From Auanema rhodensis (taxonomy: Eukaryota; Animalia; Nematoda), in assembly GCA_964057225.1 (NCBI GenBank), contig OZ059894.1:7998001-8062000 (forward strand): a stretch of 64,000 nt of DNA. Direction: 5' to 3'. Shown here piece by piece: positions 1 to 64,000 of this stretch. A program made the translations under genes and the position numbers. The notes below the pieces were generated by a model. It worked only from the letters and a program-made list of their open reading frames with translations. It was not told the DNA's origin and did no database searches. The first letter of the stretch is position 1. Each line of letters starts with the position of its first letter.

Positions 1-36
1 GAACGCTTATTATCTTCTATTGATTTGTGGTTTCAG

Positions 37-162
37 TATCACCAATTCCTGCCACACATTCCGTTAGCACCACCTCTATTCCATTCACTCACCCCATATT
101 CAGAATCTCTCAATCCGTCAGAAACTAACCCAGAAAGGAAAAATGATGAGCCTCATCTCTAG
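37..162 (+). CDS. Last coding exon of an unidentified gene entering from the left
   Basis: tttcag acceptor at 31-36; open frame YHQFLPHIPLAPP...KNDEPHL ending TAG 160-162; AATAAA near 283. Confidence 0.55.
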   Translation, partial: YHQFLPHIPLAPPLFHSLTPYSESLNPSETNPERKNDEPHL

Positions 163-291
163 ATGCGATAAATCGAATTACATTGCCTCTCATCTCTTAA
201 GCATATTATTAGAATTTGATTATTTTGATTATTATTAATTATTAATGTTTTATTATTATTTTCTATGTTTTGAAAAGTCTACAATAAAAAT

Positions 292-3200
292 CTACAAATA
301 GAAGTTTGGAGGGAAATCGACTTCTCCTAAGGCAGCTTGAGAAGGGCTCTTGGTTTTACTGAAAAAAATAACAATGTCACTCTGCAATAACTATTTAGCA
401 CTAACAAAGTAAGTTTGGTATTAATTTTAGATGATATTCTTCGAGCAGCATCTAGAACACTAGGAAGGCGAGTGGTTGCTCCAATAACAGACGAAAAAGT
501 TAAAAAGTTTGTATATGTCTATAACATTGGATGAAAACTACTGGCCCGAGCTCCAACTCAAAACCTGAATAGTGCGCATACTTCTGTGACCGTCATCATA
601 AAAAATAACATAGCTAACTGGCCTACTATCGCTCTGAAAATAAAAATATACGCTTTCAACTTGCTTCCGACAAATCCAACTGAAGCTTGATCTCCATTTT
701 TAGTCACCAAGAGAAATTCAAATATCCGAGAATGAACAACATCTTTGTCAATTACAGTTCCTGGTATAGCATGACTTCTGAAAATTTTTTAATTATAAAA
801 CTACACAAAGCTCAAAAAAGAAAAACAACATACATAAATTTGTTATCATTATCACGAGAAATAAAATTCAATTGGCGTGTTGAACAAACTGTTATATAAG
901 TATAGTTTGTACGTCTCTGAACTGCTTTTCTCATTACAAGTTTACTGAAATTGAATTTTAAACTAAAAATTTTATTTTTTTCTACTCACTTGATCATTTC
1001 TTGATCATTATAATAGGTGTTTTCATGTCTATCACCAAATCGTACGTATCGGTAAATGAAAACTTGTTTAGGAAATTCTCCAACATTCTTTAAGTTCAAT
1101 ACGTTTGTCCGAAACAAATACTGAACTTACTATTTCGAAAGTTTTTAATCCTTCACGGATACCATGTACAACTTCCATTGAAGGCTTCTTTCCATTATGA
1201 AAGATGCACTTATGGAAAAATCTTTTTGAATTTTTAAATTAAAGTAGAATAAAAACTTACCGTGAAACTCTTTTATCCACATAAGTTACTACGGTTGTGA
1301 TCCAGCCGTTTCGAACACGTTCACTATGTAATCCGACGGCTGTGACTTGAAAGGCATTACTGGAAATAATGGATGTATCCGATAAAAGAAAAAAATAAAA
1401 ACAATTCAGTAAATAGCTCATTTGGCAAACTTGTATAGAAGTTAAGACCTCCCATCTTAGAATTAATTCGTAAAACATATGATTGAATTGCAGCTCTGTG
1501 AATATGAGAAATACTTAGTTAAATTGGATTACAAGAACTTACTCATATTTGTCTTCATCTAATAATTCTAGATAAGATAGAGTAGAACTATCAACAAATT
1601 GGCTGACTATTTTCTTTGAATCTAATAGCAATTTGATTCGACCTATGTTTGCATTATGTATAGGATGCTTTTCTTATATAAAAACTACCATAACAAGGCT
1701 CAAATCGCCTGGAAAATATAAGAACGACAGGAGTGATATCCTCTTTCTTCAGCTTATTCAAAAAAATTTCAAGTTTGTTAAATAGCTGTAATACATTATG
1801 GAGATATCATTTCAGAATAAAATAAGACATACCACATCTATTGGAATAGTTTCATAATCACTTTCTTTTCTATTACTTTCATTGAACCCATGCGTCTGAA
1901 ATAGAATTTAAAATAGAATCTCTTAACAGGACTTTTACCAAATAGTTCTTGCACAAGCCATCAAACACTTCGGCACCATATTGATGAAGTTGCTTTGTAA
2001 GAACTCTTGTAAATCTTCTAAAAAAAAGAAAAAATAAAGAAAAAAAGAAACTAATCAACTCTGGTAAGCGAACATTCATGCATTCCAAAGTCATATCATG
2101 TAAAGCATACACCAATAATAAATTTATAAATACAATTCTAGGTGTTCCCACTGAAATGTGGATTTTATTTATTTATATTTTAAAGTAGCCTTTCCTGCAA
2201 TAGCTTTTAAATATATTTTTTCTCTCATAGCACATAGATCTACATTGGATTCATTCTATTATTACAACTAATTAGTTTTTTTAGTAATTAATATTAAACT
2301 TACCACATCGAATACATTTAAGTCACTCAATCTTCTAGCTGTTGCCATTACGAAAGAATTGGAAGCCTGTAATCACAATATAACAATATATAACAATATA
2401 AGAAAACAAACCAAAATTTTTTTAAAAAAACCGTGATTATTCATTTCAATTGTTTTCATTAACAATGATCTATATTCTGTGCAATGTTCAGCTGAAAACA
2501 AGTTCATCTAAAAGAAAAATAAAACTGAGAATAGCGTAAATTTGCTGTAACATTTTTGGGAAGAGCCATAATGCTTTGTGCTGTTTGAGTAACAAATCCC
2601 ATTTTCGTGTATAAAACCTAGAAAAAAAAACAAATTTATAAAAAGATCTATATAAGAAAGATCACTTCCATAGGAGCAAGTCCTTGTTTACCCATAATTG
2701 ATACTACAACTAATGGGGAAAACATATATTCTATCGTGTATCCCATGTTCTCGTACAATTCATAAACTCTATTTCCACAATCCAACAAATAATCATAGGC
2801 ATTTTCTGAACATAAAAAAATATTCAAGAATGTTAAAATGAGGGAATACCTTCCAACAGTTCAACAAATTGAAAGGTGTCAGAGGTTAGATAGTAATCTT
2901 CCAAAAGATCTTTTCTCTTATCATACATAAGTACACCTTTTTCATTGGAACGGCTTTCAACTTTCAAATTTTGTAGAACAGTGTTCAATATATGTAAAAC
3001 ACCATTTGACATTTTTTTATTGTGTTTCCAATTATAATAAGATTCCGAAACTCCCATCTGCAATCAATAAAACTAATTTAAACTGACAATACCTTACATT
3101 TTTAAGAATGCTCCAAGCATAATCTATCAATCGCATATTTTCACTATGAAATACTCCGTGTGTCACTGAAACAGCTTGAAAAGAAAAGAAAAAAAACTTC

Positions 3201-4056
3201 AACTTACTGGAAATACTGGCTACATCTATTCCTTTCTCAATAGCTTGAAGATGACTGACTCCTATTCCAGGAATGTATAATACTCCAGTTGGATGAACTG
3301 TCTTCAAGATGATAAATATTATGCGAAAACAATAGAAAACTGAACTCTAGCTATCTTGACGATCGGATGATCCATATTCGAGTTGGGATATATAACTTTG
3401 TTGTCAACGAACAGAGCATTCCGTTTTCTAAACTTTCTGTTCATAATCCAGACTTTATAAAAGCAAACCTGTCAGTTGTTCCTTGAGACCCATTCAAGAA
3501 GAAGCATGCTATAGCAGAAAGACAAGAACTATTTTCTACAGAGAAATAATAAGAAGAAGTATTCGAATCTCTTTGAATTCGAATATGTATTTTCATCTGA
3601 TATATTTTCGTAAATATATATTTACATAGCGATGTTTTACATTGTTATACTCCAATGTGTGACTGAATATGTTTAACTTCTCTCCAAAAGTCCAAGCTCT
3701 TGAGCATCCATCGAATGTAATCGAAGTTTCATCGATATTGCATGCAGTAACAGTGCTCCAAAATGAGTAAAATTTGTCGTCAGATCTGAAATTACTAACT
3801 CGGTAATAATCGAAGTAAATAAGTTATTAATATCTTCATACCCTAATTCTACTTTTCTACCTTCATTATTATTTCCTTCACATGTTATCGCTTGAAAACT
3901 AACAACATATTCGAACAACTGTAATATTTAAAAATATATTTCAATTACGTATTATGAATTAACTTTAAGTCCATATAAATCATCACGCAACGGCAGATAG
4001 TTTGTTGTGATGTTCATTAAAGGACCCCTTCCATTTGGTTCGATTTTTCTTAACAT
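292..4056 (-). CDS. Highly divergent Argonaute (N-L1-PAZ-L2-MID-PIWI), about 22 exons, RDE-1/ERGO-1-like, slicer residues absent
   Basis: Spliced translation gives collinear Argonaute motifs: N domain ITTNYLPL..LFEYVVSF, ITFDGCSRAWT; L1 VSVTHGVFHSENMRLIDY; PAZ YELYENMGYTIEYMFSPLVVVSIMGKQGLAPMEV; MID VVLIFSRRFEPCYGRIK, IVSQFV, LRINSKMGGLN; PIWI FPKQVFIYRYV, IPGTVIDKDVVHSRIFEFLL, SRPVSYVIFYDD, IQTYTNFLTF, RLPSVLDAARR; C-terminus PPNFYL*. One junction near 2150-2235 is unresolved. Confidence 0.88.
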
Positions 4057-4823
4057 TTTCTAAAATATTAATAATATACTATAAAATGTTTTTAATAATT
4101 CTAATCAAACTAAATACTCTAAATAGTATTAGAAATATTATATTTTTATCTTAATTTATTCATATATGAATAAAAGTAAAATTTTAATTTCTTATACTTA
4201 ATTGAAACTTAAACAAAAAAAATCAATTATTAAAGTGATAACGAAACTTTTTGAAAAAGTTCCAAGTTCTTCTGTGACGTCAATATTATATTGTTATTCA
4301 AATGTCAGCATATTTCATAGATTTCATCATAATAAAAATACATCAATAATTATGTGTGTTAATAGGGAAATATAATTTGTAATGAATGTTCTTTGGTGTA
4401 GTTATAACTCAAAATCGTCTGTAACGGTTTATCAGATATCTAATCAAGAATATATGTTTTACAAAAAGAACTAAAACACAATTACTTTGTTTTAAAATTT
4501 AAAAGTTGAGAATAAACAATAGTCTAGCAGGCTTTCGTACTTTTTCATTATATTCTGAAAATTTACAAGAAACGGTTGCGTTTTCAATACCATGGTGTAA
4601 TTTAGCTGTATGGCATATTAACCGATTCTTTTTTTGTGAAAGGGACGTTTTTTTCAATTTTATCTTTTTTGTATATATACTTTGTTTTCAACATAGTTAG
4701 GGATCACTTTTTATACTGGCATCTCCTATTACACATATTAAATTTAGAAAGAAACATGGCGATGATTCGAGCTACCCATTTGAATAGAACCATAATAAAT
4801 AATTAGATTAAGGCAAAATCAAT

Positions 4824-7800
4824 CTAGTATCCGGCTGGCACTTGTTGGGTTTTTCTTCTGTAATCTCCGCAAGCTGAGATTCCATTGGCATCAATAGTAA
4901 TGCCTTGAACGATTCCTTCAAATCCAGTTGTGTTGCGGAATTTCTGTCCGTACTTCCATTCCAAAACTGATTTCAACTCCTAATTAATTATAATTTAGAT
5001 TGGGGGTTTTCTTCAATCTCATACCTTGGGGAAAGAATCGTCAACCTGAGTAATATCTGGGGTAAATTGATTATGGAACATTGGAGAATCAATAGCGTCT
5101 TTGATGGATTGTCCGAATATCAGTGGACGGATAACGGCTTTAGCTACGGCTGAGATGATTTTTGATCCACCAGACCCTCCAATAACCATGCGAGGCTAGA
5201 ACAGAAAATTTTTTCTTCATTTACTGATGTGTGAAAACTGACCTCTTTGGTTTTCTTGTTGAAAATGACCATTGGACTCATACTACTCATTGGTCTTTTG
5301 CCTGGAGCAATGAAGTTGGTTTTAGAAGGAGCAAAACCAAATCTAAAAAACACCAGTTTATTATTAGATTAGAGCTAATAGACAAGCAAACCCGTTAGTC
5401 ATTCCAGGGGTAGAGAAGTCATCCATTTCGTCGTTCCAAATAATTCCATAAGCATCGGATTCAACAGCAGCTCCAAACCTGTAATTCAAATCTGTTAATC
5501 TGTCCATATTGGTATTTGATACCATCTATTGATAGTGGTGGTTGATGATACTCCGTTGCCATGCTCATCGAGTACAGTAACTTGAGAGGTTCCATGATCT
5601 GGGACCTGTATGAAATTTTAATAATATTTCAGAGGAAAACGTTTTTATACATGAGCTTGATCTATTCCTCCGTAAGCTTCAGTAGCTTGTGCTTTGTTGG
5701 TAACGCGTGAAACGACCCAATCAATGTAGGCTTCGCTAGTAAGGTTCTTGGAAAGCTCTAATGCACCTTTGACGTAGTCGTGGTCTCCGAGAAGTGTTCT
5801 AGAGAAAAGTCCAAACTAAGGATTGAAAATATTATATCTGTGTACCTTTGAGCGTAAGCAAATTTCATGGCTTCAGCAAAATGATGAGTGGCAATAGGAT
5901 CAGATTGGATATCTACATTGTGTCCTTCGGGGTAGAGTTCTAAATAATTTTTATATGTTTCTCTTCTCGTCTTCTGGGTTATGCTATGAACTCACTGCTC
6001 ATGATGGAGATAGCAAGTTGGGTTACAGCGAAAGAAGATGGAGGTGGTCCTCCGCACATAACTAAGTCTCCACGGAAGTGGTCAGTGATGAGAGCTGTTT
6101 CATAAACTCTAACCTTGTAGGATGCAAAATCGTCTTTGGTGATAATTCCACCTGAATATCAAATTTACTTTAAGTATAATAGAAGAAATTAACCTCCTTG
6201 TTTGAATTCCTTAGCCATAACGTCAGCCATCTCTCCATGGTAGAACAGCTCTACTGGGTCAGAACTTTTGGCAATTCTTTCCAAAGTATTAGCCAGCTTC
6301 ATGCGTGGAAGAAGATCACCAGTCTTGTATGTATCATTAGTCTTGGGATTGATCCAATCTCTGAAATAAGCGACAAATTTTTCAGATATTTGAATTATCA
6401 AGTTTACTTCATGCTTGGGAACAAACGGAAGTGACGCTCTTTAACTTTCATAACGTCATCTAAGTATTGAGAAACTGGTACTCCTTCTCTACACAAGCGA
6501 ATTGATGGCTCTACTAGTTCTTTCCACTTAATATTTCCTACAAAAATGATAATTACCATAACTCCATAAATATGAAAGAACCTGAGCCAAATCGTTTGTA
6601 GACATACCAATAACCAGCAAGCTCACCAGGTACAGCTGCTGCTTTGAACCCTGAACAGAGATGCTGATTCACTTATATATTTTAACATCTATTTTACCGT
6701 ATTTAGACCCATCACTATCACCTATAAACATTTCTTCAAAAGAAGCAGCTGGAGCACTTTCACGAGCATCAATAGCAATGCACCTTCCTTCGGTCCTGAA
6801 CGGAAAAATGGTTGGTAAAAATTAATATTTTTCATTCCAAAAGAAATTTCGTAAAAAACAAATCGTACTCACTTGTTATAAAGAGTCATGAGAAAACCTC
6901 CTCCGAGTCCACTTGATTGAGGATTTACTATTCCTAAGCAAAACATAACAGCGATAGAAGATTCGACAGCATTTCCTCCTTTCTTTAGAATATCGCTAAA
7001 ATATAATAAGTATTGTAGAATTACTGCCATCAATCTGTTACCCTCCGATTTTGGAACAAATTCCATTATCTGTTGTTACAGCAGCTTTTTGGAAGTGACC
7101 TTCTACGCTCTTTGATGGTGCTGGCCATGCAAACGGTGCCGATGAGGAAACCGGCTAAATTTCAATGATTGAACAAAACCCTTCTCATTGTATTTAGATT
7201 GTCATTAAGAGCATCAGAAACATTTTGAGCAAATTCAGATTTAAGTTTAAGCAAACATACCGATGCTATTGCAGAATTTTGGCTGAACGCCAATAAAAGA
7301 GTGACCAAAGCTATCATGACCAGAAGAGCCAGCACGATAGTGAATAGAAACCTAGAAATAAATAATTAATAAACAATAAGAGTCTTCAAAATTAGACAAG
7401 CACTGCTCCTCAAATTGAGAAGTCTCTGAGAAGATGGAAAAAAATAAATTCAGAATAAATGGACAGATCTCTCGAACTCTGTATATGGTATGACAGAAAT
7501 TCTCACAAATCTCTGCTGGCCAAGAAGAGCATTTCGTCCATTTTGATGCCCCTGAAGGTGACAAAGTGAGACATGAAGTGGGTTGGACCAAGGCAAGATT
7601 TTTTGCCTGCGGCCATTTTCAGAAGAGCAAAGTGGCTCACCCTTTCACACCCAGTGTGCAAATAAAGAGTATTGGGTGGACTTTACGGACACATTTTCTT
7701 AGGAGAAAACGATTCCAAAGGAAAGAAAGATGAAGGGGAGAAAATAAGAAAAGAAGAGGAATGTGGAGCTTTTCTAGACGGAGATAGAGAGAGAGAGTGA

Positions 7801-9521
7801 TGAGGGGAGATGTAACATTGAGAATGCGAAAGGGGAATTTAAAATGTGACACCAACGGGAGTACCTGATCTCTACTTGAACTGTTCTAGAAGACAAAAAA
7901 AGCTCAAATATTTCTGTGCAAGGAATGTAGCTTTGTGTAGGTTCAGCGAAAAGTTACAAGGAAACTGAGAACAGCTAATTGTGACCGAACGATAATCAAC
8001 AAGTATCGAAGCACGAAGACGACGTTTTTCATTTAAAATTGCAAAAACCGAACAGAAATGAAATAAAAGACTATCAAAAAAAAGGAAAATAGATAGTGTG
8101 AACGTTATAGAAATGTCTTTTTTTGGGGGAATTCAATTGACTTTTAGGAAAGGCTAAGCCACACATTCTACTCCTGCAACGAAGAAGAACTGAAGATGCT
8201 GATCATGAAAGGAGAAAACCACATCTTAAAAAGGTACAACACGGTTAGCTCGGTTTAGAATGAATAAAAGAGATCAATCACTAAATATATTAAGCTATTA
8301 CAAATATGAATACTGGGAGTATGAGAGAATAAAAGGGACAGAGTAAGATAAAGAGATAACAGGAGAACCAGCTAGGGGATATACTGTCCCTCTTTCTGTC
8401 CCTCTCAACTCTCTATGTTTCTCTTTCTTTCTCTCTTGCTTCATCGTTTCCATATCTTTTTAAGAGAAAAATAATAGAATGATGAAATGTGAGAAAGAAT
8501 GACGATTGAAGAGAAATAAGCTGGTCTTCTATAAAGATAGACAGATAGTTAAAGCAAATAGGCGTTAAGATTTTAATCAATTGTATGAGATAACAACAGG
8601 ATTGTTATGTTTATAACATTAGAAATTTGCTTTTTTTTTTCATATTAATCTCTTAGTTTCATAGCTTGTTGTTTTGACAAACTATACAAGGGCATCCAAG
8701 AAATTCGGCTAACATTCAATCCGGTTAACAAAGAGATACAGATAGACATGTATGTGTACATGGTATATATTTATCTTTATCTTTCAACAATAACTGAAAA
8801 CCAGTTTTTTGTGATTAATAAAGATAAAAATGTTTTTTTTTAATCTGTTAAAGATATTTCAAATTGAATGTATTATAGCTGTTTGGGATATTTATATCCA
8901 AAACATTCTTTAAAATCAAAAAAAAAGGGAAATATTATGAGAAATAAAATAGAAATAGATGAAATAGAAGTTTAGTTACAAAGGTGAATGATCGAAACAA
9001 AAATATTTCTAATTAATCATTTGATATAAAGACCGCCTTCAAATTGAATGATAAGAGAAACCGAAACCGTCCAAAAAAAAGGATTTATAAGAAGAAACGG
9101 ACATTCAAACATGAGCTTTCAAGAATAAATTAGCTGTGTCCAGAAGAAAAAAATGATTTTTTGATTGTTACAGCTTATTATATCATATATTACATTTGTA
9201 TTTTAAAGAAGTTCAAAATGAATTTATTGCGATTAACAAAGAAAAAAAAAAGAAACAAACTTACTGTGAAAATCCTGTCTGATCTGAATATATACGTTGT
9301 TGTAGACGATGAAGACTATTAGTTTTTGAATTCTCCGTAGATACTGATTGTCCATTCACTTTCTGAGTAACTTCTGAAGCATCTTCTGCTATATTTATAA
9401 CGGTCGTTGAACAACCGGACACACGAGTGACAAAAATTTCTGCCTTAAATAAGAAAAAATTCAGTTTTTTTTACAGAAATTTAAATTATTTTTCTATATT
9501 TTCATTATTTACCGTATTCAT
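4824..9521 (-). CDS. Gamma-glutamyltranspeptidase (type II membrane protein)
   Basis: KKGGNAVESSIAVMFCLGIVNPQSSGLGGGF, IDARESAP, DHGTSQVTV (autocatalytic Thr), GIIWNDEMDDFSTPG, IAPGKRPMSSMSP; N-terminal TM helix FLFTIVLALLVMIALVTLLL; ends VPAGY*. The 5' exons (9521 to ~9263) are less certain. Confidence 0.93.
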
Positions 9522-11056
9522 GACATAGTAGATTGTTCACAATGTATCATAATAGAAATTATAAATACGAGGTTAAAACCTAAAATAAAACTTAGTCAAA
9601 CATCATAGTTAAGTGATGATATCATTCAATTATTTACATTAATTGTATACATAGTAGTTCAAAAACAATGTTTGTAAACAATAATATACAAAATAGGTTT
9701 CATCTGTTCAATAACTTTTTGATTGAAAATATGAGTTTCAACTAGAATTTCTAGAATAGATAATATTGATCTATTTGTAATAGAAAACCGGATGTTCACG
9801 CTACTGGTACGTGAAATATCTAATTGAAAATCAATTAGTGTTGTGAAGATATATGGAAAATTGAGAGCAAAATGTGATATGAATGAAAAAAACTTTTGAA
9901 CTTTCGTGATAAGTGCACAAAAACTTGGTTAAGGATAAAAAGCTTGACGTAACATGAAACAATTAGAGAAATTTAAGGAGATATGTACGTAGTTGTAGAT
10001 CACTCATTAATTCCGATGATAATAAGATATATAATAAGATTGAAAGAAAAGGGAAACTATAAATGTATGAAGAAGTAGAGAAAGAAAGAGAAAGAGGAAT
10101 ATGAGATATGACGGTAAAGGGATATAGAACTGTTTAGGATGAGAGAGGCAGACAAACTAGTAAAAAGAAAGAGAGAGTGAAACAGAGATAATAGACATAC
10201 AGAGAAAGTTAGAGATTGAAATATTGAGAGGACAAGAGGGTAGCAGAGAGAATAAGAGATGAACGACTTGTTGCACATGAGGTGTGAAGACGGCGTCGGA
10301 TGACGTGACTATCTATCTGTACGTAGGAGAAGATGCCTCCATCTAATATTTTCCTGTGTCTATTCTACACTCTCTATGTACGCATATTGAAACGAGTTCT
10401 GATGTCAACGACGGTGACGACCATCAGGCAGTTTGTACGTTGGATAGAAGAATAGGATTAGAGAGGTAGAGAACATGTGATGATACAGAAGGTGAACCAG
10501 CATATAGCGTTTGTGAGTAAAGGATAAATGAAGATGCAGATTTAGATGTCGACAAGATATATCATCCGGTATATCATATAAGCAGATCTCAATTTTATGG
10601 AGAAGAAGAAGAAGAACAGGTGAGGCAAACGTTTCTGTAAACGAAGGAGCAGAAAGCAAAAGATTGAATAGCATGACTTGTTGAGAGAGTTTTATAAGAT
10701 TAAATGGTTAAGAAGGATCAGATATAACTTTAATGCTGCCAACTGAGCCAATTGAGCTTCCATGATATTGAAACCTTAAACGCACTTTTCCTGTTCATAC
10801 ATAGTTGTGAGAAATCGGATCCGAATTTATTGTTTATGCCCAAAAAAATTCAATTAATTATATGATATAAGCATCGAAATGTTATAAAAGATTATACGAA
10901 TAGAAAAGAGCACACCACCTACAGCTACAGGAAATGAGGTAGAAATGATTGATTTTGAAAAAAAAAATTAAAAATTCCAAAGAAAAAAAATTTTTCTTTT
11001 ATTTTCAATGTAAGTAGAGAAATTTCCCGTTTCGATTCTATTAAGACATTTTTATC

Positions 11057-14000
11057 TTAAAGCTTTCGTTGAGTTAGTCGCAATGAAAATCCAAGTGATG
11101 GCTTTAAAATAATCTCTGATACAGCAATATTTCCTGGAGCTGGTACTTCTGTTTCAACATGAAAATTTCTAAATACGTATGAAAGAACTATTTTTTCTTC
11201 CAAAATAGCAAATTTTTGACCTGAAAAGAAAGAATGATGATACAAGAAGATGAAGGTTATTCTCGAGTTATTCATTGAACTGAAAATCTTCATGAACTGA
11301 CCAATGCAGTTTCTTGGACCAGCAGAAAATGGAATATATGAGTAAGGATCTCGCTTGACCGTTTTTTCTGTATCAAAGTGCTCGGGATAAAATTCATCCG
11401 GAAATTCATATTCTCTTGGATCCCTTTGACAAGCCATGGGTGCTACTACTATTGTCATTCCTTTGGGCAATTTGCAGTATTCTGCAAAAACAATTAGTAT
11501 TTTCTAATTTCATAACAAAATTCTTTAAATAATACTTTTTATGCATTTGTATTTTCTTTGTGTGAACTTAGCGATATGACCATTAATTTTCGTTGTATTG
11601 TTGTTTTTTCGAATTAAATAACGAATGCAACCGGTTAATATGATAACAATTGGAGAAATGAAATACTGAGAGTGTCACGTGATGACGTGGAAATTGCATA
11701 TTTTAGATTTCATATGGATAAACTTACTCATATCTACGTCTTGGTCAAGTCGACGTGCTATTAATGGCACTGATGGCATCAACCTTAATGACTCTTTAAG
11801 ACATTTCTCCAAGTAAACCATTTTCTTAACATCTTCCGATGTAGGCATGCGATCCGAATTTCCTGGAATAACGGCGGTTTTACGTTTTTTGATTTTTGGT
11901 CCAGGAAATGCTTCTAAGCTAGATACACGAACCAAAAATTGCGTCCATTTCCTCATGAACCAACTGCTGACACCGTGGTGTTTGCCCTAGCCACCACATA
12001 GTGAAGCCTATACTGCTAGCAGTTGTGTCATGTCCTGAAACAAAATATTTGAAGTTCTTGAAGTATGCTTTAAAACAAAATAGTAACCTTCAAACATAAA
12101 TGTGTCAACTTCTTCTCGTATATCCTCATCTGTCAGCTTATTTTCCATTTGGTTGTGTAATAGTAAATCCAAGAAAGGTCGACCATACTTCTATAATATT
12201 TTTTTTTCATATTTAATATTTTAGAGTAATGATCGTATACGTGACAATATTATGAAAATACCTGATTTTCTTCTGAATTGTATTCGTATTCCATTTCCTT
12301 TTTCCGTTGGGAAATGACCTTAAACTTTGAATTTTTTGAAGAAAAAAAGCCTTTTGATGGATTACGGAACGTACATTTCTTGTAAAGTCAGTTGTTAACT
12401 TAACTAATTCATCAAATTCATATCCTAAACCAGTCAGATACCATATAGGTTTAAACCACAACCAAGGTAATCTTAATTTCAATAAATTATTAAGAAACTT
12501 TTCTTTGTTTGAAACACTGTTTAGGTGCATTTCATACGAATAACATGAAGTCATTGTATCATCTGAGAGATTCAGAAAAGATACGAGAAGCGAACGTGTC
12601 CTATCAAGAAAAGAGTTTGAACTTTCATCAATCAGTATATGTAATCGCTTATGGTCATTCAGAACCCGTTTTTCAATAGTATTAAAGTGTGATATGTGTT
12701 CTATTTTTAGATAAAATGACAACAATTTAACCGGAAATATTAATTACATGCTGACTATATATACATAGTCTGGCTTCTCAAAATGATAATAACTCTTGAT
12801 CTCTCTTTCTCTCCAAATAATTAGAAATTTGACTCACAGCTACCGTTTCAACTTTTCCATTATTCGTTTATATCACATTTGAAGTTTTTTTTCTTGTTTT
12901 CCTACTGTGTATGATACAACACAATATATTGTAAACTTCTAAAAATCGTATCTAATTCTCTAATATCAACTCTTCTTACTTTAATCTTATCAAATGATAA
13001 ATAAGTTAGAGTAATATATATCGAAGATGTTATTAGATATAAGGTTTTACGTTTCATGACAAAATTATATCAAAACTTTTCCTTTAATGCTCAAAAATGT
13101 TGGCAAATTATTCATTTTCTCTTGGCTATCACGAGACTCAAAAAGGAATATAAAATGATTCTTTCGTGCACACAATTTCATTTAGGCCACCAACTTATGA
13201 TGAAACTTTCAACTATAACGATACTTTTTTAGTTCAGTTTGTTTACATTAAATATTGAAGAACATCTAAGAGATTACAAGGAACTGTTGGCTTCGATCAA
13301 CCTACGTACATAACTATATTCTATTTTGATCAAGGGCGTCATACCTGATTTCGAGAATTCAACATTCCATGTTTCTTAATGGAAATTGCTTAGTAATAAT
13401 CGACTTTCTTTTATTCCCGTAAAAAGCTTCTTTCATTTAAATCCAAATTTCTTATTCAATTATCAAGGAAGTCGCCAATAATTGACCAAGTCAAGTTCTT
13501 CATGAGGTCTTCCACAATAAAGAACTTCAAGTACAAACGTCGCTCTTTAAAACCTTGAATTACGATCTTACAGAATCATCAAAAGCGTTTTTCTTTATGA
13601 TCATTGTTTAAGATGCACCTATTCCACCGTTATACCGGGCTCTTCCTTTCTCGTTCTCGCCATATGTCTCTCATTCTCTCATTTGTTCTCTCTCCATCTC
13701 TTTTCCCTCTACTGCCACTAAACAAAAACAACTCCGCCTCCTTTTTCTGAACAAATGTGCGGAATCGGCATACTTAAACTCGGTAGAAAATGTTGGGCGA
13801 CACATCAATCCGAATCACGACTGTGGGTTTTCCCCCTCTTACCTTTCAATCTCTTTTCTTCCATCCCAATTCCTTCATTTCCCCGCAAGGTTGGCAGGAT
13901 AATTCAAATTCATTTTTCACTTCCTCATCTAAATTTCCTCAAGCTATCCCTATCTTGCTTGTAAAGTTCTCTTATTTGAGATATTTTTGTGACAAATATT

Positions 14001-15603
14001 TATGAATTGTGGTTAAAAATCTCGAGATAACAGATACTCTAAAAGGTAGCTTACCTCTCATATTGCCAAATTATTGCCGAAAGTCTTACAACTGCTTCAA
14101 CATAAGAATTATTCCGTCCATTTTGCGAATCAATATCAGTTCCCATAGCTGTTTCTGAAACCTTCCTTCTCTATAGTTTGCTCATTCTCTCTCGTTTTTT
14201 TCAATTCTTTTTGAAATGTCAATTTCAACGAAAAGAGCAGAACGAGGAAGTACCCACCGCAAATGATGTCCAAGGCACATCGTTTAATGAATGGAAAAGC
14301 ATCAAAAAAATTTTCCTCTCTAGCTTCTTTGGATAAAACTTGAATAAAAATCTAAAAATTATCTTTTTAAAGTAATATCTAATAAGTTTTAAATTTATTT
14401 GCCATGTTTAAAATACGATTAGTGACAAAAAAAACTTTTTTCATCCAATTTTTCAATTTCTCAGGTTTTCTAAACATTAGAAGTCACGTATTTTCATTTA
14501 TTCACCTTTTTTAAATTCATCATATTTACGATTTAAAACTTATATATGGTTGATAACGTATTTATCTAATTTTTTTGATAATCTTGTCTTCATTTCTGTT
14601 TAAAAATAATTATTTTAAACAATCTATTCTCTTATCTTGATCACAACAAAGCATTTAAACACAAAAAGCAGTATCTATTTAGTGCTTCTTTCATCTCATT
14701 CTCGAATAGCTCTTTAAACACTTTTTTTTCTTTTTTTTTATATGTTCACTCATGTTTCACTCGTTACAACGTTAACTATAACTATAATGTTCACATGACT
14801 TACCTCAGCCTTTCGACTGAAAATATCCTGGTAACCTTGAAGAATATTGAAGTGGAATGCCGGAGTTAATAGTTTCCGACGCACAAACCACTTTTCATTC
14901 GTACTGTAATTTGCAGAATTCAAAATGGAACGATGGTCAATTGTGCTGTTTAGACATTGTAAACAACAATTCTTTTCAGAAGTTTCATTCTTTTTTACCA
15001 GAAATCATTCAAATTTTGTTTGAAGTCTGTATAATACACTTACTCTTCTTACCTTGTCAATAGTCCTGTTCCAATCCACTCCGATAATTTTCGATATTGG
15101 CCAGGTTTCGATATATTTGCATTACTCTCAAGAATTGCCTTAAACAGAATTACATTCAAACAACTCCGATTCTTTTCTTGTTTCTAAAGAAATTTACCCT
15201 GGCTGATTCTTTTGCAGCGGCAAATACAAGAGGAATTGGTCCAACCCATGCAAGTATTAGTCCTTTACTCTAAAAAGCCATTACAATCTATGATTGTGAA
15301 AATGAAATAAAAGTAAACTTTATCTAATTCTGCTAGATAGATACGAGCCCATTCTTCTAATTGAATTGCAAATGCTAAAACAAAAAACTGTGTTTTGTGA
15401 ATTATCTTCAACAACACTATACCTTCGCTATCCCATTTGAATAGATAAGCTGAGCCTATCAGTGGTAGAGCCGGTGGTCCAGGTATTTTGCGTAAATTTG
15501 TTAACGATACATAACAAATACGTATATAATTTAGAATAATTTCATAAAAATTCCATATAAAACATATTAGAAAGCTCAGAAATAGTATGAATCCAATAGA
15601 CAT
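11057..15603 (-). CDS. Cytochrome P450, CYP4 clan
   Basis: N-terminal anchor plus [11 protein letters not shown]; [14 protein letters not shown]; I-helix [14 protein letters not shown]; ExxR in KESLR; FYPEHF; heme motif [10 protein letters not shown]. Confidence 0.95.
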
Positions 15604-16371
15604 GCTATATATTATGACTGAAAAATTAAGAGCAATTTTCAATACAAAAATGGTTACATCTCATTTCATCTTCTATGAGACAGGCACGTTGGCAAAAAAA
15701 GTTATAAAATCACATAATCGAGGTTGTCCTCTAATCCTCTTCATATTCATCCGGTATTTATTGGCTAAAGATCATTGTAAAGACTCAACTAACTACCGAT
15801 AGAGACTCAATTTCTCAAATTGATGTTTCCATTATTTCGATACTTCTAGAGAGGCATAGCATCTTTCAAATGCTAAACTAAATTAGTAAACGTTCTTGTA
15901 TTTTTATTTTTTCTGTTCCAAATTAGGAAAATATTCTTTTTGGTCAAACAAACTACAGAAAACAAAAAACTACAGTCTTTTTCTAATAAATATTATAATG
16001 TTTTTTGAATATTTCTAATAGGAATTCGAAAAATGAAATATTCTTAAGGTCAAAATACATAAAGATGATCATTTTTGAGCATTTTCGCAACCGGAAATGA
16101 ATGTTTATTATAAATTTTTATAAATAATGTTTCGAAACCAAAAAAAACAACTTGGATACGATATAAATGTTTAGCAAAAAAGTTAGTTATCTCTTGTGTC
16201 TTGTTGAATGAATGGTATGGGCAGGCTCGATGGATGGTTGGACTCGTTTATTCCTTTTATTTTTTTTCCTAATAATTATTGCTTATTATACATAACAATT
16301 ATATTTATCTAGTTTGTTGTCGTTTATATTATGTTGTTTATGTTTCTTTAAACTTTATATTTAAGATAATT

Positions 16372-16990
16372 ATGTCTATGTCTAACGCTGAAGCTGCTAA
16401 GCATATCAAGGAATCCTTGAAGCTTGTCAAGATTGCTGGAGATCAAGGAACCCGCAATGGAAAAGACTTCTACAAGTTGTAAGTTTTTTTATCAAATAAC
16501 TCAATCATAAGTGAAATATAATTTCAGCTTCTTCACCAACTTCCCAGATCTCCGAAAATACTTCAAGGGAGCCGAAAACTTCGGAGCTGAAGAAATTGAG
16601 AAGAGTGAGAGGTATTAAGATCATTTTTGCAAATTTAAACTATTAATCTATGATTAAGATTTGAGAAGCAAGGACAACGTCTTCTCTTAGCCATGCACAT
16701 CCTCGCCAACACCTTCGAGGAGGAAGACGTCTTCCGTGCTTATGCCCGTGAAACTGTTAACCGTCACCGTCAATACAAGATGGATCCCTCTCTTTGGGCT
16801 GTCAGTTGTTTGCATATATTTTCAAGTTGTTATATATCGTTTTAAGGCTTTCTTCACCGTTTATGTTGCTTTCTTGGGATCCAAGGGAGAATTGAACGAT
16901 GATCAGAAGGATGCCTGGAAGCAGTGTGGAAAAGTCTTTGACGACGAATGCCAAATTCACCTCAAGAGCCTTGGACTTCCATGTGTTTAA
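16372..16990 (+). CDS. glb-1: Nematode globin, 4 exons
   Basis: NGKDFYKFFFTNFPDLRKYFKGAE, KSERFEKQGQRLLLA, RETVNRHRQYKMDPSLW, HLKSLGLPCV*; B10 Tyr, E7 Gln and F8 His present. Confidence 0.92.
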
Positions 16991-17547
16991 AATCAAAAAT
17001 TTATAAATCTGCTTTGCTTTTTTGAAAAATATCCCAACTGCTGTATACTATTCTTGAATAAATCTTATCTTTTACCTGTTTTCATTATATCTAATATGTT
17101 CCACACAAGCTGGGAACAGTTTATGTGAAGTTCATTGAGCAATAATTTCAAAACATTTTCCTAAAAATGAAGGAGCAAGAGCAGAATTCGGTAATGAACT
17201 ATAGTATTTCAAACTTAAACGAAGTTGGTTGTCATTTTTTCAGCAACATTTCAGTCATATTAAAGAAGTAAAGCATCACTTCTTCATCTTTTCATCAAGA
17301 TCATGTCGTATTGTGTTTAATGCTGATGCCAGGATGGTGTCAAAGTCGTTTTGTGCATTTATAAGAAAGATGCATCCTGTATTCTATGCATATTTGATAA
17401 GTACCATCATACGATCATCTAACAATCTTCTTTTAGTCTTCTTATTTCCTTTTTCAGTATTCCCTACTATTAGGTTGTTGGCCAAGCTTTTTGGTGTTAA
17501 ACTTACTTCCAAAAAAATATTTTTCCACTGTTTTCATCAAGAAAAGT

Positions 17548-20500
17548 ATGATTTGGCTCATTTTTCTTTTTGTTGGTTTAACACACACCCGAGATGAGCC
17601 ATTATTTGTGAAAAGTAAGCACTTTTATATCTTTATTTTGGAAGAACAAAACCTTTTTAAGATCCAGAAGATATTTGTGAAGATACTGTTGATCCAGGTC
17701 CATGCCAATATTATTCGGTATTTGTTTTAAATTTATTTATATTACATATTATGCTTATTAAGGTTCGATGGTTTTGGGATAAGCAGGATGAAACATGTAA
17801 AGAATTCCATTATGGTGGATGTATGGGAAATAAAAATAATTTTAAAACGAAACAACAATGCGTTAAACAATGCCAATACAAGTTGTTTAATCCCGTAGCT
17901 GTACCAGGTAGATACTAGCCTGCTCTACAATCAAACTCATTTTTCTGTTGTAGATTTGTGTTTACTCGAAGTAAATCAAGGTCATTGTGGAGATGAACGT
18001 ACAGGACAGTGGTGGTGGTTTTTTAATTCCGATTCTGGGGAATGTGAAAAGGTTTATACATCGGCTTCAAATTAAAAATAATCTCACGTTACCGTTCATA
18101 CAACGCACCTTATTCACGTGACTCTCACGTGACACTTACGTGAAACATGCTATTTAGCTATTTTTTCTTCACATCCGGTTATATCCGCTGTTTTCAGATC
18201 TTTTTTTTTTCAAATTAATAATTTTAAAATTGAAATTATTTCAGTTCTTCTATTACGGTTGTGGAGGAAATGACAATAAATTCTATAGCTTACATATGTG
18301 TCGGAAAGTATGTGCGGAACGATTGTCTCCACAAATAGGTAATTATAATTTTTTTTTCATGTTTTGGGGCTGCTTATCACCTTACCACCTTCAAATTTAG
18401 CTTGTGATACATGCGATCTCCGTACCTCATTCTGTAAATCTCATACAAAGTACAATTATTCCTGCGAATGCCGAGTAGGATATGAAAAAAATCAGTATGG
18501 CGAATGCATTGGTAAGAAATTTGCATTTTTAAGAATTTAACGAAAAAACAATTCTTTTTCACTTTTTTTCAGATATCGATGAATGCCGTGGTTATAAGGC
18601 TGTTTGTGATAAAAATGCTTGGTGTACTAATACAGTTGGCTCATTTTCATGTGAATGCATGGCATCGTATAGAGGAGATGGCAAATATTGTACTTATGTT
18701 GGATTAGGTGAGTATTTAAAGCGAATGAATCTTTTTGATGCTTCTAAACTTTGAAGATTATTTGATATTCAAACTTTAATAAATCTGTAATTTTATGTTA
18801 AATTAAGGTCGATCATCTATTGATTGCAAAGATTGCTCACCGGATGCCAGCTGTGACAATGGAGTTTGCAAATGCAAAGAAGGATTCCAAGGAGATGGGT
18901 TCAATTGTACAGGTTAGAATATATTATTATTTTTTTTATTCAAAAGAAAAATTACAAAAAGAGGAGTGAGATGTTTAAATAAGATCATTTGTAAGACTAA
19001 AAAACTTTTTTCGCCCCTCTTCAAGTTTTCCAAACAAATAAAAAGCAAAACTTCAAATGAAAAATAATCAAAACTTTATCGAACTATTGAAAATGTTTAT
19101 CATTGAATTCATTTTCTCGTCTATTGTGTGATCGGGGTTGTGTTGTTTGAGTTATTTAGACATTGTCTTCAATGCGTTCTGTCCCGCCCCTAGGGAAGTT
19201 TCAAGCCATACATATATTTCAAATAAAAATCGAGATAACGTTCGGCTTTGCTAGCGTTTTCACAAGAAATACTTCTTTAGAAAATCTGGGAGGCACTTCG
19301 AATTCTTTCATTTATCGGTTCTGATCGTAGAAACAAGACAACAAGCTTACATATGTATATGTTTATGAAAATCAGTTGTTTTCCATGTTTGCAACATGTT
19401 TCAAAAACTTAAGTAAACACTGAAGAATAGATATGAAGGAAAGCAAGGAAAAGTTTAAATCTTAGACAGTTTTCGGATAAAAGCAACAACAAACAACAAA
19501 GAGAATGATGTAATAAGGAGAGACAATTTGAAGTATTTCATGGGATAAACAAAAAATTGAAACATTTTGATCCATTGGGAATAATGTTGTTATATGTTTC
19601 TTACAATGATGATGAGCTAGCAATAGAAGAAAAAGAAGAAAAAGGAAAAATTCTGCTCTAGTGACAATGGGTTGCAAAGAACAGAAAATAGAAGAAATAT
19701 TCTTCCATATGAACTTAACTATTTAAAACAAGCTGAAGTTTAACCATAATGCATTCAAAATTATGGATTTAGATGTGAATGAATGCATGAAACAACCCTA
19801 TGTCTGTGATAAAAATGCCGAATGTATTAATCGAAATGGAACTTTCATATGTACATGCTTAGCTGGCTATGCTGGTAATGGTTATGCTGGAAACTGTACT
19901 CAGAGCAAAAGTATGTAATTCATTTCATATATCAATTGAAATATTATTGCTGAAAACAAAAAATAATTGATTTAGATTCATGTTTGGATAAATTTAACCG
20001 AGGATATCAAGAGACTTGTAGTCGGGAAAATTGGAGACCACACTACTACTTAGATCATCAAACTCGCATGTAATTAGATATTCTACGTGAACAAGTCTCA
20101 AAGTTTTAATGTTCAAGGTGTCAGCAGTTTTGGTATGATGGATGTCCCGGTACATCACGAAATATCTTCTCGGAGATAGAAACATGTGAAACAATGTGTG
20201 AAGAAACTAATGTTCTAACTCGTGCTGGTCAGTCAGTTCACTATATATTTTGCTTGTCACAGCGTTCCCTCAATTTTAATTTTCAATATGGCATATAATT
20301 TTGCACATTATTCTTGCTTTCATGTCTGAATAGACTTTTTGCGAAAAAAAACTTTAATTGGACTATTTTCTTTATGTTGTGTACGAGCTGCAAGCACGAA
20401 CTTTTTACATTTGAGCACATTGAAGCTCCGCGCTTCTTTTTTATGATTTTCATATATATTCGGTTGTTTCAATTCTCTTCGCATGTGAATCTTTTGGCAC

Positions 20501-21160
20501 AAATTTCATAATCTTTGAATTTTCGTGATCTTTGAAGCATTGGCTATTGGACGTCAAACTACTGACCAAAATCTTGAAAGAAACACATTACCTTGTATGG
20601 TCTTTGTATTGAAAATGTCCAACAGCTTTCTCTTCTTCTATTTTCTCGCACTCATTGTTATCTCTTTCTCTCTCCATTTCCCGCTTATGCTCCCCGACTT
20701 CCTAGCGTCTCACCCTTTCTATCTACTTACATTTGGCCATTATGTCATTCAGAATGTTGGACAAGACGAAATTCTCTATGAGACTAACTACTAGCTGACA
20801 CCATTCCAGCTTATTCTTGACTTTTCCTCTTTAAAGTCATAAAGTCTTTAAATTGCCTTACAAAGTATGGCCATCATGTCTTGTTTTGATGTGATTTTTA
20901 ATATCTTATCTACTAAATCCGTCTTCCAGATCATTTTTTCTTTTCGTTTCCCGACCATTAATATCCTTTTCCTAAATTCTAGTACGATGATTTATTTTAT
21001 AAGTTTTTGAATTGTCTATGTTTTCTTTTGTGGAAAAAAATTCACAAACTCACTTTATAAAACTTATACTATTTCGTAGAAAAATACACTTTCAAATCAA
21101 AAATATTATCAGCTTCTTACTTCCTGCTTTTTCATTTTTCATACCCTTCCCTTCCGGATT

Positions 21161-21218
<58 letters not shown>

Positions 21219-24200
21219 CATATATTATCAGTTTCTGGTAATTGTATACCACCCTCGCTTCAGTTATTATTTAGATTGATGTATATGTATGTATAGTATT
21301 CACTTCTTATCCTATTTTGCTATTGAATCTCAGCCACGGACGACGACAATCAGCAGTACTTGTAATCTAATCATGACTCATCTTTCATCTCTCATATGCT
21401 TTTCAGTTATATACAGCCTGTCAACTTCTGCTTTATCGTTTTTACTCCCCCTCTCTCTCTCGTTCTCTGCCAAACTCTTTCTCTATCATGTTTTATATCC
21501 TCACAATTCTCAGATTCTTCTTTCCGATTTGTAGCTTCATCCGTCGTCGCTTTTCCTTATTTGCTTCTGTGTCATGACTTTCTCCGCCTTCTCGCCCGAT
21601 GACCTCCCTGGAGACGTGGCCCTCAATCAATGCCAAACTTCGGTCGTTTAATCGCGACACAGACGACAACGACGACACAGAGAAACCTCAAGCATTTCTC
21701 TCATAGTCTTCACCAGATATCTTCTGAATCCACCCTCAACTCCCATGGCTTTTGTCGTGTTCTCCCGATCACACAACTACACTACGGCACGGGTGCACTT
21801 TCATTGGTCTATCAACACTCATCTGACTCTATTCCGTTATAATTAGTGTATTCAAGCTCTACAACCATTGTCTCTGTCACTACCAGATTTTCATTCAATT
21901 TTCTTATCATAATAATCTTTTTTTTTCTTTTTCTCATAACACTGTATGATTTTTGTAAACTAATTGTACTTATTTCATCAGACTAACATAAACAACACAA
22001 GATCTGAGTCGATTAGTTTACTCAATTTCACGATTAGCACGGTCATTGACCGTTAATCATTAATACACAGCTTCTTCCTTCAAAGCTATAGCACACTCAG
22101 CAACACCTTCGGCAATTATCTCACGACGGCGTCTTTTTCTGTGGTGCCGGAAGTCGAAGCCATTGTTCCCGCTCGACTTCCGGATAGTCTACCTTCTCTC
22201 CAATCTGTTACTTATCAGCTCTCGTTCAGAAGTCTGTTGGGACAAGTTTGATCTGAACTATCGAAATCAGTGTCTGAACGGTATGTTTTTAAACAAATTC
22301 TTTGAATATACTACTACATTTGGAACAACATGTGACTTTAGAATAACTATAATTGTCATTATTTTCATTATTTTCTCAATTGTTTAAACAAAATAAATTA
22401 TTTTTAGGTCAATGGGAACAACGTTATTACTTCGACCATGCTTCTCTTACATGTCGACAATTTTGGTTTGAAATCAAAAATTTTTTTGTTCATTTCTTCC
22501 TCTTCTCTAGGTATGATGGATGCAGATCAGATAGCCGTAACATGTTCGAAGATGTTCTGACTTGTCAATGGTTATGTGAAGCTCAGCCAATGTATAAATC
22601 CAGTCAGTTGTATTCATTTTCTATTTTTCATCATAATTCCAAGACCACTTTTTGTGAAAAAAAAAAAACTTTCTCTTGTTGTGCAAATGCTTGAATGTTG
22701 CTCGTAAATAAAGACAAAAAAAGAGTTTTTGGATGAAAAAAAATAATTTACGCTTGATCTTTTTGCTACGTCGACTCATTTATCACAAAGGGCATTTTGA
22801 TCGATGTGTGCATGATGAACAGCCCCCAAAAGGCAGACAAAAACTTGCTTTTTTCTCTATTTGTTTCCCATAATTTGTTGATAAAGTTTATATTTATGTT
22901 AATAAAGATTAATATTTTCATAATAAATTTAATTTTTTTAATTTATAGGAGCTTGCTTAGAGGATTTTGATCAAAATCTCAAAAATATGTGCAATGGTGG
23001 ACGATGGCGTCAACAATGGTATTTCGATAAGAACATCAAGGTAATTTTAACCATTTTCGCTAATTATTTAAATTTTAAAATAATATATTAACTGTTTTTT
23101 TTAATTTTCAAATAAATTATATTATTATTTAATAGAGATGTCAAACATTTTGGTATGATGGTTGTAAAGGACAGAATGAGAACATTTTCCAAGATGAACA
23201 GTCATGCCTTCTAACATGTGAAAATCCAGCTAAGAAAGATCGTGAGTTCTATTCATTCCTTGTCTATCTCACTTTTTCTGTAAATTTTAAATTTTTCAAT
23301 GAAAAAACTATTTTTAGCTCGCAAGCCCTGGCATAACAATGACAAGCATAAAATGAAAGAAGCATTGGGAGAAGTTTTCAGTAAGAATCAAACATCATAC
23401 TAGTTTCAGCCAGTTTATCATCAATTATTTTAGAACCAAATGCTACTGATGACATTTGTGAAGAAGATAATCCATGTGAGAATGATGGTACATGCATATG
23501 GGTTTGGAAGAAGAGCACCCATTACTGTAAATGTAAGGCTGGTTTTACTGGTACAAATTGTGAAAAGAAAATAGGTAATACACTTTCAAATATATTTTTT
23601 GTATTTTATTTTCTAAAATTTTAGATTTTGATCCTTGTGCTTCTGGACCATGTAAGAATGGTGCTACCTGTCAGATCAAAACAGATAAGAAGAAACCAAC
23701 CTATGAATGTTTCTGTGCTACTGGTTTTGGAGGACCAACTTGTGATCAAAGTATATTGAATCTTTTAAATTTCTTTTTTCATTTTTTTTTATTCAGAACC
23801 GTGTGATGTGAATCCTTGTTTGAACAATGGAACATGTCGAACAACAAGTGGATATAGTACTTACTTCTGTGATTGTCGAGATGGTTTTGGAGGAAAAAAT
23901 TGTGATATTGGTATGGTTTATAACAACTAACTTAAGGTAAATCTGTAATTTTCAGCTATTGGCTCTAATCCTCCTGCCGAAAAATATGGATCTAAGGTAA
24001 TTACATCACCTGCCTGTTCCATTTTTCTTCAAAATTTAATTATAATCCCTACACAACTTATTATAACAAAATGTTCAGGTTGAACTTTTATCAAGTGGTA
24101 AAGAAGAGTGGGTTCAGCAGATGAAGCAGCGACTTGGTACCCAGAAAAAAACTACAACGAACACAGCTTCTGCTGCTGCTGCTGTTGCTGACGAACCATA

Positions 24201-24487
24201 TAAAGGTTAGTAAACCTCTGAATCATTAGGTGTGACCACACTAATAAACTAATTCTTTAGATCCAGCCACGAAGAAACGTGAACGAGAAGAACGAGAAAA
24301 GAAGCAAGCTGAAGAAAAGGAAAAGGAAGAAACTGAGATGAAAGAGAGAGCAGCAATCGAAGAGCAACGCAAGATGGATGAAGCTCTGGAGCGCGAACGT
24401 CAGTTCAACATGACCATGGCTAAACGAAATTCTGGAAAACTGATAATTTCAGTTTTCAGTATTTTCTTTTCATTATTATTCGTCTAA
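17548..24487 (+). CDS. mec-9: MEC-9-like extracellular matrix protein (signal peptide, 5 Kunitz-type domains, two EGF clusters, Glu-rich coiled coil, hydrophobic tail)
   Basis: MIWLIFLFVG signal; Kunitz FHYGGCMGNKNNF, FFYYGCGGNDNKF and three FWYDGC variants; Ca-EGF DIDEC and DVNEC; EREEREKKQAEEKEKEE region. Domain order matches MEC-9. Confidence 0.9.
21161..21215. repeat. (CT)n microsatellite in mec-9 intron
   Basis: About 27 near-perfect CT units. Confidence 0.97.
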
Positions 24488-24535
24488 ATACCGTTTCCGT
24501 TTTGTTATCATTTCACCAACCTTTTCATTCATTTA

Positions 24536-24537
<2 letters not shown>

Positions 24538-24594
<57 letters not shown>
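24538..24594. repeat. (GA)n microsatellite about 50 nt after the mec-9 stop
   Basis: About 28 perfect AG units. Confidence 0.97.
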
Positions 24595-24599
<5 letters not shown>

Positions 24600-25644
24600 G
24601 TGTTTTCTCCATCAAAAGTGAAAAATCAGAGATAACTAACTACCTGGTTGGCTTCTATGTCAATCATAAGCATTTAGGCAAAAAACAATAAAAATTATAG
24701 TTTGTAGATACTTATATTAGCCATATTTTCTATTATGATGAAATTTTAATTTCATTTCTTGCTAACTCTTTTTTTTTTTTGAAAATTGTATGACTTGTGC
24801 ATGATTTTCATTGATACGTCAAAAGCAAAATATGATTCATAGTTGACTAATATTTTAAAAATCTATTGTTCTCAATTCACTATTATTGACCAACACAAAT
24901 TTAAACCATAGCTTGAAATTCATCAGATTCATAGCCTTAGGAGTTTTTTTTCATATTTCGTCTTCTTTTTCTTTGAATCAGTATTCCATACAGGTATCTA
25001 TATTTTATGGTACATATTATTTACATTATATTTTTTAAAAATATTCTTCTTCTTCTCTTATTTAAGCAAAAAAAAATATGAAAAAATGAATATAATACAA
25101 CAATATTTTGAATAGCACGCAGGAGATTGTTTTGCTTTTACTCGTAATGAATAACTTTGATTAATATAATAAAGTCTTAATCTAATTATCTACATTATTG
25201 AATAATTAAATAATAATTATAAACTGAAATTATATTTAATTTTATTATTAAAATGAAAATTTAATTAAAAAAAATAATTTTTAAAATGAGTCAAATGGTG
25301 TAACATAGAATATGCTAATATTTTTTCAAATTATTACAACACTTGAGTCATTCTAAAAATTATTTTATTTTTTAATTGGATTGCTTTAATTGCTATTAAA
25401 ATAATTTATAATGAAATTTATAAATATTTCAGCTAATATTTGCTTTTAAATAAATTATTTTATATGTTAAATCTTATTTTACAATGTTTAATGAACACTC
25501 ACTTTCTTATGTTTCAAAACTATTATCATATCTGTTTTATGAATTAAAGACAAAACCCAAAATAATATTTCTTAAAGAACGATCAGAGAACGCTGAAAGA
25601 AGCTTCTGAAGCTGCTGGTTTTCCTTTGGGCCAGATTGTCCAGA

Positions 25645-25780
25645 ATACTTTGATTGGCCAGTACGCATCAATGTACTCTGACCTAAGACCAATCACGCCA
25701 TCCAATCTGCAGATTCGGAATATCTGCCAACAGGGATGGTCTTGTTTTTCCTAACAAAGACTCTATGTATATATAAATGT
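25645..25780 (+). promoter_or_regulatory. Candidate pmt-2 promoter with CCAAT boxes, SRE-like site and TATA
   Basis: GC-richer island in very AT-rich DNA: ATTGG 25653, CCAAT 25689 and 25702, ATCACGCCAT 25692-25701, TATATATAAA near 25768. Confidence 0.4.
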
Positions 25781-28287
25781 CTATACGAAGTTGTCATTTT
25801 TGGGTTAAGGTTTTGGATTTTGTTTGTATGGAAAATGATGATGAGAATCGTTTCTTGCCAGTTGCTGTGTATATTTCAGTTGAATCATTCTTGCAATCCA
25901 TTCTTTTTTCTATATATAATATCTATCTTTGTTTCATTTATTGAACTTTCATATTATTTTCTATTATTGACCTTTTTTTTATCAATTCTTTATGTCCGAT
26001 TTCTGTTTTTTTTCATGTGACTGTATATTAAGCCTATCATTCTTGCACCTAGTCTTTCATTCTCTCAAATTCCTTATTACTTCACTACTTATTGATATGA
26101 ATAACTTCTGTTTTCAAATACATTCGTCACAGAAATGGACATATAATAGGATTTTTTCTTTCTTTTCTATTTTGTCTGATTCAATAACTGATAACTATTT
26201 TGACATTAATAGATAGATGACTTCAAATTAGTTCAGAAAATATATAACTAAGCTTATAACTTGATATTGCATTGCAGTCTTTGATTAGTAAGTGTATGAT
26301 GGAAACCTTGAAATAACTAAATTATTATTAAATATATTGTTTCTTCTGATTTGATTTGAATCATTTCATTTGCCATATCACTTAGTCGGTTTTTATCGGT
26401 TCGTTTATTTTGATCAATCTATGTGATTTGGTTATAAAATGTGTGATATGACTGTCACATTTTCTATTTCTTCTGGAAATATTTTCGTTTTTATAACCGA
26501 TAAATGCTTTTGTTGATCTTATCAATTAAATATGATTATGCTGTGATAATAGTATATGAATAAGTTGTTTTGAATAGATCAAAATCCTAAAACTTAGGAA
26601 TTAGCATTTAATATATTGGATATAGATAGTATTTTATATAATTAATACTATATAATACTTTTCCATAATGCTAATTGTCTTGTAAGTTATTGAAGGTACA
26701 GAATATCTTCAAATTTGAAAATTTGACCATTGAACGGAATGTTTTATTACTAGCTGTATTTCTTTATTCCAATTATGATACATCCCACAAATTGGCTTAA
26801 CATGTCGTAGAAAATGTAGCTAATCGGTGGCTTTTTGAAACAAATTGCCATTGAGATTATACAGTTTATTAGTTATATGTTATCTAGCTGATGTTTTATT
26901 GCTCCTTATTATCTCTTGCTATCATACCCTATATATATGAGATTTGTTGTGAAATGTCAAGAACTTCTTCATAGGACCTTTTTGCGATTTTATCTTACTG
27001 AGATATAAGGACTAACCTTGTTTCATAATCCCAGGAGATCAAACTTCATATCTCATCTTGTGAACCGAAATAACTATGTTTCCACAACTGATATTAGTAC
27101 AACAAATCTACAAGATCTCATTCATCTCCCATTTTTCTCGAATACGTTTAAGAGCAAATATCGTTTTGTTATATTACCACAAGTGCTTACTTGAACTAAC
27201 TTCTACTTCTGAAAACATTTTCATTTCCTTTGTATTCCTTTTTTTGCTTGTTCAATTTTCCCCTTCGATACAACGAGATCATTGAACATGTAATACGTAA
27301 TAGTTTTTTTTTGACCAGCATTCAATCTCACAAAAAGCTCCTGCTCGCTTTTGCTCAAGTCTAAAACCAACTTCTCCAATATTTTGAATCGTTTGTCTTG
27401 ATGAGCAGATGTCGCATTCTATCTCTTTCACGATTAACCATATAACTAAATCTGATTCGCTTGAAAGTATCTATTCTAAAGTTGATTGTTATATCTTGGG
27501 TTTTTTTTGCTGTTTTCGTTCATTATTCCTCATGACTTTTAGTTTTTTTCGCAGCTTATCACACATATCGTTTCCAAAAATCTACCGTGTTTCAATATTA
27601 TCTGCAAACTTGCAAAGGTCATCTAGCAACCAGATTGCTTAAAGCACAAACCTTTGGCAGTCGTCTCTTTTTCTTTTCCATCTTGGCCTTGCGTACAAGA
27701 TGTTTCAGCAATTTTTGACCAAAAAAATTGGAGCTACGTTTATGATCTCAGTTTTAGCCATATCATTACCTTTTTTCTGCTTTGTGTAATTCGTTCTCTC
27801 TGCTGTTCTGGAAAGTATGGAACTCTATGCCACTCGTTTACAACACGTTCTTGGGAGAACATGCAAAAGTATTTTTTGGTTCCTTTCTCTTCTTCCTCTC
27901 TTTCTCATGATATCTCTTCAATTCTGCTAAGTTTTCTCTCATTTTTCGTCTATCTCTTCCATTCATCCATTTTATCTTATTCTTTCTTTGATATGATAGA
28001 AAGAGACATGAATTTTTTTGTTAATGTTAAACGCTTATCACTCGATTTGCTTTAAATTCTCAAGTCTTCGTGATCCAGACTGATTTCAATTCTTTGTTGA
28101 TGTTGATCTTCTGAACAACAACCGCTCTTGCCGCCTCCTTTTTCAAAATGAGATTTTGAATATTTGCCGCTACACTTTGGTTTTTAAATGAAAATGTATT
28201 TATTCTTTTAATTCTTGCTTTTTAATTCTTGTACATATTTTATATTTGTATTTTATGAGTTTATTTTATTAGGTTAGCGAAATAGTC

Positions 28288-30253
28288 ATGCCAGCCACCG
28301 AGAAGCAATTTGTCAAAAATATTCGTGACGTTTTAGCTACTGACAGCAAGACCTGGAACGTTGCCATCGTTTCCAAGAAAGATGCTGAGGCTGAGTATGC
28401 TTTAATGAATTTAGATTATATTTTTAATTTTTTTTTACAGTTCTGCCTTAATTGAAGAAATTGGAAGCACTAACGTTAAGGTTTACAAATGCATTAACGA
28501 AATTCAAAGCCTTCAAGGTGTCGATGTCTTGATTGCCAATCAAGCTCTTGGAAAGGTATGGGCTGTTATATTATTAATGAGAATGTTTTTAAATTTTTCT
28601 TAATGATCTGCCAAGTTCATTCGTATTTTGGTTTTAAACATACATGTGATAAGAAGCGCTAATGGTGGCGTGATAGTAGCTATAGTTATATTTGCCCTTG
28701 ATTGTAACAAACAGCGAAATTAAATAATTTGTAGTTTAATTAAATCCGCAAAAGCTGTTCTTGATTTCCTATTTGTCGTCCGATACTAATTCTCTTATTT
28801 TAAGACAATCGACAACCATGAAGCTTTGGACTCCTTCGTCAAGAACGTTCTTAATGCTCTCAATTTTGGAGGAGTTTTCCTTATCCGTGAGGATTTATGT
28901 ATGTTTCTCCTCATTGAAATTCATGAAAATATACGTTTTTTATAGCTGGATTCGATGATTCAAAGAAGGTTGCTAAGTTGACTGACTACTTTGATGTGTT
29001 CCGTAGTGAAGTTCAAGGAAAAAATAGTGGATTCGACTTCTACGCCGTTGTTGAAGTTGAAGCTTCTATTTACGTGAGTTTTCCATATATATCTGAGTGA
29101 ATTTATCTTTTTTTAAAGGTTTCTCAAAACTGGCATGATTACTTCTGGGTTTTAACTAAGAAGGAATTCCCAGCTACCAATGGAGATCTTGTCACATTCA
29201 GAGATTTCCTCGATAAGACTCAATATACTGATACTGGAATCTACGCTTACGAATGGATTTTCGGAGACAACTTCATTTCTCCAGGTGAAAAATATTGCCA
29301 AACTATGTTAACAGGGCTATCTCTTTGCAGGAGGGTGGCCACAAAACCTCGCCATCATCAAGCGTTTTGGTGATATGCAAGCTGGACAGAAGATGCTTGA
29401 TATTGGAGTAGGTATTGGAGGAGGAGCTCGTCAAGTTGCCAGCGTAAGTTTTTTGAAAATTTTCGGTTATTTTTGAATTATTCATTCAGGAATTCGGAGT
29501 TCATGTTACTGGAATTGATCTTTCATCTAATATGCTTGCTGTCGCTTTAGACCGTGTTCACAAGGAGAAAGATGCTAGAGTCAAGTAAATCTTTTTAAAA
29601 CAGAGATATATAAAACATTAAATGTTTAGGTATGCTATCTGTGATGCTGTTAAATACAAGTTTGAGCCCAGCTCTTTCGATTACGTCTTCTCCAGAGATT
29701 GTATTCAACATATTGAAGATACCGACAAGCTTTTCTCTGCTATCTACGTAAACTATTAAAGATTCCTGAATATTTTAATGATTAACATTTTGTAGAACTG
29801 CTTGAAGCCAGGAGGAAAAGTTCTTATCACCATGTATGGAGTTGGATACGGTGAGCTTAGCGAGAAGTTCAAGGCTTACGTTGAGCAAAGACAGTATTAC
29901 CTCAAAAACTTGAAGCAAATCGAAGAGGTACTTTTGTTAAGAAAAAAATAATATTCATTCTTTGTTATAGATTGCCAAGAAGACTGGATTTGTTGATATC
30001 GTTACCGAAAACTTCACTCCACGTTTCAAGGAGATTCTTGGAGAAGAGAGAAGCCGTGTTGAGAACAATAAGGAAGAATTCCTCCAGGTAACGATTTGCG
30101 AAGCTTCTGTTCCTGTAAACGTTTGATTTCTTGCAGAAGTTCTCTCAAAAGGAGTATGACTCTCTTGTCAACGGATGGAACTCTAAGCTCCAATACATTG
30201 CTGATGATAACCATAACTGGAACTTCTTCTTGGCCACCAAGCCAGCACACTAA
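28288..30253 (+). CDS. pmt-2: Phosphoethanolamine N-methyltransferase 2
   Basis: [32 protein letters not shown]; SAM motif [16 protein letters not shown]; GIDLSSNML; FSRDCIQHI; [11 protein letters not shown]; degenerate N-terminal methyltransferase domain typical of PMT-2. Confidence 0.95.
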
Positions 30254-32515
30254 ATTTTCGCTTAATCATGTTCTATATTCAGCTAACTCAGGTGAGTTAT
30301 AAGACTATCGTTCAGATAGTTAAAATTTGTTTTTTTATTCCATGTCATCCTAAATTTTGTGATATTAATAACATCATATCCTTTCCAACATTTCCTTGCA
30401 TGCAGGTTCTGTTTTCTCATTATTTTAAAATCACTTGTTTCTTGTGCATGATATCTTAATAAACTTTTTTAATTTTTTTCTTTTTTTTTTTAAGAAAATC
30501 AGTAAAACCAATCAATAAGCAGGAGATGATAGTTTTGTGTACCACCATTTTTAGTCGCAGAGACTAATGATGAGTCTGTCCAGTGTTCAGGCTATGTTCC
30601 TTGCTTGCTTGCCTACACTGATGGGACTAGTAAATGCGTCCTTGAAGGCTTTGGGGTATTCAGCTATTAGGAGACGAGAACAAATCAATGACATGACATG
30701 ATCTGGTGTCTTAAGGGCCTGATATGATGAGAAAAACTTTACTAAGACAGTATATTCATGAAAGAAAAGTGGAGCAGATGAAAATTGTCACGAGAGCTCA
30801 ACCTACATCGCGCATACTTCGAAGTTGCTTGATCGCTATTGTTTTGTTCAAACTCGCAGAAGTGTTGAAAAATTTATTCTTATGATGTCTTGTAAATGTC
30901 TTCTATTAAATAAAAATATTCTCCTCTATTGATGAACAGCTCATGATATTCTAGTTCAGTGAGAACCGTTTTACGATTGGTTTTACGGAGAAAATGAAAT
31001 TGACAGTCTGTTTATCCATCCATTCGCGTAACTTCTCCCAATTTCTTTTCTTTTTTTTTTCTGTTTTTTATTTTTTAAGTTTTTAGCGTTCAGACATTGT
31101 TCTTTTGATAATTCATAATTCCTATACCTATATCACACGTGTTACGTGTAACTCACGCACGTGAGCTTCTGCAACTTTAGTTCATTTTCATTTCACTTGG
31201 CAGTTTTGTTAGCAACGGTTGATTGGTTATATATTAATATATATATATATCGTTCTATTTCTACCGTCCCCCCTCCCATCTTTATCTATTCTGTCTCAAC
31301 TAACATCTTCAATTACTTTCTTCTTTGTGTAGTTCCCTTTTTTTGTTGAATGTGACTTTTTTTTTTTTTCTACATGTTGAAAAACTTTTAACTTTGATGC
31401 AGCAGGAACTAGTGAATTTGAAGAATAGCAACATTTATTGCCAATCTGAAATTCATTAGCATCTTTCGAAGATTAAATATATAGAGATTTGTACTCTTTT
31501 ACGTTGACAAAAATCAGAAGAACTTGTTGTTCGCTCATAGGATTTTCACCTTGCCTCAGTCAATAGTCCTGTTTAAGATTAAATTGCAATCTTTTCAGAA
31601 TCTGACCAGTCAAATTTTCGAAAATAGAAAATCAATTGATTAGAACTTGAAGGATGAAAAATTTTATTTATGGTATGCCACCGTGTTAATTAATTTAACT
31701 GGAAACATAATTTTTTGCATTTTTTTTCTGTTTTATACATTGTCAGTTACACTTCACCAATCATACCGCTGTCATATTTCTACCGAAATTCAATTGGCAA
31801 CATTACTCTTGTACTAAGACTGCTTTTATGGCCCTCTACTGGCACAACTTAATAAAACCCTAACATCTACCACAAAAACAAAGAAAAGCCAACGTGAATC
31901 ATCATAGGTTAAGGCCAAATTTAGCGCACGGGCGTTGAGCGCGGTCGCGAACAACCTACCGAATGGAAGATCATTTACTCGTCTTTGATTTTCTCGACCA
32001 TTGTCCTTTTCATACATTGGCTAAGTTGATCATCACATCGTCTTCAGGACTTCTGACGTCCGACATCCATCGTCTTGAAACTTGACTCTCTCTCTCAATC
32101 TTTTACGGCTTTGAAACCGCTTATGCGCTTTTGTCTCACTGACGTTCTTCTGGAGCGTACCATCTTCAGGGGTTTCCTTGTCGAGTTGTTGATAAGCAAG
32201 ATGAATGGTGTCGGAAAAAATTGAAAACATGGCGTTAAGAATTTTTAAATCTTTTCTTCCGTTTTCCAGATTTTAGCCCCAGGATATCTAGTTTCCTTTT
32301 TGCCGGACCCCATGTTTAACATTGAGTTACAGTAACCAGCATCCTTTTTTTCAAGTTTGAAAATATATATTTCTATTTCCTATTACTTTTCTACATTTTT
32401 TTCTCCCTTATCATTCCAATAGCCCTTTAGCTCATTTCATGTGTATTGTACTGATAACACTTTTACTGTAAACTTAAAAAGACGCTTACAGTAATCCGAA
32501 ACCAGCAGTGGAGGT

Positions 32516-35500
32516 ATGCAGGAAATTGACTTAGGAGATAGGAGTGGTCTCATTGACCTCATCTATGGTGTAAGAAACGATTTTTCATGAAAACTTTCCT
32601 CAAAGCTCTGCATACTTGATGTTTCATCTTATTTTAAAAACTTTCAGCCTTCCAAAGATTCTATCAGCACTACTTCAATAAACACGTTAACACCATTAAC
32701 TGATCCAGTGAAAGAAAAAAAGGAAAAAAAAGAGAAAAAAGAGAAAAAGCCAACGGTATGAGTGCTGTAGATAGATAGATACTTTTAACTATTTAATTTT
32801 TTCCAGTCAAAAGTGTCATGTACCTCTTGCTCGGCATTCATCCTTTTCATATTAGCAGTTGTTGCTATTCTTTTATCAGCCTATGTTGGTCATTGGTACA
32901 CTAGAATGGAATATGAAAAAAGAATTTCCAGAGTTGAGTATGTCCCACAGCCACGTAGAAATTTGTAAGCTGTTCCCTCCTAATCACCTCTAAATCTAAT
33001 TTTTCTTCGTTTTCAGATCTGATTTGAATGAAATTTTATATGAAGAAGAAGAAAAGGATGAAGGAGTACCAACAGCTGCTGAACTGAAGTTACCCGGTAA
33101 TTTCATCCCAATCTGGTCAGACAAGAAATATATCCGAATTTTAGTAATGAAAATAGTTTTATAGGTATAATGCTACTATCAAAACGTATTTACCTGGATA
33201 TGTTGAACTTGACAATGCCAAGAACCTCACAACTGAAGGACATATGCTTGTTAAGCTTAGAGCTGAAACTGAAGCTAACCAGGTATTTACAGAAAGAATT
33301 TCGGTTAATTAGTTTTTTTTACAGATTGTCCTCAATGCCTATCGTCTTACTTTCCCAAAAGATTTGGCCAAGATTCAACTTTTGTCAGAATCAAAAATGA
33401 AAGTTCGCCGTGTTAGAGCCACTAATGATACAGCAATTGAAGTAGAGAATACTCTTTTTATCCAGATAAAATCAAAAGCTTTTCAGAACACAGGAGAAGA
33501 CACTTTAATCAAGGATATGGAAAATGCTTCCGATTCTACTATGGCTCCTACTACCGTTCAATCTACAGCATCTCCAAATATGAAATCCAAGAACGCTATT
33601 AAGAGCAAAGTAGCTAGACCAATCGTTTCATCTTATTACGAACTTGATATTAAGGTGGTTTGGCCTTTTCAACAGATAATGTGGTTGATGTTTTCAGGTC
33701 ACCGAATTGATTTACAACGAAACTCTTCAAAAAGTTCTTTTAACCTTAGACAAAGCTGTTCAACCAGGACAAGAAGTCATATTGAAGGTTTTTTCTAAAT
33801 ATAGTTCTTGAAGTTATCAATGGTTTAGCTCCCATATGGTGGACAAATCGATGACTCCATGAATGGACTTTATACAAATACATACACCGATTCTAAGGGA
33901 ATGAAAAGGTAATTAACGAGAAAGATCATGAGCATAAACCATGGATACAACCATAGATTCATCGCTGTTTCTCACATGCAACCCACTTATGCTCGTAAGC
34001 TTATTCCTTGCATGGATGAGCCTCATCTTAAAGCTGTATGGAAGCTCTCCATCATTCATCCCAATGGAACAACCACTAGATCAAACGGGGATGTTGAAGA
34101 TGAACCACAGTAAGAGTTCATTGATCGTGTAGGAGTTTTAAATTTATTTAGACAAAACGGAGAATGGATTTCTACATCGTTCAAAGAAACTGAGCCAATT
34201 TCTTCATATCTTCTTGGATTAACTGTTACGGACTTTGCTAGTTCTCAGGCAACCAGCAAGAATGGTGTAAATGTAAGCGTGTTAGTCTATTACAAAGGCG
34301 CGCACTTTGAAGTCGACGGTCGATGGTTCGATCCCGCGCGGTGAAGGTTACCATCTTTCGGGGCTTACATTAATTGTGGTGATAACATACCCATAACTGA
34401 GCGCTATTTTGCTCAAAATAGCAGATCATGTTAAGATATTGAGCAATAACTCAAATAATGCTTTCAGATTCGTGTTTGGTCTCGACCTGATGTTGTCAAT
34501 TCCACTCAATATGCTTTGGAAAATGCTGTTAAGATTATTGACGTATTAGAAGAGTATTATGGAATTAAAATGCCATTTATGAAGCAGGGTACTAATTCAG
34601 CTTTATAGTATATATTTAATTTACTTTAAATTTGTTTTTAGATCTTTTCGCAATCCCAAGTTTTGAAGCCGGTGCCATGGAGAATCCAGGAATCTTAATG
34701 TTCCGTGAAAACAGACTTCTTGTTGATCCTCAAGTTGATGATGCCCGTCAGAAAGAAATAGTTTTGAGATCTTTAGCTCATGAGCTTAGTCATCAAGTAC
34801 GCATTATTTGAATTTGTTGTCACATTACCAGTTTTAGTGGTTTGGAAACTTGGTCACATTATCAGGATGGGATTCTCTTTGGTTGAATGAAGCATTTGCC
34901 AGACAAATGGAATACATGGCAATCAACAAATTATTGAATGGATCTCCAGATGAGGTTTCACACTAGCAGCAATGTTTATGAAATATTGATTTTCAGCATG
35001 AACATGAAATTGCTAACTCCTTGGAAAAAGCTTTCGATAGAGATGCACAGTCTTCTTCTCACCCCCTTACCATGCCAATTGAAACTGCTTCTGATGCCTA
35101 TGAAATCTTTGACATGATTACATATGAGAAGGTGAACACGAATGCTGATTTCTTAACTTTTCGCTCATCTTCAGGGAGCTGCTGTTGTCAGAATGATTAG
35201 ACAAATTCTTGGGGATGACGCTTTCCGAAGAGGTATCCAAAAGTATCTCAATGAAAACAAGTTTGGAAATGCTAACTATACCAAGCTCTGGGCTGCTTTG
35301 AATCAAGTTGTTCCAGATGATGTATGAATACAAAAATATTTTGAAAGAGCAACACTGACTTATATTTCAGTTCATGGGATGGAACGACGAGAAATTTGAC
35401 GTTGCTGATTTTGCCAATAAATGGATTCTTCAAATGGGATACCCAATCCTTGATGTTTATCGAATTGATGCCAAAACTGTTGAAATTACTCAAAGACGTT

Positions 35501-37407
35501 TCAAGGTGCAATCACAGTTTATGCTGTTTTTCAACCAATTTCAATACAGATTGATAACTTGACTCCAGAAAAAGCTAAATATCGTAATGCTTTGTATTGG
35601 TACAAATGGGATATTCCATTGTTTGCTGAAATTAATGGAAAGAAACAAAAGGTTATTTGGCTTCACGAGGGTAATATTATGATTATAATTATAATTTATT
35701 CAACCATTCAATTCAGCCGTTAGACTTCCATTGAATCTTACTGATAACTTGATTATCAATCCTGAGTCTTATGGATATTACAGAGTTAACTATGATGATG
35801 CTGGATGGGATTTCATGGCTGGACAATTAAATGAAGACCACACAGTTAAACACTCTAGTTTAATCAATTTTAACTTATTGTGATTTCAGAAAATGTCCAC
35901 AACAGCCAGAGGACGTATTCTTTCTGATGCTTTTGCTTTAGCTGAAGCTAATCAACTCTCTTATGAGGTAAAACTTCCATGTTCCGGTGATTGTCATAAG
36001 AAGAATTTTCAGAATATTTTCAATCTTACTGCTTACATTTCTAAAGAAACTGAATATCTTCCAACTAAGATCGCTTTAGAAGGTCTTACCAAGCTTTACA
36101 AAAAGCTTGAAGATAGCAATAATGGAGAAAAAATGAGAGATCTTATTCTCTCTCGTATTGAAGGATTGTATGGAAAGATTGATTTAGCCTCCTTGACTAA
36201 CTCCAATGAAGCTGAGCTTTTGGAACTGTTAGTGATGAAAAAGTTATTTTCGAAATTTACTCAATTTCAGCAAGAGACAATTGGTTGTCGTTAATGCTTT
36301 CTGTAAGTTGAATCCTATCTCCTGTAAGAAGACTCTCAACAACTTATTCGAAAACCAACTTGTTCAAGTTTGTTCTTCTGCTAACATGACCAGCAACTGC
36401 TCCACGTCAGCTATATTAAGCTTTCCTATAAAATTATTTTTTCTTTTTCAGTGTTCCACTCTCAATTAGAGAATTTGTATATTGTCAAGGTGTCTCCAGA
36501 GGAGATGAAGAAATCTTCGACTTGATCTACAAGTTCGCCCAGAACGAGGTTTTCTATAACTCCTGAATTTATGTAACAACCTTCTCTTTCATTTTTCAGA
36601 TTTCTACCGGAGAGAGAAGCCACTTAATGAGTGCTCTTGGATGTAGTCGTGATCCATCCAAATTACGCAGGTATTTATTAATTTTCAAATAAACTTATAA
36701 AAGAAATTAAATTTCAGATTATTGCGTGATGCTATTTCAAATAAAAATGGTGTTATTACCAAATCTGATATTCAGATTATAGTTACCTCAATGAATAATA
36801 ATGATGTTGGAAATTTACTTGTTACTGATTACATCATTGATAATTGGAAGGATATTAGTGAAAAGTATAATAATTATCTTCAATATTTCATTTTAAAAAA
36901 TTCTTTTTTTTAGATTATCAGATGATCACGATATTTTGGCCGTTTTGTTGAGATCAGGATTGTCTGTTAAGACTCAACGAGAATTATCTCAAGTAAGTGA
37001 AAAACTCCTTTTTACTTTTTAAAATAATAAGTCTCGAAAGAAATACTAAGAACACTTGTAATAAGTATTAGATGGTTTATTGGATTAAGTAAACTCATCG
37101 CTAAAAAGGTTGTAGGTTCGATTCCGCGCTATGAAGGTTCCATCTTTCGGGGCATATATATCATGATGATTCCACTTATAGCTGAGCGCATATAATTTTT
37201 GAAAGCATAGAATAAAAAGTTTTACTTTTTGAATAAAAAATCAATTTTCAGATCCAACACTTCATTTCTGATCATCCACAAACCACTCGAGGATTTTCAG
37301 CCTTCAGAGCTACCCTCGAGTCAGCTCGAACTGAGATCAACTGGTCCAAGAAAAACAAAAATCTTTTGGCATCTTATTTTGATAAAGAAGAGAATAAGCA
37401 GATCTAA
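32516..37407 (+). CDS. M1 family membrane aminopeptidase (aminopeptidase N-like; resembles C. elegans AC3.5)
   Basis: TM helix [18 protein letters not shown]; [18 protein letters not shown]; GAMEN; HELSH with downstream WLNE; ITYEKG; WILQMGYP; GYYRVNYD. Confidence 0.93.
34277..34404 (+). mobile_element. tRNA-headed element, SINE-like, copy 1 (intronic)
   Basis: B-box GGTTCGATCCC 34325-34335 after a degenerate tRNA-like head; tail gcgc..tgaaggttaccatctttcggggc...ctgagcgc shared with copy 2. Confidence 0.6.
37068..37189 (+). mobile_element. tRNA-headed element, SINE-like, copy 2 (intronic)
   Basis: A-box-like TGGTTTATTGG 37073-37083, B-box GGTTCGATTCC 37115-37125, tail gcgc..tgaaggttccatctttcggggc...ctgagcgc. 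Confidence 0.6.
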
Positions 37408-37662
37408 GTAATTGTATCTGTTGTAGAATATATTATTGTAGCTATTTATTAATGTATATGTATGTTTTGTTTTTTAATCGTAGAACTCATTTGGAATACC
37501 GGTTCCTGTAATAGATCCTTCCACATACGTACTTTTCTCATTAAACCTGTATATGGTGTGCAAGTCGAGCAATATTTATAACTTCAATAGAAAACAAAAA
37601 GAAATAATACTAAGATATCACATGTTGAGGCAGATTCTTATTGAAAAACTAACAAAGAACAT

Positions 37663-38618
37663 CTATAGAATTTCATCTAGTACCTTAATAGTTTGGAACT
37701 TTTGCCGAGCGGTTTCGTCTAATTCAGCATTTCCTGGTCTAATCACCAGCTTTGCTTGTAGCCCAGCAGTTGTAGCTGCGACAGCTTCTACAAAAAAATT
37801 AATTATATCAAGAAATTAGAGGCTTGTGCAACCTGCAGGAATATCGCTCAAAAAGAGTACATCTTTTGGATCTTTTCCAATCGAAGAGCAAATCTTCGTG
37901 TAAGATTTGTCATCACCTTTCAGTCCAACATTAGTGTCAAAATAACCAGAAAGTAACTAAATATGAATTCTATATAAAGACGTTTCAAAAAAAAATTATT
38001 ACGCCAGTAATATCTCCTTCGACGGAATGACCAAAGAGTAACTTTTGTGCTTTCACTGATCCAGAAGAATAAATGTATATAGGTATACCACTATCATGTA
38101 TTTTCTTCAAAACTGGCACGACATCCTCATACAAACTAAGACGCATACTCGCTTGTTTTATTAAAGAAAGTGAACATACTGTCCCTTCACTTCACCCGAA
38201 ACATAAGCTTCTTCCCACATGAGACCTTGTAACTCCTTCAAACAAGTGATTTTTTTATCAGCTTTAATCCAATGTAGAATATTTTTAATGTAATCTTCGG
38301 CAAGACTATCATCCCGTGGATTTCTAGATTATATTCTTTAAAAGTAGTTATACTTCTATACAAATACATTATTTCTGGATCAATCGTAGACTCTTTAGCG
38401 GAAGTCTCACGGATATTTCCAAAAAGTTTAGTTAGATCATCATTGGGAGTTCCAGACAGTTGTTTGGTTAAATAACTAGCTACATTGTTTGAAGCATATG
38501 GGAAAAGTACATCCTAATTCAATAATATAATAAAACAATATAAGGATTTGTCTACCTTTACAAAGGAAATACTAGTAATAGTGCCTTCAATGTCCAAAAG
38601 TAAAGCTTTGAAAGACAT
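37663..38618 (-). CDS. ENOPH1: Enolase-phosphatase E1 (HAD family, methionine salvage)
   Basis: LLLDIEGTITSISFVKDVLFPYA, LKELQGLMW, IYIYSSGSVKAQKLLFGHS, GYFDT, LFLSDI, LVIRPGN. Confidence 0.95.
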
Positions 38619-38891
38619 GATCAATAAAATTGAAGTTTAAAAACCTTAAAAGGATAATAACATAAAACAATTAATTTTATAGATTTAGTTATAGGTAGAA
38701 AACGAATCAAAAATCTTATTCAGCAGTTAAACACATTTTAGCGGTCAATGATAACAAGAACTACGGCTTCAGTAATGTGCTTGATAAAGCATTCACATTG
38801 GAGCGCAATTTTGCTGTGGAGCGCACAATCTAAACAATCTGCTCAGAGAAATTTACTAAACAATAGTTTTCTTTCCCATAGCTTCATTTTC

Positions 38892-39680
38892 TCAAAAAAG
38901 ATTTGGTACAACTTCACGTGCTTCCCAAATATAACAATGTGGATAATTAGGCATTTGTTTGTATATATTATATGTGGAAGAAGCATGCTTTCTTAAATCA
39001 TCTTGCTCCTCGGTATCGCTAGAATAGAAGTAGTCTGTTTTAACTCCTAGATTATATGTTTCAAGCTTGTTATTTTTTGTTATCGAAACATACCATCTTC
39101 AACGCTCAGTTTAGATTCCCAACCTAAGAGTCTTCGAGTTGCACCACATTTATTTTTTGAACTCATGCAGAAAAAAAAATCTACAACTGTCCATTTGTCA
39201 TCCGTAAGACTGAGATGAGGAACGGTTGCACTTTGTATGAAAGTAACTGGATTTTCATCATCTAAATTGAACTTTTTATTTTTGTTTTATACAAAATACT
39301 GCCTCTTCGTAGTAGAACCATCATTTGCATTAGATCTTTACAGTTTCCAACTTCTAAAGTTGGTAAAGTCCCATTGTATACAGGAACATAACCAAGTATA
39401 TCTGAAACAATCAAAGTACCATTTTATTGGTTATGTATTCACCTATAGCAGGCTCATTCACAGTCACTGATTCCGAATCTTTATCTATGTCGTAGTAGTG
39501 CGAGTTTCTCGAGAAATCATAAACTGTATAAAGAGTGCCCTGTAATACAACAATTCTAAGTTAAAACATTACAAAAAGAAATGAAACCACAAGGTTCATA
39601 CTATCTTCTGATTTCTTCGCAGAAACTGTTTGACTTGAAACTGTACAAATTATGCATAGAAACACAATAAAATGAGACAT
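38892..39680 (-). CDS. Small secreted protein of unknown function (possibly DUF5648-like), paralog A
   Basis: Signal peptide MSHFIVFLCIICTVSS; five exons with consistent phases; NKCGATRRL, DYFY, HCYIWE. Confidence 0.7.
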
Positions 39681-39958
39681 AACTCCTGCAATTCAAGAAC
39701 AGTAGAATATTTTCAAAATCCAAAAAAGACACCTAAATTTTATTTTAACTGTCAAAAAATTATTCATAACATAGATATTCTTCCAAAATCAATTTCCGTC
39801 TCTTTTTTTTTATTTTTATACAAAATTCATTAGCATAACCAACACCCACTTCCCACGTGAAATTATACGTGATGCTTACATTTGTGCTTGCAATGCTTTT
39901 AGATACGGTTTTATTTTATTTATTCAACATTAAAAACAAGCTTCATAATTTAGTACAT

Positions 39959-40908
39959 TCATATTTTATTAGGAAAATAATGTAAATTTTCCCAAATATA
40001 TAAATTCTCCAATGAAGATATGAAAACCGATGATCTCATGGTTGGTTGATCTAAAAGTGTTTGGAATTCTTCTTCATTATTATAGATGACATCAGCTGTA
40101 TTAACTAGAATCCGAAATAGATAATGTAAATGTGAATATCAAGAGTAACAATCTTACTAATGCTGTATGGTGCTTGTGAATGCCATGGGAGACGTATTGG
40201 GGAAGCTGTTGGTATGAGTTTCTTTGTGGCGTTGCATGACTCTTTAGTTGTTGCAAAGAATATTTGTTCAACATTCCAATGTTCACCATTGGTAGATAGA
40301 TTTGGCTTATCCAGGCGCCAAAATAAAGAAACAGGAGTACCAGTTTCTGAAATTTTCTCATCCTTTATCTTCAAATGGAACATAAGTAAGTTACTGACTT
40401 CTCTTCAAATGGTAAAACGCTGTTCGTGGTTCACAATGTAGTGGCAGTGCTATATCATCTGTGAAGCTTGTGAAAGCTCGAACAAATCCTATTGGAACTT
40501 GAAAGTATAGTATATAAATATAACATTTCATCCATTATGTAGAAACCTTCTCCAGGCTCTTGATCAAGCATTTCTTTTCCAACTTTAATCTTGTAGTCAT
40601 GGTAATTAGCTTCTGCGTTATATTTCAGATAAATTCTTGCCTAAATTATAGCAAACTTAAATATTCACGCATCAATAAGAAAATTACATTCAAAAATTGA
40701 GTAGAAGGCAAGCTTTCGAATGGATATGGCGTGAACATCTCCAAAACAGATATTGATGATTCGCATCGTAAGCAAAAGCTTGCAATCTGTTACAGTACAA
40801 AAGTACGAGAAGCATAACAAAAAAACAAAAAACAGCGGTCAAGTAGCTTACGTGGTAGATAGGGGTAGATAAATACGATAATATAGCTTTCATATTTTTT
40901 TTAAACAT
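39959..40908 (-). CDS. Protein of unknown function, divergent paralog B of the adjacent gene
   Basis: Phase-consistent exons: ARIYLKYNAEANYHDY..QEPG, PIGFV, ESCNATKKL, LYIWE parallel paralog A. Start codon uncertain (40908 or 40893). Confidence 0.6.
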
Positions 40909-40931
40909 ATTCGATATTACACAACCGGGTA

Positions 40932-41193
40932 AACCACGCAATCCGGACCAGCTGCATGTACAGTGCTACAGCCCCGACTTATATTAACATTCGGTTGTTC
41001 CTCTCGTACATCATTCGGGTGCTGTTGTACAAGCTATAGAAGAACTGTACAGTGATTATGTTCGGAGAGAGAAAAGGGAAAGAGGAAAACAAGTCAGAAC
41101 TTCAGCAAACAATCATCTAAACGAACTAAATTGCAGCGGCGAGCCACGATGAGAGACAATCAGTCTAGGTCGTGTCCGATTGCGGTGTTGGTT
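40932..41193. ncRNA. Candidate structured RNA of unknown class
   Basis: GC-rich island with several nested complementary helices found by eye (see findings). Confidence 0.35.
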
Positions 41194-42104
41194 GGCGCAC
41201 TCGATTATAACCCCCGAAAAATCAGTTCAGAACTTATACAAAGGTTTTTGGAGAGAAAATGCTGTTATACAGTTTAGGTTTTGTTCAACTCACCCACAAC
41301 AACCTTATTATCCGCATTGTGATGAGCAAGATGTGCTAGACGTACAGATACTATACGATACGAGATATATAGCCTTATAATCTACTCTTCAATATCATTT
41401 TTTAATATTAATACTGAACTAAATGGATTTTCTGATACATATATGAGAAAATAATTTGTTGTATATTGAGCTTTTAAATATGCTTTAACGAGAATGTCAA
41501 TTATTCACAAAAAATCATATGATCAAAAATGAAGAAATAGTCAAGCTCACGTGGTGTTTTGAGCTTAAAACATACAAAAAATAGTTACATAGTTTTACGA
41601 TTCTTCTGTACTTTTGATGAGATCCAAAATAAGTACATGTAAATAGAATGTTCCTCGATGACATAATATCATTCAAATTCATATGACAAAACTTTTTTGA
41701 AAACGAATATCTCCTCGTGTAATGACGCGTGATAATACTATATATAGAGTGATCTAATAATCTTATTATTATCTTTCTTCTCTTTAAAAAGTTAATAAAA
41801 TACTTTTGAAACTAAAGGAAATACATTTCATTTTCGGAATAACTCATTCTCCATTCGATGCTTATTACAAACACAATCCTATTTTCTCTATTGAACTTGT
41901 TATATCTTACTAAAGGAAATACAAAAAGTTTAAAACATGTATCATCAGATTATTGCACTTTCTAAACGAAATGTGACAGAAAATTCTATTTATATGTTGA
42001 ACTATTCTGTCAACCTTGCCTAACATTCATTTTAATACCAAATTACCCACCTGATAAAATAAATTATACGATTAATCTTCAGAAGCTTTAACTTTATATT
42101 CAAT

Positions 42105-43582
42105 ATGTTTTATATTTGTATCGTATTGCTTACAATACCTCTACTGGTATATTCTCAATTATTCGGAAATTGCTCACAATACACAAGTTGCTTTAACTGT
42201 CTTCAAGCTAGGTTTTCTAGGTCACAATGCGAGTGAGTTGTTATACATTTCTTCCCCGAATTATCAAAAATATTGAGAATAGTTGACAGTTCGAAGCATA
42301 AAAAGTCATTTCAGATGGTGTACAACTGATAATACTTGTAGAACATATGGACTAAATCTTTGTGCCATTGAAAGCAGAATTCCTCATCCATACAATTGTC
42401 CCAAAAGAATTCTTCATGAAGTGTAAGCCTATCATAAAATATTTCAAATCATTGTAATTTCTTACAGTTATGATGAAGATTTTACTCGAGAAGTATACTT
42501 ACCTCTGATAGGTTTTGCTCAGACAACTTCAAAACCTGATGTAAATATCTAATTTTAAGTATTCTAATTGTTTAATTTAATTTTATAGTTAAACAGAAGG
42601 TTACAGACATGTTTTTATTCTGTTCAACTTGTAAATAACTATTTAATAAACTGTGATAGAACTAATTTGGTAGGTTGAAACTAAAGCTATGTTCATTCAA
42701 AGCTTTCTTTCTCTCATTTTTACAGACCACATGCTACTCATATCAAGCATATTTGCCTGATTATAATGCTATTGTCTTATCTTTTCGTGGCACCATGAAC
42801 ATATATCAAGTAACTATTACTTCAAAGAGAATCCGAGTAAAAGTGACTATAATTTCAGCTCATTGATCAAGGAATTTCTTTTTTCTTAGCAAAGAAAGTG
42901 GCTCACAAACCAACAAATGGAACAATTGATGCGTACTACTTTAAAGCTTTTAACGGTCTTTGGAATTTTGGAATGAAAACAGATTTTGAAACTCTGCTTC
43001 AAAACCACCCTGACGCAGAAATATGGGTTTGTATAGAGATTCAACTACCCACAGATAACGCAACTTTTAGACTGTTGGTCATTCACTCGGAGGAGGGTTA
43101 GCTTCAATAGCAGCTACACATATTTCATATTATTATAATGCATCAGATAGACTGAAGCTTACAACATTTGGACAGCCACGAGTCGGAAACATTGATTTCG
43201 CAATTGGTCATGATAGATTGGTACAATTTGAACATTAAAATATTTTATAGCTGTTCGATTCAGGTACCAAATTCAATTCGAATCATAAATAGATATGATC
43301 CTGTTGCTTCTGTACCTCGTCGTTCATTTTCTCGAACAACTTGGTCTGGAGCATTTCATCACAGATATGAAGTAAAATTTAACACTGGGATCTTGACTTG
43401 ATACATCATTATAGATTTGGTATCCTTTCTCCATGTTGAATGGACCCTATGTAATCGACAGAAAAGCTGATGCTGTATCTTTTTCAACGTCATTAAGAAA
43501 CATGGGCGATCATTTAAACTATTTTGGCGTGAACTTGGACAGATTTCATAAAGTAGGATGTCGATATAGACTGCCTAGTTGA
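42105..43582 (+). CDS. Secreted class 3 lipase with N-terminal Cys-rich (PSI-like) module
   Basis: Signal peptide; IVLSFRGT; GHSLGG; TFGQPRVGN; RYDPVASVP; DHLNYFG, giving a Ser-Asp-His triad. Confidence 0.92.
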
Positions 43583-44088
43583 AATTTCTGATGAAACCGT
43601 AAACTATATCGCACATCCTTCATACAAAGAACTGTTCAAGCGATCATTCCTATCAAGCTTGTCCTGAAATCATGGACTTCACATGAATGGTAAAGCGATT
43701 TCAATGAATTGGTCACATTTGGAAGATTATATTCGTTCTAGTAATGAACCTTTGAATGTTCTTCGTTTCGTTATCACCTCGTTATCTTTTTTTAGATTTT
43801 TCATTTTTCAAAGAACAATCACATAAAGAATGAGCAAAGTAATCTTTGAACTTTTGGAAACAAAAATGTTAGAATGTGTTGTTGTTATACTTAATATAAT
43901 ACGTTAACTTGTAGTACATAAACTTTCTTTTCAAACAAGCTTACCAAGGAATTTAACACCTGAGACAAGCCTATGTGCAACATGAACTTGAGCCATGAAA
44001 ATCATTTTCTGATTACAATCAGTTTCCTATCTCAGCTTCCAAAAATTGTATAAAAGCTCTTGAATTTGGTCGTTATCACAATCCAGTC

Positions 44089-44639
44089 ATGTATAGAAAC
44101 CTTGTCCTTCTAGCTATAATAGGTAAGAAGTCATGGAAGACCGTGTTCAGAACTTATGTTTTGATTTCCAGCTGCTACTGCTTACGCTATCGTCATTCCA
44201 AGCCACGATGATGTAGCCCTGCCCAGTTCAACATGCACGAACTGTCTATGCCAAAAGGAAACAGGATGCCAGCCTGTTGGATGTAAATTAGTTAATGGAA
44301 CAACTAAATGTGGATTTTTCCTAATTGATTTGCAATACTATCATGATTGTGGTGCACCTTGGTTCAATCCAGACATGCCTCCACCACAAAACTTAATGAG
44401 ATGTGCCAATAATATCGGTTGTGCTACCTTTTGTGTCCAGGTAAATCCAAACTTTTATCGAATTTAACATTTTTTTTTCTTAGAATTACTACAAGAGATA
44501 CGCTTCTAACTGTCCCTCAACTATGAGTCCTTGCGAAAGTTTAACTCGTATTCACCAAGGAGGTCCAAATGGATGCACCAACCCCGCTACCCAAACTCTT
44601 GCTAATGATGTCAAATCATGCTGTACAACAAAGTGCTGA
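44089..44639 (+). CDS. Invertebrate-type (destabilase family) lysozyme, copy 1
   Basis: Signal peptide; CLCQKETGC, KCGFFLI, YYHDCG, CATFCVQNYYKRY, RIHQGGPNGC; three exons; TATAAAA at 44049. Confidence 0.9.
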
Positions 44640-45694
44640 TCTCAATTGATATTTCGATATTAATTTGGAATATTTGTGTTTTTAAACTTTGAAAAAATAA
44701 AAAATTCGTTTATAAACAGAATGTTTACCTTATATGATACCTCTTGCAAACCGTAATATATTTAAATATTGAATCTATATTTGTTAAAAACTGCAAGTTA
44801 TAGTCAAATTGTTACTTTAAATACAAAAATTTAGAAATAGGCACTCATGTTTTTGGTTAAGATCACAAACTTATATGAAGAATGGCTGAATTCAAGATCA
44901 TACTTCCATTTTCAATTAATCCCTGTCTACCACAAGAAACTGAGAAATAAAAAACAAAAATATGAAGCCTACGATAAAACATTGTGTAACATATTATATT
45001 AATTCTCTGTTACAAAAGAAAACAATTATATTTTATTCAGCTCATAGTACAAAGGAGATGAATCGTAATTGGCTAACTAATTGGTTAACTGCCATCACTG
45101 TAGGCTTGTCATGGTGTCAAACCATCATACGATCTACATTCAAAACACCTGCTTTACAAACTATACTTTGAAAAAAGTTGTTACAAGCTTGAAAATTATT
45201 CAATTTCTTATCTAGCTCCTCAATTAAATAGCATAGAAATATACTTGCAATTTAATGATGCTATCATCGAAAACGTTGATTATGTGATAAACTGAATCGT
45301 AAATAAGCCTTTTGTATATATTTTGGTAGACAAAAAGACCAAGAGAAGGAAGGGCAATTCTGATCAAGAAAAGCTGATTTTTAATTGTTTATCATGTCGT
45401 TATCTTATTATAGAATTGCATGCTCGAAAGAACAATCACATAAAGAAAACTCAATTATGTCAGCGTTTAAAGCTATAAAACAACACTAAGTTTGGTAAAA
45501 TGTTAACCTCTAGTATACATTAACTTTCTTATGTCGCTATAAAGCTTACCAAGGAATTTAACACCTGAGACAAGCCTATGTGCAACATGAACTTGAGCCA
45601 AGAAAATCATTTTCTGATTACAATCAGTTTCCTATCTGATCTTCCCAAAAATTGTATAAAAGCTCTTGAATTTGGTCGTTATCACAATCCAGTC

Positions 45695-46243
45695 ATGTAT
45701 AGAAACCTTGTCCTTCTAGCTATAATAGGTAAGAAGTCATGGAAGACCGTGTTCAGAACTTATGTTTTGATTTCCAGCTGCTGTTACTTACGCTATCGTC
45801 CTTCCAAGCCACGATGATTTAGCCCAGCCCAGTTCGTTATGCCTTCACTGCCTATGTCAAAGAGAAACTGGATGCCAGAATGCTCCTTGTCGGCATGTGA
45901 ATGGAACTTACAAATGTGGATACTATCTTATTGATCCCACCTATTACGAAGAATGTGGTGCACCTGGATTTACCAACGAATTACCACCTCAGCAAAGTTT
46001 CGCAAGATGTGTAGGCACTATTAATTGTGCTACTACTTGTGTCCAGGTAAATCCAAACTTTTATCGAATTTAACATTTTTTTCTTAGAATTACTACAAGA
46101 AATACGCTTCTAACTGTCCCTCAACTATGAGTCCTTGCGAAAAATTAACTCGTATTCACCAAGGAGGTCCAAATGGATGCAACAACCCCGATACCAAACC
46201 AATTGCTAATGATGTCAAATCATGCTGTACAACAAAGTGCTGA
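45695..46243 (+). CDS. Invertebrate-type lysozyme, copy 2
   Basis: CLHCLCQRETGC, KCGYYLI, CATTCVQNYYKKY, RIHQGGPNGC; same exon structure as copy 1. Confidence 0.9.
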
Positions 46244-48565
46244 TCTCAATTGATATTTCGATATTAATTTGGAATATTTGTGTTTTTAAACTTTGAAAAA
46301 ATAAAAAATTCGTTTAAAAATTCATATATGATATTTTCAAATCCAAAAGGATAACATAATCAGAAAAATAAAGTAGTTCATTCAATAACTGTTTTGAATT
46401 TTTCGAAAGTATTCTTGCTTATGAACTATTATTGTACTGAACTCATGACCTCTCACATACCCTTTAAACAAATAGAAAAATTTCATGTATAATAATTAAT
46501 ATGAAATAATTTATTTTGGAGTAATCCATATTATAACAAAAACATATTTTTATATATTTAAGTTAATGCTCTAAATAACAAAACAAATACTAGAGTAGGG
46601 AAGAATAGCAATAGAATATATATTCAATGATCTTATCATAAAAATCAAAAGAACATTCACATAAAAAATGTATATATGTACATAGTTTGTTCTTACACCA
46701 TATGATATCTTTTGATTCCCGCCATTTTATGATGGTTCTGATTAAAAAGTTACTATAGCTTTTCCAAAACTCCAGAGGAGGAACAACATATGAAGAAAAA
46801 CTATTTGGGTAGAAACCGAATCACTATTTGTATGTTGAGAAGATTCAAATTCAAGTCTTCTATCATCATCTTTTTGTTGTTGTAAAAACAGTATTTGTAA
46901 ATCAGAGAAAGCTATAAATTTACTTCCTTTAGATTGTATTTAAATGAAAAATTAACATAAATTTGAAATTTGCACGCCTATAGAATATATTTCCATTAAC
47001 AAATTATTTCATTTGCAACGTGGCATTCAACTCGCTACTTGGATTAGGTAAATACATTATTATTATTTTTTATTGTTTTCAATTATGTAGAATGCTTCTT
47101 ATTATTGTTTTCTTTAAGTTAAACATCCGCTAACCTTTTTCAAAATAATTTTGAACGGAAATTTCCACCTAATCTCACGCTTTAAATTTGATAATAGAAC
47201 TTTTTGATATATGTTTATTGAGCATTTTCCCGCGATCAACATTTCCGATCACTTATTCCGGAATTGAACCGGAAAAAATAAGTGGTACCCAGATCAAAAC
47301 ACATCTTTCGAAAACCTCATTAGAATAATGTTGAAAGAAAAGGTGCCATACAAGCTTAGTGATCAGTCTCCATGGTTCTCGATACTATTTCTCTTCAGCG
47401 AGTTTGAAAATATTGATTGTGTCACAGCTAATTAGAATACATCGGAAGTTTGTAGATTTTTGTGCAGAATAGTTACCGATGCACAATCCGAAACTGTTCG
47501 CTGTATTAAAAATAGTAAACGTTTATTAGTTCATAGCGCTCGTTTTCTAATTGGGTATTTTTCTATTTTTCATTTCAAATTTGGCGTGCTTGGAATTATT
47601 TAAAAATATGACGAGCCCGCTCACTTGGCTCTTTTTGATTTTTGGCGTTCGATTTTCTCTTGCGTTCTGTTTCAATTCATTTATTGATCATCTTCTCTTC
47701 GCTTGTAGTTGCTTTTTCTTCTAGCATCTTTATTTAATAATAAGTTTCTTCATAATATTGCACTTACATCTACACGGCTTCTTTATTAAGTTAGCTTATG
47801 CATATGAATACATAATATGTTTTGCTTGGACAACTAGTAGATCAAACATGTAGTAGATATCCATTTATTAATATGCTACTTTAGTTGATCTTTGTAATGT
47901 AGTCTGATAATTGATCAAAATTTTTTTCTGATGGGCATATGTAGGTAGATTATCGATATATCTTACCCATCTAATTATGTACGATTTTTTACTTTTGAAT
48001 CACTTTCATATTTATACACTGTTTTTGAAGAATCTTAGAATATATTACGTTTATAATTAATTCTGACTCTTCACTAATTAGATTGCAAAAATTTATGGTT
48101 TCTCGCATCTCAACTTGTCTTAAATCGCGCCCTGTTGCTATTATTCACAGGGGCGCTAATATATGTTTTTTGAATTAATCTAGTCCTGAGAAGAACTTAC
48201 CGATTTCAATTATTCCATTAATGGATTCATTTGTTCATATATGTGCAGCTTTAGGATTCGGTAGGGATAAGCTCTTCATTGAGATTAACTGATTTTAGTA
48301 ATCTTGTTATCTCTCCAAGCTCTCACCTTGAAGTTTACTGTAGACGAAGGAAATATAGGATGATGTTTTGTTACCAATTGGGTAGGGTACAGTTGTAGCA
48401 ATAATTTGTCAGTTTCATAAGCAGCCCTATTAACCATACGCTTAACACATTATTATTATGTTTTGTTTATCTTTCAATGTGCTGCTTTTTGGAATGTATT
48501 ATATCAAAAGTTCCCTAAAATTATAATTTACATTCTGGGAATTTCAGATTAATATTTATGTCGAT

Positions 48566-50655
48566 ATGTCAAATATCTTGGCTGAGCGCGGCCATGTAGA
48601 AATCAAGGAGGAAGAAGATAATTCGAGAGACTCTGGTATTTATAATGCTTATATAACTCTAACTGTCTTCTGATCATAGGATTTTCCTCTGGACGTGCCT
48701 CGCCAGATCCTAACAATGCTGAAAAATTTACTAACGTTCGATTAGATGACTGTGCCAGGGTAATATTATGATTTCTTCTTGTTGCTGACAAGCTTTTAGG
48801 GCGCGGATAGCGATCAGTTGGACATGTTTTGTGAGTTCGGATTCGAAAACACTAGGGTGGAAGAGCGTGTTTATAAGACCCAGGTTCTCGAGATAATATG
48901 TTTGATTTATGAATCATAATGTTTAGGTTACTCATCGCATTCCTCTTGCGGATTGTACTAACACAAGTTATTCCAGTCAAAGTAGTAACAGAAGGTATAT
49001 TAAGCAAAGTTTTCATGCATTGCTTATCATTTCAGTTTTACAACAAACTCTAGAAGCATGAAACAATGGATTGATTCCCCCCTGACTACTGTTTGTACTC
49101 AACCGGAGCCTAGACTTCTTTCGTTCTCGATGTTTGATTCAAATTCTGATATATCATTCTGTGATCATTCTCAACGTTTCACCGTATTAGATGAAGTGAG
49201 TGAAAGCCGAAGCGGAAGACTATAGACTTCTGCTCAGAATGACGGATGTGGTACTCGCTCGCAGCCTCTTCGACGGACTATGAGTGAACATAAAGATCGA
49301 CCGCAGAGAAAACGCAGTATTGAAACTAGAGCGGAAATGGAAAATAAACGAAAGAAGAGTTCTCCATCGAATGTGGAAGATTTAGATGTTCGTCTAGAGT
49401 CGAAATTTTCTTCCATTCTCCGTGTTCAGATTGACTTTGACGAAAGTGTTTTTACGGTGGACGATGATTGTTCTCCAAACCTGTCTACTTGGTCTCTAGC
49501 TTCACAGCAACGCAGCCTTCCGAGAGCTACTAGTTGTGGAGTTCTGGAGATGGGTGAACATCACTCAAGTCCCAACTTGCCTAAAATTATGGAAGTTGTA
49601 ATGAATATAATACAATATCATCAGAGAAGTATTTCTTTTCAGGTCTACTCGTTACCCACTGTAACAAAACCCCAAACTGATTCACAGGCTTTTAAAAGCA
49701 TTTCTGCCGCTACGCTTGCAAATGAGTTGCGCAAATTAGGAGAGAAAGAATTTAGGTTTTCAATTCAATATGATTTTTCTCTAGATTTCTGTTATTATAG
49801 TGAGAGATTTACATTGGTTGATTGCCGCTATCCTTATGAATATCTTGGTGGTCATATTAAGGTAGATATGCTTCAATATATACATACAATATTATTTTTT
49901 AACAGACTGCCGTTAATATTCACGATCAGAATGAACTTGAATCTATATTTTTCCCAGTTGACTCATCTGCATCCATTCGTAAAAGAATTCCTATTTTTTA
50001 TTGCGAATACAGTCAAAAGAGAGGACCTGGAATGTACTGTAATTTTGTAAATAAGCCGCATTAAATTTTTTTTAGGGCTCATCGTCTTCGTTCCTTGGAT
50101 AGAAGTCGTAATGAGTTACATTATCCGTTAGTTGACTACAAAGAGATTTACCTTCTTGATCATGGATATAGACGCTTCTTTTCTGAGCAAACACAACAGG
50201 TTTATTATTCTTGTTTCCTTTATATAATTAATGTGATCTAAGGATCTTTGCGAGCCAATCAACTACGTGACCATGAGAGAGCCTCAACACTCGAAACAAC
50301 TTACTGCTTATAAATGGCACAAATCCAAATCTTCCCATCATTTAGATAGACAGGAGAGAGCAACTGGAGGTTTGAAGTGTAACTATTATAAGTATAATTA
50401 ATAAATTCAGGCTCTGATCGTTTTATTTCCCGCAGAAGAGCTCTCTTCACTCGTCATTTGTCAATGGGAACATTGAATGAAGTATGGTCAATTTGAAATA
50501 TTATGTAATTGTGCTTTTTTCAGGATACCACACCTTGTACCTCTCGTACTAGATCTATGGCTTCTGAGAGTTCCCTGAATGACTCTGAAGGTGGCTCGAT
50601 TGCCCAGCGTCTTAATTTTGAGATGGATAGTCCCGATAACTCTTGTTCCGAGTAG
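48566..50655 (+). CDS. cdc-25: Cdc25 cell-cycle phosphatase
   Basis: DNSRDSG N-terminus; AFKSISAATLA; LVDCRYPYEYLGGHIK; active site IFYCEYSQKRGP; LRSLDR; EIYLLDHGYRRFF. Confidence 0.93.
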
Positions 50656-51342
50656 AGGCTTTTCTTTGTTCTACGATTGTTCCATATATACCCGCAGTTT
50701 TTCTGCATATTCCTACTTGTCCCGAGATGTACTGATTACCTTTTTTAACCTACCAAAGCTAACCTGCATGAGCATCCAGTCTTGTACTCATTTACCGTTA
50801 TTTTAGAATCTCCTGTTAGATTATCTATCAGCATCTGAGTTTTACTTTTTTGATCATTTCCATTTCACCAAGTCAATTGTATATCCCACAACAACTAGTG
50901 CAGCCTTCAAGTCTTTTTGGTGCATGCCTTTTTATATATAGTTTACTCTAGTTTATCATTGTCTACCGGTAATTCCAAACAGGGTAGTATTACTAACACT
51001 ATACCTTACAAATCGCTCTTTACAAGAGTTATCCTGGTCTCAAGCTATTTGCTCATCTTGTACTATAACTCATATTCATCTCCTTTCCGATACTACTCGT
51101 TTTCTCATTACGTACTATCCTCACTTGTGCATTACACTGACTTTGTCCGGTATTATTTTTTTTGATATTCTGTTTTGAAATGATGAAACTACCAGGATTC
51201 TGTCGTTATTGACTAAGCGGTAATTTAACCGTTATATCGTTGTGTTATTGTTTGTGAATATATTAGCATTATAAGTTTATAGGATATTAAGTTGTAGTGG
51301 TGCTAGGTTATAAAACTATTTGGTAGAATTTTTGGTGAATTG

Positions 51343-53129
51343 ATGCTGCCCGACGGAGGCGTGGGTTCATCTGCACCTGCCTGCTGGTATAATTCAGGTT
51401 GATTTTGTACAAAAATTGAAACTTCATCTGCTAAGGTTACAGTTGTTGAAGAGTCTTCACCTTCTGAACTTTTGAGCGAAGTTTTATCTGTAGAACAAGT
51501 TTCTGCTGCTCCTACAAGGAGTCCTAGTGTTATTGAAGATCAAGAAAACAGAGAAGATCACATTGCTCATATTGAGAAGTTAGCTCAGCCAAAGAAATCG
51601 TGTCTCACCGGTTCGAAGAAATCATTGCCGGTTTTAAATGTTTTTTTTCTTATTAAAGATAAGCCCTTTCCCGCTCGATTATATCAAAAAAAGAAAGTTG
51701 TGGCATTTGGACGAACAGTTAATTATTCTCAAACAGTCGAGGTTCGAATTAATGTAAACTGTAACATATCGTGCTTTTTCAGGGTACATCTCGAAGAGAT
51801 CATATTGTAAATAAAGTTCACCCACCTATGAATCGTACAGTGGAAAACAAAGAAAACAAGCCACCGCCCGGAGTACCTAAAGTAATGGCAAAGGAAATAT
51901 CAAAGAGAAAAGTAGGGATTTTCTTTATATTGTGATTTATTGTGATCAATATATCAGTCCATGGAACCTGCTGAAAAAACTACAGAACATGAAGGTATCA
52001 CTGACATTGGCTCTGTTAAAGAACTTCTACAAAAAAATGAAGAAAAAAACGAGGCATTGTTTGCTCAAGTATTTAAAAAGCTTGAAGGTAAAGGGGTGAC
52101 ATGGTATAAGATTATGTGTTTATTTTCTAGAGCTAACAATGGTTCAGCGTCAAGAACCTCCGAAACAAGATGATTTTATACGTAGACCTCTTGCTGAAAA
52201 GAAACCCGAAGCATTATATAGAACAGAGCGTGCTCGAATTCTCGATTCCATCGAACGTCACCTTGAATGTGATCCAACATTCATAAATGAGCTGGTTTCG
52301 TTTTGTAAAACTATGGAGAATAGAGTACTACAAGATTGTGGTTTTTTAATATAACTATTACATATTTTAGGTCGGATTTGTTTCCCCCACTCCAACTGAT
52401 GATTTTGTTCGACCTGCTCATCGTCCAACGGTGAGTAGAAGTGCGGTGGCGACTACACGGGAGAGAAATGAAGTTACTAGACAAGATCGAAGGTGTGTAG
52501 CAAAGTCTTCGTAATATTCAGTTTTACTCTTAGTGGAGCTTTTGTCACGGAAAGAATGACCGTTGAGCGTAGTTTTATGTCACCTGGCGGAGAACCATTT
52601 TCAGTGGATTCCAGAAAGTTTTTGGGAAATCGAGGACTTATTAAAGGAGGTATCTCGGTAGCTACGCTGTTCCTATATGTTAGTTTTGTTTAAGCCTCTG
52701 ATCGAAATTTAATGTCTCCACCACAAAGCAGAGGAGTTCAAAACCCTCCACAATCTTATTATCAACCAGGTTATAGTGTTGCTTATGTACCGCAGCGTAG
52801 CTTGGCTGAATCTTCTGATGATGAGTATGTGTATTTTGTCTTACCTTAAACATATTATTGTAATTTTTTTTAGAAACTGTGGGACTGTTCTTCAATTGAC
52901 AGATGCGCAATACGAAAAGCAATGCGCAGCACGAGAAGCTAAATTGCGAAGTGCCCCCTTTATTACTGAAGTTGAAGATCAAATTGGTCAGTAGGTTTTC
53001 AGAGTTGTGCCTTATATTCTTAATTTATTAGATCTTCGAAATGCTACCCCAGATGAAAGGAAGAGACGTGAAGTTCAGCGCCAATTAGAGGAAAAACGAC
53101 GTCGTCGTGACGAAATGTTAAAGAAATAA
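51343..53129 (+). CDS. sas-5: Probable centriole assembly protein SAS-5
   Basis: VAFGRTVNYSQTVEGTSR matches my recollection of the conserved Caenorhabditis SAS-5 motif; central coiled coil; basic tail ATPDERKRREVQRQLEEKRRRR. Confidence 0.65.
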
Positions 53130-56100
53130 CAATCGGTAGATGTTTTAGATTCTCTTACTATTCATAATATAAAACTTACTCTGATACCTTGCTTGTACCA
53201 ATTTTAATCTAATTTCATATTACTAGTATGTATATACTTGCGATCTACTCAATAAACATGAAAAATGTTAATTTTGAATGATCCTAACAGGATTCCCAGC
53301 CAATGTTAAAATATGATTGAATTGAAATTTTATATTGAATGTTAAGTTAACCGAGCGATATTGAAGGGCTGCAAAGTATTACAGTAAACGATAGCATATA
53401 CGGATGTTAAACATGGCTCCATGTGAACTGCTAATCACAGTTGAACAGTGCGTTTCTGTAGACTGGTGAGTCAAGGTTTGAAGTATTAGTAACTGAAAGA
53501 GTAGACTTTGTACAGAGAAAACGAAGTAAAACAGAAGTATTCGTAACAGTATAGAAAGAATTGTCGTGAACTGGGAACATCTCATATACTGTTAACGTCT
53601 GTTCATTCGGCTAATCCAGAACGGTGGGTGATTGGATGAGAGGGTTGGTGACGAAGTTTGGATGAGATAGTGATAAAGAAAAGCTGAGAAGATAAGAGAA
53701 GTAGAAATACAGAAAAGCTTCAAGTGAGAGAGAGAGACAAAAAGGAAAGAAAGTGGTGGATACGACTGTTTGCAGTAGTTGTCTGTCTACTCATTATTCT
53801 CCCCATTTTTGCGTTGATTGATGCTCCAACCTGTCAACTAATTCTTGAGTGCCTAACAAGGTCATAAGTACAATATGCAGGATTTCAAAAATAAAGTAAG
53901 TAAATTCCATTTTATTATTTTTCCATGTTTCACCAAAATTTACCAAAGATTCTCAACAATACATAGTTTTTGAATGTTCGTTAAAAATAGTTTTGATCCA
54001 GTTCTTATAATTTGAAAATTTTTGAGAGTGTTTTTTGAATTGAAAATGATTCCAAGCACTTTTTGTTCGTATCATATCAGCCCTATTCGCTTCTTCAGCT
54101 TTAGCTTTTCGATCAATTCGTACTTTAAACCTTTTTTTCTTGTAAAGCCGTTAGTAGTTGTCTTTTGCTTGTTCAAAGCTATTCTCACAATGTACACATA
54201 ATATAACTGTATAGAAAACTAAAAGTTTGAAATTATTATTTTCTTATTTTCAATTTTTCCTTTTTTGGTTTTTTTCATGAAGTTGATTTTCTTAACGAAA
54301 ACGTTTCATCAACCGCTTGTTAATAATGGAGACGAATCAAGTTTTAATCATGCTCTCAAACATATCTAACTACATGTGTATGGTAATCATTTTAAGGTCA
54401 ATAGTTAACTGATTCATAGATTGTCTGATCTGATCATCTAGCTGCTTGAGCATTGTTTGCTGCCGTGCTTGACATGTTCAATATTGCGATCCTATCCTAC
54501 AAGTTTCACATAGAGTATTTCATCAAATTCATCAAATTCATCATTTTCTTGCTCTTTTGAAAAAAAAAAGTTCATCAGATCAATTCGTTTCACTGGTGTT
54601 TTTCCTCAAATAATCGATTTTGAAACCGAAATCGGCTTTCGTTAAAAGAAATGTCTTCATCATTGTCTTCGATCATCATGAGCCCTTTGAGCGCAAACAA
54701 ATGGCCTCTTGTGGCCAGCAGCTTCACATTTCAACAAAGCATATCTTGAATTTACAAAAATTTTGTTTTGTTATTGGTAAAACAGGAGACATTTTTTCTT
54801 TTTTTCTATTCTTTTCTTTCATGCAGAGCTAAATTTCCGAGTGCTCGAAGATTTGACATTGCTCGAACTCTCCATATGAATTCTAGTCTTTATCTATTTT
54901 CTCTTCAACGAAGTTTTCAACAGATTATTCCTTCTCCATTTCTAATGTACTGAAACATCTCTTGCAGTTCTGCAACTTGGCAGAGATTCAATTGTTTCAT
55001 TCGGAAAACGTCACGGCTGGAAATTTCTAATGTACTCGATTCTAGTTCTGTATTTTTCCATGCTTTTAGTTTATGCCACTTGACGCATAGTTTTCTTCTT
55101 GAAAACATAACTAATAATTCTCGAGAAGCTTATTTCTCATCATATCGTCGTACTTTCGCTCACGTTTCCGGCATTCCTTAGTTTGTTCTCGACGTCAGAA
55201 AAGGAAAAGTCTGGACAGTTTGATCTGTTGGTCATACGTCAGGCCACTATCCTTCTGCGGTTTGGCGACTCCTGTGTTGTCTTAAGACATCATGTAATCG
55301 TCTGCGAGCCGACGCATCCAGAATCATCAGTCGGCGTGTTTGTATTCATGCTTGAGCAAATGACGGTCTCGTCCTTCATTTCTTTTCTTGTTCCCAAATA
55401 GCTTGTCTTTCTCACCAAGTTAACATGGACAACACGGAAAAGACAGGAAAAGTGCTTGTTGCTTCGCTATTATCACGCCGTCGGCAAAGACCATCAGAAC
55501 TACGAGCACAAAGATAATGCCCCTCGCTGACAACAAAGACCATTGACGTCTTTGTTGCCGGCCTCATTTGAGCAATTTAATAGTTGCTGGAAGCCTAGTT
55601 GTTGTTATTTTCAACAAGTGACAACTCCTGGCTACTTGTATCTAGTTGAATGTTCAAGTGTTGTGTTCATCCCATTATTGAAACTTTCTGATGCACTTGC
55701 TATATTATGGAATTTCTTCTTCGATTTTCTGAAAATTTTTACTGTTTGCATATAGCTTCTGCTTCTTTGAAGGAGTTTGACCTCAGCTATTTCTGCATCT
55801 GTCTGAATGAGATGAGCGATTAATCCTCATTATCTTATTTGCTTTTTTCATACATTGTCAATAAAAGAACATTTTATTTGAAACTTTTTTTGATGAAAAA
55901 TGCAACGTTGATCTGACCAATATCATAATATATTCTTTTGAGGACATGTCATGTGGGCTATTCGTTGCCGAAGTTCGTGGATCACGTAGTTGTGCGGTTT
56001 GCAAACGAGACATCAGGTTAATTCATTTTATTTATTCATCTTTATCAAATGTTTGTTTTATATTTTTTCTGCTTTTAGAGAGCATGATCCTCGTGCCCTT

Positions 56101-57214
56101 TACGTTGAACCTAGACGAATCTTTCCAGAATTACCACCTCTTGCCACATTGCCAACGTAAGTTATTATCATCTTAGACCTAACAGGTTATATTTAAATGA
56201 AAAAAAGTTTTTATTATTAAAATATAGAATTAGTAGTATATTGAGAGAAAGTGTTGGAATCTTGGACATTGAAATAATCGCGTACTGACGTAGTCAGTCA
56301 AGTTTCTTGTGCTTGTATTCAACTATTTTGGGTTTTAATACGTTTTGTACTAAATTTTACTTATTTCATCCTAATGCGTCACTAAAATTTGGATAATCCT
56401 TTTTTTAGTTTTTTATATTATACGCTATCGCTTTGTTAAAGTCCATCGAGAAGTTGTGAGATTTCCTGTTTTTTGTGTATACTGAAGATTATGCTCGTTT
56501 TCCAATTTTGGTTGCCCAATTGGCATTCTGGCTTTGCCTAAGTTCTAACCGGAAGTATGCGACTATTGTTCAACCGTATTATTGCCAAATTTCTAACGAA
56601 TGTTTGCCTATCGTTTCCATCTCGCTTATGACTTTCTCATTTCTACTTCTTCGTCGCTGATTTATAGCTGAGCCAAGAAAAAAAAGAAACAACAGTGAAT
56701 TTTTCGTTTGTAAGTTTTTTTTATTTTCTTCTTTCTTTCACCAACAAACTTTCACGTTATTACCCAATATTATTATAAAAAAATACTGTTTGATTGACTG
56801 AAGCTTACTTTATAACAATTCCCCGAATGATTGCTCGTTCTCTTAATTTTTTAAACCCTAAACGATAATAAGAAAGAAATTCATAGGTTACGGAAAATTG
56901 AAAAATTGTTTGATTTGCCCTCAGATATACGTACATATCTCAATATATTTGAAAGTGAACCTGTGTGTGCCAAGCTGACACAACTGCCACGCAGGGAACT
57001 GTCCAACTGTCTGTCGATTCTTCAAGTCGCTTTGACAGCTTGTAGTCTGAGAAGATTGTCACATAAGAAGTCGCTAGTAATCTAATCTTCTTTTTCCTAA
57101 CAATTATTCTATAATTCTTCTAAAATTCTTTCAACTTATTGCTTCGTTCTAAATTCTTTATTCTTAAAATGCTGTTTTAACCTTTTCAATAATAATTGTT
57201 TCCTAATATAACAA

Positions 57215-57287
57215 GCCCGCGTGGCCTAATGGATAAGGCGTCTGACTTCTAATCAGAAGATTGTCGGTTCGATCCCGGCCGTGGGCT
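57215..57287 (+). tRNA. tRNA-Arg(UCU), intronless
   Basis: Full cloverleaf: GCCCGCG/CGTGGGC acceptor stem, TGGCCTAATGG A-box, TCTGA-CT-TCT-AA-TCAGA anticodon arm, GTCGG-TTCGATC-CCGGC T-arm, TTTT shortly downstream. Confidence 0.96.
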
Positions 57288-59143
57288 TCTAGTTTTCCTT
57301 TTCTTACTTCACGTTCAAGCTTGTTCATAATAAGTTTCTAGTTGTTTTCTTCTCGTTTTTCTCGTTTGAATGTTTCACATTGAAAAATTCTCTCAATATT
57401 TTTGCTTTGCGCGAAGATTCATTGAATTTTATTTGCATTTGCTCGTTCTATTTCAATAGAGTATATATCTGAACGTTTCTTCGTATGATTTCTAGTTGAA
57501 ATAAGGATAGTAACTAATAAATATATTTATTAGAACAACTTTCTAATTTATAAATATGAAAGTTTATTTTAACAAGTTATCTATTTACTATTCTTTCTTT
57601 TTTTTGTTTCCCTTGCTTCGACATGGGATAAGGTTTTCTATAATGTGTGTAAGAATTCACTAAGCTGATATTCTTGTTGTTCATTGCAATTACCTGATCA
57701 AGATGTGAAATTATGAACAAATCACGTGAAGTACATCACTTGAGAATATGGATTAGATCAGCACATATGTTTGAAGATGACAGCTTTTCTCAATAGTCCG
57801 TTGCTAACAGCTTTTTTTCAATAACGGATGTCCCAGATTTGTATGAGATTTCTCGTCCTTTATAGTATTATTTACTTAACATCAACTTCATTTTTTTTGT
57901 CAATATGAAGTACTTTTCTAAGATTTTCCTCAGAATGTCCTTATCAAAAACTACCTCTTCAAGTTATTCCATATTTGTTATTTCAAATTATGGAGTGATG
58001 TTGTTGAATGGTTGAATGTTTAAAGGTATTGTAATGTACTAAATATCGAGATTCAACCAAGGCTTTTCTTCACCTGATGTACTCTTTGTTCTTTATCTCT
58101 AAATTTATTTTTATTTGATGTGTCCATTCATCTATTCTCATCAAATTGAAGTTCATATTTATTGTTCTCACAGTGCAAGCTCTTGAACTAATTTATTATT
58201 TTTATTTAAAGTTTGAATTTCGCTTTTGTGATACTAAGGCCCTTCTTTGAAAAACTTTTTTTTTTAATTTAAAGAAAAAATGCTTTCAATCTTGATATCA
58301 TCTTGTGATAGTCCATCGCCATCAAGAGCTATAGAAAGGTAATTGTAATATTGCATGATGTGTGCTGTTGTAATATGCTAATTATAATTTTGTTGGGCAG
58401 CATGTGAAAAAAGACAATTTGAGCCATTTTAACCTGACGTTTAGCACAGAGTGGTTGTATTTTGTACCTTAATAATATTTATTATTTCTATTTATAATTC
58501 AGTTATATTGACTTTTCTTATTATAATTACAATTATTTAATTATACTGAGAAGTCTTGAAAGTGTCTTCACACAATATTGAATGATGCCAACTGCATAGC
58601 TATTTAGCTAGAAGATAATCTCACATTTCGCGAGCGCTAACACGAGTCTCCTGCTTCTTGTGACGTCCGAAATTTGCTGAAATATTTTAACACCGGAATT
58701 CATACAATGAGCAAGTTTCAGGGCATCAAGTTGAAAATTTTCAGACTGAAAACCATGACAAAATGCCAAGATATTAGTTGAAAATGAAGTCTGATGTACA
58801 TATAGATAGAAGAGATTGCCTACGGCTTTACGTAGTATGCAGAAAAAAGTATTGAGAAAAAATTAAAAAACAACCTAAACGTATTCCAAAACTCAAAAAA
58901 GTAAGACATATTTGTGAACCAATACTCAGACAAGATTTGGCTATTTGAAACACAAAGCTTGTCATATTTGAACATATGATTATAAGCCATGAATATGTTT
59001 TTTTTTCTTTTGTAAATCTTAGAGCGATGCATGAGAAACATCTTTTTTTCCATCTAAAAGACTTTCCAGTATATTCTAAAAAATTTTTGTTTGTTTATTT
59101 ACACAATACAGGAAATTATTAATCGTTTTTTTCCATTTACAGT

Positions 59144-62100
59144 ATGAGCTCATTGGCCACATCGGAAAATTCCGCTTTTACCCCATACGCTCGACCAATA
59201 GGCAATAACTCCATACGTAAGTTTACTATTAGGTCTATATAATTTGTTATTCAACGCTTATATCAATAATCTTCTAATTGCTATGAGCAAAGTTTGTAGT
59301 AAACAGACTCAATACATGTTGCTTATGCTTGTTGAACTTTCCAGCTTGTTCTAGCATCTCATGAGTATCTCACTGCAAAATATTTCATTCGCATTAATCT
59401 TCTTCACTTCACTCTCCTTCATTTCATTCCACTCTCATTCAATTATTTGTTTTCTATTATCTTCAGCAAAGTCCTCCAGCTCCTCAGTTGCCACGGCAGC
59501 AGCAACTTCTGGATCATCGTCAGTCGTCTCGTCGTGCCAAGTTCCACCACCGCTAATCAGGCCGACGCCTCGTCTTGCCGTTCCTCATCAGACTACAACT
59601 AGCCCCTTCGCCACTAGCCATCCTCTTCCACAGCAGGTAATTTTTACGAATTTTCAAGATAAAATCAAGCATATTTTAATATTTACTGTAACAAATAATT
59701 TATTATAAAGCAACCTAAGATACGTGAATTTCTTTGTTTCAGGAAGATCGGTCCGATTCTTGTATTTATAAGAAGATTCGTGGCAAACGAAAGGAACGGA
59801 GTTGTAGTGTTGGCGAACTACGGTAAGATACATAGAAACATCGTATATCATGTATTTTCCGCTGCTGTTCTACAAGATTCTTAAATGAACAGCTTTCATT
59901 TGCATCACCACTTCAGCCGTTTTTCTCCGATTTTTATACTGACTATCTTATTGAATTCATTCTTATCATCGAAAATTCTGTAATTTCGGAGTTCTTGAGC
60001 CGAAAAAAATGTTGCTGCGGCCAATGGCTAATGCGGATGATTGTGCTCAAGGATTGGATAAACCAATAGATGCGCACTTCCCCCAACAGTCCGAGCAGGC
60101 TAGACACTATCTCAATATCTTTTTTTTTCAACTGATTTTTACACAAGTTCATTGGCATATACAAAGGCATCTGTGATATTTCAACGTTATGCTAGTTTGA
60201 TTCTTAAAGATATTCTATTTTGAATATCTTAAACGACTGACTGACTACTAACATTGAAATGTATATGAAAGTGTATATTGGTTTGAAAAAACAAGACAAG
60301 ATCTAAGATTAGAAAGCCACATACCTAGCATAGTAAAATAGATTATTAGAGATGAACAGCTATGCGATGACATGGTAATGCTAAGTGATAAAACATATGA
60401 TGTTGAGACATATTCGAAGGTACTTGATGCCTTCTGATGTCTCGAACAGACATTGAAAACCGTCGTTGACATACAGAAATGATGATAATTGTTATCATAA
60501 TGATGGCAAGAACACATTCTTACGCCTACGCTAAATCAATCTTTTTGTTATTTTCTGGATATGTTTCGACATCGTTAACATCTCTTTCTCTAGCCTTTAG
60601 TCCTCATTGCAGTACAAAGATCTATATTTGCAAGCTGCAGGTTGAGCTTTTGCACGCCACCAAAATGCTTCGCAACTAAAGCGGATCTGAATGACTTTTA
60701 CCAGTGTCTTATTTATATTTGAAAGAACATCTTAAACACCTTTCCATGTTCTTCTATGCGATAACCTCTCTAATTCTCTTTACAATTCATTGAACCTCTT
60801 CCATTGTTGGTCTCCGATGCTTCATGTTCTGCGACCTCCTCAGCGTCTATTATCCTTCATCTGGCTTATCCACTTCTTTACCATTCCAACGTTATCCAGT
60901 GTTTCTCTCAACCATCTTGCTCGGCTGCCATCTATCTTGTTCTCTAAACACACATACTGTCATGTAAGTACCTCTGTCTTCCGCCATTAGAAGAACCGTG
61001 CATGAGCAGCTTGTACACCCCTCATGAAGAAGTTTCCCAGCGTTCTCACATCTGCAGCAATTCATAGACAAACGGCAATATGCTTCTTTACCTTTTGTCT
61101 TTTCACGTAAAATTTAAGTCGTCCCGTCAAAGACTTTCAAATACATTGTTAACTTCTTAATTCGTATAATTCTAGTCCTTTTTTTATAAAACAGATTAAA
61201 TTCTAATGTTTGTGTTAATATTTTTGATGTCAACAATACTTGTTTTGAAAAAAAAATGTAAAAACATAAATTTTCTAACATTAATGAAACATACTGAATC
61301 TATTTTTATAGTTGTTGAGCTTTCTAAATATGAATATCATAATTCAGCTTTGATGTCTTTACGTTCTTTTCTATTTATTCAACAACTTGTTCGATGAACT
61401 TTTGGTTATCCTCTATTCTTATTGAGAACTATTATCTAAGATACTTGAAATCTTTTTTCTTATCAAACGTTTGGCCAATAACTAATGTTCTTGCTTCCTT
61501 CATAACAAATAGTCTTCTTTGACTTGCTCTAATCGACATCCTCTTCTCTCTATATGTCTTTCTTTCGTTTTTCATCTACATACATGTTCTTTGCTCATCT
61601 TAGCTGCCTAAGTCTCTTCTTGAATGATTACTTCAAAATATTTCAACGGACAACCTAAAACATATTCAAAAACTGTTTCATACCAATCAATATATCTATT
61701 ATTTTCAATTATTTTAGATCGCCAAGCCCCCTTGACGTGGACGACGACCAAGTACGTACATCTTGTCGTGCTTCACCTATTCCAACACAGCGATCGAACG
61801 ATTTCAAGAAAATTCTTCAACGATTTCAGGTATATTTTTGAGATTTATTCAAATGCTAATTATTGAAGTTTTCAATATAAGTTTTTCAAAAGCAAAAGTC
61901 AGTTAAAGAGCTGGATGGAAAATTCGTTTCCGAATTTTAGCTTCATTTCTTATTCAGCAAATAAGATTTATGGTGTTATACTTCTCGTTCTATTTAAGTT
62001 TTATGATGATTTTACTGTTTAAAATCAGTTGAAAGATGATAGTAACACTTGAAGAAGAGAAAGTTTACGCAAATACAGATTTTATACTGAATTCTATTCA

Positions 62101-64000
62101 TGTTTTTCAAAGTTATTTTTCTGAAAAAAGGTTGAAATCTTTGTTATGTGGCATTTCAAGAGTATGAGCATCTTCATTTGAATTTCAGTCTGCTGATCAA
62201 AGCGAGCTTCAAACACCCATAACAAATCGTCGCTCAACTATCGAAATATATAGCAATTCCAACAGTATGAGTCCTGCTCATGATGATGTTTGGAGCTCTT
62301 CCAGATGTTCAAGGTACAGCATTGCGATCATTTTTTACTTTAATGAAGCTTACTTTCAAACATTTGGTTTTCAAAAGTATTTCTGACATATGACGTATTT
62401 GCAGAGACGGATGGTCTCCAGTACAAATTGCACCACGTGATGTCTGGAGTCCAGCTCAACGAAGCAGTCAGAACTCCGGCTATAGGTGAGAATTCCGAAG
62501 AGTTTGCTCATTTGCCAAACTTCATTCGCAATAAAGGCTTCCTCTGCTTTTTCTTTCATTTTCTTTTTTTATATAATATTATATATATTTATATAAATAT
62601 ACATAAATAAATCAAAATTTCAGAATTAGTCCGGGGTCTCGGAATACCTCAGCACGTTCCCGGCTAAGCATGTCGTCACTTCAAAGTCCACTCAGCTTTT
62701 TACCCACACGGGAATGCTCACCGAGATCGGTTAGTTTATCTTTTCTATCTATTAGTTATTTTTCGAGGTCTTATGAGAATACACACACGTCACTTTTCCA
62801 TCATTCAGGCTCCAAGTCCTTCACTTGTTCCACTTCGCAACGGAATTACTTCATGTCATGACATACATCATACTGGATCTGCTGAAAGTCATAGTCCTCT
62901 GAGCCATACCGGCTCAACACCTGAACCTCTCCCCATGCCTGAAAATTTAAGGAAACCTCCTCCACCTAATGTTCCAATTCCCAAAAGACGTTCATTACCC
63001 GGACGGTATGATGACTCCCCCAACCTACTATTCCAATCTTATGATTTTAGATGGATCAAGGAAACTGATGTTGATGATCCCTGTTCACTTCCCATGACAC
63101 CACTAAGTTCTCCTTCAATTGCCGCTTATTCTCAGGAAGATGTAACATGATCTTTGTACTGAATTTATATTCTAAGCAATGCATACAGATTGACAGTCGG
63201 AACAGCCATAATATGATGAAGTCGTGCAGTCCTGAAGAAAACCAGCCAATCGGAAAACCAAAGTTAAACGTGAGTTCTCACTTCAACTTATTCTTCTTCT
63301 TCGCTTGAACTTTGGTCTGACGCAGTCGCATTTCACATGTATTCAAACTAGACAAAGTTTAATTTTGTGAAATTTCAGGGTCGTTATTCCGGAAGTTGCC
63401 GACGTGTGTTATCCGGATTAGATAATAATAATCAATCTGGTCCTAACGGTGTTTATGTGAGAAGGTTAGTCTAATACTAATTATTATCATTAGTATTATT
63501 AATTTTAATTTTTTTTCTAATTTTGTGTTCCTTTAATTAGAAGCCGATCCAAAGATGATAGACCTCTTACAACATACAATGCCGTTGCAGCTAAATCCTA
63601 TAGCGGATCAGGTAAGCATTATCAATATTTTAAATAATTATCTTTATTTCTTTCTACTGTATACTAACTTTATGATTTATAGCTAACTCAATTTCTCGTG
63701 GAACTCTTCATAACATTCCTGTTTTTATGTCAGCTGAAAGCGTCAGCAGTCCCCAACGAAGTCCTACTCCTCCTAAAAAGGAAAAGGAATACGATCATTA
63801 TAAGCATTTCCAACAAGTAAATATCATTGTAAGTAATATTTAAAGTTTTTATATTGTTTAGATATCAATCAATCATGTACAAACATTGTCAATGGTTGCT
63901 GATCGTTTAGCAGATGATTTGAGGTAATTCTGAATACTTTTATAGACAAAGAAGTCATAATTCCATTTAAAATTTTAATATTTCTTTAATATCAGATATA
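59144..64000 (+). CDS. 5' portion of an unidentified multi-exon gene with a Ser/Pro-rich disordered N-terminus; runs off the window
   Basis: tttacag directly before ATG (MSSLATSENSAFTPYARP); phase-consistent exons near 59467, 59743, 61719, 62189, 62405, 62624, 63050, 63190, 63379, 63541, 63683 and 63862. No domain recognised. Confidence 0.75.

Follow-up and report, generated by a model that had tools for sequence, protein, structure and literature searches.

The locus on the minus strand at 292..4056 of the 64,000-nt stretch of Auanema rhodensis DNA that was analysed (the window) raises two linked questions: whether a long series of short open frames constitutes a genuine Argonaute gene, and, if so, from which part of the Argonaute family such a gene could have come. 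A sequence-only reading had proposed an intact, highly divergent, slicer-dead Argonaute of the RDE-1/ERGO-1 type. The proposal is considered here through the splice structure of the locus, its similarity to the other Argonaute loci of the same genome, and the residues that would serve guide binding and target cleavage.

Gene model and detectability

An Argonaute-family gene can be followed on the minus strand from an ATG at 4056 to a TAG at 294-292 (Table 1). The spliced model, built manually with all coordinates checked, in which 26 GT-AG introns separate 27 exons, comes to 2550 nt, or 849 codons; it replaces the output of an automatic splice dynamic programme, which over-spliced the region and was discarded. 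The earlier estimate of about 22 short exons was right in describing a multi-exon gene, but fell short of the number in the checked model. Introns are 39-56 nt long, except for one of 83 nt. Six-frame reading combined with the splice model shows every apparent stop in 4056..292 to be passed by GT-AG splicing, and the two stops that had been noticed earlier, one at 1674 and the other near 520, are indeed inside 46-nt introns (1688-1643 and 564-519). In an open-frame control, the gene strand stayed open with fewer introns than any control segment, while the antisense strand could not be crossed by splicing at all. About 40 nt past the stop codon, a candidate poly(A) signal, AATAAA, can be read from the sequence at 249..254 on the minus strand. 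The gene lies between gamma-glutamyltranspeptidase/P450 neighbours and a convergent gene at 1-162 of the window.

Table 1. Features of the minus-strand Argonaute-family locus, in window coordinates.
Feature	Position	Strand	Exon bounds	Basis
Whole gene	292..4056	-		GT-AG model with phases; six-frame reading
Exon 1: start codon and start of N domain	3964..4056	-		Splice model
Exons 2-7: presumed N and L1	3098..3918	-	3918-3842, 3785-3641, 3596-3469, 3427-3346, 3301-3208, 3165-3098	Position only
Exons 8-9: presumed PAZ	2666..3057	-	3057-2850, 2805-2666	Exon 9 end match; shared intron
Exons 10-12: L2 linker	2304..2617	-	2617-2552, 2507-2412, 2366-2304	Splice model
Problem junction: intron, micro-exon 13, intron	2151..2303	-		Frame analysis
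Exons 14-17: first half of MID	1689..2150	-	2150-2060, 2017-1939, 1895-1833, 1785-1689	
Exons 18-19: MID pocket	1403..1642	-	1642-1543, 1495-1403	Best matches to L005
Exons 20-22: first half of PIWI	990..1359	-	1359-1261, 1221-1131, 1087-990	L005 phases
Exons 23-25: second half of PIWI	565..944	-	944-834, 777-681, 633-565	
Exons 26-27: His region and aromatic C-terminus	292..518	-	518-406, 358-292	

Domains were placed along these codons by alignment for MID and PIWI, by one motif for PAZ (z = 5.8), and by position for N and L1. The N/L1 label is positional because exons 2-7, which are open frames linked through GT-AG introns of 40-56 nt, have no detectable similarity to Argonaute loci or to Pfam families. 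The likeness of exon 1 to the usual Argonaute N-terminal start was seen by eye, without a statistical match. With its 849 codons, the model comes close to the length of about 850-1000 residues that goes with the N-L1-PAZ-L2-MID-PIWI order; of the full Argonaute domain series claimed for the locus, MID and PIWI are aligned, and N, L1 and PAZ are presumed.

Individual exons give little to profile and database searches. The exact exons had no match in Pfam, the queries being single exons of ~30 residues rather than the whole protein; stop-to-stop frames gave a single match, that of exon 24 to positions 212-242 of the Piwi profile (PF02171), which at 11.2 bits (E = 0.21) was below the cut-off, and a genome-wide scan with PF02171 missed the locus. 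Exons 9, 19 and 20 matched nothing in a PDB sequence search, and exon 8 retrieved nothing usable from the ESM Atlas. Searched against 1.84e9 representative proteins, exon 8 found no relative, only one spurious repeat protein (P0001), and neither an annotated product nor a transcript-derived protein or orthologue; since exon 8 is unmatched in this collection, the locus needs annotating. When the own genome was searched for the entire locus at the DNA level, and likewise for exons 18, 19 and 24, only the locus itself was returned, and hence no close paralogue; a tblastn search with all exons detected no tandem copy in the rest of the window.

Homology can nevertheless be seen against the Argonaute loci of the own genome. 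In tblastn comparisons, the MID/PIWI exons 18, 19, 24 and 25 match these genes in order (E from 3.7e-4 to 0.01), and the matched pieces of the target loci are Pfam Piwi. Nine exon matches scoring 23 bits or more are to own-genome Argonaute loci, as opposed to none for reversed decoys. Collinear chains of matches, scored under a distance constraint (an unconstrained version failed to part real from decoy), reach 51.0, 41.3 and 35.5, against a null distribution with a mean of 22.0, a standard deviation of 3.2 and a maximum of 35.1. The top chain, about 9 standard deviations over the null, is on the locus L005; the second and third are on the slicer-dead loci L008 and L001, and the chains on L002 and L007 are at null level. 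This combination, in which Pfam and PDB are blind at the level of exons and similarity emerges only against Argonaute loci of the same genome, bears out the description of the gene as highly divergent and as unseen by ORF and Pfam scans, and all the motifs quoted in the sequence-only reading were found at the locus.

A chance run of open frames in AT-rich DNA, with no gene behind it, might be suggested by the blank exon-level results from Pfam, PDB and the Atlas, and by the ability of permissive splicing to cross random sequence on occasion. Such a reading is refuted by the chain scores and by the eight exons that hold phase and length with L005, the collinear and strand-correct matches on several Piwi genes being far over both shuffled and reversed controls; its probability is negligible. 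At the level of sequence, the minus-strand locus is confirmed as a real multi-exon Argonaute-family gene.

Relationship to other Argonaute loci of the genome

L005 (G000 C1:9,811,000-9,820,999, plus strand) is situated 1.8 Mb from the gene on the same chromosome, is recognised by Pfam Piwi and keeps both catalytic Asp residues. It is matched by exon 18 (E = 0.010, z = 4.9, 15/32 residues identical), exon 19 (E = 3.7e-4, z = 8.1, 12/30 identical) and exon 25 (E = 0.006, z = 7.0), and eight consecutive MID-PIWI exons have the same phase and near-equal length in the two genes, at 29% identity. Five intron positions are also held in common: after the PAZ Pro-x-Glu, at which the PAZ exon ends in both genes, just ahead of the I-N-S-K motif and of F-P-K, 23 codons past I-Y-R, and 9 codons past D-D. 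These positions, read by eye from open frames in L005, L003, L001, L006, L008 and L009, are missing in the ALG-like L003 and in the WAGO-like L001, L006 and L009, and L008 is without three of them. The L2 exons 10-12 correspond by eye to L005 exons at 6753-7085, a correspondence that is statistically not significant.

The gene departs from L005 in having an extra intron before exon 24, in the disruption of a junction region that is a single exon in L005, and in the absence of catalytic Asp; identity is about 29% over MID-PIWI and undetectable in the N half. No similarity to L005 could be measured in the N, L1 and PAZ exons, and the claim that these segments recall RDE-1 is not supported by comparison with this putatively RDE-1-type locus. 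A word search with a 141-residue L005 frame, made to obtain a label, returned no match in the searched length range. On chain score and shared gene structure, L005, putatively of the RDE-1 type, is the nearest detectable relative. No affinity specific to ERGO-1 was noticed, and none of the loci in this genome could be assigned to that type.

Some of the evidence points elsewhere. If the gene belonged among the worm-specific WAGOs, its lack of slicer residues would be the expected state, as WAGOs have lost theirs too, and the likeness to L005 would stem from uneven evolutionary rates. The only significant PAZ match, between the end of exon 9 and the PAZ piece of the WAGO-like L001 (z = 5.8, 0/300 shuffles; E = 0.19 by tblastn), agrees with such an origin, and so do exon 24, which matches five Argonaute loci (E = 0.002-0.036) and fits the WAGO-like ones at least as well as L005, and the rank of the slicer-dead L008 and L001 directly below L005 in chain score. 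However, the WAGO-like L001, L006 and L009 all have lower chain scores than L005, the gene goes with L005 and not with these three loci in the phase and length of its exons and in five intron positions, and the MID motifs are common only with L005, all of which makes membership of the WAGO clade distinctly unlikely. The earlier placement of the gene nearer to RDE-1 than to WAGOs agrees with its nearest detectable relative being the Asp-retaining L005 and not a WAGO-like locus, but does not agree with the PAZ match.

Slicer residues, guide pocket and the junction at 2303..2151

Exons 20-22, the first half of PIWI, carry both Asp strands and the Glu-finger loop. Alignment shows that the catalytic tetrad Asp-Glu-Asp-His/Asp is incomplete, three of the four slicer residues having been lost. 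The first Asp strand, in exon 20, has Val or a gap in place of Asp; the second Asp is Tyr, the RDG motif reading R-Y-V in exon 22; and the catalytic His is replaced by Arg, the His region of exon 26 containing no His. A Glu is present 3 residues off the expected Glu-finger position. The replacement of both Asp and of His is as the sequence-only reading had it, and its proposal that the Tyr, Lys, Gln and Lys of the MID 5'-phosphate pocket are kept also stands in alignment with L005 and the ALG-like L003: of the set Tyr/Lys/Gln/Lys/Lys, the Tyr, Lys, Gln and second Lys are retained, while the first motif Lys is Arg. The Tyr stands at the end of exon 17, a Lys and the Gln in exon 18, and a further Lys in exon 19, within an I-N-x-K-x-G-G motif. 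This Tyr aligns with that of the ALG-like locus and of L005, and in all three genes it is directly followed by a phase-1 intron. The position of human Ago2 Arg-812 is occupied by Lys, and the aromatic C-terminus that had been described is present in exon 27. Identity to L005 is 40-48% in the MID exons, as against about 15% in the catalytic exons, a pattern that fits relaxed catalysis in a protein that has kept its guide binding. The product of such a gene would not be a slicing primary Argonaute.

The junction at 2303..2151 was flagged in the earlier reading (at 2150-2235) and proves to be a real problem. Stops are found in all three frames at about 2175-2200, and the frame breaks unless a micro-exon of 22 nt (exon 13, 2255-2234) is placed between a 48-nt intron and an 83-nt intron with a weak donor, which is the only canonical way of closing the gap. 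An intron of modal size (44 nt) would begin with GA rather than GT, and L005 carries one uninterrupted exon at this position. Other solutions were rejected: a single 153-nt intron leads to the wrong phase and an immediate stop, GC-AG or other donors do not occur in the right phase, alternative acceptors are not present, and a one-base assembly error would leave stops in all three frames. Because of this junction the gene, which had been called intact, is at most putatively so; the other 25 junctions are canonical.

Since closure of the junction depends on this micro-exon and its weak donor, it is possible, if doubtful, that the locus is a young pseudogene, that is, a diverged duplicate recently inactivated at 2303-2151 through donor loss or insertion and yielding no full-length protein. 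The three-frame stops, the GA start of the modal-size intron and the uninterrupted L005 exon are all in keeping with such an event, as is the failure of exon 8 to match anything in the protein collection, and Argonaute subfamilies with a fast turnover commonly contain pseudogene alleles (PMC12152482). On the other hand, the regularity of the remaining junctions, the openness of the other 26 exons in AT-rich, stop-dense DNA, the availability of a canonical micro-exon solution and the continued presence of the pocket residues all argue against inactivation.

The preferred explanation, held with slightly better than even confidence, is that the gene is a lineage-specific and very fast-evolving Argonaute that originated by duplication of the Asp-retaining L005 (C1:9.82 Mb). 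It keeps the exon-intron skeleton of that locus and an apparently complete N-to-PIWI length, and it has lost three of the four slicer residues but kept those MID residues that bind the guide 5' phosphate. If expressed, the predicted protein would load 5'-monophosphate small RNAs and act without target cleavage, perhaps through partner recruitment or guide sequestration. It seems unlikely that the gene goes further and represents an undescribed branch, in the form of an expressed, guide-binding but non-cleaving RDE-1-type offshoot found in this nematode lineage only, with 5'-monophosphate small RNAs of its own or titrating those of its parent.

Significance and comparison with known Argonautes

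The locus provides a measure of drift, in that exon-level profile searches are blind to a gene in which the parental intron skeleton and the guide-anchoring pocket appear to be kept, and it suggests that shared intron positions can give parentage where sequence similarity fails. If expressed, it would illustrate in nature how a lineage of the slicing type became a binder that does not slice; if not, a snapshot of the death of an Argonaute gene.

In C. elegans, RDE-1 is the primary exo-siRNA Argonaute, a non-WAGO protein that binds 5'-monophosphate guides and keeps its catalytic residues, which are used for passenger strand removal. The gene would resemble RDE-1 as a non-WAGO Argonaute of the 5'-monophosphate-guide type, a likeness that depends on the putative RDE-1 label of L005; it differs in that removal of the passenger strand by slicing is ruled out by the loss of the slicer residues. 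With the WAGO-like loci L001 and L009 it shares slicer loss, a similar PAZ end and a P-G-T motif, but their intron positions and MID motifs are unlike its own. WAGOs themselves bind 5'-triphosphate 22G RNAs (PMC8837657).

Nematode Argonaute families turn over fast, and new small-RNA functions may be sought among the divergent copies peculiar to single lineages (PMC12152482). As a kind, lineage-specific divergent Argonautes are already documented: Caenorhabditis panamensis has seven divergent ALG-like Argonautes, duplicated in tandem, whose coding sequence has been verified and some of which are without PAZ (PMC12152482). The present gene probably parallels this set in being lineage-specific and not derived from WAGOs, and in its very low identity to the parent family, on account of which function is doubtful in either case. 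By contrast with the C. panamensis duplicates, it is a single copy, its splicing is predicted, and a PAZ-like exon is present.

Gene model and setting

The window is AT-rich, eukaryotic DNA (GC about 30-36%, introns about 45 nt) and corresponds to G000 C1:7,998,001-8,062,000 within the 181-Mb assembly. A run of short open frames can be read directly on the minus strand from 4056 to 292, and a model built from coordinates alone joins these into 27 exons (numbered 5' to 3') and 26 GT-AG introns, giving 2550 nt, or 849 codons. Introns are 39-56 nt in length, with a single exception of 83 nt, and GC content is 34% in the exons and 15-30% in most introns. The observation made in the sequence-only reading is confirmed, including the proposal that the stops at 1674 and about 520 are only apparent: they lie inside 46-nt introns (1688-1643 and 564-519). 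The control was a count of the fewest 38-90-nt GT-AG introns able to keep a frame open across 3765 nt. The gene strand needs a minimum of 20, and no crossing is possible on the antisense strand, in 17 of 24 random window segments or in six of ten shuffles, the remaining segments and shuffles needing 22-32.

The 153 nt from a strong donor at 2303 to a strong acceptor at 2151 contain stops in all three frames, and one intron spanning this interval is ruled out by its phase. The sole canonical solution places a weak-donor micro-exon of 22 nt (2255-2234) ahead of the 83-nt intron and loses a stretch that looks by eye like the segment W-D-M-R-x-K-x-F of canonical Argonautes. A 44-nt intron, the usual size, would begin with GA. 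In L005, an Argonaute locus on the same chromosome at a distance of 1.8 Mb, a single unbroken exon occupies this position. Taken together, the stops, the wrong phase, the weak donor and the uninterrupted L005 exon therefore leave four alternative readings of the lesion: the micro-exon may be real, the splice may be non-canonical, the assembly may be wrong or the gene may have been inactivated.

The surroundings are an ordinary gene-dense context, with no tandem copy of the gene in the 64-kb window.

Features of the Argonaute gene, its surroundings and the compared loci (window positions unless a contig is named; lengths are window gene/L005)
Feature	Position	Strand	Detail
Start codon	4056	minus	ATG; coordinate-built model
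Stop codon	294-292	minus	TAG; coordinate-built model
Candidate poly(A) signal	about 40 nt 3' of stop		AATAAA
Convergent gene, apparent last exon	1-162	plus	by eye; end about 130 nt from Argonaute stop codon
Gamma-glutamyltranspeptidase-like gene, exons	6189-6401	minus	upstream; Pfam E=1e-9
Cytochrome P450 gene, exons	11057-11956	minus	upstream; Pfam E=6e-23
Exon 18			entry phase 1; 100/100 nt
Exon 19			entry phase 2; 93/105 nt
Exon 20			entry phase 2; 99/129 nt
Exon 21			entry phase 2; 91/94 nt
Exon 22			entry phase 0; 98/98 nt
Exon 25			entry phase 0; 69/69 nt
Exon 26			entry phase 0; 113/125 nt
Exon 27			entry phase 2; 67/97 nt
Intron shared with L005, 1	following PAZ Pro-x-Glu		
Intron shared with L005, 2	eight codons 5' of Leu in I-N-S-K motif		
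Intron shared with L005, 3	five codons 5' of F-P-K		
Intron shared with L005, 4	23rd codon past I-Y-R		
Intron shared with L005, 5	nine codons past D-D		
L005	G000 C1:9,811,000-9,820,999	plus	Asp-retaining Argonaute
L008	G000 C5:11,667,000-11,676,999	plus	very divergent slicer-dead Argonaute
L009	G000 C4:10,131,500-10,141,499	minus	WAGO-like Argonaute; PIWI end near 10,133,017

Homology to Argonautes

All searches and family scans took single exons or frames of the gene as queries, and at this exon size standard tools proved blind. The profile comparison envisaged in the sequence-only reading gave nothing above threshold: Pfam returned, from exon-sized queries, one Piwi match (E=0.21, covering profile positions 212-242), in the frame containing exon 24, and nothing beyond it. 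A genome-wide PF02171 scan listed eight other loci and omitted this gene; L009 is also missing from that list. PDB searches with exons 9, 19 and 20 and an Atlas search with exon 8 found no match. Of 1.84e9 representative proteins, none truly matched exon 8, the longest (69 residues), and this query likewise yielded neither an annotated product nor a transcript-derived protein nor a recognisable orthologue; the lone protein returned, P0001, consists of 331 residues with tandem repeats, matched exon 8 in five stretches and was rejected as a compositional artefact. No paralogue was found in the genome itself, with the locus DNA or with exons 18, 19 and 24 as queries.

Because of this blindness, the exons were compared with nine Argonaute loci of the same genome (L001-L009). 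In tblastn, exon 19 matched L005 at E=3.7e-4 and L001 at 0.002, exon 24 matched L009 at 0.002 and L006, L008 and L001 at 0.005-0.01, and exons 25 and 18 matched L005 at 0.006 and 0.010 respectively; all matches but two stray ones fall on the gene strand at the homologous place. Real exons gave nine matches of at least 23 bits, against none with reversed decoys. Distance-constrained collinear chains scored 51.0 for L005, 41.3 for L008, 35.5 for L001 and 29.2 for L006, compared with a mean of 22.0 (sd 3.2, maximum 35.1) for 192 shuffled chains, and Pfam recognises the matched pieces of L005, L008 and L009 as Piwi. Such matches, decoy contrast, chain scores and targets establish that the MID and PIWI regions are homologous to those of Argonautes, and family membership is upheld.

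The sole significant signal from the N-terminal half is between the end of exon 9 and a piece of L001 that belongs to PAZ (z=5.8, equalled in none of 300 shuffles). Exons 1-8 and 10-17 gave no signal against L005, the best match of exon 2 aside, which falls outside the part of L005 read as gene and was equally high in one of 60 shuffles. For N and L1, position is the only basis of assignment. The suggested resemblance of N, L1 and PAZ to RDE-1 is thus not supported, exons 1-8 being silent against L005 and exon 9 matching a WAGO-like locus.

Gene structure shared with L005

Among the compared loci, L003 is a canonical ALG-1/2-type gene, L004 looks PIWI/PRG-like and L001 is WAGO-like, with catalytic residues lost; L009, which retains the first catalytic Asp and has Ser for the second, is counted with the latter. 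L008, the second-best chain partner, has Asn for the first Asp and R-C-G instead of R-D-G. L005 keeps both catalytic Asp. Neither L008 nor L005 has a close paralogue.

The MID-PIWI exons of L005 were modelled from its sequence and compared exon by exon with the window gene. Entry phases agree in all eight exons compared (18-22 and 25-27), with identity at 69 of 236 aligned residues. The two genes also have five intron positions in common. These positions were compared in L003, L001, L006, L009 and L008: in the first four the frames continue or split elsewhere at these spots, and L008 lacks at least three of the introns. Four further shared introns are old, since ALG-like L003 has them too: one follows the pocket Tyr, one precedes the first-Asp strand, one follows the first-Asp exon and one precedes the S-R-P motif. 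The window gene has a single private intron, before exon 24. The simplest reading would be an old duplicate of an L005-type gene that subsequently evolved very fast. The proposal of a non-WAGO nearest relative is supported by L005, on chain score, phases, exon lengths and the five introns.

Active site, MID pocket and known Argonautes

Aligned to L003 and L005, the gene has Val in place of the first catalytic Asp (or this position falls in a gap), Tyr for the second and Arg for the catalytic His, as predicted of a slicer-dead protein. No residue can be assigned to the Glu-finger, because its ungapped position holds Pro and a Glu lies three residues later. In L005 itself, Asn occupies the canonical His position (L005:8878-9002; G000 C1, about 9,819,900), with a His three residues upstream, and its own slicer status may be worth examining.

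The MID 5'-phosphate pocket is kept, as had been proposed: exon 17 ends on the Tyr, exon 18 carries the Lys and Gln, and exon 19 carries the second Lys of K-x-N-x-K, in which the first Lys is replaced by Arg. The position equivalent to Arg-812 of human Ago2 holds Lys, and the C-terminus is aromatic. Identity to L005 is 40-48% in MID exons versus about 15% in catalytic exons, as would be expected had selection on guide anchoring continued once catalysis was released. The overall interpretation is supported in part, for an Argonaute with a dead slicer, a kept pocket and a non-WAGO nearest paralogue, and without the N-terminal resemblance.

Argonaute gene birth and death is documented across Caenorhabditis, where species have a mean of 1.14 RDE-1 genes, close to single copy, and where seven ALG-like Argonautes of C. 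panamensis are highly divergent and uncertain in function (PMC12152482); the catalytic tetrad is retained in few Argonautes (PMC10101689). Divergent, slicer-dead, lineage-specific Argonautes are therefore a kind already known, of which this gene is a further example. What is unusual is that it apparently arose from a catalytic, non-WAGO lineage and that it has diverged to an extreme while the gene skeleton is preserved.
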